From contig OY769902.1 in the NCBI GenBank assembly GCA_963669175.1, positions 4,768,001 to 4,832,000 of the forward strand: 64,000 nucleotides of DNA, in the 5' to 3' direction. The notes under the pieces are model-generated. The model worked only from the letters and a program-made list of their open reading frames with translations, was not told the DNA's origin and did no database searches. The position numbers were made by a program, and so were the translations under genes. Position 1 is the stretch's first letter; every line of letters begins with the position of its first letter. Below are positions 1 to 64,000 of this stretch, in pieces. The stretch comes from a bacterium (GTDB lineage: Bacteria; Electryoneota; Electryoneia; Electryoneales; Electryoneaceae).

Positions 1-302
1 AAGGCATACGGCTGTGACTGGATGCGAATGGAATCCCCTTCTTCCCCCAGCGCCAACAAGGTTCCATTCACATACCAGGGCGTACGTGTCGAATCCGTCT
101 GATCCTGAAACTCGACTGTCACCCCTGGCTCAATCAGGAGGGTGTCTCCTTCGGGGACAATCAGGGTGTCTGTGACGAGGTAAGGGGAGCCGTCCACATC
201 CCACACGCCGGACACTTCGCCGGAGACAAACGTCTCCGCTGACGTCGTAGTGAAAAAAGCAAGTAAAGTGAAAAAGGTGAAAAAAGAAACAGAAAAACGC
301 AT
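1..302 (-). CDS. Secreted protein, N-terminal part (runs off the window); resembles right-handed parallel beta-helix repeat / CTD-type proteins
   Basis: Manual translation from ATG at 302: MRFSVSFFTFFTLLAFFTTTSA-ETFVSGEVSGVWDVDGSPYLVTDTLIVPEGDTLLIEPGVTVEF... Signal peptide followed by the typical VSG.W...GSPY.V....VP.G.TL.IEPGV start. Open to the window edge, so not in the ORF track. Confidence 0.8.
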   Translation of the reverse strand, partial: MRFSVSFFTFFTLLAFFTTTSAETFVSGEVSGVWDVDGSPYLVTDTLIVPEGDTLLIEPGVTVEFQDQTDSTRTPWYVNGTLLALGEEGDSIRIQSQPYA

Positions 303-397
303 GGCCCGACTTTCCAGATGTGAAACCAGAAACTCTTGTGATGACGGCGACGATGGCTGAGCTTGCCCCTGCGCTGCACTTGATGAGCAAGTCGGGA
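299..397 (+). repeat. ~97-bp inverted-arm element (TGGCCCGA...GAGCAAGTCGGGA family)
   Basis: gcatggcccgactt ... gatgagcaagtcggga. The same arms occur at 36535, 36682, 55490, 55627, with variants elsewhere. Confidence 0.7.
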
Positions 398-417
398 GCG
401 GGGAGATGAGTTGCCGT

Positions 418-501
418 GAAAAGGGGACTGTTTCCTTTTCGTTGCGCGGACGTGATGTATTCCGTGATGAATGAAATCGAAAAGGTGACTGTCCCCTTTT
501 C
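418..501. repeat. Paired AAAAGGGGAC-type imperfect palindromes ~60 bp apart
   Basis: gaaaaggggactgtttccttttc and gaaaaggtgactgtccccttttc. The same pairs occur at ~5783/5842, 8409/8468, 38737/38797 and 55378/55438. Confidence 0.75.
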
Positions 502-700
502 ACTATATTCACACGCCCCATCTTCAAACGTCCAAGTGCTTCCGCGAGTATGGATGCGGTCAACAACAGCAGGTTCAAGATCAGGCAGGCTGTGCAAGGG
601 AAGAACGTCACTCTGATCAGGGGTAATGTTCCGGAATGCGCGTGTTCAGTCGGGAAACTGCGAGCATTCGATGGTATTATTTGTTTCATAATGACTCCTG

Positions 701-742
701 GAAAAGTAGGGACAGACCCCGCGTGGTCTGTCCCTACTTTTC
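701..742. repeat. GTAG-type REP-like palindrome
   Basis: gaaaaGTAGGGACAGACC-ccgcgt-GGTCTGTCCCTACttttc, perfect 18-bp arms. Confidence 0.7.
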
Positions 743-848
743 CCAGTTGTGAGGTATTATAACATAGTCAGATACCTCTGCAAACACAATCCTATTACAT
801 CTTTCGAAAAAAAGTGATTTAGACAAAGGAAGGATAGAAAGAAACTTC

Positions 849-1181
849 GGCTGCTCACAGGAATTTGTGTGAATTATCTACGAGTACGTTTCGTCAGGTC
901 TTGACGTGATGCCGTTTTCGCGTTCTTCTCCGCAATTTCAGACACCTGTCCGACTTCACACATGCTATTTCGCTTGATGGATCGTCATCAGGCATCACGT
1001 TGTGACCTGACGACAGCGAGAATGCTGAATCAGGTGGCAGGTCACAACGCGACAATAACAGGGCGCGAGGTGGTTTCAGAATCATCGTGCATCCAGGAAA
1101 ACACAGCAAAAGTCGAATACGAAATGTCGCGTCAAGACCTGCCACAACATTGCCCGGATGTACAAATTCTTGTGAGGAACC
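849..1181 (-). mobile_element. MITE family A copy 1 (333 bp, ~24-bp TIR, 8-bp TSD)
   Basis: Ends ggctgctcacaggaatttgtg / tacaaattcttgtgaggaacc. Direct repeat gaaacttc at 841-848 and 1182-1189. Homologous to 40341-40663 and 49300-49632. Confidence 0.9.
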
Positions 1182-1355
1182 GAAACTTCAAACTGCGTTA
1201 CCCACCGGCCATGCAAGTGTGGTAGCATGCCCGCCCACAACAATATCATCCCCGGCAAGGCATGACAGGGCTACCCTTTTTCACTTTTTTCACTTCCCTA
1301 TGCCATCACCGGTTTATCCCAAGTGAACACGCCCTACTGCGAGCACCATTAAAAA

Positions 1356-1379
1356 TCCGGAACTTATTGGTTCCGGATC
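1356..1379 (-). terminator. Probable terminator after the transglutaminase-like gene
   Basis: atccggaac-ttattg-gttccggat hairpin with an A-run on its left (T-tract on the minus strand). Confidence 0.55.
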
Positions 1380-1427
1380 TCTGGATGTTTTATCAGGTTT
1401 TACCACACGATGCGAAACACGGCCCAA

Positions 1428-4400
1428 CTACCTGATCAGCACCTGTTCCTCCTCTTTCGCCTCCCAATTCAGGATAAAGTCGCGGAAGACGGGATAATTT
1501 TCCGCCGGCACATCCATATTCGGAAACAGGTAGTATCGTCGTCCAACGAATGATTTGCTTGATTCCTTTTCGAAGGAGAAATCAGCTACGATGGATTCCA
1601 AATGGAGTCTTTCCGTGCGAGGGAGCGAGCTGATGGTGTACCCATCCGGCACGGTAAACCGGATGCTTTGCTCAACCGGAGATTGCAGGAAATAATATTT
1701 TATTGACATTTCATTTTCCCTTGAAGAAAGCGAAAAGGAAGATGCCAATGAGGTTGACAGGTTGGTCAACCAGGGCAGGCGAACGCCACTGATCTTGTTA
1801 TCATGACGAATCAGCATATCATTGACGTGTCCGGAAAAATGGACAACAGGGGCGTTCAGAAGATCGTCCATGTTTTCGGTGGAAAGTGTATCCAGCACAA
1901 ATCCCGGAATCTTGTCATTCCAGTAATCTGTGAAGTCGGTCGCTTGTTGCATGGGGGACTTTGCACGGAACAGCTCCCGGAACAAAGCAGCGTAGTGACC
2001 ATGCGCTTCAATCATGCCTTCAAGCTGAAATGCCTTGTCCTTCACCTGGATTGAAAGTTCCATTTTGGTTCCCTTTGGATCGGAACAAGATGAAACCTTT
2101 TGAATTGTCTCGCGTTCTTTACCCGCCGTAAAGTCAATTGGCAGGATATTGCTTCCCGGCAGTGATCCGGGCAATTCGCCGAAGGTGTATTCTTCGGCGG
2201 TTGGATCAACGATCAGTGTATCTTCTCCCAGAGGAACCACCGTAATCACATGGGTGAATCGTGGAGAAGGCTGGAAGAAATGATTTCCGGCATAACCGGG
2301 ACGATTCAGTGCGATATAGGCGGGAATGCCCTTTTCGCGCAGCATGGTAATCATCAGCACACATTTATCTTTGCAGTCGCCAAAGCCATCTTCCAGAACA
2401 GATTCAGCAGTCTGAGGAACAAAACGGCTATACTGGAAGTCAAGATCCTCATACTGAATTTCCTTTGCGACAAAATCATAAACCTTGGCCACAATCATCT
2501 CATCGGACTCGGTACCGTCAAGCAACTCATCAAGTTTCTCGCGAATTTTTACGGTTGCGTTACACTGTCCGGTATAGAGATCACGATACCAGTCGTCGAT
2601 GATTCCCCAATCATCCATCGTACTGACATCAATCGTACAGAACTGATCACGGTACGCGCCTGAGAATGGTTCATCCGCTAACGGCTCAAGGTTGCCTGTG
2701 GTGTATATAATTGTTTCAAACAATCCATCCACCGATTTCGTCTTCTTCTCAAGAATGACTCGATCCGCATGCAATTCATTACAGAAGATCTTTTTGTCTT
2801 TAGGATAGATTAACTGAAAACGCTCTGAGAATACAGGAATGAACTCTTCCACCATAAACTCGGTCCAGAATTCCGAGCTGAGTCGTCCAGGCTGATATTC
2901 ATCAACAGTGTATTGCACTTCGATATAATCCCCGACCTCGAGACTTGGGAAAGATATCTTGGCCCCGAACTGCACCCCCTCAACCTGGGAACCGTCCGGC
3001 TTGATAAGATGTGAACGAAGTAGCTCAACATCACTGAAGTAGGGATGATAACTCAACGATACCGTTGAATAGTTTTCCTTGCCTTTTTCGGTCAACACCT
3101 GAAAGATTTCGTGGTAGTACTTGCGTTGTGCGCCGTCATGGAAGTAGATACCCACCATATCCTTCAACACCTGAACCGCCTCGGTGTCCCATTCATGATC
3201 TTGAGCTTCATATTCTTCGATTACGTCGGAGGATTCCTTGCGTTCATAGAGTTCATCGTAGGGTGTTTTCTCTTCAAGTTGTCTCAGTTTATTTCGTGCG
3301 TAAATGCTGGTAGGCGATATTTCGAGCAATTGGGATAGCGTGGCATGCAATTCATCCCTTTTGGTAGTGAGCATAGCTTCAAGTTCGGCAGCGCCGTTCG
3401 GATCTGCTTTTAGTAGCTGAGGATTTTGATCCATAAAAGACCGGATATTGTACAATTGCTGTTCTAATACTGCCGCTTTCAAATTCCAGAGATCGGTGGC
3501 AAAAGGAAAGCTGCACAGGGTTTCATCCATACAGGCAAGTATGCTGTCCATGCTCGCGCCATCGAGCAGCCTGGCCCGATAGTAGATTTCATATTGGCTT
3601 GCCAGGTCGGGATAGTAGTGCAATAAATCGGCCGCAATCTGGGATGCCCTGGCATAATCTCTTTGTTGAAATGCACGTTCAAGGAAGTATTCCGTGGCGT
3701 CCAGCGGATTGCCGGCTTCTGCTTTCTTTTGTTGAAGCGCAGGCACTTCACTCTCAAGACTGAAATTTTCAGCGCGAATAATCAGCAGATCATACAAATC
3801 CGCGACATCAGGGTACAGTCTTTCCATTTGATCGAAAATTACGTAGGCATCTTCCATATTATCACGTTGCGCAAGCAATACACTTTTTTGCAGCAAGCCT
3901 GCCAGCCATTCGTTGTTTATCGCCAGCATGACGTTATTGATCGCTTCGACACGACGGTAATTCTTCCGTTCCATCATGTCCTTTGCGAAATAGGCCACTG
4001 CGGGTGCGAAATCCTCCGCTACACGGAAAGCTTTCTGGATCGCAGCCCTTGCTTCATCCTTCTTGCCCATATCTACAAGAAGATCATAGCGCTTCTCGCA
4101 CAGAATGGCGCTCTCTTCCGTTACCCCAGGCGCTTCTTTGAGAAGAATGTCGGCGCGGTCTATCACATGAATCGCTTCTTCTTCATATGACTTTATGCCC
4201 ATCATAAACGCCAGCCAATAATAGTATTCCAGCTTGTCAGGATTGTCATCCACCAGTTGCGCCAGACGTTCCATAAGGGGATCATCCAGCTCAAATTCTG
4301 TCCGTTCTTCACCACTGAACAAAGTGTCATAGACAACCGATGTAACCTCCGATGTAAGCTCATAATCCAGGGTTTCGGAAATTGGCTGTGCATAGATCGT

Positions 4401-5408
4401 GAATACGGCCAGCCCGTTAGCAGCGCTGCAATTCTTTGTCAGGAGATTATGCTTGCCTGCTGTGAGGTCTTTACGGACCCAATAGATATCAGCCCCTGAA
4501 CGAACTGTATGCTTATCAAGTACCTCATCCCCGTCAATCCAGAATTTCAAAGACCCGTAGCAATGCACCACAAAGAGCCACGGTTGTGTTTCGGGTACAT
4601 CCAATTCACGGTAAGCATAGCCAGCCATCAGGGAAGAAATGTCGAACAACCGGTAGAAGTTCACTTCTCCCACCAACCCATGGATCTGGGGGGTGAACCA
4701 TTCCACCTCCATGTTGTTCAAACCGGTATAGGTTTGAGAAAGATCCGGTGTCGCTGCAAACTCATGTTCATTAATGAAATCTTTACCGAAGCCGGACATG
4801 GCAATATTGGAGAAAGGACCGACAATAGACCAACCACGCAATGTTTGAAGCGAATCGCCGATCTCCTTAACTTTCTCGTACTCCATTACGGTTTTGTGAT
4901 GGTACCCTTCCAGGTTCAACAGGTATTCACGTTGGTTCCAGAGAGGAAGGTCTGTTCTTTTCAAAAACGCCTTTTCACTGGTGGCAAGCCGATCGATAGC
5001 TGACTTTGAATCAATCAACTCGGTAGTCATGTAATCCCTTACAGGCACGGCCAGGGGTGACAAGGGATCGGCTTCTATGGAACGCAGGAACGCATCGAAC
5101 GCTTCCAGGTAATATCCATGTGCACTCAGTGACAACCCAAATCCACGAAGTGACGAGGCATCATTGGGATTTTCATTGATTGCCATTTCAAAAGCTTCCC
5201 TCGCCCCGACAAAATCATTCATCCATAAAGCCTGCCAGCCTTTCGCGTTAAACTCGGCCACCAGGTCGGAATCAAATTCGACTCCTTTTTCAATCAACTT
5301 CGGGCTAATTGTTCCGGTTTGAGATGCACATGACAGAAACAGAATAGATGCAGCCAAAAGCAGGAAAAGTGGGGTACATACTGCTGGGACAACCTTGCCA
5401 ATCTTCAT
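1428..5408 (-). CDS. TPR + DUF3857 / transglutaminase-like / DUF3858 lipoprotein
   Basis: 1326 aa. Lipobox LFLSC, TPR-like helices, putative catalytic triad GDCKDK / FTHVI / IVDPT, RBS aggag upstream. Confidence 0.85.
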   Translation of the reverse strand: MKIGKVVPAVCTPLFLLLAASILFLSCASQTGTISPKLIEKGVEFDSDLVAEFNAKGWQALWMNDFVGAREAFEMAINENPNDASSLRGFGLSLSAHGYYLEAFDAFLRSIEADPLSPLAVPVRDYMTTELIDSKSAIDRLATSEKAFLKRTDLPLWNQREYLLNLEGYHHKTVMEYEKVKEIGDSLQTLRGWSIVGPFSNIAMSGFGKDFINEHEFAATPDLSQTYTGLNNMEVEWFTPQIHGLVGEVNFYRLFDISSLMAGYAYRELDVPETQPWLFVVHCYGSLKFWIDGDEVLDKHTVRSGADIYWVRKDLTAGKHNLLTKNCSAANGLAVFTIYAQPISETLDYELTSEVTSVVYDTLFSGEERTEFELDDPLMERLAQLVDDNPDKLEYYYWLAFMMGIKSYEEEAIHVIDRADILLKEAPGVTEESAILCEKRYDLLVDMGKKDEARAAIQKAFRVAEDFAPAVAYFAKDMMERKNYRRVEAINNVMLAINNEWLAGLLQKSVLLAQRDNMEDAYVIFDQMERLYPDVADLYDLLIIRAENFSLESEVPALQQKKAEAGNPLDATEYFLERAFQQRDYARASQIAADLLHYYPDLASQYEIYYRARLLDGASMDSILACMDETLCSFPFATDLWNLKAAVLEQQLYNIRSFMDQNPQLLKADPNGAAELEAMLTTKRDELHATLSQLLEISPTSIYARNKLRQLEEKTPYDELYERKESSDVIEEYEAQDHEWDTEAVQVLKDMVGIYFHDGAQRKYYHEIFQVLTEKGKENYSTVSLSYHPYFSDVELLRSHLIKPDGSQVEGVQFGAKISFPSLEVGDYIEVQYTVDEYQPGRLSSEFWTEFMVEEFIPVFSERFQLIYPKDKKIFCNELHADRVILEKKTKSVDGLFETIIYTTGNLEPLADEPFSGAYRDQFCTIDVSTMDDWGIIDDWYRDLYTGQCNATVKIREKLDELLDGTESDEMIVAKVYDFVAKEIQYEDLDFQYSRFVPQTAESVLEDGFGDCKDKCVLMITMLREKGIPAYIALNRPGYAGNHFFQPSPRFTHVITVVPLGEDTLIVDPTAEEYTFGELPGSLPGSNILPIDFTAGKERETIQKVSSCSDPKGTKMELSIQVKDKAFQLEGMIEAHGHYAALFRELFRAKSPMQQATDFTDYWNDKIPGFVLDTLSTENMDDLLNAPVVHFSGHVNDMLIRHDNKISGVRLPWLTNLSTSLASSFSLSSRENEMSIKYYFLQSPVEQSIRFTVPDGYTISSLPRTERLHLESIVADFSFEKESSKSFVGRRYYLFPNMDVPAENYPVFRDFILNWEAKEEEQVLIR

Positions 5409-5585
5409 TTCACACTCCTTTTAACAGGATTTTCCGCAGATGCTTCAGCCTTGTTGTGAAAAGATGTTGAACCGTGCAGTGTATTCGGTGGATAGATATG
5501 AAACAATAATAAGAATTATCATTCTTTCGCAAGTTGTTGACCACCAGCCTTCGCAGTGTGAACGCAAGTGGTGGTCGTTGATGTT

Positions 5586-5900
5586 ATAGCGATTCCCATT
5601 ATTATTCCGTCATGTGGTCATGTGCCAGATCAGTGAAAGGTCAACCATATGGTTGGAATAAAGGATAAGGATATGGAAAAAGGGGACAGTTTCCTTTCCC
5701 TGGGGCAAAGCCTTCCCGCTGTGAGCAAGGACGGGGAAAGGTGGCTGTACCCTTTTGCTTGAGAGCAGGCAGGACGTACACGGAAAAGGGTACAGTTTCC
5801 TTTTCCACAAGTTCGGCGAGAGTGTTTCATATGCGCGCGAGGAAAAGGATCCCGTCCCCGTTTCCCGGCAATCTTTATTATGTCGGAATAAAATCGAGAA
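5586..5900. repeat. Composite intergenic repeat; copy lacking the MITE B insertion seen at 38700-39551
   Basis: atagcgattcccattatt...ggatatggaaaaaggggac...gggcaaagccttcccgc...gaaaaggatcccgtcccc...tattatgtcggaa aligns by eye with the reverse complement of 38700-39551 minus its insertions. Confidence 0.75.
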
Positions 5901-6184
5901 CAGCAATATCACCGAACGGGGATCTCGCAGTATGATGTGCGCAATCATTTGTCCCCGACGGCTTGAAGCACGCTGAAGCGAAGCGGAAGCGGCTGCCCGG
6001 CGGGGGGTATTCTATCTGGAGAATCATTCCTTCAGCAGTGATACAATGATCCTCCCGTCAATAAATATAACACCGCAACGAAGATAAATATGCAGTAAAA
6101 CTACCCCCAATATTGCCAAGCCAATAATTCACTCTGTAGTTTTGGGTACTATCCGGTTTTTTTAACCGCATTCGAGGGGCTGTC

Positions 6185-7906
6185 ATGTACCGTATCCTGG
6201 CTTCGATCTTCCTGTCCTTCTGTTTATTCACCTACGCATTCAGTCAGGACCAGTTTGTGCCGCATATCTTCAGCGATGAGATTGATATTCCCTGGTCACT
6301 GCTCACCGTGGACATGGATGATGATGGCGATATGGATGTTGTTGCCGCTGGGTATAACGGCGATCTCATTCTGTATGAATTGGACGAGAATCTAAACTTC
6401 GCCTCGCATATAATCTCCGATCACGCTACCGGTGATATCACTGTGTACGCCGTTGATCTGGACGGTGATTTTGACCTGGATATTGTTGGCTCAACCTATT
6501 GCACCGGCAACCTGGTCTGGTGGGAAAATCTCGGCTCTTTCTTCTTTGCGGAACACCTCATCACGGAAGAATATTCACAATTCCTCCAGATCGCTGTTGC
6601 GGATTTCGATCATGACGGTGACATCGATCTGGGCTTACCCTTGCATGAGCAGCTTGGCACTCGCGGGCTGGTGATCGGATGGAACGACGGGGACACCAAT
6701 TTCACCTTTGAGAACATCGCCCCCGGAACCATGCTGAACGGGATTGAAGCGGCGGACCTTGATAATGATAGCGACATGGATCTTGTCGCCAGTGGGGATA
6801 TCATACGCTGGTACGAGAACTGCCTGCCGGACACGTTTATCATGCATGAAATCGGTCCCGGCCCGTCGAACGCCCTGGATATCGCCGTTGCAGATCTGGA
6901 TAACGATGATGACATGGATATCGTTACCGCCGGCTATGAGCATACCTGTCGGGTCTTGTGCTTTCTGAACAACAGCATGGAAGAGTTCTCTTCTTTTATT
7001 CTGGGCGATTTTCAGGGCATCACTCATATCGCGCTGGATGATATCAACGGCGACAACTATACCGACATCGCGCTTTCCATGGAGGGGAGAAGTCTGTGGT
7101 ATGTCCAGAACAACGGCCGTGGGGGCTATTACCCGTTCGAAATCGATGTGGAACAGGGTTCAACCGCACTGGATGTGGCGGATATTGATCAGGATGGCGA
7201 CCTGGACCTGGTGCAGGGACGTTATGAAGCGATGACCTGGTGGGAAAACCAGATCCCGCCTGCCGCACCACCGGGCGCATTCCATGCGATCGCCCCTGCC
7301 GCCAATGCTGCTCTGGCCTTTGAGGATGCTTTCCCTATCGAGTTCCGTTGGTATGCATCTGATCCCGTAAATCCCTGGGATGTCGTCTACTACCGTTTTG
7401 AACTGTCCGTGGTCAAGGATGGCACGGAATACACAACTTCAGAATCGGAACTTAATCGGTATGACTGGTCCGTGAACTTGTCAGAGCTTATCGGAAATGG
7501 CGCTTTTGCGGACCCGTTGAACGCTACGTGGACCGTGACCGCCTACACGAACGGGGGCGAAATCAATTGCATCGAAGGACCGATCCACTTCCGGATTCTC
7601 CCCCCGGTCAGCGTTTCCGATCAAACACAGCAAACGCCAACCAGCTTTGAGCTGTTGCCGGTAGCGCCGAATCCGTTCAATGCGACCGCCAATATTCGAA
7701 TCGCCCTGCCGCAATCCGCGCTGGTCGAACTCGTGGTGATGGATGTGCTGGGCCGCCATGTCTGTACGCTGGCGTCCGGTTCCCTGCAATGCGGCGAACA
7801 CAGCTTCCTGCTAGACGGCTCAAACCTGGCCTCCGGGACTTACCTGGTTCACGCCCGCACTTCACTCGGAGAACAACAGGTCCAGAGGATGATTCTGCTG
7901 AAATAG
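6185..7906 (+). CDS. FG-GAP/VCBS repeat protein with FN3-like domain and T9SS type A C-terminal sorting domain
   Basis: 573 aa. Signal peptide, about 7 DxDxDGDxD repeats, C-terminal PNPFN...LASGTY...KMILLK-like CTD. Confidence 0.9.
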   Translation: MYRILASIFLSFCLFTYAFSQDQFVPHIFSDEIDIPWSLLTVDMDDDGDMDVVAAGYNGDLILYELDENLNFASHIISDHATGDITVYAVDLDGDFDLDIVGSTYCTGNLVWWENLGSFFFAEHLITEEYSQFLQIAVADFDHDGDIDLGLPLHEQLGTRGLVIGWNDGDTNFTFENIAPGTMLNGIEAADLDNDSDMDLVASGDIIRWYENCLPDTFIMHEIGPGPSNALDIAVADLDNDDDMDIVTAGYEHTCRVLCFLNNSMEEFSSFILGDFQGITHIALDDINGDNYTDIALSMEGRSLWYVQNNGRGGYYPFEIDVEQGSTALDVADIDQDGDLDLVQGRYEAMTWWENQIPPAAPPGAFHAIAPAANAALAFEDAFPIEFRWYASDPVNPWDVVYYRFELSVVKDGTEYTTSESELNRYDWSVNLSELIGNGAFADPLNATWTVTAYTNGGEINCIEGPIHFRILPPVSVSDQTQQTPTSFELLPVAPNPFNATANIRIALPQSALVELVVMDVLGRHVCTLASGSLQCGEHSFLLDGSNLASGTYLVHARTSLGEQQVQRMILLK

Positions 7907-8093
7907 CGGTCTTGAAGGTTGTCAAGAAATATCACCTCTGCTGGCGGAAGTGTTCGTCGGGTGGACCTATTCGCACGTAAGAGTGCTGACGCTATGGTCA
8001 CTGGATAGATACTCTGATGTAGCAATAATTCATGACGCAACACGGAGTGAATAGGGACGGAAATTGTATCTATTACGATGTTCTTCGCCTTCT

Positions 8094-8245
8094 GTCATCC
8101 CCGCATCATCAAAATGTCATCACCGGCTCTATCGCGCTCCCCTATGTCATCCCCGGCTCTTTCGCCCCCCCTATGTCATCCCCGGCTCTTTCGCCCCCCC
8201 TATGTCATCCCCGGCTCCGAACGGGGATCTCGAGGTTCGATGTGA
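8094..8245 (+). repeat. GTCATCCCCG REP-like element with a tandemly amplified 5' arm (~29-bp units)
   Basis: (tatgtcatccccggctctttcgccccccc)n followed by gtcatccccggctccgaacggggatctcgag. Related to 29624 and 30067-30193. Confidence 0.8.
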
Positions 8246-8591
8246 TAATCATTGAAAGATCATTAAAGCGTCCTTGATACAGCCTGATCACTTATCCAGA
8301 TGCTCTCCTGAGTGCTGGTTGAAATGAAAGAAACAGTTGAGTATTCTTGCTGAAATTACAGGTGAAGCTCTGTCACTTGGGCATCGTGCCACCCGTCCAG
8401 ACTATCACGAAAAGGGGACGGAATCTTTTTCCTCGCGCCTTACCCTGACATTCTCGCTGCTCGTGCGGAAAAGAAGCTGTACCCTTTTCGGTGTGAGAAC
8501 ATGGCTGGTTGCGTCTTTTGTAATCGAAGGCTGCGATTGGGTATGAAAGATCTATGGAGCGTTTGGCTCACTCATTGGCAAAAGAGGAAAG

Positions 8592-9710
8592 TCACCTTTC
8601 CCATTCTGCCCATCTCAGATATTGTCTATAAGCTGGATCATTATAATCAACACGTTCTTCATGCATTAGCCTTCCCACGACAATTGAAGGATCGATATGG
8701 ACATGTTCCGCAAAATATACAGTGCTTGATGGTGTAATAGATCCTTTAATAAACTGGTGATACTCAACACTCGGAATAAGAGCATCGCGTGCAAATGTAT
8801 CCGCTTCTTCTTCAAGCAAGTCGTTTTGAGTAAAATTTGATCCCTCAATGAAAATCTTCTGTTCATGCAATAGGATGTGACCAATTTCGTGAAACAGGGT
8901 AAACCAGATCATGTCCCACCTTTTGCCGTGCAGAGTCAGCATAATATGCGGCCGTTTGTTCATCCATACCGTCATGCCTTTAGCCGGAAATCCCTTGAAT
9001 TCTTGAACGAAAAGGAAAACCACTCCTGTAGCTTTTCCAATTTCTCTCAACTGACGTTTGACGACATTCAAATATTGTTCTCTAGTCAGTGTTCTTAAAG
9101 CCGGCAAAGCGCTTTCCAAAACTCTCTTTTTGAAAGTAACAAAAGGCCATTGTTCTTCTTCCGTCTGCTTTTCTCCTAAACGCAACCAAACAGCAAGTTT
9201 TGCATTTGACAAAGCTGTGGTTTTCGCAAGACGAGCTGCCAGACCATAGTTCTTCTCGATATAAGTATCCAATGCAGTAAAGGAAGCGACACGAAGAAAA
9301 CGGTGCAGATGATGAACCCTTTGACGTTTCCCCTCATTGCTTCTTCCATTGACATCAGGCACAAGACCACGCTGTACCAACTCAGTGTAAGGGAACTCGT
9401 TAAGACGTTTCACATCGTTTGCAACCGTTTTTTCATATTCCAGACGTTCTTTGGCCGCTTGATAATTCGCTTCTCTATTCAACCAGTATTGCTGGGTCAT
9501 GCCCAGAACAGTTCCCAACTGCCCGGCAGTCTCAGCGGTAATCGCTTTTTTCGCTTTTATGATCTCGTTGACCATCTGAACCGGACGTCCCATTCTGTGG
9601 GCCAGGTCTTCTTGCCGCATCCCTCTGTCGTCCAACAATTCCTGAATCGTAAAACCAGGTGGGATAGCAATGGGGGCTTTATATGGTTTGGGGGCAACTC
9701 GCGTCGACAT
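8592..9710 (-). CDS. higA: HigA-family antitoxin, XRE-HTH fused to an ImmA/IrrE-like metallopeptidase domain
   Basis: N-terminal IPPGFTIQELL...MRQEDLAHRMG...ITAETA...YWLNREANY; C-terminal WFTLFHEIGH (HExxH). Confidence 0.9.
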   Translation of the reverse strand: MSTRVAPKPYKAPIAIPPGFTIQELLDDRGMRQEDLAHRMGRPVQMVNEIIKAKKAITAETAGQLGTVLGMTQQYWLNREANYQAAKERLEYEKTVANDVKRLNEFPYTELVQRGLVPDVNGRSNEGKRQRVHHLHRFLRVASFTALDTYIEKNYGLAARLAKTTALSNAKLAVWLRLGEKQTEEEQWPFVTFKKRVLESALPALRTLTREQYLNVVKRQLREIGKATGVVFLFVQEFKGFPAKGMTVWMNKRPHIMLTLHGKRWDMIWFTLFHEIGHILLHEQKIFIEGSNFTQNDLLEEEADTFARDALIPSVEYHQFIKGSITPSSTVYFAEHVHIDPSIVVGRLMHEERVDYNDPAYRQYLRWAEWER

Positions 9711-9722
9711 TCCTCATCCTCC

Positions 9723-10061
9723 TCAATGATAGTCTCCGACAAAAACAACTTCAAGCGCAGTCACAGTATTAGGTTTAACCGAACCATTCTCATCTACTTC
9801 ATAGTTACCCACAGGGGCAAGGCATATGACGAAAGGTTTCTTGATCGTTATCGACCACTGGTTTTTCCTGTTTCCCTTTAAGGGATGCCAATCCTTCTTT
9901 CCACCAAGGGGAATCTGCGCAACTGAATCGAATGCGCGAATATGCTCCAGGCGTTCAACCAAAACCGGGAATAAAGTTGTATCCTTGAAGATTTTGGTTG
10001 CAGCCTTCTCCACCGTACATATTTCCTCCAGCTTCAGGCTGCTAAATCCAATATCGATCAT
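9723..10061 (-). CDS. higB: HigB/RelE-ParE-family toxin (plasmid maintenance killer-like)
   Basis: 112 aa, HPLKGNRKNQWSI motif and C-terminal DYH; toxin-first order upstream of higA. Confidence 0.85.
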   Translation of the reverse strand: MIDIGFSSLKLEEICTVEKAATKIFKDTTLFPVLVERLEHIRAFDSVAQIPLGGKKDWHPLKGNRKNQWSITIKKPFVICLAPVGNYEVDENGSVKPNTVTALEVVFVGDYH

Positions 10062-10077
10062 TTATTCCTCGTATTCA

Positions 10078-10110
10078 AGTCAAATTTCACCCTAAGGGTG
10101 AAATTTGACT
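10078..10110. promoter_or_regulatory. Perfect 15-bp inverted repeat, likely HigA operator
   Basis: agtcaaatttcaccc-taa-gggtgaaatttgact, about 17 bp upstream of the higB ATG. Confidence 0.7.
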
Positions 10111-10254
10111 CCAGTGAATATATCAGACTCACTTATGCAATGAGAGGCACCAAGCTAGTGGATCGATTCACATGAATCTATCCACTAGTCACTATCTTTT
10201 GCCTAACACAAGTTACTTTTTTACATACAGCTGATCGAGAACAATGTCGCATTG

Positions 10255-10283
10255 CGTCATCCCCATTAAAGTTGGGGATGACG
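10255..10283 (-). terminator. Hairpin after tssH
   Basis: cgtcatcccca-ttaaagt-tggggatgacg, about 20 bp past the tssH stop. Confidence 0.5.
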
Positions 10284-10302
10284 TTGTTTATGACTAATCA
10301 AC

Positions 10303-13065
10303 CTACTCCTTAAACTCAAACGTAAAGCTGCCATCATCCCCGACACCCAGTTCGACGGCACTGGGCATATCGCCGGTAGTCATGTGGGTCAGGATCTGCT
10401 GGGACAGTTGCGGCAGCACGTTCCCGTTGAGAATGTACTCGATGTTGCGCGCGCCGGTCTCCACTTCGGTGCAGCGTGCGGCGACAGCGTCGACCACGGC
10501 TTCCGAATAGGTCAGCTTCATCCGGTTGTTTTCCATCAGCGTCTTGACAATCTTCTTCAGCTTCAGTTCCACGATCAGCTTCATCGCGTCCTTGTTCAGG
10601 CTGAAGAAGGGGATGATGTTCATGCGGGCCAGCAGCGCCGGTTTGAAGTGCTGGGACAGCATGGGACGGATCGCGGCGACAACCGTATCGACATCGGGAC
10701 GTTCGTCCTCATCACCCGTGGTCATCTCCTGGATCACGTCACTGGCGAGGTTGCTGGTCAGCATCATGATGGTGTTCTTGAAGTTGATCTCCTTGCCTTC
10801 ACCATCGGTCAGCATCCCCTTGTCGAACACCTGGTAGAACAGGTTCATCACGTCGATGTGCGCCTTTTCCACTTCGTCCAGCAGCACCACGCTATACGGC
10901 TTCTGACGGACGGCTTCGCTCAACATGCCGCCTTCACCGTAGCCTACGTATCCCGGAGGCGAACCGATCAGACGACTGACCGTATGGCTTTCCTGGAATT
11001 CGCTCATGTTGATGACCACGCTGTTCTTTTCGCTGCCGAACAGCAGGTCTGCGAGGGCCAGCCCGGTTTCTGTCTTGCCCACACCGGACGGTCCCACCAG
11101 CAGGAACACACCAATCGGCTGATCCGGGTTCTTGATCCCCGCCTTGGCCGCCTTGATCACTTCCGCCATGGCATCGAGGGCGACATCCTGCCCCTTGACA
11201 CGGTTCTGCAAGCGGTTGGCCAGATCGACGACCGTAGCCGCTTCATCACGCTTCACCTTGCCCATCGGGATTCCGGTCCAGTCGGACACGACCTTGCCGA
11301 CCACGTCCGGCGTGACCTCGATCTGGATCATGGGCTCATCACCCTGAATCTCCTCCAGCGCCTTGTTGGCCTCGTCCAGTTCCTTCAGCAGATCTTCCAG
11401 GCTCTTGGCAGGTTCAGCGCCTTCTTCGGCGGGCGCTTCTTCCTTGGCCTCTTCCACCTTCTCCGCAGCTTCGGCGGTTTCCTCGTCGCCACTCTCTTTG
11501 GCAGCCAGCGCCATACGGTTCAGCTCATGGATCTGGTCACGCAGCTTGACCACTTTCCACGCGGCTTCCTTTTCAATCTGCCAGCGTGCACGCACCTCAG
11601 CGGCTTCTGCGGTAAGATTCGCAATCTTGTCCAGGATGGACTGGTACTTCTCTTCGTCAATGGTCTGACCGTTGGTCTTGTCACGTTCCATCGCGGCCTT
11701 TTCACGTTCCAGCGCCTGGATGGAATGCTCCTTGTCCTCCAGTTCCGGCGGCTTTACCGCGAGGTTCAGCTTCACACGTGCGCAAGCGGTGTCCAACATG
11801 TCGATGGCCTTGTCCGGCAGGAAACGTCCCGTGATGTACCGGTCAGCATATTCCGCGGCGACTTCGATAGCGTCATCCCGCACGATCACATTGTGCGCCT
11901 TTTCATAGCTGGCCTTGATCCCGCGCAGGATCAGGGTGGCGATCTCCACACTCGGCTCGGCCAGTTTGACCAGTTGGAAACGACGTTCCAGCGCCGGGTC
12001 TTTCTCGAAGTATTTCTTGTATTCTTTCCAGGTGGTCGCAGCGATGGTACGCAATTCACCACGCGCCAACGCCGGCTTCAACAGGTTAGCGGCGTCACTG
12101 GTGCCCGCCGAACCGCCCGCGCCGATCAGGGTGTGCGCTTCGTCGATGAAGAGGATAATCGGGACTTCCGATTCCTTGATCTCGTTAATCACGCCTTTCA
12201 AACGATTCTCGAACTCGCCCTTCATCCCGGCCCCGGCTTCCAGCAGGCCCATATCCAGCCCGAGAAGGCGGACGTTCTTCAGGAAATCCGGCACTTCACC
12301 TTCAACGATTTCCAGCGCCAATCCTTCCACGACAGCCGTCTTCCCCACACCCGGCTCACCGACACAGATCGGGTTGTTCTTGCGGCGCCGTGCGAGAATA
12401 TCCATCATCTGACGGATTTCCGGGTCACGTCCGAACACAGGGTCAATCCCGCCGCCACGCGCTTTTTCGGTGAAGTCGGTGCAGAAACGGTCAACAAAAC
12501 CGCCGGACGCCCCGGTTCCCTTGGCTGCGCCTGGCTTGCCACCGCCGACCGCGCCGGAAATGTCAGCCTTCTTCAACGCCGCTTTGTTCTCCACCGAATT
12601 TTTAATCATGGTGGAGAAGGTCTTGAGCAGCGTTTCACGGTTGACCTTGTTCAGATACTTGATATACGGAGCGCCGCTGCCATAAAACGAGGGACGCGCC
12701 AGGAAAGCCAGTAGCATGGCGCCGGAACGAATTTTCGCGTCGCCCAGGTCAATGGACGCTACCATCCACGCATCCTGGAACAACTCCAGCAGCATCGGCG
12801 AAAAGACCGGCTTGCCCGAGTTACCGGCACGATTGTCCTCCAGATCCGCCTCGATCTCACGCTGGAAACGGCCCAGGTCGACTTCGAAATGCTGGAAAAT
12901 CTGCGGCAGGTCGGAATGGACGTCTTCCGCCAGTTTCAGCAGGAAATGCTCTACCGTGATTTCGTAGTGCGTACGTGAAACACACAACCCGGCAGCATTC
13001 TGCAGCGCGTTGGTGCAATACTCGTTCAAGTGAAGCATCAGTTCACGGGTATCAACTGCGATCAT
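10303..13065 (-). CDS. tssH: T6SS AAA+ ATPase TssH/ClpV
   Basis: 920 aa. ClpV-type N-terminus (AAGLCVSRTHYEITVEH), Walker A motifs GEPGVGKT and GPSGVGKT, C-terminal ETGARN; located in the T6SS cluster. Confidence 0.95.
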   Translation of the reverse strand: MIAVDTRELMLHLNEYCTNALQNAAGLCVSRTHYEITVEHFLLKLAEDVHSDLPQIFQHFEVDLGRFQREIEADLEDNRAGNSGKPVFSPMLLELFQDAWMVASIDLGDAKIRSGAMLLAFLARPSFYGSGAPYIKYLNKVNRETLLKTFSTMIKNSVENKAALKKADISGAVGGGKPGAAKGTGASGGFVDRFCTDFTEKARGGGIDPVFGRDPEIRQMMDILARRRKNNPICVGEPGVGKTAVVEGLALEIVEGEVPDFLKNVRLLGLDMGLLEAGAGMKGEFENRLKGVINEIKESEVPIILFIDEAHTLIGAGGSAGTSDAANLLKPALARGELRTIAATTWKEYKKYFEKDPALERRFQLVKLAEPSVEIATLILRGIKASYEKAHNVIVRDDAIEVAAEYADRYITGRFLPDKAIDMLDTACARVKLNLAVKPPELEDKEHSIQALEREKAAMERDKTNGQTIDEEKYQSILDKIANLTAEAAEVRARWQIEKEAAWKVVKLRDQIHELNRMALAAKESGDEETAEAAEKVEEAKEEAPAEEGAEPAKSLEDLLKELDEANKALEEIQGDEPMIQIEVTPDVVGKVVSDWTGIPMGKVKRDEAATVVDLANRLQNRVKGQDVALDAMAEVIKAAKAGIKNPDQPIGVFLLVGPSGVGKTETGLALADLLFGSEKNSVVINMSEFQESHTVSRLIGSPPGYVGYGEGGMLSEAVRQKPYSVVLLDEVEKAHIDVMNLFYQVFDKGMLTDGEGKEINFKNTIMMLTSNLASDVIQEMTTGDEDERPDVDTVVAAIRPMLSQHFKPALLARMNIIPFFSLNKDAMKLIVELKLKKIVKTLMENNRMKLTYSEAVVDAVAARCTEVETGARNIEYILNGNVLPQLSQQILTHMTTGDMPSAVELGVGDDGSFTFEFKE

Positions 13066-13296
13066 CGTTTTCCCTCGCTTTTATGTTTGGTTTGTTGGTG
13101 ACTTTTCAATCAAGTATATGATCTCTTGTATCCATAGTCGGCTGATGATGTATGAAGTTATGTCAAGTAATGCATTTCCAGCCGAAGATCGTCATGCAAA
13201 CTGAAGCCATCACGAGCGTTTTCCGTGACTGCTCGATCTTTCGATTGCATAATTTTTAGGTTATCCGATGACATTCAGTATTAGCAGGCTTTAGCC

Positions 13297-13692
13297 CTGT
13301 CTCTTGCTCACATCTTCGTGTTTCTGCCACCCCAGAGGGGGTGGTATATTTTAGCGTAGGGTTGACGCTGTCTGTTTAGCGTCTACCCTACGAAAAAGAT
13401 CAAACCTTATCTCAACCCTGGAAGGGTTGCATAACGTATAATTTACACCCAATTGGTTTGTATAGAATATAAAATGCGTTATTTCCTGTATTTATTGAAC
13501 GTACTAATATGAATCGCGTATTATGCAACCCTTCCAGGGTTGATTATTCGTTAGAATACCTGACATAGTGTACAGGCCAAAAAGACGGCCTGTACACTAT
13601 GCTAAAATAGGGAATCCCGCCGGGATTCTAAAAATGCTATGTCCACAACTCTTTTACTGATACAGCTTTCAGAAGATGTGGGTAAGAGACAG
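13297..13692 (+). mobile_element. MITE family B copy 1 (396 bp) with IS50/Tn5-like ends
   Basis: TIR ctgtctcttgctcacatcttc / gaagatgtgggtaagagacag. Flanks ggctttagcc and cgctttagcc (10 bp, 1 mismatch). Near-identical to 39034-39430. Confidence 0.9.
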
Positions 13693-13890
13693 CGCTTTAG
13701 CCTGCTCCTCTTAGCCCCCGGCTTCAGTCGGGGATATAGGAATTCCACACCCGAGGAGCGCCCTTCAGGGTGCTTTCCTGAATACAGTTTTCCAGCTTGA
13801 AAGCACGCTAAAGCGCGCTCACCGCAATTATCACCATCATCCACCCGGCTAAAGCCGGGTGCTAAGAGGAGCCTGCTGAAGCAGGCTAAA
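13693..13890. repeat. REP-doublet-like inverted repeat element, interrupted at its left hairpin by MITE B
   Basis: gcctgctcctcttagcccccggcttcagtcgggg ... cacccggctaaagccgggtgctaagaggagcctgctgaagcaggct (mirrored halves). Confidence 0.65.
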
Positions 13891-13940
13891 ACTTTGCAAT
13901 GCAGGCTAAAACTTTGCAATGCAGGCTAAAACTTTGCAAT
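13881..13940. repeat. Tandem repeat 3 x 20 bp
   Basis: (gcaggctaaaactttgcaat)x3, exact. Confidence 0.95.
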
Positions 13941-14087
13941 AATGACTGTTCGCACCTGCGATGTTGTCAAGAGTTACAAATACTTATTGATCTTACAAAT
14001 ACTATTCATACTCAGATACCGTCCTGAAAAGATTCTGTTTACTCTGTCCCATTTTTCAAATACCTTGCCTCAATTCCAATATCAACC

Positions 14088-15101
14088 TCAACTGGGCCTG
14101 AGCGTTACTTCCGTTTTTTCCGGGCCGTTGCCGAATGAGAACAACCAGGTATCCCAGCCCAATTGCGCCCAGTTACCTTTGCCCAGGCGTGTCGGCATGA
14201 CCAGCTTGGGATCAACATTCAGCGCCACATCCCAGGACAGCGGCTGATCGAGATAAAATCCGATCAATTCCTCCATCCGTTTGTATTCACCCTGATCAGG
14301 CAGGAAACGGTGATAGGCGGCCGGATCAAGCGGCCCGATATGGATGCGGAACATTCCCATCCGGTCCATGATTTCACCGCCCAGGTAAGCGTTCTCGCCA
14401 AGCGTACAGCCCTGTACCCCGATATGGCAGCGCTGGTCCTGCGGAATGGTTGCTACATGAGAAACACACTGCTCGATTTCGAAACTGGGCTCTTCCAGGT
14501 GATCCGACAGTAGTGCGCGCAATCCCTCAGCAGAACGTGAATGCTGGGTGGTCAGACCGATATAGCGTAAAAGGCTGTACGAATTCGGGAGTTTCTTCTG
14601 AAAATTTTCATCCCCGATTCCCAACAGGCAGTACATCTTTTCAATCAGGGCCGGATCGATTTCCTCTTCAAGGTTAAAGAGAAGTTGATGCTTGCTCCAT
14701 GCACGATAGAAAAGAGAATACAGGGATGAGTTGACAATATCGATAAAATCACGTGTTACGGAATTACCGTCGCTCGCTTCAGAAAGCAAATCTTCCGTAT
14801 AGAAAATCGGCAATGGTGATGAAGTGCCGTATAATCCGAGGAAGGTTGTGGTCAGCAGGAAACGGTCTTCATTGAAGGGATCAGGTTCAATACTCTTGAT
14901 ATCCTCGCGAGGATAACCAAGAGTCAGGTCAGGACGTACACGAATTTGCCTGGTAGTTTCCGACGGAGACGCACTCTGCCCGTTCTGCTTTCGAAGAAGC
15001 AGGCGCAGCAGTCGTACTCCCTGGAGAAAGGTGTGTGACTTCCCTTTCGTGAGCAGCCGCTGCTTCAGGTCAGCAGACGGTCGCCCAGTCGTGGTTGCCA
15101 T
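14088..15101 (-). CDS. tssG: T6SS baseplate TssG
   Basis: 337 aa. FLGLYGTSSPLP motif, LGW.TWL C-terminus; overlaps the tssF end. Confidence 0.92.
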   Translation of the reverse strand: MATTTGRPSADLKQRLLTKGKSHTFLQGVRLLRLLLRKQNGQSASPSETTRQIRVRPDLTLGYPREDIKSIEPDPFNEDRFLLTTTFLGLYGTSSPLPIFYTEDLLSEASDGNSVTRDFIDIVNSSLYSLFYRAWSKHQLLFNLEEEIDPALIEKMYCLLGIGDENFQKKLPNSYSLLRYIGLTTQHSRSAEGLRALLSDHLEEPSFEIEQCVSHVATIPQDQRCHIGVQGCTLGENAYLGGEIMDRMGMFRIHIGPLDPAAYHRFLPDQGEYKRMEELIGFYLDQPLSWDVALNVDPKLVMPTRLGKGNWAQLGWDTWLFSFGNGPEKTEVTLRPS

Positions 15102-16798
15102 GTATAACGATCTCCCGACAGGTTTTCCAACAATTCAAATGCTACAAAGGTATTCAGGTTGCTGTATGTCCCCAGGAACAAGTCAATCACTGAGGCGAAC
15201 AGGTACAAATCGCCCATATTGGCAAAATGGTCCAGGCTGGACGTCATTTCCACCTTGCGTCCACGCAGAATCGATCCCTGAACCATACGATCCATCGGTT
15301 TCACTTCTACAGATTGAATGCCGTTGATACGTTTCTGATTGGCTGTAATGCGAATCCTGTCACGTCCTTCCGCATGGATATACAATTCCAGCAGCGCCTT
15401 GAGGTTGTCGGCATCAGCAAGTTCAAGGAAATTCAAGGACAGGTGCGACAGGAATTTCCACAGAGTTTGCTGCCCCAATAGCGGGTTGATCGCTGATGTT
15501 GGCGACATGATATTCGTTGGAGATACCAGCTCGGACAAGTCAACTGTCTGCATGCAGATATCACCCCTGCGCAACCGTTCGGGCAAGTTGCCATTGGTGC
15601 ATGTCAGGGTAAGAGTAAGGGTCTGCTCCACCGGGTTCGGATTATCTTCCGGGTAAGAAATCATCAGGAAGGTTTCCGGCAGATCATCAATCGCAGACCG
15701 TGCCCTTACCAGCGAATAGGACGACTGTTTTCCACGCGCCCGTGCAAATTTCTCCAGCGGAACATATTCATGTTTCGCCACCGAACCAATTTCAAACCCC
15801 AGCACCTTTTCAACACTGAATACCTGGAAATGTTCACGCCCTATATACGAAGGGCGCATCTGTAGTTTTTCACGTTTGTGATCCAGGCTGATCGGATCGG
15901 ATTCGTACTTATACAGGTTTACAATCGGTGTCGCAAAGAAGAAGAATTGACGTTCGCTGATACGTGGTATGGTTAACCGGTGCTGCATGAATTCGAAAAT
16001 AATTTCAAAGTCAATGCCTTCACCACGATCTATCCACTGATCAAACCCGGTAAGATCGTAGAACAGGTACTTTTCCGGAAGCACAAAATATTCCTGCAGC
16101 AACCGAAGCCCGCCAAAACTCTGCGGTGGATACGGCAGCAGACTGTTCTTCAGATCGAAGCCAACATACCTGAGGAAACGTGGTTCAAGGGATACCTCGC
16201 TCCCTTCCCCCTTTGGCTTGAGGATGATTCGTTTCAGGTATTTCCTGAACAGGATAAATAGCTGCGCGCCCTGGCTGAAGTCTTCACCGGCATAGAACCT
16301 GAGTGTTTCCGGCTGCCACTGGTCCAGCGTCGGCCCGGTCAGGCGGCATTCCAGGTGTATTCGACTGCCCTTCAGAGCCAGGTCTTCAGCCCAGGCTTTG
16401 GTCAACTTCAGCGGGTGAACCTCAGTCGAGAAACACGTGCGAAACGGGCAGATGGTATCATCAACAGGTTTAGAATTGATGGACACCCCGGCAGGGATGG
16501 TGATGCTTTCCATCATGTTTGGCTTCGGATCAAGCACCGCAATCGATAACGCAGGAACCGGGCGCAGATACTGCGGGAATATGACATCCATCAGGCCATG
16601 GACAATCTCAGGGAACTCGTCATCCAGTTTTTCCTGGATCAGTCCGTTGAGAAACGCAACCCCCTCCAGCAACCGTTCCACATCAGGATCGGTCGAGGAT
16701 TCACTAAGCATCGGGGCAATTGCAGGATGGACCTTGGAAAACTCAAACCCAAGATCCCTGAGGTTGGCCAGTTGTTCCTGGTACGCCTTTTTGGACAC
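15065..16798 (-). CDS. tssF: T6SS baseplate TssF
   Basis: 577 aa. DPDVERLLEGVAFL, YLRPVP and LLQEYFVLPEKYLF motifs; GTG start. Confidence 0.95.
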   Translation of the reverse strand: MSKKAYQEQLANLRDLGFEFSKVHPAIAPMLSESSTDPDVERLLEGVAFLNGLIQEKLDDEFPEIVHGLMDVIFPQYLRPVPALSIAVLDPKPNMMESITIPAGVSINSKPVDDTICPFRTCFSTEVHPLKLTKAWAEDLALKGSRIHLECRLTGPTLDQWQPETLRFYAGEDFSQGAQLFILFRKYLKRIILKPKGEGSEVSLEPRFLRYVGFDLKNSLLPYPPQSFGGLRLLQEYFVLPEKYLFYDLTGFDQWIDRGEGIDFEIIFEFMQHRLTIPRISERQFFFFATPIVNLYKYESDPISLDHKREKLQMRPSYIGREHFQVFSVEKVLGFEIGSVAKHEYVPLEKFARARGKQSSYSLVRARSAIDDLPETFLMISYPEDNPNPVEQTLTLTLTCTNGNLPERLRRGDICMQTVDLSELVSPTNIMSPTSAINPLLGQQTLWKFLSHLSLNFLELADADNLKALLELYIHAEGRDRIRITANQKRINGIQSVEVKPMDRMVQGSILRGRKVEMTSSLDHFANMGDLYLFASVIDLFLGTYSNLNTFVAFELLENLSGDRYTWQPRLGDRLLT

Positions 16799-16880
16799 AC
16801 ACGCCTCACAGGTTCAACGATTCAGTATTGATGCGATCAACGATTCAATCAAGTATGCGTAAGATACAAATTTGAACAGG

Positions 16881-17297
16881 TCAATCACTATTAATGTTGA
16901 ATTTCCCATCTGAGCGAAAAACCGTATCAAAAATGACCGGGATTTTCTCCTCGCCTACCATAAACGCTTCAAGCTTGAAACGAATGGAAAAAACATCCTT
17001 CTGATCCTTGTCAATGATAATTCGAACGTCCCGCAACCGTTTTTCATATTTCACGATAGTCCGCTTGATACTCTGTTCCATATTCTCTACCGCTTCAGAA
17101 TAATTGTCACCGGCCATTGCGGTAAAGTCCGGGATGCCATAATCATCAGCAATCATGACACTGCCCTGGCGGGTATTCAGCAACCGGCGAAGATGCATGA
17201 TTATGGAACGCACTTCCATCTGGGTATCCCTTCGGTTCCGTAACGAGGGATTCTTATCCAGATGATGAATTCTCTCCAATAATCTCTCTTCAGGCAT
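16881..17297 (-). CDS. tssE: T6SS baseplate TssE (gp25-like)
   Basis: HLRRLLNTRQG...DYGIPDF...YEKRL; start taken at ATG 17297. Confidence 0.9.
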   Translation of the reverse strand: MPEERLLERIHHLDKNPSLRNRRDTQMEVRSIIMHLRRLLNTRQGSVMIADDYGIPDFTAMAGDNYSEAVENMEQSIKRTIVKYEKRLRDVRIIIDKDQKDVFSIRFKLEAFMVGEEKIPVIFDTVFRSDGKFNINSD

Positions 17298-17355
17298 CTC
17301 AATTTCACCAGTTAACAAGCTGTATTCTGTTCACTACCTGCCAGGTTGACAAGAG

Positions 17356-17393
17356 CAGGGCGGCGCGTCCTGAAAAATCAGAACGCGCCCCCT
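17356..17393 (-). terminator. Hairpin downstream of hcp
   Basis: ggcgcgt(c)ctga-aaaa-tcaga(a)cgcgcc imperfect stem. Confidence 0.5.
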
Positions 17394-17413
17394 TCATATC
17401 AAGGTAAATCAGA

Positions 17414-17905
17414 TCAGGCGCTCGCAGGAGTATCCCAATCATCTTCCGCTTCAATACCACCGTCGTTGTACGTCCAAATGATCTTCTGGTAGTTGAAGTG
17501 AACCTCTTCCATATCATGGAAAGGCTTGTTGTCAGGTACGAATGTCATCGGTTTGTACAGACGTGTTTTCACGATCACAGCATTGGTCAGCTTAATCGTG
17601 AAATAGTGTTCTTCCTGACCTTTCTGGTTGATCTGGTAGAAATCAATCTCCACATCCGTCATGGTCTCACTGGTCGAACACGCCTGCTGGAGTTTCGGAG
17701 TTGCTGTATCAATGTGCTTCGTGATGATCAGTGGCTTGTGCATACGCTTGCCGGTCGCCTGGCCAGTGTGGCTGTCGACTGGGGTTTCAACACTATGGTC
17801 CAGCGCATAGATCAGGATCGTCTTTTCACGTCCCTTTTGCTGGCAATCGCCATCAATTGCGCCCTGGTTTGCGCCAGTAAGCTTCATGTACGCGGTCATC
17901 GGCAT
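17414..17905 (-). CDS. hcp: T6SS tube protein Hcp/TssD
   Basis: MPMTAYMKLTGANQGAIDGDC...TGKRMHKPL...YQKIIWTY...EDDW; RBS aaggag. Confidence 0.95.
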   Translation of the reverse strand: MPMTAYMKLTGANQGAIDGDCQQKGREKTILIYALDHSVETPVDSHTGQATGKRMHKPLIITKHIDTATPKLQQACSTSETMTDVEIDFYQINQKGQEEHYFTIKLTNAVIVKTRLYKPMTFVPDNKPFHDMEEVHFNYQKIIWTYNDGGIEAEDDWDTPASA

Positions 17906-17985
17906 GGGTAACTCTCCTTTTGTAAGAAACAAGAAAAACTTGTGTGAACATCTTCAAACTATAAGCGTACTTCCAGAGAATGAAA

Positions 17986-18013
17986 AACCCCGCAATAATG
18001 CGGGGATTCTTTT
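17986..18013. terminator. Hairpin between tssC and hcp
   Basis: aaccccgca-ataa-tgcggggatt flanked by A/T runs. Confidence 0.55.
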
Positions 18014-19494
18014 TACTCTTTGTCCAGCTTGCCAACCAGTGAAAGTTCGAAGGACGCACCCATGTACTTGAAGTGCGGTTGAACTTTCATCTCAACCTTG
18101 TACCAGCCGGGATCACCTTCAACATCGGACACGATGATCTGGGCCTTCCTCAGCGGGCGACGGCTGCGGACACCGGCGGACGGATTTTCCTGGTCCGCGA
18201 CATACTGCTTGATCCAGTTGTTCAGCTCGTCTTCCAGCTCGCCACGACCTTTCCAGGTACCGATGTTTTCACGCTGCAGTACCTTCATGTAATGAGCCAG
18301 GCGGCTGACGACAAAATTGTAGGGAAGCTGAGTTCCGAGCTTGTAATTCATCTCGGCCTGCTTGCCCTCTGCCGTGTTCCCGAAGGTCTTCGGCTTCTGT
18401 ACCGAGTTGGCTGAGAAGAATGCGGCATTGTCGCTGCCCTTACGCATGGTAAGCGCGATAAAGCCTTCTTCTGCCAGTTCGAATTCCTTACGGTCACTGA
18501 TAACGACTTCCGTAGGAATCTTGGTCTGCAATTCGCCCATGGCTTCGTAGTTGTACACCGGCAGATCGCCAACCGTACCACCGCCCTGCGGGCCGATGAT
18601 GTTCGAGCACATGCGGTATTGCGCAAAGCTGTCGGTCACGTTAGAAGCAAAGGCAAATGCAGCGTTGCCCCAGCAATAGTCCTTGCTGTCGGAAGCAGCG
18701 CCTTCAACGTAGTTAAAGGTCTTGCAGGCAACCATATCCGGACCGTAAGGCGTACGCAGCAGGAAATGCGGGACTGTCAGGCCCACATTGCGAGCGTCAG
18801 GATTGTCACGGAAGCCGCGCCACTTGGTGTACTGAGGACCTTCAAAGATTGAACTCAGATCCTTCAGGTTCGGCAGTTCATCGAAACTCTCAACGCCAAA
18901 CATCTGCGCGGATGTCGCTGCGATGAATGGCGCATGGGACATGGTCGCACAACTGGCGATGCTTTGCAGCGTGCGAATATCCTGTGCGCTTGGCCCGAAC
19001 TCATAATTGCCAACCATCATACCGTAAGGCTGGCCACCAAACTGGCCGAATTCCTGGGTATAAGCCAGCTTATACAGGCCGCTGGTGGTAATATCAGCAG
19101 CATCTTCAAAGTCATCAAACAAATCTTGCTTGGAAACATTCAGGATTTCGACCTTGATGTTTTCACGGAAATTGGTTCTGTCAACCAGGAATTTCAATGA
19201 ACGCCAGGAGCTTTCCAGCTTCTTGAAATCATCATTATGCAGAATGGCGTCCATCTGGCTGCTGAGCTTCTGGTCAACAGCGGCAATCATTTCATCGATA
19301 AACTGCGGCGAGACGGTCACTTCGGCGCGGGTCGGTTTGAGAAGCTCATCGATAAAAGCCTGCACACCCCGTTTGGTTAAGGCGTAACCTTCATCAGACG
19401 GAGTCATTTTGGTCTGTTCAAGAATCTGATCGAGGAGGGTCCCCTCCTGCCCGGTCTGTTCTTGTTGCTGTTGTTCTTGCTGTTCTTCCGCCAT
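18013..19494 (-). CDS. tssC: T6SS sheath large subunit TssC/VipB
   Basis: 493 aa. LESSWRSLKFLVDRT, EFGQFGGQPYG, SRLAHYMKVLQRENIG and PHFKYMG motifs. Confidence 0.97.
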   Translation of the reverse strand: MAEEQQEQQQQEQTGQEGTLLDQILEQTKMTPSDEGYALTKRGVQAFIDELLKPTRAEVTVSPQFIDEMIAAVDQKLSSQMDAILHNDDFKKLESSWRSLKFLVDRTNFRENIKVEILNVSKQDLFDDFEDAADITTSGLYKLAYTQEFGQFGGQPYGMMVGNYEFGPSAQDIRTLQSIASCATMSHAPFIAATSAQMFGVESFDELPNLKDLSSIFEGPQYTKWRGFRDNPDARNVGLTVPHFLLRTPYGPDMVACKTFNYVEGAASDSKDYCWGNAAFAFASNVTDSFAQYRMCSNIIGPQGGGTVGDLPVYNYEAMGELQTKIPTEVVISDRKEFELAEEGFIALTMRKGSDNAAFFSANSVQKPKTFGNTAEGKQAEMNYKLGTQLPYNFVVSRLAHYMKVLQRENIGTWKGRGELEDELNNWIKQYVADQENPSAGVRSRRPLRKAQIIVSDVEGDPGWYKVEMKVQPHFKYMGASFELSLVGKLDKE

Positions 19495-19505
19495 CGGTGT
19501 TCTCC

Positions 19506-20003
19506 CTATTCTCCGCCAATACCGAGTTCTTTCATCAGACGGTCGCGAGTACCATCATCCTGCACCAGTTCCTGGATCTTCTTTTTAAACGCCGGGACAT
19601 TACCCAACGGTCCCTTCAACGCCTTGAGCGCCTCACGAAGCTCGAGCATTGACTTCAGTTCAGGAACCTTCTTGATAATTTCATCGGGTTCAAAGTCACG
19701 CATGGATTTAAAATCCAGGTTGACCGAGAGCTGGGCGCCTTCTTCCGGGTTGTCTGAAAGCCGGTCTGCGACAGAGCCTTCAAACGTAACATTCTGGGCG
19801 GCAAGAACGTCGTTGAAGTTGTTTTTATCGACATTGATCGTCTTGCGATCTTCAACAGGCGTGTCATCTTCCCGGCTTGTAAAATCTCCCATCACCAGCA
19901 CCTTCAGGGGAAGTTCCACCTCTTCCTTGGCGTCGCCGGTTGCCGGGCGGTAGGTGATATTAACCCTTTCCTTCGGCGCTACCGACCCTGTTTTGTCCGC
20001 CAT
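19506..20003 (-). CDS. tssB: T6SS sheath small subunit TssB/VipA
   Basis: GSVAPKERVNITY...ELPLKVLVMGDF...LREALKALKGPLGN; ATG at 20003 with RBS ggagg. Confidence 0.97.
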   Translation of the reverse strand: MADKTGSVAPKERVNITYRPATGDAKEEVELPLKVLVMGDFTSREDDTPVEDRKTINVDKNNFNDVLAAQNVTFEGSVADRLSDNPEEGAQLSVNLDFKSMRDFEPDEIIKKVPELKSMLELREALKALKGPLGNVPAFKKKIQELVQDDGTRDRLMKELGIGGE

Positions 20004-20199
20004 CTTCGCCTCCTTGTCGTGAACTTTATCGTGTACAATTTTTGGTTGACCTAAACCGGGGCTGAGCAATATTGCCCCATATCCCCGGGAAGTCAATTAT
20101 CTCGCACGAAAAATCGTAAGCTCTCGGTTGGTATGGGATTTAGATCTCTTGGAGAAAAGCCGAAAATCCCAAATGCTCCCACATATTTCTGCACAGTGA

Positions 20200-21804
20200 C
20201 TACAATAACCCCAGCGCTCTCGCCGGATCAATTGCGGCAATCCGGTTTACAAGGCTTTCAATCCGAGCCAGAATCTCCTGAGCAGATGGTGTTTCCGGAT
20301 CAGTATCTTCGCCGATCTGCTTGCGCAAGCCTCGAAGCGCCAGTTCCAGCGAATCCGCCGCCAGTCCCGGCTCCCATTTTTCCACCTGGCTATCATCCAG
20401 CAAGTGCAAAACCTGATCGATATAGGGAATCATCAGACGAAAAGACCCAGACTTCAGCAGAAGCTTGCACATGGCATTGTTCCAGATCAAACGGTCCCGT
20501 CCGGAAGCAGCTTTATCAAGGCCAACTTTTACCAGTTTCAACGCATCCGCCGTTTTATTCTCCTTCAGTAGATCATACGCTTTTTTCAGAATATCCTCAA
20601 CTTCTTTCTCTATCGCGCTGCCACTTCCACCTTCTCCCGTTCCACCACCGGAAGCTTTTATCAGTTCCGCCAGCCATGCCCTGGTGTCCTCGTCAGCGAA
20701 AGCCATGCCATCGGAGAATCCCAAGTTTTCTATACCGGACAGACGCTTCACATAGGCGAGGGTTTCTTCACATACCACATCACTCGCTGCAGACAGTCCC
20801 AGTCCGTTTAACGCCTCAGCAACATAGCGGTTCAAATCCAGCCAGAAGAGGAACTCGGGGATACGTGATTCCGCCGCCTCAATCAGATCACGCCAATCCT
20901 GGTTGTTGTACAGGTTTCGGATTGCGCCAACCACCTGTTCATCCGGCGGCGGGATCATGGTTTGCATGCCTTCAGCCGGAGGCGGTGTGTTTACGGTCAT
21001 CCACGCAGCAAAACGATTTACACGGTATAACAGCGGATTGTCCAAACCTTCTTGCATCATTGCGTTTGATGCATGGCTCAGCAGGGTAATCGCATGTTGC
21101 AGGATTTGATCGCCACTCAAATCAGATGTATTCACAGGTGATGGCGGTAATGATCCTGACAGGGAAGGCTTCGGAGACGGCGCCTTTTTCGCTGATTCAG
21201 GCTTCTTTTCCGATTCCTTTGGCGCTTCTGCCGCCGGTTCATGATCAGCTTCGGGTTCAGGTTGTGCTTCTTCGGAAATTATAGTCCCGACCTGGTTGAT
21301 CAGGGATCGAAGGATAGGCGCATCATCCAGATTATCACCGAGGAAGCTGTCAAAGGTTGTCAGGTCATCCATCAAAACAGAGCGTTTGTCACTGGGCCAT
21401 ACAACCGGTTCCCAGCTTGCCACCATCGCCTCTGTTTTGTCCTTCCACCAGTTCACACTGTTCAAGCGTGCCTTGGCGCGCTTCTTCGGCGGGTACATGG
21501 TATCCCAATAAGTCTCCACGATATCACGAAGGATGTGGATGCCATCCGGGAAACCTTCCATGGATTTGGTTTCCAGCAACGCATGGGCAACATAAACCGC
21601 AACCTGGAAGTTCTTCGATTTCTCGCTTAATATGGTCTGACCAACCTTCAGAACCTTATCCCAATCGGTTGTCCCTTCCGCATTCAGGTTGGTCAGTTTG
21701 CCAATTTCTTCCTCAATTTCCTCCATTTCGGGCTCAAACTTGATATCCTCACCGACAGGATTGTCACCCGGAATCGGTTCTTTGCCTAAATCCCTGATAT
21801 CCAT
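20200..21804 (-). CDS. tssA: T6SS TssA (ImpA_N domain plus C-terminal VasJ-like region)
   Basis: 534 aa. LGKEPIPGDNPVGEDIK...SKNFQVAVY...YWDTMYP, Pro/Glu/Lys linker, FWLDLNRY. Confidence 0.9.
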   Translation of the reverse strand: MDIRDLGKEPIPGDNPVGEDIKFEPEMEEIEEEIGKLTNLNAEGTTDWDKVLKVGQTILSEKSKNFQVAVYVAHALLETKSMEGFPDGIHILRDIVETYWDTMYPPKKRAKARLNSVNWWKDKTEAMVASWEPVVWPSDKRSVLMDDLTTFDSFLGDNLDDAPILRSLINQVGTIISEEAQPEPEADHEPAAEAPKESEKKPESAKKAPSPKPSLSGSLPPSPVNTSDLSGDQILQHAITLLSHASNAMMQEGLDNPLLYRVNRFAAWMTVNTPPPAEGMQTMIPPPDEQVVGAIRNLYNNQDWRDLIEAAESRIPEFLFWLDLNRYVAEALNGLGLSAASDVVCEETLAYVKRLSGIENLGFSDGMAFADEDTRAWLAELIKASGGGTGEGGSGSAIEKEVEDILKKAYDLLKENKTADALKLVKVGLDKAASGRDRLIWNNAMCKLLLKSGSFRLMIPYIDQVLHLLDDSQVEKWEPGLAADSLELALRGLRKQIGEDTDPETPSAQEILARIESLVNRIAAIDPARALGLL

Positions 21805-21886
21805 GAAATACTCCGTTAGCCCGCAAAACCTCTACTTCACAACCTGCTGTACCATCCCTTCAGTGTGGGATTTTATTTGAACGAAA

Positions 21887-22582
21887 TCAACCAAACAATA
21901 CTTTGAAATCCGTAACCCGTAGTGGCCGGTACAACATGACCATCCGTTCATGCTGTTCATCAATAAAAACCGCATAAGGGTGTATAGTCATAAGTTGACG
22001 GCACCGGCGTTGCCAGACAATTGCCTGACGTACTACGGATTCGCCGGGCTGGTCCAGCTTAATGACAACCTGTTCAGAATTGATTGATCGTTCCAGCTCG
22101 AGTCGCCAGGACTCGGCCGAGTGTTCTACACTCTGGAAACTGTCCCAGTCATCGGAAACGGATTCAGGGGGAGGCAGCTCTGTCACAGCCTGGGATAATT
22201 CTTCAACATTGGAAATATATTTTCCTTGCGCAACCTCATGTAACGCATTCCATGGTTCTCGACAGGCTGTATTTAACGCTTCCCAGTTCTTTTCATCGAT
22301 TTCAAGTTGCCCCTGCGCAGCAATAATCAGGGGATAACGACGGTCCACATGATCACGTCCAATGCCGACAACCCCACAAATCAACCGATTCGCAGCTCCC
22401 GGCATCAGCCAGAAAGACAACATGGAATCCTTCACATGGTAATCGCTATGCACCAACTGCTGATACCCCGCTCGCGCCCAATCAATGAGCGGCTCGTTTT
22501 CATAGAGCTTCTTCCCCAGGGAAATGTATTCCGTGCTGCAGGGATGTTTACCCCAGAGAATATAATGCCAGTCTTTACTCAT
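21887..22582 (-). CDS. tagF: T6SS-associated TagF (DUF2094-like)
   Basis: WGKHP...EYI and GRDHVDRRYPL motifs; overlaps the tssM stop. Confidence 0.8.
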   Translation of the reverse strand: MSKDWHYILWGKHPCSTEYISLGKKLYENEPLIDWARAGYQQLVHSDYHVKDSMLSFWLMPGAANRLICGVVGIGRDHVDRRYPLIIAAQGQLEIDEKNWEALNTACREPWNALHEVAQGKYISNVEELSQAVTELPPPESVSDDWDSFQSVEHSAESWRLELERSINSEQVVIKLDQPGESVVRQAIVWQRRCRQLMTIHPYAVFIDEQHERMVMLYRPLRVTDFKVLFG

Positions 22583-25500
22583 GGGTTCCGTACTTTTCGA
22601 CAATTGTTAAGGGCACCCCGGTCGGCACCATGTTCAACACGGCAATCGCGTTATCCGCATCGGTGATTTTATAGGACACCTTTATCCAGTCAATTTTCAT
22701 ATCCGCCAACGGCTGCCGTTGCCCCGGCGGGAAATCGTCAACCGTGAAGGCACGGCTGCCTGTCTTGAAATCATCCAGGAAACGAGCAAAAGCAAACTTG
22801 CCGGTATACCGTTTGGTGAAGCTGACTCCGGGCAGTTCTATGGTCAGAATTACGTCCCCACACTTGTCCGGCTTCCAGGTGAATGTCGATTGCTGCGGGT
22901 AGTTGTAATTGTCCAGCCGCATATCGCCATCACGTGAACTGAGTACGATACTGTTTGAAACCGGCTCACTGGTTGCGCCCTTGTTTACCTGTAACGGCAC
23001 AGTCTCAAGGGTCACCTGGTATTCTTCCTCATAGTTGATTGTACCGACACGGCCATTGTTGAGGAATGTAAACAACTCGTCTTTGAACGGGATCTTGTAG
23101 CTTAACGCTTCGGCAGCGTAATACCCCGACTGATTCCTTCCGATGAACGGTCCGGCGGTCGTATTGACGAAGTTCCAGACCACACCGGAGTTGGGATCAA
23201 ACAGGATTGTCGCCAGTTTGTCCGGGTCAACACCCTGCGTCGCGCTGACAACCTGTGATGTCCACTGCTCCTGAAGAAGTTTGGTCGTTACACCAAATCC
23301 ATAATCAAGCAGGTAGCTCAAGGGGCCTTCGGTCAAATCCCAGACAAATTGCTGATCCCCGAAATTTCGGGCCAGGCTTTTGTATTTGAAAAACTCTGAA
23401 TAGGCTGTCTCAAATGCCTGTCCACTGCTGCCGCCATCACCTCCTGCCGCTCCCTGGCCCCCCTGCTTGTCATCGCCACCCTGGCTGATGGCAGGATATG
23501 CCTGTGATACCATCTTGAAGCAGCTTTCATTCGAGGTAATCAATGGATTGAGCTTGGCCAGGGCATCCAGGTAATCACCCCAGGCCTTGGCTGCTTCAAT
23601 CTCCAGCTCAAGCTGCTGGAAGCCCTTTTCATTGGTCTTTTCCAGCGTTTCCAACTGGGTTGATTGGGTCTTCTCCTGCAATTTCCCCTGCAGATTGGCG
23701 CTTTCGATCATCTTCTGTTTTTTCCACTGATCTTCGATCTTCTGAATTTCGATAACCAGATCAGCCCAGGGCGGAAGTTGAATCGATTTCGGAAACGCGG
23801 TGAACTCATCGTGCATGCGTTGGATCAGGCGTGTGTAGGGGTTCTGCTGTGTAACCATCATTGTCGCAAGATGCTGATGCTCGGTATAGCTGGTTGTGGC
23901 GGGCGATCCCTCATCAAATCGCACCACGAACTGTTCCCAATATTCGAAAGTTCTCCGGTTATACCAGCTCCAGAAATCATCACGTTTTCTGCCGAACGCC
24001 GCGGTGTCTTCCAACGCGCCCTGTACAAGCTTGATAAAGTCAAAGATGTTCTGATACCCTTGAGCGGTAAACCCTCCGGGGACAACCGGGATGGCGTTCT
24101 GCGCGTTGGCCCGCGCTTGCACCGCTTCATCTCCCCAGAACTTGTTCAGCGTTACTGACGGTATATCATGGACCCAATTGTCCGCCAACCAGTCCAGATT
24201 TTCGCTTTCCTCGTTGAGAATCATGCCGATTTGGTATTGCAGCTTGTCGTATTTCCCCTTGAGAACCGTCTCCTCATTCTGCCATTGCAGGTACGCGACA
24301 TAGGCATCGCCAAACAGGTACGCATTCTCAGGATGAACATGGTTTTCCTGGATCAGCAGCTTGGCGGCAATCTTCTGGAATTTGTCCTCGAGAACCGGTG
24401 TCTTATGATGCAGACGATCCCGCAGCAGCATAATTCGCACAATCGAAAATGCGACATAGTTGGCTTCGAACTGCGACGTGACCCCATCCCCGTACTCGTC
24501 CGACAAATGCGCATCAAACTTACGATCCAGCGCTTGCATGAAATGTTCTTCAAACAGGTCCGAGTAGTTCAGTTTAAGCCTTTCCTCCACCCCTTTACTC
24601 TGGGTTAATCCGAAACGGGGAAGAATCCAGCCTGAATTGGCGCCGTGAATCCGTTCGATTTCAGTCCTGAAGTGATCAAACAGAAGCAGGTTGGCATTGA
24701 TATCCTCGGACAAATCCTTTGGATCAAAATACGATGCGCCAAACTGGTGAATTCGTACATTCATCAGGAAAGAATAGGTCAACAATCCGGACAGGCAGAC
24801 CCAGATTAAAACCCAGCTCAACAGCTTGAGATTGCCGGTAATGCGCTTCCAGGTTACATACTCCCTGATCGGTGTAAACAGGTATCGGTCAGCGGGTAAG
24901 ACGCTGCGGAATATTTCAACCAGGAACCTGCCAGATTCGGCGGTACGTTGTTGCGGTTGCGGAGCGCCAAAAGTCTCAGAATAAGCTTCAATCGGCTCAC
25001 CGCTTTCACGTCCATAGGAAAGATACATCCCACGCAGCATGGGCGCTTCCTGGTACAGGTTATCCTCAAAAGCCGCCTTCATGAAGAGACTCAGATGCGG
25101 GAATAACCCCTCCAGACGTACCGGGAAAAGATGCACTTCAGGCCGAACATTCTGCTCTTTGTGTACAATGGTCAAGCGCAGATCGCGAATGTTTTTCCCG
25201 ATAACCGCAGCGCCCTGGTTAAAGATGTTTTCCCAGTGGTCTTCCAGGTGTTCATGGGTATACCCCATCGCCTGGGAAAGCAGATCGTTTGGAAGGACAT
25301 CACTGAATTGAGTCATGCCCAGGATGCGGTCCATCTTCGTAACAAGCACATATACCGGGAACCTGTTCCCGAGTACTTTCATTACCTGTTCAATGCGTTT
25401 CCGTGCCGCCAGCGCTTCGTTGCGAATCGCCTTTTCATCGCCTTCCATCAGCTTGTCAGCGGCAACAGTTACGACAATCCCGTTGATCGGTTCCTTCTTC

Positions 25501-26093
25501 CGGTATTTCGCCAGCAGGACAAGGAAGTTTTCCCATTCTTCACGGTCACGTATGTCATCAACATGCACGGTATATCTACCAGCAGTATCGATGACCACGG
25601 CTTCCTCGAAGAACCACCAGTCGCAGTTACGTGTCCCGCTGAGCCCGGACAAATGGCCGATTTCAGTCAGGGGCGCAGCGATGTCGATATTCTTCAGCGC
25701 AGTGGTTTTACCGGAACCGGATTCCCCGATAACCAGGTACCAGGGCAGCGCATAGAGAGGATTGCCATGCTTGCGTAAATCGGACTGTTGCAGGGCATCA
25801 ACCGCTTCTTTCCACTTGGCCTGCAATTCACGCAACTTCTGGCGTTCATGCAACGGCGCGCCCTGTATGGCAGCTTCATCCTGTTCAATGACACGTTTGA
25901 CAAATTCACGTTCACGTCTTCGGAAAATCAGACGTTTCAGATACCAGATGCCAAACACAACCGCCAGCGCCCCCAGCAGGATGACAACACCCACCCACCA
26001 GTGCCAGTGCTTCCACCAGATACCGTACACGATCAGCCCAATTACCGCGAGGGCATACAGTACGATCAGCAGTATGGTGAAAAACTTTTTCAT
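22575..26093 (-). CDS. tssM: T6SS membrane complex TssM/IcmF
   Basis: 1172 aa. N-terminal TM helices, LPWYLVIGESGSGKTT, CDWWFF...IDTAGRY and PVYVLVTKMD motifs. Confidence 0.95.
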   Translation of the reverse strand: MKKFFTILLIVLYALAVIGLIVYGIWWKHWHWWVGVVILLGALAVVFGIWYLKRLIFRRREREFVKRVIEQDEAAIQGAPLHERQKLRELQAKWKEAVDALQQSDLRKHGNPLYALPWYLVIGESGSGKTTALKNIDIAAPLTEIGHLSGLSGTRNCDWWFFEEAVVIDTAGRYTVHVDDIRDREEWENFLVLLAKYRKKEPINGIVVTVAADKLMEGDEKAIRNEALAARKRIEQVMKVLGNRFPVYVLVTKMDRILGMTQFSDVLPNDLLSQAMGYTHEHLEDHWENIFNQGAAVIGKNIRDLRLTIVHKEQNVRPEVHLFPVRLEGLFPHLSLFMKAAFEDNLYQEAPMLRGMYLSYGRESGEPIEAYSETFGAPQPQQRTAESGRFLVEIFRSVLPADRYLFTPIREYVTWKRITGNLKLLSWVLIWVCLSGLLTYSFLMNVRIHQFGASYFDPKDLSEDINANLLLFDHFRTEIERIHGANSGWILPRFGLTQSKGVEERLKLNYSDLFEEHFMQALDRKFDAHLSDEYGDGVTSQFEANYVAFSIVRIMLLRDRLHHKTPVLEDKFQKIAAKLLIQENHVHPENAYLFGDAYVAYLQWQNEETVLKGKYDKLQYQIGMILNEESENLDWLADNWVHDIPSVTLNKFWGDEAVQARANAQNAIPVVPGGFTAQGYQNIFDFIKLVQGALEDTAAFGRKRDDFWSWYNRRTFEYWEQFVVRFDEGSPATTSYTEHQHLATMMVTQQNPYTRLIQRMHDEFTAFPKSIQLPPWADLVIEIQKIEDQWKKQKMIESANLQGKLQEKTQSTQLETLEKTNEKGFQQLELEIEAAKAWGDYLDALAKLNPLITSNESCFKMVSQAYPAISQGGDDKQGGQGAAGGDGGSSGQAFETAYSEFFKYKSLARNFGDQQFVWDLTEGPLSYLLDYGFGVTTKLLQEQWTSQVVSATQGVDPDKLATILFDPNSGVVWNFVNTTAGPFIGRNQSGYYAAEALSYKIPFKDELFTFLNNGRVGTINYEEEYQVTLETVPLQVNKGATSEPVSNSIVLSSRDGDMRLDNYNYPQQSTFTWKPDKCGDVILTIELPGVSFTKRYTGKFAFARFLDDFKTGSRAFTVDDFPPGQRQPLADMKIDWIKVSYKITDADNAIAVLNMVPTGVPLTIVEKYGTHE

Positions 26094-26115
26094 GTGACGG
26101 TTGTTTTACGCCTTT

Positions 26116-26772
26116 TTAACCACTGAACAGGTTATCGATCAAGGTTCGCAAAATGTTGAAGTATAACAGGTACAACCCGGCGAAAATCCCAACCGGAACC
26201 ACCATGGTTACCAGGGTGAAGAATGACAGCCTGTGTTTCCGCCGTGTCGGTGCATTATCCACACCGGCATACGCTTCCGGGAACAAGCGTCCCGGATAAT
26301 CCACATTGGCTTCGCCGGTGATGTAGCGAAGGTTTTCGGCTGAAATACCCAGACGGTCGTTTTCATCTTCACGACGGTAGTATTTTCCACGAAACCCAAG
26401 CGCCAGGCAGTATTCATAGACTTCGCGCAGCTCACGTGCATCCTGATGAAGATGATGCAATCGTTCGTAGAACTCACGCCCCGCGTTGCTGGTATGAAAC
26501 ATGCTGCGCTGAAGCGAGTTCCGTTGCCATGCGCGTGACCCGGCCCATGAGCTGTTGATCAAAGATTCGTCAATCCAGGAAATCACAGCGAAGGTTGCAT
26601 GGTTGATGTTCTCCGGGGATACTCCAGCTCGATCGCAACCATCTTTCGCCTGTTCCAGCAGCACATCGATCGCCGCGCGCACAGACTCGCCGTCCAGCTC
26701 CGGCTTGCTCCTGTTTCGCAATACGTAAACGGTGTAGGCGAAAACTTTCGCGTAATGATCGATGATGCGCAT
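26116..26772 (-). CDS. tssL: T6SS TssL/DotU (no OmpA domain)
   Basis: 218 aa. WIDE...W...LQ...NAGREFY, CLALGFRGKY, single C-terminal TM. Confidence 0.92.
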   Translation of the reverse strand: MRIIDHYAKVFAYTVYVLRNRSKPELDGESVRAAIDVLLEQAKDGCDRAGVSPENINHATFAVISWIDESLINSSWAGSRAWQRNSLQRSMFHTSNAGREFYERLHHLHQDARELREVYEYCLALGFRGKYYRREDENDRLGISAENLRYITGEANVDYPGRLFPEAYAGVDNAPTRRKHRLSFFTLVTMVVPVGIFAGLYLLYFNILRTLIDNLFSG

Positions 26773-26798
26773 CGTTGCTCTGTAGTAAAAAGTATACA

Positions 26799-27053
26799 GT
26801 GAAAAAAGTAAAAAAAGTGAAAAAAGAATGATTGTGTATGAAAGTCTACAAGTTTGAAAGTTACAAAGTTGTAAAGTTGTAAAGTTCTAAAGTTCTAAAG
26901 CTCTAAAGCTCTAAAGCTCTATAGTTCTAAAGTTATTCAATAACACAATCTTAATCGAATTCAAATACAAACAACAGTAATCAAATCTCTTTTTTAATTC
27001 TTAATTCTACTTATCAATTCCTAATTCCTAATTCCTAATTATTAATTCCTAAT
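26799..27053. repeat. Low-complexity tandem repeats in the tssK-tssL spacer
   Basis: gtgaaaaaa 9-mers, ~10 degenerate 8-mers (taaagttg/taaagttc/taaagctc) and aattcct 7-mers. Confidence 0.85.
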
Positions 27054-28444
27054 TACAGTTTAAGCACCACCAGTTCCGCCTTGGCGTCTTCCGGCGCCTG
27101 GTCCCAGAACATGGCGATGTTCTGGCGTTGACGGATTTCTGTCCACTCCTCATGCCGTGTGTTCAGCTTGAAATAGAAGGCATCATCTCGCTTGGGCAAT
27201 CCCGGCGGCGGCACCACGCTGTAATCCACGGATACCCCCGGAAGCGCACGACTGACCAGTACAGGCGTCTGCTGCTTGCTGCTGATTTTGGTCGCGGTGG
27301 ACATCTGGTCAATCAACTCGTCCTTGACCATATCCGCTATGATCACCAGGTAGAACTCGTTGTCCGGCCCCATCATGTCAACTGGGATATCACCGCTGAA
27401 GGTATCTTCCTCACGTGTCAACTTGATCACATTATCCGGGCCGATCAGGATCGCACGCATCAGCTCCTGCACCAGAACCTGGCATTCATGGAAGCAATAA
27501 CCGAGGTTTTCATGGTCATAAGCCGGAACCAGGTCCTTCCCATTGGCAAGTCTGCCGAACACATCCACACGGTCCGTAAAGGAACTGATCTCACCGATTA
27601 GCTGGCGAAGCAAACCATAAACCTGCCAGGGATGAATCAGGGGAGTTTCTGTCAAATGGTGCAGCAGGGGGATATACTTGTTCAATGATGTCAGCACCAT
27701 CATGTAGATCATAAAGTTGTGATCATATACCGCCTTACGTGTATTGATCGGGCTCTTATACTGTTCGAGCTGATGCCCGCGAGTGGCGACCTGTTCACGA
27801 ATATTCTTCACGATCTGCAACAGGATTTCGCTGCCATTGAGGAAAATGGTTGGCGGCACAAAATCTTCTGCCAGGGTGACATCATCGCCATCGAAAACAA
27901 TCTTTGCAACCGGCAGCAGCTCCCATTCGGACAATTCAGCGATCTCATCTTCCCAGAAAATGCGCAGGTTATACATCATGCGACGCATCTGGGCGATGGA
28001 ACCATGCTCGAAGATGTCTCGCACATCCTCCGGATCGGGATCATAGGTCCAGCGAGTTGTAATTTCCCCGCTGTTCTGTGAACTCTTCAGTTCGGTGATA
28101 TTATTCTCGGTCTGCTTTTGCCGTGCGATCCCGAGATACGCCTTCAGTGGTTTGCCTTCCTTGTATTCCTTGTCGGCGAAGGAACGTGGCTGCACACGTG
28201 TGTTATCGGGAACAGCCACCCAGGTGCCATCACGAAATAAAAACTCCCCGTTCTCGATTTCCAGCATTTCATTCTTCAGGGCAGCTTCATGAACCGTAAT
28301 GTTCAGCACTCCCCAGAAGTACGGTTCCCGCATGGCAACCATTCGCTTGAAAACACCGTGTGAACGCATTTCCATCTGCTGGAAATGTTGAGGTTGCAGG
28401 AACAATCCCTGGTGCCAGTAAATCGGCTTGACAGCTCTGTTCAT
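27053..28444 (-). CDS. tssK: T6SS baseplate TssK
   Basis: 463 aa. IYWHQGLFLQPQHFQQ, HPWQVY and ALPGV motifs. Confidence 0.95.
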   Translation of the reverse strand: MNRAVKPIYWHQGLFLQPQHFQQMEMRSHGVFKRMVAMREPYFWGVLNITVHEAALKNEMLEIENGEFLFRDGTWVAVPDNTRVQPRSFADKEYKEGKPLKAYLGIARQKQTENNITELKSSQNSGEITTRWTYDPDPEDVRDIFEHGSIAQMRRMMYNLRIFWEDEIAELSEWELLPVAKIVFDGDDVTLAEDFVPPTIFLNGSEILLQIVKNIREQVATRGHQLEQYKSPINTRKAVYDHNFMIYMMVLTSLNKYIPLLHHLTETPLIHPWQVYGLLRQLIGEISSFTDRVDVFGRLANGKDLVPAYDHENLGYCFHECQVLVQELMRAILIGPDNVIKLTREEDTFSGDIPVDMMGPDNEFYLVIIADMVKDELIDQMSTATKISSKQQTPVLVSRALPGVSVDYSVVPPPGLPKRDDAFYFKLNTRHEEWTEIRQRQNIAMFWDQAPEDAKAELVVLKL

Positions 28445-29010
28445 TTGACGTTCACCTCACGAATGTTGTCCGGTCCGAAAATGAATTCAATCACCAGTTG
28501 ATCCACCAGCGTAACCGTGTTGTTCTTGAACACGCCCTGCTTGCTGGTTGATGTGGGTATTGAAAACAGATGGTCCACCTGCCCGGGTTGCAGAGAATAG
28601 TATCCAGTCAAAACTGCTACATATTGCGCGTCCTTGGAACGATCCAGCTCGATCGCATCCAGGTCGCCCGGCTTTATTGTAAAATCCTGATAGATCAGGA
28701 ACGAAGGATCGGGATAACCACCCGCAAGCAGGGTTCGCAAGCCATCCTGAGTCGTAACCAGTTGCTTGTACGTTTTCGTATCGGAAAGCTGGTATACAAC
28801 CATGCGGAGCGTGTGGGCTTCCTCATCAAAACGATTCAGCAGTGAATCCGCTTCAAACTCGACAACAATGCCATTGGTCTGAAAACCCCAGTCCGGTCCA
28901 ATGGAGCGTTGCGTGTAACAACCGGCGACCAGCAGCCCCGCCAGGAAACCGACCAGGCAAAGTCGCGGGAGTACACTTGCAATACGCTGTTTGTGTTCGT
29001 GTAACCTCAT
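28441..29010 (-). CDS. tssJ: T6SS lipoprotein TssJ
   Basis: Lipobox LVAGC; ADSLLN...VVYQLSD...AVLTGYY; 4-bp overlap with tssK. Confidence 0.88.
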   Translation of the reverse strand: MRLHEHKQRIASVLPRLCLVGFLAGLLVAGCYTQRSIGPDWGFQTNGIVVEFEADSLLNRFDEEAHTLRMVVYQLSDTKTYKQLVTTQDGLRTLLAGGYPDPSFLIYQDFTIKPGDLDAIELDRSKDAQYVAVLTGYYSLQPGQVDHLFSIPTSTSKQGVFKNNTVTLVDQLVIEFIFGPDNIREVNVK

Positions 29011-29540
29011 TGGCTTCCGATTTGGAAATGGTCAGATGTGCCCACAGTTCTCCCCTATAAGAAGAAAAGGTACAAGAAGCGCTGAGATAATGCAACTGGA
29101 CAACTACGATACATGCAAGTAATTGGCACACTTTTATAATACTTATCCTGTTCTTTTTACAGCAGTTAATACATTTCCTCCCATTCCGACAAGATGCTTT
29201 CAGGCTGTTCCACTCAAATCCTGCTCAAACAGTTCCCTACTTCTTGATTATGTTTCAGATAGGTGCTGTGGAAGCGCGTTTTCACAAGGTATCTTAAAGC
29301 CAATTCTGCTTATGGTTTGTTATTTATCAAGTTAGCCGTTTTCATGAAAAGGCTGACATTTTTGTGGTGTGTTAATCTGATACCTATGACTTCTATGAAG
29401 TTTGAAAGTTGAAAAGTTCTAAAGTCATTGTCCCGATGCGCTCATGAATTTTCCAGGAAATCAGCAGAAGTGTGAATATTCCTGCTGCAACAAACATGGA
29501 ACACACACAACCTGCGGATCGGCCACCCTCGTAGAAGTTT

Positions 29541-29611
29541 GAAAGTTGGAAAGTTGGAAAGTTGGAAAGTTGGAAAGTTGGAAAGTTGGAAAGTTGGAAA
29601 GTTGGAAAGTT
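29541..29611. repeat. Perfect 8-bp microsatellite (gaaagttg)x8+
   Basis: 8 full units plus 7 nt, upstream of the T6SS operon. Confidence 0.95.
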
Positions 29612-29673
29612 CAAAAGTTATTCTGTCATCCCCGACTTGATCGGGGATCTCGAGATTCGATGTGAGTATCCTT

Positions 29674-29832
29674 TTGGCCCCGTCGGCTTGAAGTCGCCGT
29701 AGCTTGCGAAGGGAAAGTTCTACAGTACATAAGTTCTAAAGCTATTGTTTTGGCCCCGCCGGCTTGAAGTCGCCGTAGCTTGCGAAGGCGACTGCCCGGC
29801 GGGGTTTATTCTAACAAGAGAATCAGTCCTTC
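29674..29832 (+). repeat. Duplicated ggccccg..ggcttgaagtcgccgtagcttgcgaagg repeat
   Basis: Two copies (~29674 and ~29750); the second aligns with 5950-6032 through gagaatca..ccttc. Confidence 0.7.
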
Positions 29833-30066
29833 TGTTTTCATCTTTTGAGGCTGGAAGATCTTGTCCCGATGCACTCACAGTTCAACGAAGAAGTAAGTAA
29901 ATGCGATACTATTTCTGCGATTGCATGAGTGGAAGCATCCAAACCTGCGGATCGGCCACTCTTGAGCAAGTTTAAAAGTTGACAAGAAGTTGACAAGTTG
30001 GAAAGTTCTAAAGTTATTAAATACAGGTTGTTTATCCTTATCATCCTTGCCATCCTGTACATTCAA

Positions 30067-30193
30067 CTCGAGATCCCCGGTCAAGCCGGGGATGACATGT
30101 AGCCGGGGATGACATGTAGCCGGGGATGACATATGACAAGCCGGGGATGACATATGACAAGCCGGGGATGACATGTAGCCGGGGACGACATGT
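30067..30193 (-). repeat. GTCATCCCCG REP-like element with six tandem arms (17- and 21-bp units)
   Basis: gccgggga(t/c)gacat x6 attached to ctcgagatccccggtcaagccgggga. Confidence 0.85.
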
Positions 30194-30502
30194 GGAACGG
30201 AGTGATATGCGAGCGAAGCTGACATGTGAGGCGGAACAGGTACAAGAGTCCGACATATGAACGCCCCCCGTACGGGGGAGGGCCGACGGGGGGCTTGGGG
30301 GTTCCACGGCTCTGGTGCGGAGTGCCGTGGAGGTATTTATACGTTCAAGTGCAACTAACCTTCACATCAAAACCATGCCTGTTGTTTGTCGCGTCACACC
30401 GTCAGGTCACACTTCCGCTTCGCGTCCGCAAGACCTGACGGAACCTGTTTCGCGCTGCCATTCATTCACAGAACTCCGGGAACCTTACACCCAAAAACTC
30501 TG

Positions 30503-30565
30503 AGAACCTGACGCCCATAGAACTCTTAGAACCTGACACCCATAGAACTCTTAGAACCTGAAACC
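30503..30565. repeat. 25-bp tandem repeat (x2.4) directly after the OmpA-gene stop
   Basis: agaacctgac(g/a)cccatagaactctt. Confidence 0.8.
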
Positions 30566-30566
30566 A

Positions 30567-32084
30567 TCAATTCGATGACACCGACCTCACCACATTCAGC
30601 ATGATGACTTCCAGACGACGGTTCTTGGATCTGCCGTCCTTTGTCTCGTTCGTTGCAATCGGCCTGTCTTCACCATGTCCGACATAGTTCACGTAGCCAG
30701 GTTTCAGTTTCTTCGAATTCGCCAGCAGGTATTCGAAAACCGACAGCGCACGTCGTTCCGAAAGTTGCTGGTTTGCACGAGTGTCACCCTGGGCATCGGT
30801 ATGGCCTTCAACGCGAACCTTGTTATCCGGGAATTCTTCCAGGGCGATGATCACTCGACGCAGCAGGTCATACGATTCCGGCGGGATATCCGAGGAACCG
30901 GAAGCGAATTGCAATCCAATCAGGCGCAGAATAATATCACTGCCATCGATCAGGATATCGGCTTCGTGTTCGTTCAGCAGTTCACGCAACCTGCGCAATC
31001 GTGCTTCCTGTTCACGCCGGATTTCCTCTTCCAGGCGCTTCTTTTCCATCTCGGTTTCGTACTCACTGGCCAGTGCGCCGTATTCATTACGCCAGCGAGC
31101 AAGTTCTTCGTTTGCCTGGGCAAGCGCCAAGGCGAGGCTATCGTTTTCTGTCTGCAGCGAATCAATCCGTGCCTGCAGAGCGAGGTTATCTCCGAACAGC
31201 CCACGAATAGTGGCAATAATACCCTCGGTTGGCGGTTCAAGCCCCTTTTCGAAAGCCGGCTTATAGCTGATAACCTGCCCGATGGCACTCATGGCGGAAT
31301 CAGCCTGCAACCAGGTAAGCTCAAACGCATCTTTTTTCTTGCGGTATTCACGTGCCCACTGACTGATCCGGTTGGCGTAGGTGGCGTGATACAATGCCTT
31401 TGCCGCTATTTTGTTTCCCAGCACACGGTTGTAACGATCCTCTTCCAGCAGCTCGAAAGTCTTGTCGACGAACTGGTAGGCCAGTTGCAGATTACGTGGC
31501 GAATACTTCTCCGCCCCAAGCTTCTCTGCCTGGTCAATCATGATGCGAGCGTCTTGAGTAATGACCATCTGGATGGCGTAAAGTTCAGCTTCACGGAACA
31601 ATACTTCCGCTTCATCAGCGTACTGCATCGCATTCGGATGGTTGTCTTTGGTTAATGCGTCAATGGCATCACGGAACAACCCTTCAGCCAGCACCCAGGC
31701 CTTCGGCGAATGCCCCAACGCAGCCTGTACAGGTTCACAATCGGCTCGCGCTTCTATGACATCCTTGAAAACTTCCTGGAATCGTTCCGTAGTCCACTGC
31801 GCATCCTGCATGGCTTTTTCGGCAGCTCCAATCGCTTCCTTTGCTTCGAACAGGTTGCCTTTATCGAGAAGCTTTTGTGCGTTCCGTATATGTCCTTCCG
31901 CCTCAGAAAACGCTTCCTCCGCCAGCAGGTCGGCGCTTTCCAGTTTCAGCTCGTTCAGGCGGGTTTTTGCCTGCGAAATCTGCTCTTCAAGTTCTGCCGC
32001 TGTTTGCGCCCCCGATGTAGAGCAAAGTGACAGTATCAGCAACGCAAACAGTATCGCAGCTATGTGAATTCGTCTAGTTTGCAT
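30567..32084 (-). CDS. OmpA-family peptidoglycan-binding protein with long helical/coiled-coil N-terminus
   Basis: C-terminal LQFASGSS...VEGHTDAQG...NQQLSERRA...NRRLEV; signal peptide from ATG 32084. Confidence 0.88.
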   Translation of the reverse strand: MQTRRIHIAAILFALLILSLCSTSGAQTAAELEEQISQAKTRLNELKLESADLLAEEAFSEAEGHIRNAQKLLDKGNLFEAKEAIGAAEKAMQDAQWTTERFQEVFKDVIEARADCEPVQAALGHSPKAWVLAEGLFRDAIDALTKDNHPNAMQYADEAEVLFREAELYAIQMVITQDARIMIDQAEKLGAEKYSPRNLQLAYQFVDKTFELLEEDRYNRVLGNKIAAKALYHATYANRISQWAREYRKKKDAFELTWLQADSAMSAIGQVISYKPAFEKGLEPPTEGIIATIRGLFGDNLALQARIDSLQTENDSLALALAQANEELARWRNEYGALASEYETEMEKKRLEEEIRREQEARLRRLRELLNEHEADILIDGSDIILRLIGLQFASGSSDIPPESYDLLRRVIIALEEFPDNKVRVEGHTDAQGDTRANQQLSERRALSVFEYLLANSKKLKPGYVNYVGHGEDRPIATNETKDGRSKNRRLEVIMLNVVRSVSSN

Positions 32085-33723
32085 GTTGCTCGCTCCCGGT
32101 TTGTTGCGATTGTTTATCGGATTTGTCTGATGTTTTCTCTTTGCCTGTACCGGATGAAGGGAACTCGACCGGCAGATGACGCACATCATCTTCCGCATCT
32201 TTCAGGAAGAGTTTTTGACGAAGTTTTTGCTTATCCTGTGTTGCGATGTCCTTGATCTCACCCGGCGCGGAATGGTGACTGGTGCGAGGTTCGACAAAGA
32301 GAATATCCTCGCGCAGCTCATAGGCGCGATTCTGCCAGTATGCCTTGGTGCGGTAGGGATCACGTTCCGATTGTCCGAAGAACCAGGCCATGTTCAGACC
32401 GAAACTGAACCCTTTGCTGTTGCTGATCAGACCACGTTCCCAGGAAACCCCGATATCCGTTTTCCATCTCTTTCGATGGGTTCCGTAACCGATGCCAAAT
32501 GTGCTTCCACGTCTGCCTCCTACGCCAAATCCGGCACGAAGCAGCTTGGTTCGACTGAACAACCACTCCATGCCACCGCTGAGACGAGTGGTGGATTCGT
32601 TCCCGGGCGCATCATCCAACGCCTGCCTGAGCGCACCGACAACCTGCACATTCTGCACCAGCCACCAACCAGCGCTCAAACGCAAGTCTGTGGGGAGATC
32701 ACCGGTCACACTGACATCTTCCTGCAGGGAATCGACTGAATCGAAGTTGCGTTCCCAATACGCTTCGAAATCGTCCATGCCTTCGAGTGGAATGCCATTC
32801 AGGGTTTGCAGGGCATAAATCCTGCGATCCGCTTTGGACCAGTTGATCTGCCCGAGCAGGTTGGTAAATGCGAGGCTGACTGTACCACGTCGATTTAACA
32901 CCTTGGCTGCGACGCCGAAATCGAGTCCATACCCATGTCCGCCGGTCTGCGCGGAAACGACTTCGACATACCCTTCAGCATCAATACTGTCCACGTCCAT
33001 ATAATACCAGCCGGTCATCTCCTCGCTTTTGCCGTATGCGCCGCCGTAGTAGTAACTCATCGTAAATCCGGCCGCCAGTTCATTCAACCAGTTGTATTCG
33101 CGAACATAGTTCCACTCGTTAAAATCCCGGGCAAAGGCAAAGGCCGCACGTCCGGCTGCCATGGTCTCGCCATAGGTCTGATCGAAGTTGCGGCGTTGGC
33201 CGAAATCATCACGAGTCTGTCCTACGAGGCCCAGGTAGTAGATATCCTTGTCCACATGCAACTCACCCCAGGACAACGCATCGAGGCTGACCGCCATCTG
33301 CCAGGGTCCATAAAGCGGACCACTGAAACCAAGCATGGGGACATAGGCATCCAGTCGGGTGGCCAGGTATTCGCCCTGGATTTCATCGACAAGCGTCTGC
33401 TTTTCAGACTCGGTCAGCAACTTGTCTTCTCTGAAGGTTTCTCCCATACGGGATAACGACCACGAGTTGTTTCCCATGTGCAGGCCAAAGTTGACCACCG
33501 GGAAACGCATGGAGGAGACCGGATTATCTTCAAGGCCAAGCAGCGCGGGATTATAGCCGATTACCTCGACACCACGCGGTAGCACCGTCATGTCGCCACC
33601 AAGCGCAATACCCGTTGCATGGGTAGGCGGCATGGCGAAGCCTGATCCTGCGGTCAACAGCAGGAACATCACGCCGGCGACCATTGCGCCGACTAACCAG
33701 TAACGCCATAATTGCCGTGCCAT
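32074..33723 (-). CDS. Putative outer-membrane beta-barrel protein (DUF5723-like)
   Basis: Signal peptide, GIALGG...YNPALLG start, GYGLDFG, LGQINW, amphipathic beta pattern; family call from motif recognition only. Confidence 0.65.
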   Translation of the reverse strand: MARQLWRYWLVGAMVAGVMFLLLTAGSGFAMPPTHATGIALGGDMTVLPRGVEVIGYNPALLGLEDNPVSSMRFPVVNFGLHMGNNSWSLSRMGETFREDKLLTESEKQTLVDEIQGEYLATRLDAYVPMLGFSGPLYGPWQMAVSLDALSWGELHVDKDIYYLGLVGQTRDDFGQRRNFDQTYGETMAAGRAAFAFARDFNEWNYVREYNWLNELAAGFTMSYYYGGAYGKSEEMTGWYYMDVDSIDAEGYVEVVSAQTGGHGYGLDFGVAAKVLNRRGTVSLAFTNLLGQINWSKADRRIYALQTLNGIPLEGMDDFEAYWERNFDSVDSLQEDVSVTGDLPTDLRLSAGWWLVQNVQVVGALRQALDDAPGNESTTRLSGGMEWLFSRTKLLRAGFGVGGRRGSTFGIGYGTHRKRWKTDIGVSWERGLISNSKGFSFGLNMAWFFGQSERDPYRTKAYWQNRAYELREDILFVEPRTSHHSAPGEIKDIATQDKQKLRQKLFLKDAEDDVRHLPVEFPSSGTGKEKTSDKSDKQSQQTGSEQHAN

Positions 33724-33725
33724 GA

Positions 33726-35936
33726 TCACTCCTCCTCGTTTACCCGGTATACCCCTTCAATCACCAGGGCAACGTCAATACCATCCTGCACATAAGCACG
33801 AATGGCGCACGGGGTCGGGTCAATCCGGACAATCTGACGCAAGTACAGGTTATCTTGCTGAAGCAGGTTTATCCCCTGGTCGCTGATAGCTACACCGACT
33901 GTATCAAGAAGCGTGGCAGAAGCTCGTCCTGTTGAAGGATCTACTTCTGGCGCACGAATCGTCATCGGTTCAATCAGGCTGTAGCGGTTGAGGTTATCCA
34001 GCACCAGTTCGCTCTGCGCCATGGCTTCATCGGAAAAACTTCCGGCCAACAGGTAAAGCGTACCACCGAGCGGGACAGTATTGGTGATGTAGGCATACAG
34101 TCCGGCTTCCTGCAGGCCCGGTTCCAGCCCTTCGCTAAGGTCGGCTACAGGGGCGTGCATGGTTGTTGCTTCGTCTACAGTCAGGGATAACGGCGCTTCA
34201 AGGATTGCTTTCCCGATCACCTGGTCGTTCTTATGCAACATGTACGGTTCATAAGGATCCCAGGGGCTATCCATCATGGGCTCACGTCCCATCAGGGCTG
34301 TTCCTTCAATCACCAGTTGATCAGGGAAATGGTTCAACAGGCTGACCACCTTGGCAGAATCTGCATCACCGGCCCCGCCTATGATCGCGTATTGCTGTTC
34401 CGGGTCCAGCCAGCGTTCGAAGTGCTCGGTTATATTCTGGTCGATATCTCCCAACGACGAATTGACTGCCGTGATGTCCAGCACCAGCTTCGCTGGCGCC
34501 TGGAACTGGCTTCCACGTAAATCGATGACGATCTGAGCGGCATCCAGCGCCACATTTCCGGTCAGGTTACGCTGAAGGTCAGGATCTTCGGTGTCTTCCC
34601 AGACATCGATTTCCACCTCTGTGCGATCCAGTTCAACTTCTTCCTCTTTCGCGCTCCCCCATAACCATTCAAAATCAAAGCTCTCAACGGTCATGGTGGT
34701 CACAACAGTGTCTGAGGATGAGACTTCCCGGATAAGCGGATTTCCCTGCGCATCAAAGCCACCGGACAACACAACGATGGTGACCAGAACATCCATGCTT
34801 TGCGGATCTGGAGTGGGTGTGTTGTATCCTTCAGGTAAATCCATCTGGAGATATTTATCATAGACGGTTACAAACGTATCCAGGCAGACACATTCCTGCC
34901 CCAGTTCCGGCGCTGGCAGGTAGAAACCAAGTGTTAAGGTATCCGCATGAGCATCAGCATCGGTAATCGAAGGCAGTTTCACGTATACAGAATCTTCAGT
35001 TTCCGTGTAGTTCTCGATCTGGAAACGCATGGTGACAGCATTCGCCAGCGCTTCGGTTATCCAGTTCTCTTCTTCATCAAAATCAACGAGTGTCGTGTCC
35101 CGTTCCGGGTCCTGTTTGATGATCACGCCCTTATAGAAGGAAGCGTCCAACGGGCTGACACGCGCGACGAACTCCACCCCGTCTTCCGCTTCTACATACA
35201 CACCGGCCTGTTGAGGACCACTTCCTTCCGCGAACAAAACGATGTTCTGCTTCAATGAGGAACCGGAAAGATCTATTGACTGTTGCTGCGACTCGCCCGG
35301 ATGCAGGTTTGTGTAGACCAATGTGCCCAACGAAGGATTGCCGGGATCTGCTGTTGTTACATCTACAGTTATCTCGTTCCAGGTCAGGTTGGTACTGTTG
35401 GTGACTTCGAGATACAGGAAGCCCCCTCCGGGCACGACATCGGCCTGGTGGAAGTTGTTTAAGGGATCAATGTTGATCTGTGTGTTTGCGACAATGAACA
35501 ACGGGGTAAAATCGTAAAAACCTGCACCGTTGAAACCAGGCACAAAGGCATCCAGCGACATCTGACCATGCGCTTCCTGGGTAGAATCAATGGCAATGAT
35601 GCCTAATTCGGAGGTTTCTTTCGTGGTATCTTCCGGTTCATACCGGGTTAAGGAATCTGCCAGCACGACGGAATCGATCGGTTCTTCGTAATAAAAACGA
35701 AGCAAACCGCTTTCGTACACATCAATACCGCCGCCGTTCTCTGCAATCTCGTCAGGGCGAGATACCAGACTGTCCAATCCGTACCATTGCGAATTTAACG
35801 GGACAGCAAAGTTTACATCCCACTTGGGCATACCTGGATTATCCAGTGAGCAGGACGTTACCGCCAGCATCGCAGTTGCAAGCGTTACGATGAGGAAATG
35901 ACGCAATTGGATGCGAAGGGTTTCTCGACTCTTCAT
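33726..35936 (-). CDS. Large acidic beta-rich lipoprotein of unknown function
   Basis: ATG 35936 with RBS ggagg; lipobox VTSC followed by P.WDV...PL; first gene of a 3-gene operon. Confidence 0.75.
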   Translation of the reverse strand: MKSRETLRIQLRHFLIVTLATAMLAVTSCSLDNPGMPKWDVNFAVPLNSQWYGLDSLVSRPDEIAENGGGIDVYESGLLRFYYEEPIDSVVLADSLTRYEPEDTTKETSELGIIAIDSTQEAHGQMSLDAFVPGFNGAGFYDFTPLFIVANTQINIDPLNNFHQADVVPGGGFLYLEVTNSTNLTWNEITVDVTTADPGNPSLGTLVYTNLHPGESQQQSIDLSGSSLKQNIVLFAEGSGPQQAGVYVEAEDGVEFVARVSPLDASFYKGVIIKQDPERDTTLVDFDEEENWITEALANAVTMRFQIENYTETEDSVYVKLPSITDADAHADTLTLGFYLPAPELGQECVCLDTFVTVYDKYLQMDLPEGYNTPTPDPQSMDVLVTIVVLSGGFDAQGNPLIREVSSSDTVVTTMTVESFDFEWLWGSAKEEEVELDRTEVEIDVWEDTEDPDLQRNLTGNVALDAAQIVIDLRGSQFQAPAKLVLDITAVNSSLGDIDQNITEHFERWLDPEQQYAIIGGAGDADSAKVVSLLNHFPDQLVIEGTALMGREPMMDSPWDPYEPYMLHKNDQVIGKAILEAPLSLTVDEATTMHAPVADLSEGLEPGLQEAGLYAYITNTVPLGGTLYLLAGSFSDEAMAQSELVLDNLNRYSLIEPMTIRAPEVDPSTGRASATLLDTVGVAISDQGINLLQQDNLYLRQIVRIDPTPCAIRAYVQDGIDVALVIEGVYRVNEEE

Positions 35937-36534
35937 GACGCCTCCTTCACTGTGTCTTCTCCCTCTAAACACAGCTTGTTATGCAGTAAAATGCTCCTGA
36001 AGTGTTTCAAGTCTTCTGAAACAGCTCTGCGTAAATCTCTTCTTGTAACCAGTGTGAGCTTCATCACATTTTCCTGTTTGTTTTAACAAAACAAGCTTTC
36101 CCTTCCCGCGAATAAAGTGCCACCGTCTTCTAATTCCTTCTTTGACTTTTGTCACAATGCGATCATTTCGGAGAGCTAAGGTCCAAATAATGAAACGTTT
36201 CTATATACTTTTTTCTGTCTTTTCGGAATTTCGAGGTTTCAGGAAGGGTTTTCTTAGGGTGTTGTTTTTCAACTTTTTGTTTCGGCTTTTTGGAAAAAAA
36301 TGAGGTTTCAGGATTTGCCCCCCGGAATCGGGTGACAGGGCTCACAAAACCAGGTTTTTCAGGAAAACCGGGATGCAAATGCAACAACTCATGGCAAGTC
36401 AGTGAGAGGCATGCGGCGAGAATCAGGCTCTATTGAAGAGGATCATGACGTTTTGATGGATGGCGTGGGGAGAAGTGAAAAAGTAGTCAGTGTAGGAAGT
36501 GAAAAAAGTTGTCAGTGAAAAAAGTGAAAAATGT

Positions 36535-36828
36535 GCATGGCCCGACCTTGCCGGGAGTGAATAGGGAGTACTCGCCCAATGCGGACTACATCAGCCAAGC
36601 TTCATCCTGTGATGCAGATGATGAGCAAGTCGGGATTGGGAGAGGTTCAGGATCATGCCAGGCCAGCCACAGCGAAAAGGTGCATGGCCCGACCTTGCCG
36701 GGAGTGAATAGGGAGTACTCGCCCAATGCGGACTACATCAGCCAAGCTTCATCCTGCGGTGCGAATGATGAGCAAGTCGGGTTTTGTGAGAGGGTCAGGA
36801 TCATGCCAAGTCATCCACAGCGAAAAAG
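36535..36828 (+). repeat. Tandem duplication (147-bp period) of the ~97-bp inverted-arm element
   Basis: gcatggcccgaccttgccgggagtgaataggg...gatgagcaagtcggg at 36535 and 36682. Confidence 0.9.
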
Positions 36829-36943
36829 CTGTCTCGGAACAGTGTTGACTGGGACAGGAATCTACTCCGGTGGCCGTTTTACCACTGATTGTATCAGGAT
36901 GAACTACAGAGTTGTTTAAAATCCGTTCTACAACAGAGCTCCA

Positions 36944-38527
36944 TCAGGAACGTATCGATTGATGAGTCGGCTTCAGCAGATCATTGACCGTTTTCACCGG
37001 ATTGAATGTTTCAATAGGTGTTTCCACAAATACCGTAATCCAGTCGGCCATGGCGCCATTCCACAGACCGGGTAGTTCCAGCGCCAGTAGTTCACGTCCC
37101 TGGCAGGATTTTTTCGAGATGAATCCGGAAGCCGGATCACGATACTGCATGAGGTCGAACGGTTTCCCTTTCCAGTCCTTGATCGAACAGACCAGATCAA
37201 CAGGATTAAAATGAGTGGCGGATTCGAGAATGGACGCCTGCTCCGGATCATCCTTGTCAATCTGTGAGGTCTCAACGATCTGGAGTGACACCGCGCCGTT
37301 CTTGCCTTTCACCCAGAATGGACCGCCGCCGGGGTCACCTTCATTCTTGACCATGCCACAAACGCGCATCGGGCGATTCAGTTTGTCGGCAAGATAGGTC
37401 CGTTTTTTCGATACAGCATGCGTGGCCCAATCCGACGGACGGTGAATATTCAGTTGATCCTCTGCGATGGTCATGATCTCGTCAAGCCGTGGCCCATCAG
37501 GCTTATCCTGTTTGATTTCACGGATAAAGCCGAAGACCAGCTCCTGCAACTCAACAAGAAGTCCACCGAGTAACCTCTTATATAGAATGGTTGTTTCTGC
37601 TTTTTCAAACGGGACAACATTATCAATATTCTTGACATAGATGATTTCGCCGGGCAATGCGCCCAGGTTCCCCAGCAAAGCCCCGTGTCCCCCAGGCCGG
37701 AATACAAGATGACCATCCTTATCACGGAAAGGAGTTCCATCCGGATTGGCCGCTATGGTTTCAGTCGCAACATCCTGAATAGAGTATTTATGGAAGAGAC
37801 GTAATCCCTGCTTGGACAGCTCACGTTCGAAGCGGCTGATATGAGAACGCACACGTTCTTCATGTTCCGGGGCCACGGTAAAATGCAGGCGTGACATACG
37901 CTTGCTATCCTGAACGTATGCTGTTGCTTCCAGGATATGTTCACCAAATGGCGTACGAATACGTGTGTCAATCTTATGAAAGGGAATGAGTCCCTTGGGG
38001 CGGTTCTGGTAGTCGAGACCCTTACTCGTCAGCAGGTATTTCAGCGCGAGGGAATAGTCGCCCTCATCGAGTAACTCTTCCAGGTCGTGGCCGTCATCCT
38101 CCATCGCTTCGACCAGGTAGGGGTAAAACGCAAACCGCTTCAGGTTATTGAAAAAGCGCAAGCCAAAGATAGCGGCATCATCACCTTCCTCAACATAATC
38201 CGTGAGCTTTTCAGAGGTAATCGTCCCTTTCCTGGTATGCAACGCCAGCAGGTTCTTGAACATCCTGGTCGCTGCCCCGGATGCCGGGACGAATTTCATC
38301 ATGCGTCCACTTGCTGAAGCCTCGCCATGTTTTGCCAGCAGTGAATCCCAACGGTCTTCAGATAGACTGATAATGCCATCACCAAGGGTGCAGGCCCGGT
38401 CCAGGCATACTGGGGCGATTCCTTCACTGATCGTCTGAAGTTGTTGTAATACCGTATTTTCATCTATGCCTTGCTCTTTGATTTGACGACGGTCTTGTGA
38501 CGTGAAATTCCCCTGCCCCATAACCAA
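36944..38527 (-). CDS. DUF4301 family protein (nucleotidyltransferase-like fold)
   Basis: KFVPASGAATRMFK, FRPGGHGALL, GDPGGGPFW, ALELPGLWNGAM, FNPVKTVNDLL. Confidence 0.9.
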   Translation of the reverse strand: MVMGQGNFTSQDRRQIKEQGIDENTVLQQLQTISEGIAPVCLDRACTLGDGIISLSEDRWDSLLAKHGEASASGRMMKFVPASGAATRMFKNLLALHTRKGTITSEKLTDYVEEGDDAAIFGLRFFNNLKRFAFYPYLVEAMEDDGHDLEELLDEGDYSLALKYLLTSKGLDYQNRPKGLIPFHKIDTRIRTPFGEHILEATAYVQDSKRMSRLHFTVAPEHEERVRSHISRFERELSKQGLRLFHKYSIQDVATETIAANPDGTPFRDKDGHLVFRPGGHGALLGNLGALPGEIIYVKNIDNVVPFEKAETTILYKRLLGGLLVELQELVFGFIREIKQDKPDGPRLDEIMTIAEDQLNIHRPSDWATHAVSKKRTYLADKLNRPMRVCGMVKNEGDPGGGPFWVKGKNGAVSLQIVETSQIDKDDPEQASILESATHFNPVDLVCSIKDWKGKPFDLMQYRDPASGFISKKSCQGRELLALELPGLWNGAMADWITVFVETPIETFNPVKTVNDLLKPTHQSIRS

Positions 38528-39033
38528 CTCCTGCCTTAAAAAGCACCACCCTGAAGACGCTTCACCCCTTAACAGCGAGCCCGCAATTTGCTACGTTGGA
38601 ATCTCTACAATAATAACAAAAGACAAGAGGTATGTCCATGCTGAGAATAATGCTGTGCCCCTGATGCCCCAATTCTCAGGAACTGATCTGAGGTATAACC
38701 TTCTCGGTTTTTTTCCGACATAATAGAGATTGTCGGGAAAAGGGGACGGGATCCTTTTCCTCGCGCTTATGCAGAATATTCGTGAAGTATTCCTGGAAAA
38801 GGAAACTGTCCCCTTTTCCACGCGCCAGAGCCTCAACGCATACTTGTACCGAGGTAGTATTTCGAGCTGTTGCCTGGAATTTGAAACGAGTCACAGTCCC
38901 GACTCACTCGAAGCTGCGCCATGAAATGAAACAGCACAACAGTATCCATCTTGATACTATAGCGTCAGATACATCACTTGTGAATCGGGCCACCCGCCCT
39001 GCCTGCTCTCAAGAAAGCGGGAAGGCTTTACCC

Positions 39034-39430
39034 CTGTCTCTTGCTCACATCTTCGTGTTTCTGCCACCCCAGAGGGGGTGGTATATTTTAGCGTAGGGTT
39101 GACGCTGTCTGTTTAGCGTCTACCCTACGAAAAAGATTAAACCTTATCTCAACCCTGGAAGGGTTGCATAAAGTATAATTTACACCCAATTGGTTTGTAT
39201 AGAATATAAAATGCGTTAATTCCTTGTATTTATTGAACGTACTAATATAAATCGCGTATTATGCAACCCTTCCAGGGTTGATTATTCGTTAGAATACCTG
39301 ACATAGTGTACAGGCCAAACAGACGGCCTGTACACTATGCTAAAATAGGGAATCCCGCCGGGATTCTAAAAATGCTATGTCCACAACTCTTTTACTGATA
39401 CAGCTTTCAGAAGATGTGGGTAAGAGACAG
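39034..39430 (+). mobile_element. MITE family B copy 2 (397 bp) with IS50/Tn5-like ends
   Basis: Same TIRs as 13297-13692; perfect 10-bp TSD ggctttaccc at 39024-39033 and 39431-39440. Confidence 0.93.
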
Positions 39431-39822
39431 GGCTTTACCCCGGGGAAAGGAGGCAGTCCCCTTTTTCCATATCCTTTCTTTCAACCATAAAAGGATCTTT
39501 CACTGATATAGCAAATGACCCTATGACGGACTAATAATGGGAATCGCTATATTTTCTACGAACTGTTTCGAATTCCCCTGTCTGTCCTTTTGATGGACCT
39601 TTTCAGCAAGAGAAATAAATCTGGGAGTTGTATCCTGGTTCAATACATGGCTTTTAAACTTGCCCATATTGGCAAGCAAACAGAGGCAAAGTGTCGGTGG
39701 ATCAGTCGGTATATCAAAGGACAGGTTGCTTGTTGTTCCATTCTTTGGTTATACCGGCATCAGAATAGTTACCTTGACAACAATTTATGCTTTGGCAGCG
39801 ATCTACCCCGAAGAGGTGATCC

Positions 39823-40089
39823 ATGATCAAAGACAACCGGCCTACCGCCCCCTTAACCCGTCTCTATTCTCCGTTTTACCCGCAGCACAACTCTGTTCAC
39901 TCCTGTAGTTTTACACCTACTTTCCATGGATGTACACAGGCTCTTCCAGGCAAACAGACCTGCAATTCTAATGAAGACCTTGCAGGCATGCTGTATATAG
40001 ATGTGGAGAGTTTCCCGGAATTTATCCACATGGTTTTGACGGGAGAACCTGTTCAGTTCATCAAGACAACAAGATTGAAGGGAGAATAG
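39823..40089 (+). CDS. Possible small hypothetical protein (88 aa)
   Basis: Strong RBS agaggtga before ATG; stop 1 nt before the DUF2582 start; no recognisable motif. Confidence 0.3.
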   Translation: MIKDNRPTAPLTRLYSPFYPQHNSVHSCSFTPTFHGCTQALPGKQTCNSNEDLAGMLYIDVESFPEFIHMVLTGEPVQFIKTTRLKGE

Positions 40090-40090
40090 C

Positions 40091-40288
40091 ATGCAGGAGA
40101 AGATTGGAACTGCTGCCGGCGAAGTCTGGACCTTTTTGAAGACAAATGGTGAGACCAGCGCCGCAAACCTGAAGAAAGAACTTGGTATGCCGCAAAGCAT
40201 GGTTGACCGTGCTATAGGGTGGCTTGCCCGTGAAGACAAGGTTGAAGAAACCATGAAAGGGCGTTGCGCGAATTATTCTGCCAAGTAA
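40091..40288 (+). CDS. DUF2582 winged-helix small protein
   Basis: IGTAAGEVW..L...AIGWLAREDKV signature; RBS gggag. Confidence 0.9.
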   Translation: MQEKIGTAAGEVWTFLKTNGETSAANLKKELGMPQSMVDRAIGWLAREDKVEETMKGRCANYSAK

Positions 40289-40302
40289 TTCCTTCCGCTT
40301 TC

Positions 40303-40336
40303 AAATCCCTGCAAATTGGCTTGCAGGGATTTTTTT
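40303..40336 (+). terminator. Rho-independent terminator
   Basis: aaatccctgcaa-attggc-ttgcagggattt followed by a T-run. Confidence 0.8.
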
Positions 40337-40340
40337 ATTT

Positions 40341-40663
40341 GGTTCCTCACAAGAATTTGTGCATCCGGGCAATGTTGTGGCAGGTCTTGACGCGACATTC
40401 TGTCTTCGGCTTTAGCAATGTTTTCCTGAATAACGATGATACAGAAACCGCCTCTCGCCCTGTTTTTGTCGCGTTTTGACCTGCCACAGATATCAGCATT
40501 CTCGCGTCACAACACGATGCCTGACGACGAACTATCATGTAAAATTGCAGGCGTTAAGTCGGACAGGTGTCTGAAATTGCGGTGAAAAACAAGAAAAAGG
40601 CATCGTGTCAAGACCTGACGAAACGTGCTCGTCGATAATATGCACAAATTCTTGTGAGCAGCC
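40341..40663 (+). mobile_element. MITE family A copy 2 (323 bp, degenerate TSD)
   Basis: TIR ggttcctcacaagaatttgtgcat / atgcacaaattcttgtgagcagcc; flanks ttttattt and ttttgtat. Confidence 0.88.
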
Positions 40664-40838
40664 TTTTGTATAAATGAGGGTCAGATACTGAATTCGATTC
40701 TCCAGCGTCTCTCGCACTTGTTATCTCTAACTTGATTCCTTATCGCAATAGTGTATCTTTCGCAGGCTGACACGGGCACTAACAAACTGTGCGCCGTGGT
40801 GTTTCTTCTCTACGAAAAAATACTGAACATATATTCAG

Positions 40839-43800
40839 ATGCCAAAACAAAAACGAACCCACACACCGGTTACAGCCCTTGAACATGTCAAGGAGCTGAT
40901 ATTTGATTCAACCTCCCTGCACCAGTTATTTAAAGGATTGCAGCAGGACTCACGGGTCGAGTTTGTCCGTGCCCCCGGTTCACTGCCCGCATTTGTTGCG
41001 GCAGGGATTGTTGCCCGGCTAGGTCGCCAACTGCTTTATATAGCGCCGGATATCACAACCGCGGAGCAGATCCGTGATGACCTCCGCACCCTTGTTGATG
41101 AAGAAAATGTCGTTCTCCTCCCTGCCCGGTCAGCCATTCCCTACGATCCGCTTCATCAGAACCCACGTTTTGACGAACGTGCCGGCGCATTTGAAAGACT
41201 TGTCGCAGGTGATTACCAGATCATTATCACGATTGCCCAGGCGCTGGTAGAACGTGTTGAGAAGCTGACTGTTCACAAGGAGCGCCTGGTACGATTCACC
41301 GAAGGCGATGAGATTGACCGTGAAGCGCTGGCGCTTATCCTGACGGAAGCCGGCATGCACCGTGAGGTCCGTGCAGAAGAACCGGGGCAGTTTGCGCTAC
41401 GTGGTTCAGTCATTGATATCTATCCCCCATCCTCCGCCAACCCGGTCCGTCTTGACCTCTGGGGGGATGAAATAACCGACATTCGCTTTTACGATCCCGT
41501 AACCCAGCGTTCACTCGGCAAAACACCGGAGCTTGCTTTTTACGCCGGTGAACAACAAGCCGCAAAACGTGAGGTCGGACTCTGGGAACTGCTGAAGAAG
41601 AATACGGCTGTCTTTGTTGATGACCCGGATTTATTGGATACCAACCTGGATCGTTCCTGGGAAGAGATTGAATACCAGTTTGATCGTAGACGTGAGCTGG
41701 AAAAAGATGTTCGTACACCACGTCCCGACGAACTCTATATATCAACAGAAGAAGTAAAAAAAGCACTCTATGCACGTCCGGTCGCCATCCATCGCGGCCC
41801 TGCTGCGCCAACTGAGGGCGCGATCAACTTTGACGCGCGCAATCACGACACCTATCTCGGAGACCTTCAGCGTGTCATCCAGCACCTGAATCAGCAATCC
41901 ATTGACGGCTATAACAATGTCATCCTGTGCGACCGTGAGCACCAGGTCGAGCGCATGGAAGACATGCTGGAGGACCAGGGATATGACCTGTCCGGCGTGC
42001 GCCTGACCCTCGGCGCTCTGACCAGCGGTTTTGTCTGGCCGGACGCTCGTATCTCCGTTTTCACCGATCACCAGATATTCGGACGTCATAAACGAACCCG
42101 CCCCTACCGTCATCGTAAACATCGCACCGACCCAACAGCCTTTGAGAAACTTCAGAAAGGCGATTTCGTCGTACACACCGATTTTGGTGTGGGACGCTAT
42201 ATCGGGCTGAAGACCATCCAGGTGAAAGGGATGGAACGTGAAACGGTACAGATCGAGTACCGTGATGGCGTAAAAGTCTACGTTCGTCTTGATCAGTTCG
42301 ACCGTCTTCAGAAATACCAGGGCACTGAAAGCTCACCGCCCGTCTTGTCCAAGATCGGCGGCAAGGACTGGTCACGCGCGCGCAGCAAGGCGGAAGCGGC
42401 CGTTCTCGAAATGGCAAAGGAAATCGTTGAACTCTATGCCCGTAGAAAGGTTGAGGGCGGCAAAGCATTCAGCGATGACACTCGCTGGCAGCGTGAGATG
42501 GAAGCGGCGTTTGACTTCGAAGACACCCCGGACCAGGCGCGAGCCGCAGAAGAAATCAAACGTGATATGGAAAAACCGGTTGCCATGGATCGTCTACTTT
42601 GCGGGGATGTGGGATTCGGCAAAACTGAAGTCGCAATCCGTGCCGCCTTTAAAGCGGTTCAGGATTCGACACAGGTGGCTGTCCTGGTACCGACTACTAT
42701 CCTGGCACAGCAGCATTTTGAGACCTTCACTGAACGAATGCGAAGATATCCGATACGGATCGAAGTGTTGAGCCGCTTCCGTTCACGCAAAGAACAGAAA
42801 TCAACCCTGGAAGGTCTGATAACCGGAAAAGTTGACATTGTCATCGGCACTCATCGTCTGATCTCCAAAGATGTGGCCTTCAAAAACCTTGGACTTCTGA
42901 TTATTGATGAAGAGCATCGTTTCGGCGTCAAGCACAAGCAGCGAATCAAGCAGCTTCGAGCCACGGTAGATGTACTGACCATGTCCGCCACCCCGATTCC
43001 ACGCACCCTGCACAAAGCGTTGTCGGGCGCTAAAGACATGTCAATGATCTCCACACCGCCGCATGACCGTCTGCCAATCCAGACTGAAATCGCTCCTGCG
43101 GATGATCGCGTCATTCGTGAAGCAATCGTGCGAGAAATTGCACGTGGTGGCCAGGTGTATTTCCTGCATAACCGCGTTCAGACGATTGACGCTATTAAAA
43201 CTCAGATCAAGAAACTGGTGCCGGGAATCAAGGTTGGCATAGCACATGGCCAGATGCGGGAAGGGGAACTTGAAAAGGTCATGCACGAGTTCCTGATGGG
43301 TGAACACCAGGTTTTATTGTGTACCATGATCATCGAATCCGGGCTGGATATTCCCAATGTGAACACGCTGATTGTCAACCGTGCTGACAAATTGGGGCTG
43401 GCACAACTTTACCAGGTACGTGGACGAATTGGCCGCAGCCACAGGCAGGCATATGCATACATGTTGACTCCGCCACGCATGCTGCTGCAACCCGATGCAC
43501 GCAAGCGGCTGGAAACCCTTGCCGAAAACACACGTCTGGGCAGTGGCTTCCAGATCGCCATGCGCGACCTGGAAATCCGTGGAGCAGGCAACATCCTGGG
43601 CGCTCAGCAGAGCGGACATATCAATAGTGTCGGGTTCGAACTCTATACGGAAATGCTGGCGGATGCGGTGAAACAGCTTAGCGAGGAACGTGAAACCGAA
43701 TTACCGGCCCTCAAAGCCGGACCACATGTTAAAGATGTCAAGATCGATGTGAAAGTCGACGCGGTTCTGCCGGAAGATTATATCTCGGATGCGGTTGAAC

Positions 43801-44204
43801 GTGTTGAGCTGTATCGTCGTCTTAGTCATGCAGAAACTCGTAGCGAGATTCGTGAACTCAGGGAAGAACTGGTTGATCGTTTCGGTACTCTGCCACGCGC
43901 CGGCAACAACCTGCTGCATATGGTGGAAACACGTATTCTCGCAGCCGATGTCGGTGTCCTGAAAGTTGATATTTTCGACGATGCGGCATTCTTCCAGTTT
44001 GAGGACGATTGGGGTGGCGAGCATTTCCCGATCTACGTTGCACAGATTGCAGAATTGACCAATGATTATCCGCTGGAATTGAAAGGCGCCGGGGCGCTGG
44101 GGCTGAAGCTATCCCTTCAGGAGTGCAAAACCTGGGACGAACGCTGGACGCTTCTACAGGAACTCCTGGAAAGATTGCCGCAACCGAACACGCATGGCGA
44201 CTGA
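40839..44204 (+). CDS. mfd: Transcription-repair coupling factor Mfd
   Basis: 1121 aa. CarD-like RID (GDFVVHTDFGVG), MDRLLCGDVGFGKTEVA, DEEHRFGV, QLYQVRGRIGRS, TRCF C-terminus. Confidence 0.97.
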   Translation: MPKQKRTHTPVTALEHVKELIFDSTSLHQLFKGLQQDSRVEFVRAPGSLPAFVAAGIVARLGRQLLYIAPDITTAEQIRDDLRTLVDEENVVLLPARSAIPYDPLHQNPRFDERAGAFERLVAGDYQIIITIAQALVERVEKLTVHKERLVRFTEGDEIDREALALILTEAGMHREVRAEEPGQFALRGSVIDIYPPSSANPVRLDLWGDEITDIRFYDPVTQRSLGKTPELAFYAGEQQAAKREVGLWELLKKNTAVFVDDPDLLDTNLDRSWEEIEYQFDRRRELEKDVRTPRPDELYISTEEVKKALYARPVAIHRGPAAPTEGAINFDARNHDTYLGDLQRVIQHLNQQSIDGYNNVILCDREHQVERMEDMLEDQGYDLSGVRLTLGALTSGFVWPDARISVFTDHQIFGRHKRTRPYRHRKHRTDPTAFEKLQKGDFVVHTDFGVGRYIGLKTIQVKGMERETVQIEYRDGVKVYVRLDQFDRLQKYQGTESSPPVLSKIGGKDWSRARSKAEAAVLEMAKEIVELYARRKVEGGKAFSDDTRWQREMEAAFDFEDTPDQARAAEEIKRDMEKPVAMDRLLCGDVGFGKTEVAIRAAFKAVQDSTQVAVLVPTTILAQQHFETFTERMRRYPIRIEVLSRFRSRKEQKSTLEGLITGKVDIVIGTHRLISKDVAFKNLGLLIIDEEHRFGVKHKQRIKQLRATVDVLTMSATPIPRTLHKALSGAKDMSMISTPPHDRLPIQTEIAPADDRVIREAIVREIARGGQVYFLHNRVQTIDAIKTQIKKLVPGIKVGIAHGQMREGELEKVMHEFLMGEHQVLLCTMIIESGLDIPNVNTLIVNRADKLGLAQLYQVRGRIGRSHRQAYAYMLTPPRMLLQPDARKRLETLAENTRLGSGFQIAMRDLEIRGAGNILGAQQSGHINSVGFELYTEMLADAVKQLSEERETELPALKAGPHVKDVKIDVKVDAVLPEDYISDAVERVELYRRLSHAETRSEIRELREELVDRFGTLPRAGNNLLHMVETRILAADVGVLKVDIFDDAAFFQFEDDWGGEHFPIYVAQIAELTNDYPLELKGAGALGLKLSLQECKTWDERWTLLQELLERLPQPNTHGD

Positions 44205-44247
44205 GGATTGGATACACTGGTTTGATGAGATGTTTATCAGGATCAGT

Positions 44248-47200
44248 CTACTCCCCGACAATCATCCGAACCTGTTCCCGCAAGTCGCGCATTTTGAATG
44301 GTTTCAGGAGTAATCCGCTGACATTGAGGTCTTTAAAGCGGGCATTCATATCGATAGCGCCGTCGCCACTGATGATCAGTACCGGCAGAGTCTGGTTGAC
44401 TTTCCGAATTTCCTCGAGGACTTTTGGTGCATCGCCCTTAGGCATGTGGTTATCCAGCAGTAACAGGTCAAACCTGTTCGGATCAGCAGAGAAGATTCGG
44501 ATCGCTTCCTCTCCATTCAGCGCAGTTGTGATATCATATCCATCGACTTTCAGCATTCTGACAGCAACTTCCAGAACAGCCGTATCATCATCAACAATCA
44601 TGATATGGTTATTTTCGCTTGAAGATACAGTTACAACACTTGCCTTCTTTCTTTCTGCCTGGTCTGCCGCCCCGTTGGACATACCATTCTGTTTATCAAC
44701 AGGAAGACAGATCTGGAAAGTAGTGCCTTTTTGTAACTGGCTGATCACATTGATAGCGCCATGATGCGCATGGATAATCCCCATCATGGCCGACAGCCCC
44801 AACCCGCGTCCGGTAAATTTGGTGGTGAAGAAAGGTTCGAAAATTTTGGACAGGGTTTCTTCACTCATGCCACTTCCGGTGTCGGATACCTGCATACAGA
44901 TAAACTCACCCGGTTCCGCCTCATTTCCATTCGTCATTCCCAGCAGATCATGCGCAGAGAAGTTCTCAACAGTGGTGCTTACAGTAATGCTTCCTTCTTC
45001 CTCTCCGATAGCTTCAGCCGCATTCGTGATCAGGTTCAGCGTTACTTGTTGAAGTTGTGCTTTGTCAGCAGTGACTCTTGGCAAGTCTTCTTCCAGATTC
45101 ATGGTCACTTTGACATGTTTCGGAATAGATACCCGGATTAGTTGCAGCATTTCCCGCAGATGTTCTGAAATATCAACCGGTTCAATAACATATCGCCCTT
45201 GTCCGGAATAGGCGAGAAGCTGACGTGTCAGTTCAGCGGCTTTTTCACTGACCCGAACAATCGCTGAAAGAGATTTTTGTACAGAACTGTCCATTTGCGA
45301 AGCGCTCTTGGCAAGCTCTGCATTACCCATTATCGCCCCAAGCATGTTATTAAAATCGTGAGCGATACCACCAGCCAGCATCCCAACGCTTTCCAGTCGT
45401 TGCGCCTGAAGCATTTTTTCTGACGTTAATTTCTGTTCTGTGACATCTTCGGCAATGACTTCAATTTCCTGGTGGTCATTTTTTGTCTGAAGGATACGTC
45501 CGCCGAGACGAACAATGATTATTTCTCCATCCTGACGTTTCCATTCTGTTTCGACGCCTTCAAAGACACCAAAAGAACTGGAGGATTCCAGCAACTGTTT
45601 CCAATGCGCATTATCAACAAAAACATCATTTTCCAGCGAAAGTTTATTCAGATCCTCACGTTCTGCCAGTCCCAGCATCTCTACCAGGGCAATATTCCCT
45701 TCCAGTATTCTGCCGTGATTGTCCGCACGGAAAATACCAAGCACAGCTCGTTCAACCAGGTTCCGGTATTTATCCATGGCCTCACGCAATTCACGCGTTT
45801 TCACCATGACTTCTGACTGAAGCGACTGCGAGTACTTTCTTGTCGATATGTAATTGATCAGGAACAGGATGCCGCCAATGACACCTATTCCCATCAATAT
45901 CAAAAACCAGATCTGCAAATAGATGGGTCTGTTCACCTTGAAGGTATTTGATTTTACAGGTTGGCTGACACGTCCCCACGCATCTATGGCCTGTATCTCG
46001 AGATGGTATTTTCCACCACTTAAATTCGAGAAGTGCATATAGCGTGAATGCGGATCAACAGTGGAGGTTTTCGAAGAGCCGTGCTTTACCAGGGTAATCT
46101 CATAGAAAGGTTGTCTTTCATCCAGGAAGCTTATTGCCCTGTATTTGAACGACAGATCGAATTTGGCCGGTAGAACAATGGATTCATTCGGTGAATACAG
46201 TATCCCATTTGTTGTTATGGACAGGATTTGCACTTCGGGATCGGGGAATTCCCATGGATTGCGGTCATTATTTTCAAGGTATCGTGAAAGTCCAGAATTG
46301 GTTCCGATCCAAAGCAAGTCATTTTCATCAATGAATCCTGCCGCACGATTTACTTCCATACCGGCCAGGCCATTGTATACAGTGAAATGTACAACGTGTT
46401 CGCCGTCCCACCGGTAAACACCATTGTCGGTACCGATCCATAACCGGTCCAGATGATCACAAACCAGGAAGTAGACCGGGCGGTCTATCTGCGTATGGTT
46501 TATCCTGTAAGGCGCCAGGCTGTCACCCTGAACTTCAGCAAGCCCGGTAAGCGTACCAACCAGGATTTGGCCCGTTGTTTCATTTTTCGTTGCACAGTAT
46601 ACGGCGTTGAGATCAGGCGAGCTTGTGGACTGTATAAATCTGACTTGATCACCTGTTACCCAAATCAATCCTCCAGACAAGGTCGATAGCAACAGTTCAT
46701 CATCCTGTGTAACACTGATGTTTCTAATTGTTGTATCCTGGAGACGCGGATCAGGTACTATTCGATTATTTTTCAGCAAAGATAAACCACTTCCTGTCCC
46801 AATATAGATTTGCCCATGACTATCTTTACCAAGCGCATTCAGAGATCTGCATTCCGAACAGTTGATATACTCAATTCCGCCGTTGACATCGACTTTCGCC
46901 AGGCCAGCAATCGAGATTGCGGCCAGCAGATTGCCATCAGCATCAAACTCGAAATCCATTACTCGTGCATTAGAGAAATTCTGAATACTTTTGCTGAAAG
47001 TGACTCGTTTGAACGCATGCCCGGTGTTTATTGTTATCCCTGCATTATGACCGAAATACATGTTTCCCTGGCTATCCTGCGCGATAGCTGTTACCTCATC
47101 ATCGAGCAATCCATCCTGGGTAGAATAGTTCTGGAACCGCAGGCTGGGGATTCGGGTGGCGCCACGAACCGTAGCAAACCAATAGCCTCCTTCATGGTCC

Positions 47201-48162
47201 CTGCTTGCTCCAGTATAGCCTTGAGCGGCAAGACCGGAACTTGGACCCATTGCATGAAGACATCCATTCTGCAGGTATTGGTAGGAGATAAAGTTGTATC
47301 CGAAGAAAACACCGCCACCACCATCCGGCAGCATGGGGGGTATATTCCGAATCGGTTCCGCCGGGAAAGCAGGAATGGAGCGTAATACCTTGACCCTACT
47401 GCCATCCAGTTGCCCCACCCAGTCCTTGCCAAAGCTCCAGATACAAGGCTGACCGGCCTGACTGCTATCAATTGCCAGACCATAGATTGCTCTGGAAGAA
47501 CGGCCCGTAACAGCGTCCGGGTAGGTTATCAGTGTCCCTTCTTTCAGGCAGGCAAGACCTTGATCAGAACCTATCAGAAGGCTGTCACCGAGCGCCAGAA
47601 CGGCGTAAACTCTATCAGCGCCTGATTGCTTTTCACCGAAGGAAACCCACTCCCCATCCTGATAAATCAATAATCCAATCATTGGACTGGCAATGATAAC
47701 GGTTTGCTCACCATTCAGCTCGACAACCTGGAACTGGCTTACAACGATAGGTTCATCATATACAGGGTGGCGTTGCTCAAAAGAAAACAGTTTCCAACCT
47801 TCGCTGGTATGTTTGCAGACCTGAAGAACAGAATTAATTCCCCAGGCATTGCCTTCCTGATCAATCGTCAATCTGATAATGTTCTTTACCGGCATACGGT
47901 CAGGATACAGATAATGCTCCCATTCCAGGCCATCATATGAAGCTACAATGCCACGCGCTGAGAACCAGAGCAGACGTTCTTTATCCTGAACCACGCTCCA
48001 GATTTCGGTATTTGGCAGACCATCCAGCTCGGTATAGGTACGGGTGGGGTATTGAAAAGCGTAAACGGATTGCGCAAGGGCAGATATAGCCAGCCAGACG
48101 ACCAGCGCTCCCCCCCCAGACAACGAAATTGAACAATGGTTGAAGATCTTTTTTGTAAACAT
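44248..48162 (-). CDS. Hybrid sensor histidine kinase (periplasmic beta-propeller/Y_Y_Y, PAS, HisKA, HATPase, REC)
   Basis: DGLP/DGLL propeller repeats, TM helix, AGGIAHDFNN, FFTTKFTGRGLGL, C-terminal receiver. Confidence 0.92.
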   Translation of the reverse strand: MFTKKIFNHCSISLSGGGALVVWLAISALAQSVYAFQYPTRTYTELDGLPNTEIWSVVQDKERLLWFSARGIVASYDGLEWEHYLYPDRMPVKNIIRLTIDQEGNAWGINSVLQVCKHTSEGWKLFSFEQRHPVYDEPIVVSQFQVVELNGEQTVIIASPMIGLLIYQDGEWVSFGEKQSGADRVYAVLALGDSLLIGSDQGLACLKEGTLITYPDAVTGRSSRAIYGLAIDSSQAGQPCIWSFGKDWVGQLDGSRVKVLRSIPAFPAEPIRNIPPMLPDGGGGVFFGYNFISYQYLQNGCLHAMGPSSGLAAQGYTGASRDHEGGYWFATVRGATRIPSLRFQNYSTQDGLLDDEVTAIAQDSQGNMYFGHNAGITINTGHAFKRVTFSKSIQNFSNARVMDFEFDADGNLLAAISIAGLAKVDVNGGIEYINCSECRSLNALGKDSHGQIYIGTGSGLSLLKNNRIVPDPRLQDTTIRNISVTQDDELLLSTLSGGLIWVTGDQVRFIQSTSSPDLNAVYCATKNETTGQILVGTLTGLAEVQGDSLAPYRINHTQIDRPVYFLVCDHLDRLWIGTDNGVYRWDGEHVVHFTVYNGLAGMEVNRAAGFIDENDLLWIGTNSGLSRYLENNDRNPWEFPDPEVQILSITTNGILYSPNESIVLPAKFDLSFKYRAISFLDERQPFYEITLVKHGSSKTSTVDPHSRYMHFSNLSGGKYHLEIQAIDAWGRVSQPVKSNTFKVNRPIYLQIWFLILMGIGVIGGILFLINYISTRKYSQSLQSEVMVKTRELREAMDKYRNLVERAVLGIFRADNHGRILEGNIALVEMLGLAEREDLNKLSLENDVFVDNAHWKQLLESSSSFGVFEGVETEWKRQDGEIIIVRLGGRILQTKNDHQEIEVIAEDVTEQKLTSEKMLQAQRLESVGMLAGGIAHDFNNMLGAIMGNAELAKSASQMDSSVQKSLSAIVRVSEKAAELTRQLLAYSGQGRYVIEPVDISEHLREMLQLIRVSIPKHVKVTMNLEEDLPRVTADKAQLQQVTLNLITNAAEAIGEEEGSITVSTTVENFSAHDLLGMTNGNEAEPGEFICMQVSDTGSGMSEETLSKIFEPFFTTKFTGRGLGLSAMMGIIHAHHGAINVISQLQKGTTFQICLPVDKQNGMSNGAADQAERKKASVVTVSSSENNHIMIVDDDTAVLEVAVRMLKVDGYDITTALNGEEAIRIFSADPNRFDLLLLDNHMPKGDAPKVLEEIRKVNQTLPVLIISGDGAIDMNARFKDLNVSGLLLKPFKMRDLREQVRMIVGE

Positions 48163-48342
48163 GGTTCCTGATTGTAAAGCATTTATAACAAGATACAATT
48201 GCTTAATCTCACATTCATCTAAAAATATTATTCAGGACTCTCCAATGAGTATCTTTACTTATCAGCCATCTCTTTTCTTTCTCCGCGTCATAATCCCTAT
48301 ATTGGCGAACGGGAAAGAAACACACATCTCTGCGAGGTTGAT

Positions 48343-49293
48343 ATGGGTCGATACCGTGAACTGGACCTTTCTGGAGTTCGCACCTATTCTGCAACAGTAC
48401 GTCCTTCTAAAGTACAAACCAGGGAAGAAGCGATTCCACCACATGCCGGGATGACACTGAAGGAATTTCTCGATGGACTGCCTGATATCCTGAAAGCCCG
48501 GGATTTGAAGACAGTTGCCAAAGCGGTTGTGGAAGCTCGTTCACTTGGCAAGCCGGTCATCGTCATGCTGGGCGGCCATGTAATAAAAACAGGATGCGCT
48601 CCCGTTCTGGCCGATCTGGCTCGTCATGGCTTTATCACACATTTTGCCTCAAATGGCAGTGCAGCGATACATGATACTGAACTTGCCCGGTTCGGTCATA
48701 CCAGTGAAGATGTAGCCGCGCAACTTGAGGACGGCAGTTTTGGCATGGCCGCCGATACGGCTGCGTTGGTGAATGAAGCTGCAAAGCGTGCCGCAAAAAC
48801 TGATACAGGGTTCGGTGAGACCGTTGGCAGTATGTTACTTGAGGAAAACGCTCCCCACCTTGACCGCGCCTTGCTCGCAAGCTGCTACAAACTGGAGATT
48901 CCATACACCCTGCATGTTGCCCTTGGCACAGATATTGTCCATCAGCACCCTTCTGCCGATGGCGCTGCAATCGGAGCTGCAAGCCTGCGTGATTTCCGCA
49001 TCCTTGCCGCAACTGTGAGTACCCTGGGCCATGGCGGTGTGATCCTTAACCTGGGCAGCGCGGTTGTAATGCCGGAAGTTTTCCTGAAAGCTATCGCCGT
49101 TGCACGAAACCTGGGACATGATGTTACAGATTTTACTACAGCGAATTTTGACATGATCCAGCATTATCGTCCGACTGTAAATGTTGTGCAGCGTCCTGTC
49201 TTGCCCGGTGGCGCAGGCTACGCTATTACCGGACACCATGAGATCATGATACCACTGCTTGCAGCTACAATACTGGAATATGCGAAGCATTGA
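48343..49293 (+). CDS. Deoxyhypusine-synthase-like protein (GSU2086-type)
   Basis: MLGGHVIKTG, NGSAAIHD, GTDIVHQHP, GSAVVMPEVFLKA and GHHEIMIPLL motifs. Confidence 0.7.
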   Translation: MGRYRELDLSGVRTYSATVRPSKVQTREEAIPPHAGMTLKEFLDGLPDILKARDLKTVAKAVVEARSLGKPVIVMLGGHVIKTGCAPVLADLARHGFITHFASNGSAAIHDTELARFGHTSEDVAAQLEDGSFGMAADTAALVNEAAKRAAKTDTGFGETVGSMLLEENAPHLDRALLASCYKLEIPYTLHVALGTDIVHQHPSADGAAIGAASLRDFRILAATVSTLGHGGVILNLGSAVVMPEVFLKAIAVARNLGHDVTDFTTANFDMIQHYRPTVNVVQRPVLPGGAGYAITGHHEIMIPLLAATILEYAKH

Positions 49294-49299
49294 GCTTTC

Positions 49300-49632
49300 G
49301 GTTCCTCACAAGAATTTGTGCATCCGGGCAAAGTTGTGGCAGGTCTTGACGCGACATTCCGTTTTCGGCTTTCGCAATGTATTTCTGAATGCACGATGAT
49401 ACTGAAACCACCTCTCGTCCTGTTATTGTCGCGTTGTGACCTGCCACCAGTATCAGCACTCTCGCTGTCGTCAGGTCACAATGTGATGCCTGATGACGAT
49501 CTATCATGCGAAATAGCAGCTGTGAAGTCGGACAGGTGTCTGAAATTGCGGAGAAGAACAAGAAAAAGGCATCACGTCAAGACCTGACGAAACGTGCTCG
49601 TCGATAATATGCACAAATTCTTGTGAGCAGCC
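49300..49632 (+). mobile_element. MITE family A copy 3 (333 bp, 8-bp TSD)
   Basis: Same TIRs; TSD gagctttc at 49292-49299 and 49633-49640, overlapping the upstream TGA stop. Confidence 0.92.
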
Positions 49633-49751
49633 GAGCTTTCTGCGCATTTCCATTAGCTGATCTTGCTTTTTATCATTTCGTTTCAGAAGTTTCCTGAACC
49701 TTTTGACATACTTCGTCTTTTACCAGGAGCCATTCATTTTCGGGGTGAGAA

Positions 49752-51272
49752 ATGAAGATCCGCATACCTGCACTACTCTTTTCATTCGTCCTCATCGTAT
49801 GCTTTGTAGTAGCTGGCTGTGAAGAAGATGACGATTCTCCTGACAACATCATTACGCCAGAGACAACCTGGTCACTGGAACCGATCTCGCCGGCACAGAA
49901 TGAGTTGCAGACAACAATAACGCCATCACTATCATGGAGTTACACACCTGAAGATTCAAGTATACAGTATTGTTATCGTCTCTATTTCGGTACAAATGCC
50001 AACTCCTTTCCCATCTTTGCTGACAGCTTGCAATCCCCCTCTTATACCATTTCTTCGCCATTGGAATATGATACACAGTATTATTGGAAAATTGTGGTTT
50101 TGAATGCCGATGGTTCCAGGAATATGGGTGAATTATGGTATTTCCGCACTGTTACAAACCAGGCCCCCAGTGTGCCAGAACTGGTTTTGCCGGAGGATGG
50201 CGATCAAACCGTCTCGCCACCGATCAGGCTTTTCTGGCAAAGCGAAGACTTGGAGAATGACAGCCTTACCTACAAAGTACAACTTGGTTTTAATGATAAT
50301 CCGGATGATATGGAAACTGTAGCTGACCGCCTTGATGCGACTACAGTTTTACTGCGAGACATGTATCCCTTGACAACCTATTACTGGCGTGTTCTTGTCT
50401 CAGATACTTACGGTCATACGACAACGGGACCGATATGGACATTTCGTACCAGGAGTAACTCCCCTCCCGGCGCCGTGGTTCTGTATGAACCTGCGGATCT
50501 CAGCAGGTATACGGATCTGAGTATGACCTTCCAGTGGGATGGCACCGATCCTGACAGGGATTCACTGATCTACGATTTCTACTTCAGTGATCAGCAAAAT
50601 AACCTTACGCTTTTCCGTCCGGGATTGCTGGATACATTTGTGACCATAAACTCTCTTGAACCAAGGACAACCTATTTCTGGCAGGTTGTTGGCTATGATG
50701 GACTTGGCAGTTCTGTTTCAAGTGATATTTTTGAGTTTTCTACTACGTTTGACATGTTGTTCCCGCTCGCTGTCGGAAACCGTTGGGAATACCTTTCCGA
50801 TGATGAAGTAATGCTCCAATGGGAATGCCTCACAAGTATTAGCAACGACGGTTATACCTGGTATGATATTCACACCAATGACACCCTTCACCTCGGTCTG
50901 ACCAATAAGTCCAACGGAACCTATGAAATAGACCCGGCCTATTTTGGCCCGGATACGTTGAAGCAACTGAAATGGAAATATCCTGTTACTCCCGGTGATT
51001 CCTGGGCGTATAGAGATGAAACGGGACACATGTATACGATCACCTGTCTTGCTACCGACGATAATATTATTACCTATATCGGATCTTATGATAACTGCAT
51101 CTGCTACCAGATGGCCTCCAACAGCTCTTCCGAGAGATTCTATTACTGGATCAAACAGGGCGTAGGTATTGTGCGAATTCGCCATCATAACGACGTTTAT
51201 GATCTCTATTCCTTACGTCTCATGGATACTTCCGCAACCGGCAAGCATGCTTTCCCACCTGGCAGCGAATAG
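49752..51272 (+). CDS. Lipoprotein with three FN3-like repeats and a C-terminal FPLAVGNRWEY domain
   Basis: Lipobox VAGC; three L...T.YYW.V repeats; C-terminal domain ending GVGIV. Confidence 0.85.
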   Translation: MKIRIPALLFSFVLIVCFVVAGCEEDDDSPDNIITPETTWSLEPISPAQNELQTTITPSLSWSYTPEDSSIQYCYRLYFGTNANSFPIFADSLQSPSYTISSPLEYDTQYYWKIVVLNADGSRNMGELWYFRTVTNQAPSVPELVLPEDGDQTVSPPIRLFWQSEDLENDSLTYKVQLGFNDNPDDMETVADRLDATTVLLRDMYPLTTYYWRVLVSDTYGHTTTGPIWTFRTRSNSPPGAVVLYEPADLSRYTDLSMTFQWDGTDPDRDSLIYDFYFSDQQNNLTLFRPGLLDTFVTINSLEPRTTYFWQVVGYDGLGSSVSSDIFEFSTTFDMLFPLAVGNRWEYLSDDEVMLQWECLTSISNDGYTWYDIHTNDTLHLGLTNKSNGTYEIDPAYFGPDTLKQLKWKYPVTPGDSWAYRDETGHMYTITCLATDDNIITYIGSYDNCICYQMASNSSSERFYYWIKQGVGIVRIRHHNDVYDLYSLRLMDTSATGKHAFPPGSE

Positions 51273-51522
51273 ACTGATGCTCAGGAAAAGCTTATCAAGC
51301 GGACCGAATCACCGCTGACGCTCCAGGGGTATTTTTTCTCTACAGGTAATGCAACTCTTCTCCAGAAAACTGTACCATTCTTGCGTTAGACTGGCAGACC
51401 AATCATGTAGCGTTTCTCCTGAATTGACCGATACTGCGCCAAGCAGTGTCAATATGAGCACACCAGTGGCAATGGGCTTGTTGCGCTAACGTCAACACCT
51501 TGAGTAAAAGCAGGAGGATTGG

Positions 51523-52311
51523 ATGAGTGATAAACTTACAGAAGCATTTCGGTTGTATTTTCACAATATCGTGTTAATTGGCGCCGTTATCTTGACAATA
51601 TACCTGCCACTCAACCTGGCTTCTGAAGCGGCTTCTCCCAGTATTGGTTTTGATATGACCGAATTCCAGCGTCAATTGGAGAAGGGAGATATCGATCCCG
51701 AATATTTTCTGAACAATATGAGTAACATGAACAGGTTTGGTGTTGGTGCAGGCGTTCGCATCCTGTCTGGCCTGATCTTGATGCTTCTGGCCCCAGCCCT
51801 GATGGGCGCCTTTATTCATATCATTGCCAATAGCCGCCAGGGACTTGAAACTACGTATAAATCAGCCTTTCAAACAGGATTTCAATTCTGGTGGAAAATG
51901 ATGTGGGTGCAGGTTCTTGCTTTTCCCATTGTTGCCATTGGCACACTGTTCTGTATAATACCGGGTATACTCGTCGGGATTTACTTCGCCTTTATCCCCG
52001 CAATGGTCATCCTGGAAGGAGCAGACAATCCGGTAGATGTCTTGTCAAGGAGTACTCAATTAACCAGGGGATACAGGTGGGAACTTTTAGGCGCGCTTAT
52101 TATCCTGGGGATTGTGTCTGTTACACTTAGTATGGCAATAGAAATATCCGCCTTCTTCCCGTTTGGCGAAATTTTCGTTCTGAAAGCTCTGACAAGTTCA
52201 ATCAGTAGCGTGATTGGTTACCTGCCCCTTACTGTAGTTGTTCTGTACTACATGGATGCACGTATTGCGGAGGCGGAGGCTGAAACCAAAGCGGGGATGG
52301 CGATGGAGTGA
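51523..52311 (+). CDS. Integral membrane protein (YciC/UPF0259 / GPDPase-membrane-like)
   Basis: About 6 TM segments; CIIPGI, LSRS.QLTRG.RW and LYY.D.R motifs; RBS ggagg. Confidence 0.75.
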   Translation: MSDKLTEAFRLYFHNIVLIGAVILTIYLPLNLASEAASPSIGFDMTEFQRQLEKGDIDPEYFLNNMSNMNRFGVGAGVRILSGLILMLLAPALMGAFIHIIANSRQGLETTYKSAFQTGFQFWWKMMWVQVLAFPIVAIGTLFCIIPGILVGIYFAFIPAMVILEGADNPVDVLSRSTQLTRGYRWELLGALIILGIVSVTLSMAIEISAFFPFGEIFVLKALTSSISSVIGYLPLTVVVLYYMDARIAEAEAETKAGMAME

Positions 52312-52337
52312 ATCTCACGTTGCGAAGACATCAACCG

Positions 52338-52368
52338 GGGAGCATGAAGAAATCATGCTCCCTTTTTT
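52338..52368. terminator. Terminator between convergent genes
   Basis: gggagcatga-agaaa-tcatgctccc followed by tttttt. Confidence 0.75.
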
Positions 52369-55001
52369 CATCCGATCATCTCAACTGAATCCGAATTATC
52401 CATGACGGCGCGAACATTGGTCAGCAGTGTTTCCGGTCCAAATGGTTTTGGCAGGAATGGAATGCCCTGCTTTAATACACTTTGCAGGTGCATCGAGTCT
52501 TCCGTGTATCCGGACATAAGCAGCACTCTGATTCTGCTGTACTTCTCCCTGATTATGGAAGCCAGCTCACCGCCGTTCATGCCCGGCATGACAACATCAG
52601 AGATCACAAGATCTATCAGACTCGATTTATCTTCAAGTATTCCCAGGGCAACCTCAGCATTATCAGCGGGAAAAACCTGGTAGCCATACTGCTTCAAACT
52701 GTGTTCAAGAACATCACGGATATAAGACTCATCTTCAACAACCAGGATAGTCTCTTTCCCGGCCAGACGTTCGCTCTTATCCGTCTCTTTTTCACTGCTT
52801 GTTTCTATTTCATTGACACGCGGGAAGAAAATTGAGAATACAGTGCCCTTTCCTTCTTCGCTTGTCACACGAATTTCCGCTTCCGCCTGCTTAACAATCC
52901 CATATACAGTGGATAACCCCAGGCCTGTTCCCTGCCCCTCACGCTTTGTGGTAAAGAAAGGTTCAAAGATATGCTCCATGGTTTCTTCTGACATGCCAAG
53001 CCCCGAATCTTCAATCCGCATGATGACATAGTCACCGGCATTGAGATGTCCGTATTCCGCTCTGTCTATATCGGTGATACAAATGTTACTAAGCGATATC
53101 CTGATATCACCGCCATTCGGCATGGCATCACGGGCGTTTACAATAAGATTCAGCGCAATCTGTTCGAACTGAGTCGGGTCTATCTTGATTGGCCACACAC
53201 CTTCTTCGATCTCGGCATGCAAAAGAATATCCTCGCCGATAATCCTTCTGAGCAGTTTTTCCATATTCAGAAGCCGTGATGAGATATTGATTGTTTTCGG
53301 CGAAGTGGCTTGTCTACGGCTGAATGCGAGCAACTGACGGGTCAGTTCGGAAGCACGTTCCGATGTTTCCAGAATCTCCTGGAATTCGGAACGTAACGGG
53401 TGATCTTCTTTCAGCTTGAGCAGGTTCAGTTCGCACCGGCTGATAATGATGGTCAAGAGGTTGTTGAAATCGTGAGCCACACCGCCTGCAACACGACCAA
53501 TCGCTTCAATCTTCTGTGATTGAAGCAACTGATCTTCCAACGCTTTGTGTTCAGTAACATCCCGAATCGTCCCCTGGAAGAACATATGCCCCTCGTCGTC
53601 GCGAAAGATGGACGTACTGACAAGGACATATATTTTCCTGCCATCCTTCCTCTTCAGGACTTCCGGAAAATCACGTGTAAATCCAAATGTCAACAGCTTC
53701 TCTTCAAACTCATCGTGTTCACGCTTATCAACATATAAATCCGTTATTTGTGTCCCAATCAGATCTTCCTTGTTGACGAGAAACAAATCCGCCATTGCCT
53801 GGTTGCAGTCAAGGATTTCTCCTTCAGCAGAACGGATATACATGGCATCGAGCATGTTTTCATACAAGGAACGATATTTTTCCTCACTCCTGACTATCTG
53901 CTTGTCCTTGCGTTTAAGATTATCAATATCAATTGTGATGGCCAAAAATCGTTCGGGTTCCTGCGCTTCATTTCGAACTAAACGCCCCACAATTTGTACC
54001 CAGAAATCGTTGCCATTCGCCCGGTACATCCTGACTTCTATGGACAAGGTTTCATTCTCTGCTATGGCTGTTTCCATTGTACGTGAAAATCTATCTCTGT
54101 CCGCAGGATGTACACGTTCAAGCAGAGAGCTGAGCCGGTGATCGCAAGATGTTGTATCAATCCCCAACAACACCCGGAGCTGCTCCGAGCAGGTCAAATA
54201 ATCCTTTTCAATACTCCAATCCCAGATCCCGAAACTGGCCGCCTGTTGCGCTAGCATGGAACGTATCTGGCTATCCTTCAGTTCAGCCATGATCTTCTGT
54301 TGACAACTTTCAACCTTATACGCACGATAGATAATCAGAAATGACAGTATGAGTATTACAAGCAGGATTAACAGAAACGCACGATTCAGCCTGGCAACAA
54401 CTTTCTCAACTTCATGGTTGACCTCATCAAGGTAAAAACCGGTCCCAACCTGCCACCCCCAAGGGGCGAAATTTTTTACATAAGATAGCTTGTCCTGCAC
54501 TTTTGATGTTTCATCACGCAACTGCCACTGGTATGTGTTAAAGCCTTCTCCTGAATCGGACGCAGCCTGGAGGAAAGACAAGTGCAGAATCACTTCAGTC
54601 CCGCTGTCTGCCTCGCTTCGCCTGATGTTCTCAAGATCAGGCCGATAAGGATGCATTACCAAGTAGGTGTCGACACTGCTGATATAGAAATAGTCCTTGT
54701 TGTCTTTTCCATAACGCATTGCCCGAATTCGATCTTTTGCGGATTCCTGGGCCTGTTCCAGCTCAAGTTCACCGGACTCGACACGGTTGTTATAGTCGTC
54801 AAGCACTTCCCAAACGACATAAGTCAGTTCACGCATCATGAGCTTGCGACTCTCGAGTATGCTCTTCTCAATAGCAGGAATTGCAATCAACTGCGTGGCG
54901 AGGACGAATAGAATGATCGTCAGCATCACGGGGATCATGATGCGGATGGATAAAACCGGCAAAGTTCTGTTGAAAAGACGAACTTGCACAACATACTCCA
55001 A
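52368..55001 (-). CDS. Hybrid sensor histidine kinase (sCache_2, 2x PAS, HisKA, HATPase, REC)
   Basis: MRYG...DYFYI...MHPYRPDLE cache motif, AGGVAHDFNN, FFTTKREGQGTGLGL, receiver domain; exact start uncertain. Confidence 0.92.
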   Translation of the reverse strand: MEYVVQVRLFNRTLPVLSIRIMIPVMLTIILFVLATQLIAIPAIEKSILESRKLMMRELTYVVWEVLDDYNNRVESGELELEQAQESAKDRIRAMRYGKDNKDYFYISSVDTYLVMHPYRPDLENIRRSEADSGTEVILHLSFLQAASDSGEGFNTYQWQLRDETSKVQDKLSYVKNFAPWGWQVGTGFYLDEVNHEVEKVVARLNRAFLLILLVILILSFLIIYRAYKVESCQQKIMAELKDSQIRSMLAQQAASFGIWDWSIEKDYLTCSEQLRVLLGIDTTSCDHRLSSLLERVHPADRDRFSRTMETAIAENETLSIEVRMYRANGNDFWVQIVGRLVRNEAQEPERFLAITIDIDNLKRKDKQIVRSEEKYRSLYENMLDAMYIRSAEGEILDCNQAMADLFLVNKEDLIGTQITDLYVDKREHDEFEEKLLTFGFTRDFPEVLKRKDGRKIYVLVSTSIFRDDEGHMFFQGTIRDVTEHKALEDQLLQSQKIEAIGRVAGGVAHDFNNLLTIIISRCELNLLKLKEDHPLRSEFQEILETSERASELTRQLLAFSRRQATSPKTINISSRLLNMEKLLRRIIGEDILLHAEIEEGVWPIKIDPTQFEQIALNLIVNARDAMPNGGDIRISLSNICITDIDRAEYGHLNAGDYVIMRIEDSGLGMSEETMEHIFEPFFTTKREGQGTGLGLSTVYGIVKQAEAEIRVTSEEGKGTVFSIFFPRVNEIETSSEKETDKSERLAGKETILVVEDESYIRDVLEHSLKQYGYQVFPADNAEVALGILEDKSSLIDLVISDVVMPGMNGGELASIIREKYSRIRVLLMSGYTEDSMHLQSVLKQGIPFLPKPFGPETLLTNVRAVMDNSDSVEMIG

Positions 55002-55477
55002 GGTTGAAAGTCAACCCCTCCCAGACTGACCCCAAACTAATCAATGCTCTTGTGGTAGAATAATAAAAGGATATACAGGCTACTCGATGGCTTCCTCTTA
55101 CAGTTCTTCCAGTCCCCTTCCCCAATGGTAAGATACTTTCGGTACTTTGACCATCTCAAGACTTAAAAAGACACAAGGTTGTAAAAGAGTACCTCCAATC
55201 AGAGATTTTGCCAGTTGCTGTTTGCAGAAATAAAATAACACTCAATTCATTGAAAACTCTTACCGCCCTGCAGGTTCTATACCTGTACACGCCTAACTAT
55301 AATTATTTCTATAATTTACTTTCCCACTCGACACCTCAAGCAGAATAGCATTTTTTTACATACCCTATTCCTTCAGGCAAAGGGGGACAGCCACCTCTTC
55401 AATTCCCGCATCACATCTCATTCCACCTCCGCGCGACAAAAAGGAAACTGCACCCTTTTCGCAGCGTTGAAGCATGA

Positions 55478-55750
55478 TTGTTCTCCGGATCCCGACTTGC
55501 TCATTCAGTACATCACAGAGGCAGGAACCGCTAACATAGCCAATAGTGCAAAGTATGTATCATAATCCGTAGCAAATCGGGCCATGCAGGCAAGAGCGTA
55601 TAAAGACTTCACAATTGTTCTCCGGATCCCGACTTGCTCATTCAGTACATCACAGCGATAGGATCGCCAACGTAGCCAATACTGGAAAAGTATCAATTAT
55701 AACACGTAGCAAATCGGGCCATGCATTCGAGAGCGTGTAATAATCTCACA
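55478..55750 (-). repeat. Tandem duplication (137-bp period) of the ~97-bp inverted-arm element
   Basis: ttgttctccggatcccgacttgctcattcagtacatcacag...cgtagcaaatcgggccatgca twice, with diverged middles. Confidence 0.88.
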
Positions 55751-55912
55751 GGCAAAGGGAGACAGCCACCTTTGCTCGTCTATCTCCATTAACCCGGCAC
55801 TCAATCGAGAACAACAATAGTACTCCCTACTTGGCAAACGATCGTACAATAGCCTATACTTTGATATAGAGCGTAATTCAAACGAGATAACATTGTATTC
55901 CAGGAGGTCGCG

Positions 55913-57295
55913 ATGTCATCAAAGCGCCTGGTATTCACTTTGGTTTTGTTTGGCGTGTTTGCGTTTCTGGTGCAAGCCGAAGACCACAGCGAACATATCG
56001 AAGGACCATTTGAGTCCCCGCAGGAAGTAACGGCCACTTGTATAATGTGCCATGACAATGTTGCGGACGAAATCATGGCGACCCGTCACTGGAACTGGCA
56101 GGGTGAAGCCTTTAATGGTGATGGGAAAGAAAAAGTTCGCCTGGGCAAAATTAACATGATTAACAACTTTTGTATCGCGGTGCCCTCCAACTGGCCACGA
56201 TGCACAAGTTGTCATATCGGCTATGGCTGGAAGGACGAGACTTTTGATCATTCCAACCCGGAAAACATTGACTGCCTGGTATGCCATGACCGTACCGGCA
56301 CCTATTCCAAGACAGCTACAGCAGCCGGGATGCCGGCGCCGGATGTTGACCTGGTGGCAGTTGCTCAAAGTGTAGGATTTACCAGCCGTCAGACCTGTGG
56401 CAAGTGTCACTACGATGGCGGTGGCGGCGCTGGTGTAAAACATGGCGATATGGACCCCAGCCTGCTGGAACCGCCGGAAGACCTTGACGTACACATGGGC
56501 ATGTATGATTTCCAGTGTGCGGATTGTCATGCTGAAGAAGGGCATAAGATTCGTGGCGCCGGACATGCGTCCATGGCGGCGAACACCAATCATTTCGACT
56601 GCACGACCTGCCATGAGATGCCGATTCATGACAAATCACGCTTGAACGACCACACGGAACACATCGCCTGCGAGACCTGCCATATCCCCAGCTTTGCACG
56701 TATCGAACCGACCAAGGTCTGGTGGGACTGGTCAACAGCCGGACAGGATCGTAAGGCCAGTCGTGACCAGTTCGGGCACGAGAATTACAACAAGAAGAAA
56801 GGCGATTTCGTCTGGAAAAAGGATGTTCAACCGGAGTATCGCTGGCATAACGGCGGCGTCGAGTATTATATGTTCGGAGATAAAATCGACACAACCGCGA
56901 TTGTCGTGTTGAACGAGCTGAATGGCAGTATCGAGGACACCAACTCCAAGATCACCCCGTTCAAGGTAATGCACGCGAAGCAGCCCTTTGATCCGGTTAA
57001 TATGACGTTAATCGTGCCCCACCTGTTCGGACCTGAAGGTTACTGGAAAACCTTCAACTGGGAGCAGGCGGCGCAGATCGGGATGGAAGCGGTCGGCTTG
57101 CCCTTCAGCGGCAATGTTGAGTTTGTTGAGACGGACATGTACTGGCCGATCAACCATATGGTCGCCCCTTCTGAGCAGGCGCTGCGTTGTACGGATTGTC
57201 ACGGCAAGAAGTCCCGTTTCGATTGGGAAGCCCTTGGTTACCCGGGCGATCCCATGAAAAAAGGTGGACGTGCGGAACACTTCGATTTGAAATAG
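55913..57295 (+). CDS. Octaheme c-type cytochrome, tetrathionate reductase (OTR) family
   Basis: Signal peptide; 8 CxxCH motifs (CIMCH, CTSCH, CLVCH, CGKCH, CADCH, CTTCH, CETCH, CTDCH); GK.N.INNFC, WDWSTAG and WPINHMVAP motifs. Confidence 0.92.
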   Translation: MSSKRLVFTLVLFGVFAFLVQAEDHSEHIEGPFESPQEVTATCIMCHDNVADEIMATRHWNWQGEAFNGDGKEKVRLGKINMINNFCIAVPSNWPRCTSCHIGYGWKDETFDHSNPENIDCLVCHDRTGTYSKTATAAGMPAPDVDLVAVAQSVGFTSRQTCGKCHYDGGGGAGVKHGDMDPSLLEPPEDLDVHMGMYDFQCADCHAEEGHKIRGAGHASMAANTNHFDCTTCHEMPIHDKSRLNDHTEHIACETCHIPSFARIEPTKVWWDWSTAGQDRKASRDQFGHENYNKKKGDFVWKKDVQPEYRWHNGGVEYYMFGDKIDTTAIVVLNELNGSIEDTNSKITPFKVMHAKQPFDPVNMTLIVPHLFGPEGYWKTFNWEQAAQIGMEAVGLPFSGNVEFVETDMYWPINHMVAPSEQALRCTDCHGKKSRFDWEALGYPGDPMKKGGRAEHFDLK

Positions 57296-57426
57296 CTTAT
57301 CGCACAAACTGTGTCTTGAGAAAGACGCCTCATACTATAGTGACATTCAAGAGGAATGCCGGATACAGTCATCCCTAGCGAAGGCGGGGATGACAGAATG
57401 GGAAATCTCTTTCGAGTCACAAACAG

Positions 57427-57461
57427 ACGACAAAGCCCCGGTTAAACCGGGGCATTGTCGT
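57427..57461. terminator. Bidirectional terminator hairpin
   Basis: acgacaaagccccggtt-a-aaccggggcattgtcgt between convergent genes. Confidence 0.7.
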
Positions 57462-57479
57462 TGAAAAGCTATCTTTTCC

Positions 57480-58751
57480 TTACGGTTGCAACTCTATCAC
57501 ACTGACTGTACCGTCCATGTTGTTTGCGACAACCGCATAATTGCCGTGTGGACTGATGGCGATCCCGACCGGCCCCATGCCGACATTGATTGTAGACACT
57601 ACCTCACCGGTCCAGGTGCGTACGATTGAAACCGTATTATCGTCAAAATTGGTTACATACACGTAGTACCCGCCTTTGCCACAGGCGATTTCCGAGGGTT
57701 TCCGTCCCACTTCAATCGTCTCTGTCACCTGGTTCACATACGTGTCAATCACGGAAACGGTGCCATCGTTGGCGTTGGCCACATAAACAACTTCACCTAT
57801 CGGGTCCATGGCCAGCCCCTGGGGACCGAAACCTACTGGAATCGTCGCCACAAGACTGTTGTCCGATTGGTTCAGGACTGTGACATCATGATCGGAAATA
57901 CTGCTGATGTATACATAATCACCAAAGGGACCGGCGATAGCGTCGAACGGCACCTTGTTGAATGTCAACGAACCCGTAATGGAGACGTCTGCACCATCCA
58001 GCGAAAGCACAGTCACAGACGAATCACCCGCACAGGTAACCCAACCAAGTTCACCACCGGGGGCAAGATTGATGTGCAACGGGAGGGCATCAACTGCTGT
58101 TGCCTGCACCACATCATTCGTCTCTGTTGAGACTGAAGTAATGCTCCCATCTTCCCCATTGGCCACATACGCCAGTATACTATCCTCGGCGGCAACAATA
58201 CCATATGGGGAATTCAGACCGGCAATCTCAGCTTCCACAGTCCAATCGAGTGCAGAAATGACAGAAACCGTGTTGGACCCGGTATTGGTCACAAGCACCT
58301 TTTCACCGTCCGGGAGAAAAGCAACACCGAAGGGTTGGTCCCCAACATTGACAGTTTCAACGATGTTCCAGCTCATGGTTGAAACCGCACGCATGCCGGA
58401 TAATTCGGAAGTGAATCCGTCAATATCCTCTACAATCATGTAGAGATAATAGCGCGTTGCCGGTTCCAGCCCATCAACGGTTGCCATCGTATCCGCCTGA
58501 TCCGTGTAGTCAATGCTTTCGAACAACTCCGAATCGAATTCCGGATTTGTTCCCACATACAGGCGATAGGCAACAAAATCATCATCGAAATTGGAAGTCC
58601 ACGCGATATCCACAGATGTTTCTGTAGGATTATGAACCTCCAGGATCTGAGGTGCGAGCGGTTCGGGGCCACGTCCCTCCAGGCATCCCATCATCAGGAT
58701 GCCGATTACCAGTACCGCGAGCAGTCGCACATATGGGGTTCTTCTCTGCAT
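57480..58751 (-). CDS. Lipoprotein with FN3 domain and YVTN/YncE beta-propeller repeats
   Basis: Lipobox MMGC; FN3 (GLEPATRYY); about 7 VG..P.G.A...G..YV.N..D.TVSVI repeats. Confidence 0.88.
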   Translation of the reverse strand: MQRRTPYVRLLAVLVIGILMMGCLEGRGPEPLAPQILEVHNPTETSVDIAWTSNFDDDFVAYRLYVGTNPEFDSELFESIDYTDQADTMATVDGLEPATRYYLYMIVEDIDGFTSELSGMRAVSTMSWNIVETVNVGDQPFGVAFLPDGEKVLVTNTGSNTVSVISALDWTVEAEIAGLNSPYGIVAAEDSILAYVANGEDGSITSVSTETNDVVQATAVDALPLHINLAPGGELGWVTCAGDSSVTVLSLDGADVSITGSLTFNKVPFDAIAGPFGDYVYISSISDHDVTVLNQSDNSLVATIPVGFGPQGLAMDPIGEVVYVANANDGTVSVIDTYVNQVTETIEVGRKPSEIACGKGGYYVYVTNFDDNTVSIVRTWTGEVVSTINVGMGPVGIAISPHGNYAVVANNMDGTVSVIELQP

Positions 58752-58819
58752 CTCAACCCCCAACTATGAAAAGGTTGTTGTGTCTTCGAAACGTATCGTA
58801 TTTCATACGGAATACCTGT

Positions 58820-61800
58820 TTACCGTACCAGTACAGCCTTACGGGTCATGACACTCCCGCCGTGCTGCACCTGGATGAAGTACACACCGCTGACCAGTTC
58901 CTGGCCTGCATCGAACATGTACCTGTGATACCCTGCCGTGAGATAACGGTTCTCTTCGTGAACCAGTCGGCCCAGCAGGTTGAATACGCGCACATGAACA
59001 TCACCCTCGGACGGAAGCCCGAACTGCATGTGAACCGTACTGTTGAACGGGTTCGGATACAGGCTGCCGACCATGAATTCTGTCGGTAACGCAATCGCAC
59101 GTTCCAGGGTCAGCTCAGCGAAACCACCTGAGGTAAATCGTGTCGGACCATCAATGATGTCACTGGCAATAACACCGCCGGAAGCATCCACAAGCTGCAC
59201 GGTTACCGGATTGCCGGGCTGGAATCCCGGAAGCCTCATCTTCGGCATTCCCTGCCAGATGGTAATCTTCGTGCGCCCGCCATCGCTGATATTGGCGCGT
59301 CCCACCATCAGGTCGCCGTCCAACACCTCGATAGCATCAGCGCCCATTCCGGCAAGTTCTGCATTCAGGCTTACAACCATCGTAAACGGCAGACCTGTGC
59401 GGGTAACACCTTCCGGGATACGCATCGGCTTGCGAAGTTGGGGCTTGCCTGCTGTCGCAACGGTCCAGCCACCGGAACTGAAGCTGAAGGTCACATCTTC
59501 CGACACGAAGACTTCATAGCCTTCACCGGGGAACAAGGTCACCAGGTCGCTCAGCTCTGCGTCACCCGGAATCCAGGTATAACCGTCATCGTTACGAACC
59601 AGCTCAACCACATCCATAATGGCTTCGAAGCCGGTTTCAACCGGCACGGCGAAGTCGAACGGATAACCGACCAGGTTCAGCTTGTCCGCCTGCAGGGTGT
59701 ACTCAATGGACGGGTCCATCGGGCTGCCGGTGATAGCGAACCGCGAATCGGAAGAGGTCAGCACACGGAAGCCTTCGGTCAGATCCACATCACCGATAGT
59801 ATTCACTGCCGGTGGGATCGCCATGCGGACATCGTCCTGGTAAACCAGCAACAGGTCATCAATCTCGTTGAACAGAGCCAGCGCATCGCTTTCCAGCGGT
59901 TGCAGGTAGAAGCTGATCAATTCGAAACCTTCCGATGACAACGGCAGGTTCATCTCAACCACATCACTCAGAACGACATCCATCTCCAGGATATCACCGC
60001 CAACGATCTGTACATCTTCCTGTACGAAGGTCGCGTATTCCGTATGGGTTACACGCAGGTCGTATACACCGTCAGGAACTTCGAAGAATGTGTATGCGCC
60101 TTCACTGTCCGTGTAAACCGCCCAGATGTTGTCGGTATCATCCACCAGGGACAACCGTGCGCCATCCACTGCAAGGCCACCTTCCGATGCGGTAACCATA
60201 CCGGTCAATTCCGGGATATCCGTGGTGAAGGACCAGACTTCCGAGGACCAGGTGCCATCGGTGTTGGTATCCTGCGCACGAACCTTCCACCAGTATTCAA
60301 CACCGTCCAGGATATCTTCCAGCAGGACGTTATCATCTTCAGTAGACAGTGAATCAAGGTTTTCGGTAAACAGAGCGTCAGTAGCGAACCAGACCCAGTA
60401 AATCAGTGTATCGCCCGGATCACTGTCCGTGGTGAGGTTCCACTGTACCAGCGCGTCTTCCCCGTTGAGCACCTCTGTGTCAGCCGGAGATGCCAGGCTG
60501 AAGGCTTCCGGGGTGTCGTACTGGTATACATCGAACGCCCAGCCATCCAACGGATTCGCCTGTGTCTGCAATCCGAACAGGTCGGTTGCGGTAACACGCC
60601 AGTAGACCGTGATGTCATCCGGCAATTCATCCAGTTCGCTTTCCGGACCGCCGAATAGGGCCTGTCCCAGGCCACCAACAAGTGCAAGGGCTGCTTCCGG
60701 ACCACGACTGCGTCCGGATTCCATCATCACGCCACTCTTGCCGGAAGACCGTTCCATCCGAACACGTCCGCCCAGGCTTCCCTGCGGGTGACTGGCAACC
60801 ACTGCCGCCAGTTCGTCGATGACGAAGAAGGTGTCAGAAGTGACAGCGCTGAAGGCGTCTGTAAAGGTTGGATCCAGTGACCACTCAACCGTGTATTCAA
60901 GCGTATCTGACGGATCAGGATCATCGGCACGATCCCAGTAAACTTCTGCGAATTCCTCATGTACCACAAATCCACTGTCAGGGCCGGCCAGTTCGAACGC
61001 TATCGGCGCTTCCGGGATGTAAACATCGAAGCTCCAGACATCGTCCGTCCAGGTGCCTTCCGTGTTGGTATCCTGGGCACGAACCTTCCAGTATATGGTC
61101 TGGTCGTCATCCATGCCGGTAAAGGTGTAGGTTGTATCGTTTACTTCAACAGAATCACGATCCGCGAAGTCAACATCGTTGGACCAGTACAGCCAGTAGC
61201 TGAAGCTGTCGCCAGGATCGGGATCAATCGTGGATTGCCAGACGACCGTGGTATCACCGGTACGGATAACTGCGCCGCTGTCCGGGCCAACCAGGGTGAA
61301 GGCTTCCGGCGGATCGAACAGGTAAACATCAAAGGACCAGCCAGTTTCTTCTTCCGTAGACCAGGCCTCCAGGGTGAAGCTGTCGATCGCCTTCACACGC
61401 CAGTAGATCGTGGTGTTATCCGGCAATTCATCCAGACCAACTTCACCACCTTCGATGATCGGGGACGCGTTGGAAGAACCTCCCAGTGCGTTCGAGTTGT
61501 TCTTTTCGCCCTTATCACGATCCTGATCCTGATTCACTTTGAAGGAACCGGTAGCCATAAAGGTCTCATCACTACCGTCATCCGTCGGTTTGTTGTTTCG
61601 TCCGATTCCCATCGCCATCGCTTCTTCAAGGCTGCTTACCTCGAAGAATGTGTCAGCAGTGGTTGCGCTCAGGAAATCAGTAAATGTCGCATCGCCTGAC
61701 CACTGGATCTCGTATCCGATTACATCACCGGGATCGGGATCAAGTGCGGTGTTCCAGACAACATTGATGGTATCGTTGTTGACTTCTGCGCCATCTTCCG

Positions 61801-64000
61801 GCTCAAGCAGTGCGAACGGTACTGGCGGATCCGGGATGTACACGTTCAGGGTCAGCACGTTGGAAGACCAGGTGCCTAACGTATTCGTATCCTGCGCCCG
61901 GACCTTCCACCAATAGGTGACGTCATCCATCATCCCGGTCAGATCGAACGAAGTTTCTGTTACGGTTGCCGAGTCAAGATCTGTGGTAAACGCTGCATCT
62001 GTCGCCCACCAGACCACGTAGGAAATGTCATCATCCGGGTCGGGATCAGTGGCTGCATTCCAGACCAGGGTAGTATCACCGGTCCAGACGGTTTCACCGT
62101 CAGCCGGGCCGGTCAGATCGAAAGCATTCGGCGCTTCCGGTACTTCAACGTGGAACCAGCGACCGTTTTCACCGGCATCCGCCCAGGTGGACAATCCGTA
62201 ACTGTCTTCCGCCCAGACACGCCAGTAGACGGTAGTATTATCCGGAAGTTCATCCAGCTCGTTTTCGCCTGCGCTTTCGCCCGGCGCCTGTTCGCCACCA
62301 CCACTCACTTCACCCTGGCTGATCACCTTTCCGTTCGGAATTCCGGCAAGTTCATTGCCTCCCGAAGGATTGTCACTATTAACACGTGCGCCGATTCCCA
62401 TCAGCACATCCGCCAAGTCGTGAATGATGTAAGATGTTTCAGCGGTCAGCGTATCGTACAGGGTTGCGAACGTCGGGTCGTTTGACCATTCCACGTGATA
62501 CTCGATCACGTCGGCCGGGTCGATATCCGTAGCCGCGTCCCATGCAACCGCCACGGTATCGTTTTCAACCGTGTCTTCATCAGCCGGTGTCAACAGGGCG
62601 AAGGATTCCGGTGCGATGGGTACGTAGATCGACCAGGTTTCGTTCGACCATGTACCGGTCGTGTTGGTATCCTGCGCGCGCACCTTCCAGTACCAGCTCT
62701 GGCCCTGGGTCAAGGCGCTCAACTGTGTTGTGGCTGAGGTCAGACCGGTGATCGAGTCGAGATCGGTTGCAAACGCCATGTCAGACGCATACCAGACTAC
62801 GTATTCAATTACGTCGCCCGGATCCGGATCAGTTGTCGTTTCCCAGGTCAGGTCGATATCCGCTTCCGTATGCGCCGATTCATCATCCGGGGTCAACAAG
62901 CTGAAGGCGGCCGGCGGTTCTGCGACCGCGACAAAGAAGCTGTGTCCGGTTTCACCGGCATCCGCCCAAGTGCTGTCATCTTCGGAGTCAACCGCGACGA
63001 CTCGCCAGTATACCCAGGCGTCATCGGGCAACTCATCCAGCTCATCCTCACCACCATTTTCGCCAGCCTCATCATCCGCGCCTGTCTCCATACCTTCCCC
63101 GAAGCCTTCTCCGGGATTGACACGAATCTTTCCACCGGCAACGGCGCCGTTCATGGCAATTCCGCCGGTCTCTTCATTGCCGCCGTCATCACCACCTTCA
63201 TTGCCCATGGCCATCACTTCGGTGATATCCGTAATGATATAGAAGGTATCGGTCGTCGTCGCGTTCAATAGCTCACTGAAGTCGGATTGAGCTGACCATT
63301 CCACAGTGTAAGTAACATCGTCACCATCAGGATCAACCGCCGTATGCCAGTTGACGGTAATGGTGTCGTTGTATACGGTAGCCTCGTCTGCCGGATCAAT
63401 CAGGGCAAATGCGTTTGGCGGTTCATTGGTCCAGACAGTGAAGCTCCAGGTCTGGGTTGACCATGTGCCGACCGTGTTATCATCCTGCGCCCTGACTTTC
63501 CACCAATAATCAGTTTCATCGGTCAAACCAACCAATGTTGTAGTGGTGTCGAGCAGGCCGACTATGGAATCCAGATCTGTCGTAAAGGCCTGATCCGTAG
63601 CATACCACAGAACATACTCGATAGTATCATCCGGGTCTTCATCCGTGGTTGAACGCCAGTGCAGCTCAACATCAAGCTCACGGCTCCGGTATCCACTATC
63701 AGGTAATGCCAGGTTAAATGCTAACGGTGCATTCGGGATACGCACCACGAAGGAATAGACTGAACTCGACCAGGTACCGCCCGTATTGGTATCCTGTGCC
63801 CAGACCTTCCAGTAGTAGGTGCTGTCATCCTGCAATCCGGTCAACGTGACAAAAGCATCTTCCGTATCGGTTGAATCGTAGGATTCCGCTCCGAATTCGG
63901 AATCAAAGCCCCAGTAGATCCAATAGATGACCGAATCACCCGGATCGTTTTCAACAGCAGTTTCCCACTCGAAGAGTTCGTTGGCCGTGTAAACCGTATC
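58820..64000 (-). CDS. Giant FN3-like repeat surface protein with CarboxypepD_reg-like domain and T9SS type A CTD (5' end outside window)
   Basis: Frame stays open to the window edge (>1720 aa); at least 10 ~100-aa repeats (P..F.L..P...W....DPD....Y...YW.V.A.D); ends YPNPFN...SGVYF...KAVLVR. Confidence 0.92.
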   Translation of the reverse strand, partial: DTVYTANELFEWETAVENDPGDSVIYWIYWGFDSEFGAESYDSTDTEDAFVTLTGLQDDSTYYWKVWAQDTNTGGTWSSSVYSFVVRIPNAPLAFNLALPDSGYRSRELDVELHWRSTTDEDPDDTIEYVLWYATDQAFTTDLDSIVGLLDTTTTLVGLTDETDYWWKVRAQDDNTVGTWSTQTWSFTVWTNEPPNAFALIDPADEATVYNDTITVNWHTAVDPDGDDVTYTVEWSAQSDFSELLNATTTDTFYIITDITEVMAMGNEGGDDGGNEETGGIAMNGAVAGGKIRVNPGEGFGEGMETGADDEAGENGGEDELDELPDDAWVYWRVVAVDSEDDSTWADAGETGHSFFVAVAEPPAAFSLLTPDDESAHTEADIDLTWETTTDPDPGDVIEYVVWYASDMAFATDLDSITGLTSATTQLSALTQGQSWYWKVRAQDTNTTGTWSNETWSIYVPIAPESFALLTPADEDTVENDTVAVAWDAATDIDPADVIEYHVEWSNDPTFATLYDTLTAETSYIIHDLADVLMGIGARVNSDNPSGGNELAGIPNGKVISQGEVSGGGEQAPGESAGENELDELPDNTTVYWRVWAEDSYGLSTWADAGENGRWFHVEVPEAPNAFDLTGPADGETVWTGDTTLVWNAATDPDPDDDISYVVWWATDAAFTTDLDSATVTETSFDLTGMMDDVTYWWKVRAQDTNTLGTWSSNVLTLNVYIPDPPVPFALLEPEDGAEVNNDTINVVWNTALDPDPGDVIGYEIQWSGDATFTDFLSATTADTFFEVSSLEEAMAMGIGRNNKPTDDGSDETFMATGSFKVNQDQDRDKGEKNNSNALGGSSNASPIIEGGEVGLDELPDNTTIYWRVKAIDSFTLEAWSTEEETGWSFDVYLFDPPEAFTLVGPDSGAVIRTGDTTVVWQSTIDPDPGDSFSYWLYWSNDVDFADRDSVEVNDTTYTFTGMDDDQTIYWKVRAQDTNTEGTWTDDVWSFDVYIPEAPIAFELAGPDSGFVVHEEFAEVYWDRADDPDPSDTLEYTVEWSLDPTFTDAFSAVTSDTFFVIDELAAVVASHPQGSLGGRVRMERSSGKSGVMMESGRSRGPEAALALVGGLGQALFGGPESELDELPDDITVYWRVTATDLFGLQTQANPLDGWAFDVYQYDTPEAFSLASPADTEVLNGEDALVQWNLTTDSDPGDTLIYWVWFATDALFTENLDSLSTEDDNVLLEDILDGVEYWWKVRAQDTNTDGTWSSEVWSFTTDIPELTGMVTASEGGLAVDGARLSLVDDTDNIWAVYTDSEGAYTFFEVPDGVYDLRVTHTEYATFVQEDVQIVGGDILEMDVVLSDVVEMNLPLSSEGFELISFYLQPLESDALALFNEIDDLLLVYQDDVRMAIPPAVNTIGDVDLTEGFRVLTSSDSRFAITGSPMDPSIEYTLQADKLNLVGYPFDFAVPVETGFEAIMDVVELVRNDDGYTWIPGDAELSDLVTLFPGEGYEVFVSEDVTFSFSSGGWTVATAGKPQLRKPMRIPEGVTRTGLPFTMVVSLNAELAGMGADAIEVLDGDLMVGRANISDGGRTKITIWQGMPKMRLPGFQPGNPVTVQLVDASGGVIASDIIDGPTRFTSGGFAELTLERAIALPTEFMVGSLYPNPFNSTVHMQFGLPSEGDVHVRVFNLLGRLVHEENRYLTAGYHRYMFDAGQELVSGVYFIQVQHGGSVMTRKAVLVR

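What the first reader, a model, noticed from the sequence alone, without database searches (positions are those of the whole stretch)
60619..63210. Alternating FN3-like domains with unrelated disordered inserts that all end in (E/G)LDELPD: candidate lineage-specific processing/maturation system
Seen: in the giant CTD-bearing protein, plain repeats (YWKVRAQDTNT..TW) strictly alternate with four repeats that carry a 45-55 aa Gly/acidic or Gly/Arg insert at the same position. The four inserts share no sequence (e.g. NEGGDDGGNEETGG..., ARVNSDNPSGG..., RNNKPTDDGS..., QGSLGGRVRMERSS...), yet each ends in ELDELPD or GLDELPD before the YWRV strand (approx. 63030, 62245, 61425, 60622). Known analogy: T9SS cargo such as gingipains is matured by cleavage at fixed residues in exposed loops. 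Inference: LDE marks a dedicated protease site that nicks the protein inside a domain, or the inserts are hypervariable display or decoy loops.
Basis: partly seen in the sequence, partly recalled or inferred. Interest (0 to 1): 0.75.

Follow-up and report, generated by a model that had tools for sequence, protein, structure and literature searches.

The report
Aspartate cut-site tag in secreted proteins
A short tag, E-L-D-E, ends the floppy linkers of many unrelated secreted proteins in one group of uncultured bacteria and sits where related enzymes are known to be cut, which points to an undescribed aspartate-specific protease that matures their surface proteins; no cut has been observed yet.

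Summary
In a giant secreted protein with a T9SS-type C-terminal domain (CTD), four Fn3 repeats carry a helix plus a 43-54 aa disordered loop ending in (E/G)LDE-LPD. They alternate with plain repeats because two repeat subtypes were duplicated as a pair. The Fn3 fold is intact around the loop.

LPD is the ordinary Fn3 motif; LDE is not. It is in 56 of 66 insert-bearing and 0 of 8 insert-free repeats of the same subtype. In 138 proteins picked by CTD alone, ELD[ED] occurs 38 times against 5.4 expected; non-CTD proteins show no excess. It also ends linkers before unrelated domains, including the pro/mature junctions of a subtilase and gingipain-like proteases. At one homologous site other proteins carry Lys or Arg instead of Asp, and Kgp-like proteases carry Lys there (84 of 102).

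Best reading: a P1-Asp maturation signal of Electryonea-like bacteria, working like gingipain polyprotein processing. Cleavage is inferred, not shown. The protease is unidentified; a His-less C25 subfamily is a weak candidate. I found no description in print (ten searches).

The parts
58820..64000 (-). Giant secreted protein, 5' part outside the window: Fn3 repeats, carboxypeptidase-regulatory-like domain, CTD
   Evidence: C-terminal 464 aa 47% identical to a syntenic Ca. Electryonea clarkiae protein
62915..63418 (-). Insert-bearing Fn3 repeat 1 (helix plus loop 63032-63229)
63032..63043 (-). ELDE, predicted cut D|E, site 1
   Evidence: cut inferred
62132..62611 (-). Insert-bearing Fn3 repeat 2 (helix plus loop 62249-62419), the one folded
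62249..62260 (-). ELDE, site 2
61310..61825 (-). Insert-bearing Fn3 repeat 3 (helix plus loop 61427-61633)
61427..61438 (-). GLDE, site 3
60512..61006 (-). Insert-bearing Fn3 repeat 4 (helix plus loop 60626-60814)
60626..60637 (-). ELDE, site 4
63419..63727 (-). Plain Fn3 repeat (a further partial one at 63728-64000)
62612..62914 (-). Plain Fn3 repeat
61826..62131 (-). Plain Fn3 repeat
61007..61309 (-). Plain Fn3 repeat
60212..60511 (-). Plain Fn3 repeat, last of the array
59969..60208 (-). Carboxypeptidase regulatory-like domain PF13620
   Evidence: E 2e-12
58823..59092 (-). T9SS type A C-terminal sorting domain (PF18962, TIGR04183)
   Evidence: both above the curated cut-off
57480..58763 (-). 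Downstream YVTN-type beta-propeller protein with lipoprotein-like N-terminus; a similar gene follows the giant gene in L002, L006 and L013
   Evidence: 37% to the L006 gene; role unknown

Best explanation
(E)-[LIF]-D|[E/D/small] is the recognition site of an Asp-specific maturation protease acting on secreted CTD proteins of Electryonea-like bacteria. After export and folding it cuts after the Asp at the C-terminal end of exposed linkers. At N-terminal pro-segments this frees the mature domain or activates an enzyme. Inside Fn3 domains (E-F loop here, B-C loop in other proteins) it nicks the chain, while strands A-E and F-G stay locked in one sandwich, so the giant protein becomes a string of non-covalently joined pieces, as RgpA and Kgp do. 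The loop upstream is a free-evolving spacer that makes the site accessible. Shown: the motif, its enrichment, its coupling to inserts, its places, the fold. Inferred: cleavage, the P1 register, the fate of the pieces, and that the enzyme is a clan CD (C25-like) protease.
For: Coupling to inserts: 62 of 83 long-loop against 6 of 331 short-loop repeats (35 intermediate ones left out); same subtype 56 of 66 against 0 of 8. Profile in 62 sites: Asp 59, preceded by L/I/F 55, followed by E 46, D 5, N 5. Enrichment in a set chosen by CTD alone: 38 against 5.4, and 31 against 4.8 with the Fn3 site masked; permuted words 8 against 5.9 and 6 against 6.0. Non-CTD proteins 4 against 2.3. Unrelated contexts: before GGPD/NIDO-like domains, a cleaved-adhesin domain, arylsulfotransferase propellers, Fn3 strand C. 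Zymogen junctions: within 2 residues of the subtilisin BPN' mature start (P0358) and 1 residue of the RgpB mature start (P0140; both extrapolated without gaps). Register control: three residues before GGPD stands R 23, D 19, L 14, T 11, K 11, E 8 of 102, followed by small or acidic residues; Kgp-like proteases have K there in 84 of 102 sites. Codons vary, 24 spellings in 32 sites. Intact Fn3 around a low-confidence loop.
Against: No cleavage data. No protease identified and none in the window. 75 of 100 CTD proteins of 400 aa or more lack ELD[ED]. Sequence upstream of the motif is not significantly less hydrophobic than upstream of other xLD (0.30 against 0.33, p 0.13); only the step from upstream to downstream is (p 0.0002). 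Bare LD[ED] is not enriched once the Fn3 site is masked in the locus set (51 against 48). LDEL aligns with the L-x-G-L of plain repeats, so the Leu may be inherited. One GGPD domain inserted in an Fn3 domain lacks the motif. The Kgp control is mostly close orthologues. An acidic P1' is unusual for caspases (recalled).
Confidence: 0.75

Rival explanations
1. The motif is a non-cleaved binding tag, for a chaperone, shuttle, metal ion or partner protein, placed at loop ends.
For: Five-residue preference with acidic flanks; no protease found; it persists in repeats with only a 6-12 aa insert.
Against: It sits at pro/mature junctions of two unrelated protease families and is replaced by Lys or Arg at a homologous site in other proteins, with Lys in Kgp-like enzymes.
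Confidence: 0.12
2. A protease site, but with the cut one bond away: before Asp (L|D) or after Glu (E|L), by an AspN-like, PorU-like or glutamyl endopeptidase.
For: Asp-Glu also follows T, Y and RR in a few homologous sites; PorU prefers polar or acidic P1'.
Against: Asp aligns with the Lys of Kgp-like enzymes; the residue after Asp varies while Asp does not; PorU prefers small P1, not Leu.
Confidence: 0.1
3. LDELPD is a structural Fn3 motif, spread by repeat duplication.
For: LPD and the preceding Leu match the Fn3 E-F turn; the repeat subtype is a duplicated unit.
Against: 0 of 8 insert-free repeats of the subtype and 0 of 14 short repeats with LPD have it; enrichment stays with the site masked.
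Confidence: 0.04
4. Hypervariable display or decoy loops, with the motif as a fixed anchor.
For: Loops differ in length and sequence.
Against: Low-complexity loops; the motif is also at removable pro-segments and in nearly loop-free repeats. I did not test for diversifying selection.
Confidence: 0.05
5. A mobile or gene-converted DNA element writes the motif.
For: All four window sites use CTG GAT for Leu-Asp.
Against: 24 different 12-mers in 32 E. clarkiae sites, codon use near background.
Confidence: 0.01

Closest known systems
RgpA/Kgp gingipain polyprotein processing (Porphyromonas gingivalis)
   Same: CTD cargo cut at fixed residues into pieces that stay non-covalently joined (passages); shared modules: C25, cleaved adhesin.
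   Different: Predicted P1 is Asp, not Arg or Lys; a multi-residue motif; many unrelated cargo proteins; purpose-like spacer loops inside Fn3 domains. That ABM1 and ABM2 form a split Fn3 is recalled; the passages read say only that they may be binding partners.
PorU sortase cleavage of the CTD
   Same: C25-fold enzyme acting on CTD cargo.
   Different: PorU cuts once before the CTD with low specificity; the motif is internal and there is no LDE between the last Fn3 repeat and the CTD of the window protein.
Caspases and legumain (clan CD, Asp-specific)
   Same: Asp at predicted P1, Glu commonest two residues before the Leu-Asp end (28 of 62 at P3).
   Different: Extracellular bacterial cargo; acidic P1'; no caspase-family enzyme was linked to it here.
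Fibronectin type III / SusE-like Ig repeats
   Same: Seven-strand sandwich.
   Different: Helix and disordered loop between strands E and F.
Type V pilin maturation by gingipain (recalled, no call)
   Same: A cut inside a beta-sandwich protein by a surface protease.
   Different: No evidence here for strand exchange or polymer formation.

Membership tests
Fn3 domain | Seven-strand beta-sandwich with conserved Trp in strand B and aromatic in strand F | tested here: met
   Model mean pLDDT 80, core above 90; top Foldseek hits are Fn3 domains, E 5e-4; PF00041 above cut-off for the protein
T9SS type A cargo | C-terminal sorting domain | tested here: met
   PF18962 36 bits, TIGR04183 39 bits
T9SS type A cargo | N-terminal signal peptide | not testable with these tools
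   The gene start is outside the window; homologues such as L009 begin with a hydrophobic leader
T9SS type A cargo | T9SS machinery (PorKLMN, SprA, PorV, PorU) in the genome | not tested
   None among the 34 window ORFs scanned; the rest of the genome was not available
Gingipain-type polyprotein processing | Cleavage after Arg or Lys | tested here: not met
   Asp in 59 of 62 sites
Gingipain-type polyprotein processing | Demonstrated cleavage with fragments staying associated | not testable with these tools
   Needs proteomics
Gingipain-type polyprotein processing | Cognate C25 protease with His-Cys dyad and an S1 pocket matching P1 | tested here: inconclusive
   Five C25s with [LI]DE junctions keep Cys but lack His211 and Asp163 and have Arg at 209; His-bearing C25s with acidic junctions have a Kgp-like pocket
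PorU sortase substrate site | Small P1, single site just before the CTD | tested here: not met
   Internal sites, Leu-Asp
Caspase-type site | Asp at P1 | tested here: inconclusive
   Asp nearly invariant and in register with Kgp Lys; the bond cut is not observed
Ca. Electryoneota (lineage) | Marker-gene placement | not tested
   Inferred from best named hits and synteny; two top hits are labelled Calditrichota by their source

The most novel reading that the evidence does not exclude
FCB-group lineages each write their own one-residue maturation code into the linkers of their secreted proteome (Asp here; Arg, Lys, Leu, Thr or Glu elsewhere). In Electryonea-like bacteria it is read by a rewired gingipain-fold enzyme that has lost His211 and Asp163 and gained an Arg and a relocated His: a secreted, caspase-like Asp maturase or transpeptidase. 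Nicking Fn3 domains in the E-F loop could let the F-G hairpin swap between molecules and knit a surface mesh.
Probability: 0.2. Interest if true: 0.9.

Novelty: new variant of a known kind. Interest (0 to 1): 0.72.

Why it matters
Secretome maturation by a surface protease is worked out mainly for P. gingivalis. A lineage-wide Asp signal, readable from sequence, would extend it to uncultured FCB phyla and predict mature N-termini for many proteins. It would also give a rule for finding clan CD proteases of new specificity, by reading the linker end and then looking for the matching S1 pocket. An extracellular Asp-specific gingipain relative would bear on how caspase-like specificity arose and could be a useful reagent. 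A peptide or Fn3 substrate makes this testable without culturing the organism.

Tried and rejected
Single-sequence fold of three repeats failed (pLDDT 34); the alignment-based fold of one repeat worked. Structural-motif and DNA-element readings were rejected. The search for a His-Cys C25 with a basic S1 pocket found none among the 147 C25 proteins aligned; one search listed only 120 of 1645 hits, mostly one Kgp-like group, so this is weak. The C25-like genes in fetched loci belong to other lineages (L022, L023). NCBIfam and Pfam hold no model for the motif or the insert. The upstream-hydrophobicity test alone was not significant. The first cut-off for insert-free repeats was set too low and corrected, where one mis-measured insert-free row was dropped. 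No complex prediction was run. Left open: marker-gene taxonomy of the window, the lineage of unnamed hits, whole-proteome counts, and viral and metagenome contig collections.

Full report
Observation. The finding lies in a minus-strand ORF, 58820-64000, open at the window edge, 1726 aa. It holds Fn3 repeats, a carboxypeptidase-regulatory-like domain and a T9SS type A CTD. From aa 92, five plain repeats of about 100 aa alternate with four of 160-172 aa. The only four LDE words in the protein end those four inserts. Each insert is a short helix and a 43-54 aa Gly/acidic loop; inserts 1 and 2 are weakly related, the other five pairs are not. The long repeats form a subtype (47% core identity within, 35% to plain repeats), so duplication of a two-domain unit explains the alternation.

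Fold. A single-sequence model failed. With 132 aligned repeats, repeat 2 folds as a seven-strand sandwich, pLDDT above 90 in the core, a helix at 66-74 and a loop at 45-55 between strands E and F; LDE is at the loop's end. The best structural matches are Fn3 domains.

Lineage. The best named relatives are Ca. Electryonea clarkiae proteins. The last 464 aa are 47% identical to an E. clarkiae protein followed by the same propeller gene. Two top hits are labelled Calditrichota. I did not place the window by marker genes. Zixibacteria homologues have the plain repeats only, without ELD[ED] or GLD[ED].

Is LDE just the Fn3 motif? No. Of 449 distinct repeats from the 114 proteins and 25 of the 27 loci (two overlapping loci dropped), 62 of 83 with long loops and 6 of 331 with short loops carry [LIVMF]D[ED] at this place; 35 of intermediate length were left out. 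All 14 short repeats that have LPD lack it. Within the subtype, with a wider residue set after Asp, the count is 56 of 66 insert-bearing against 0 of 8 insert-free, one mis-measured row dropped. In 62 anchored sites Asp is at 59, L/I/F precedes it in 55, and E, D or N follows in 56. Inserts run from about 6 to over 80 aa, so the motif, not the loop, is what is kept.

Is it general? In the window and the loci of this lineage, ELD[ED] occurs 43 times in 35 CTD-class proteins against 5.0 in shuffles, 18 against 3.1 with the Fn3 site masked, and 4 against 2.3 in 86 non-CTD proteins; 0 against 0.4 in 21 CTD or dockerin proteins of other lineages. This set is biased: the loci were fetched with a pattern containing the motif, six proteins were put in the CTD class by hand, and 14 shadow ORFs were removed. 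An independent set came from a CTD-only profile: 148 new of 150 listed, 10 multi-CTD proteins dropped, 138 left. There ELD[ED] is 38 against 5.4, masked 31 against 4.8, while two permuted words are at background. Only 25 of 100 proteins of 400 aa or more carry it, and their lineage is inferred from the CTD alone. Codons vary freely.

Where does it sit? At the ends of N-terminal segments before GGPD/NIDO-like domains, before a cleaved-adhesin domain that matches Kgp K1, before arylsulfotransferase propellers, and in the B-C loop of another Fn3 type. In subtilase P0358 it lies within two residues of the subtilisin BPN' mature start. In C25 protein P0140 it lies one residue from the RgpB mature start, where RgpB is cut at Arg229 (passage). 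Both offsets are extrapolated without gaps. Hydrophobic content rises across the motif more than across other xLD words (p 0.0002), though upstream content alone does not differ significantly (p 0.13). One inserted GGPD domain has no motif.

Register. Three residues before GGPD, 102 linker ends show R 23, D 19, L 14, T 11, K 11, E 8, then mostly G, D, A or N; the Asp class has L or I before it in 16 of 19. Named examples of Arg include a Cloacimonetes protein and of Lys a Delongbacteria protein, but most rows are unnamed. Among 119 Kgp-like C25 proteins, 84 of 102 such sites have Lys, as expected for a Lys-specific enzyme cutting itself; these are mostly close orthologues. This puts Asp at P1. 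P0067 has PRRD at the homologous Fn3 site and at a second linker, a further variant.

The protease. None is in the window. The five C25 proteins with [LI]DE at their junction keep the catalytic Cys but have F or Y for His211, no Asp163, Arg for Thr209 and a His near Trp284 (the last equivalence depends on the alignment). Loss of the acidic pocket residue and gain of Arg fits Asp preference. However, the same subfamily occurs in proteins with Arg-ended linkers and in Zixibacteria, and it may be inactive. His-bearing C25s with acidic junctions, including one from LCP-89, have a Kgp-like pocket, so if they are cut there it is by another enzyme. I give the His-less C25 about 0.3.

Mechanism. Inferred: after export and folding, an Asp-specific protease cuts at [LI]D|x. 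Pro-segments fall off; Fn3 domains are nicked but hold, leaving a non-covalent string of modules, as for RgpA and Kgp (passages). What the nick is for in a repeat array is open: regulated shedding, flexibility or strand exchange.

Literature. Ten searches showed no paper describing the motif; I saw listings and abstract starts for these. Five papers hold the word Electryoneota. I read keyword passages only of PMC5266723, PMC10319874, PMC9324843 (no mention of T9SS, C25, gingipain or fibronectin in its main text; it notes many secreted S8 proteases), PMC4357240, PMC5445135 and PMC8542988. No supplements were read, and annotation tables there could bear on the protease. Subscription papers are largely outside the library. 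The ABM split-Fn3 idea, type V pili, caspase P1' preference and T6SS subtype labels are recalled.

Verdict. A real, lineage-wide sequence signal; probably a P1-Asp maturation site (0.75). It works like gingipain processing but is not a member by specificity. New variant of a known kind; interest 0.72.

Noticed in passing
window 10303-32198 (-): A type VI secretion cluster with TssJ, TssK, TssL, TssM, TagF, TssA, VipA/B, Hcp, TssE, TssF, TssG and a ClpV-like ATPase. The membrane-complex genes are of the proteobacterial kind, which Bacteroidota systems lack (recalled); unusual for an FCB-group genome.
   Followed up: no
P0140, P0143, P0136, P0144, P0297 and relatives: A widespread C25 subfamily with Arg-Gly-aromatic in place of Thr-Gly-His and a conserved THT motif; a rewired or pseudo-protease.
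   Followed up: partly
window 57480-58763; L002, L006, L013: A YVTN-type beta-propeller lipoprotein-like gene follows the giant CTD gene in all four.
   Followed up: partly
window 30567-35972 (-): Two large secreted or membrane proteins without Pfam or NCBIfam match (748 and 551 aa) next to an OmpA-domain protein, just upstream of the T6SS cluster.
   Followed up: no
window 55913-57295 (+): Multiheme cytochrome c, PF11783.
   Followed up: no
window 8592-10061 (-): HTH plus M78-domain protein with a small upstream gene; looks like a toxin-antitoxin pair (label recalled).
   Followed up: no
P0067 aa 1197 and 1668: PRRD in place of ELD at the homologous Fn3 site and at another linker.
   Followed up: partly
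GGPD-domain proteins: A Lys-Gly word recurs about 15-20 residues upstream of GGPD in many lineages, possibly a second cut or a docking segment.
   Followed up: no
L001, L002, L006: Insert-bearing repeats, and the longer inserts, tend to lie towards the C-terminal end of the arrays; not tested.
   Followed up: no
P0046, L009:9263-20965: Whole GGPD/NIDO-like domains are inserted into Fn3 loops, with the motif in P0046 and without it in the second L009 copy.
   Followed up: partly
window 6185-7906 (+): A second CTD protein (FG-GAP repeats); its one ELDE lies inside the repeat region and is probably chance.
   Followed up: partly
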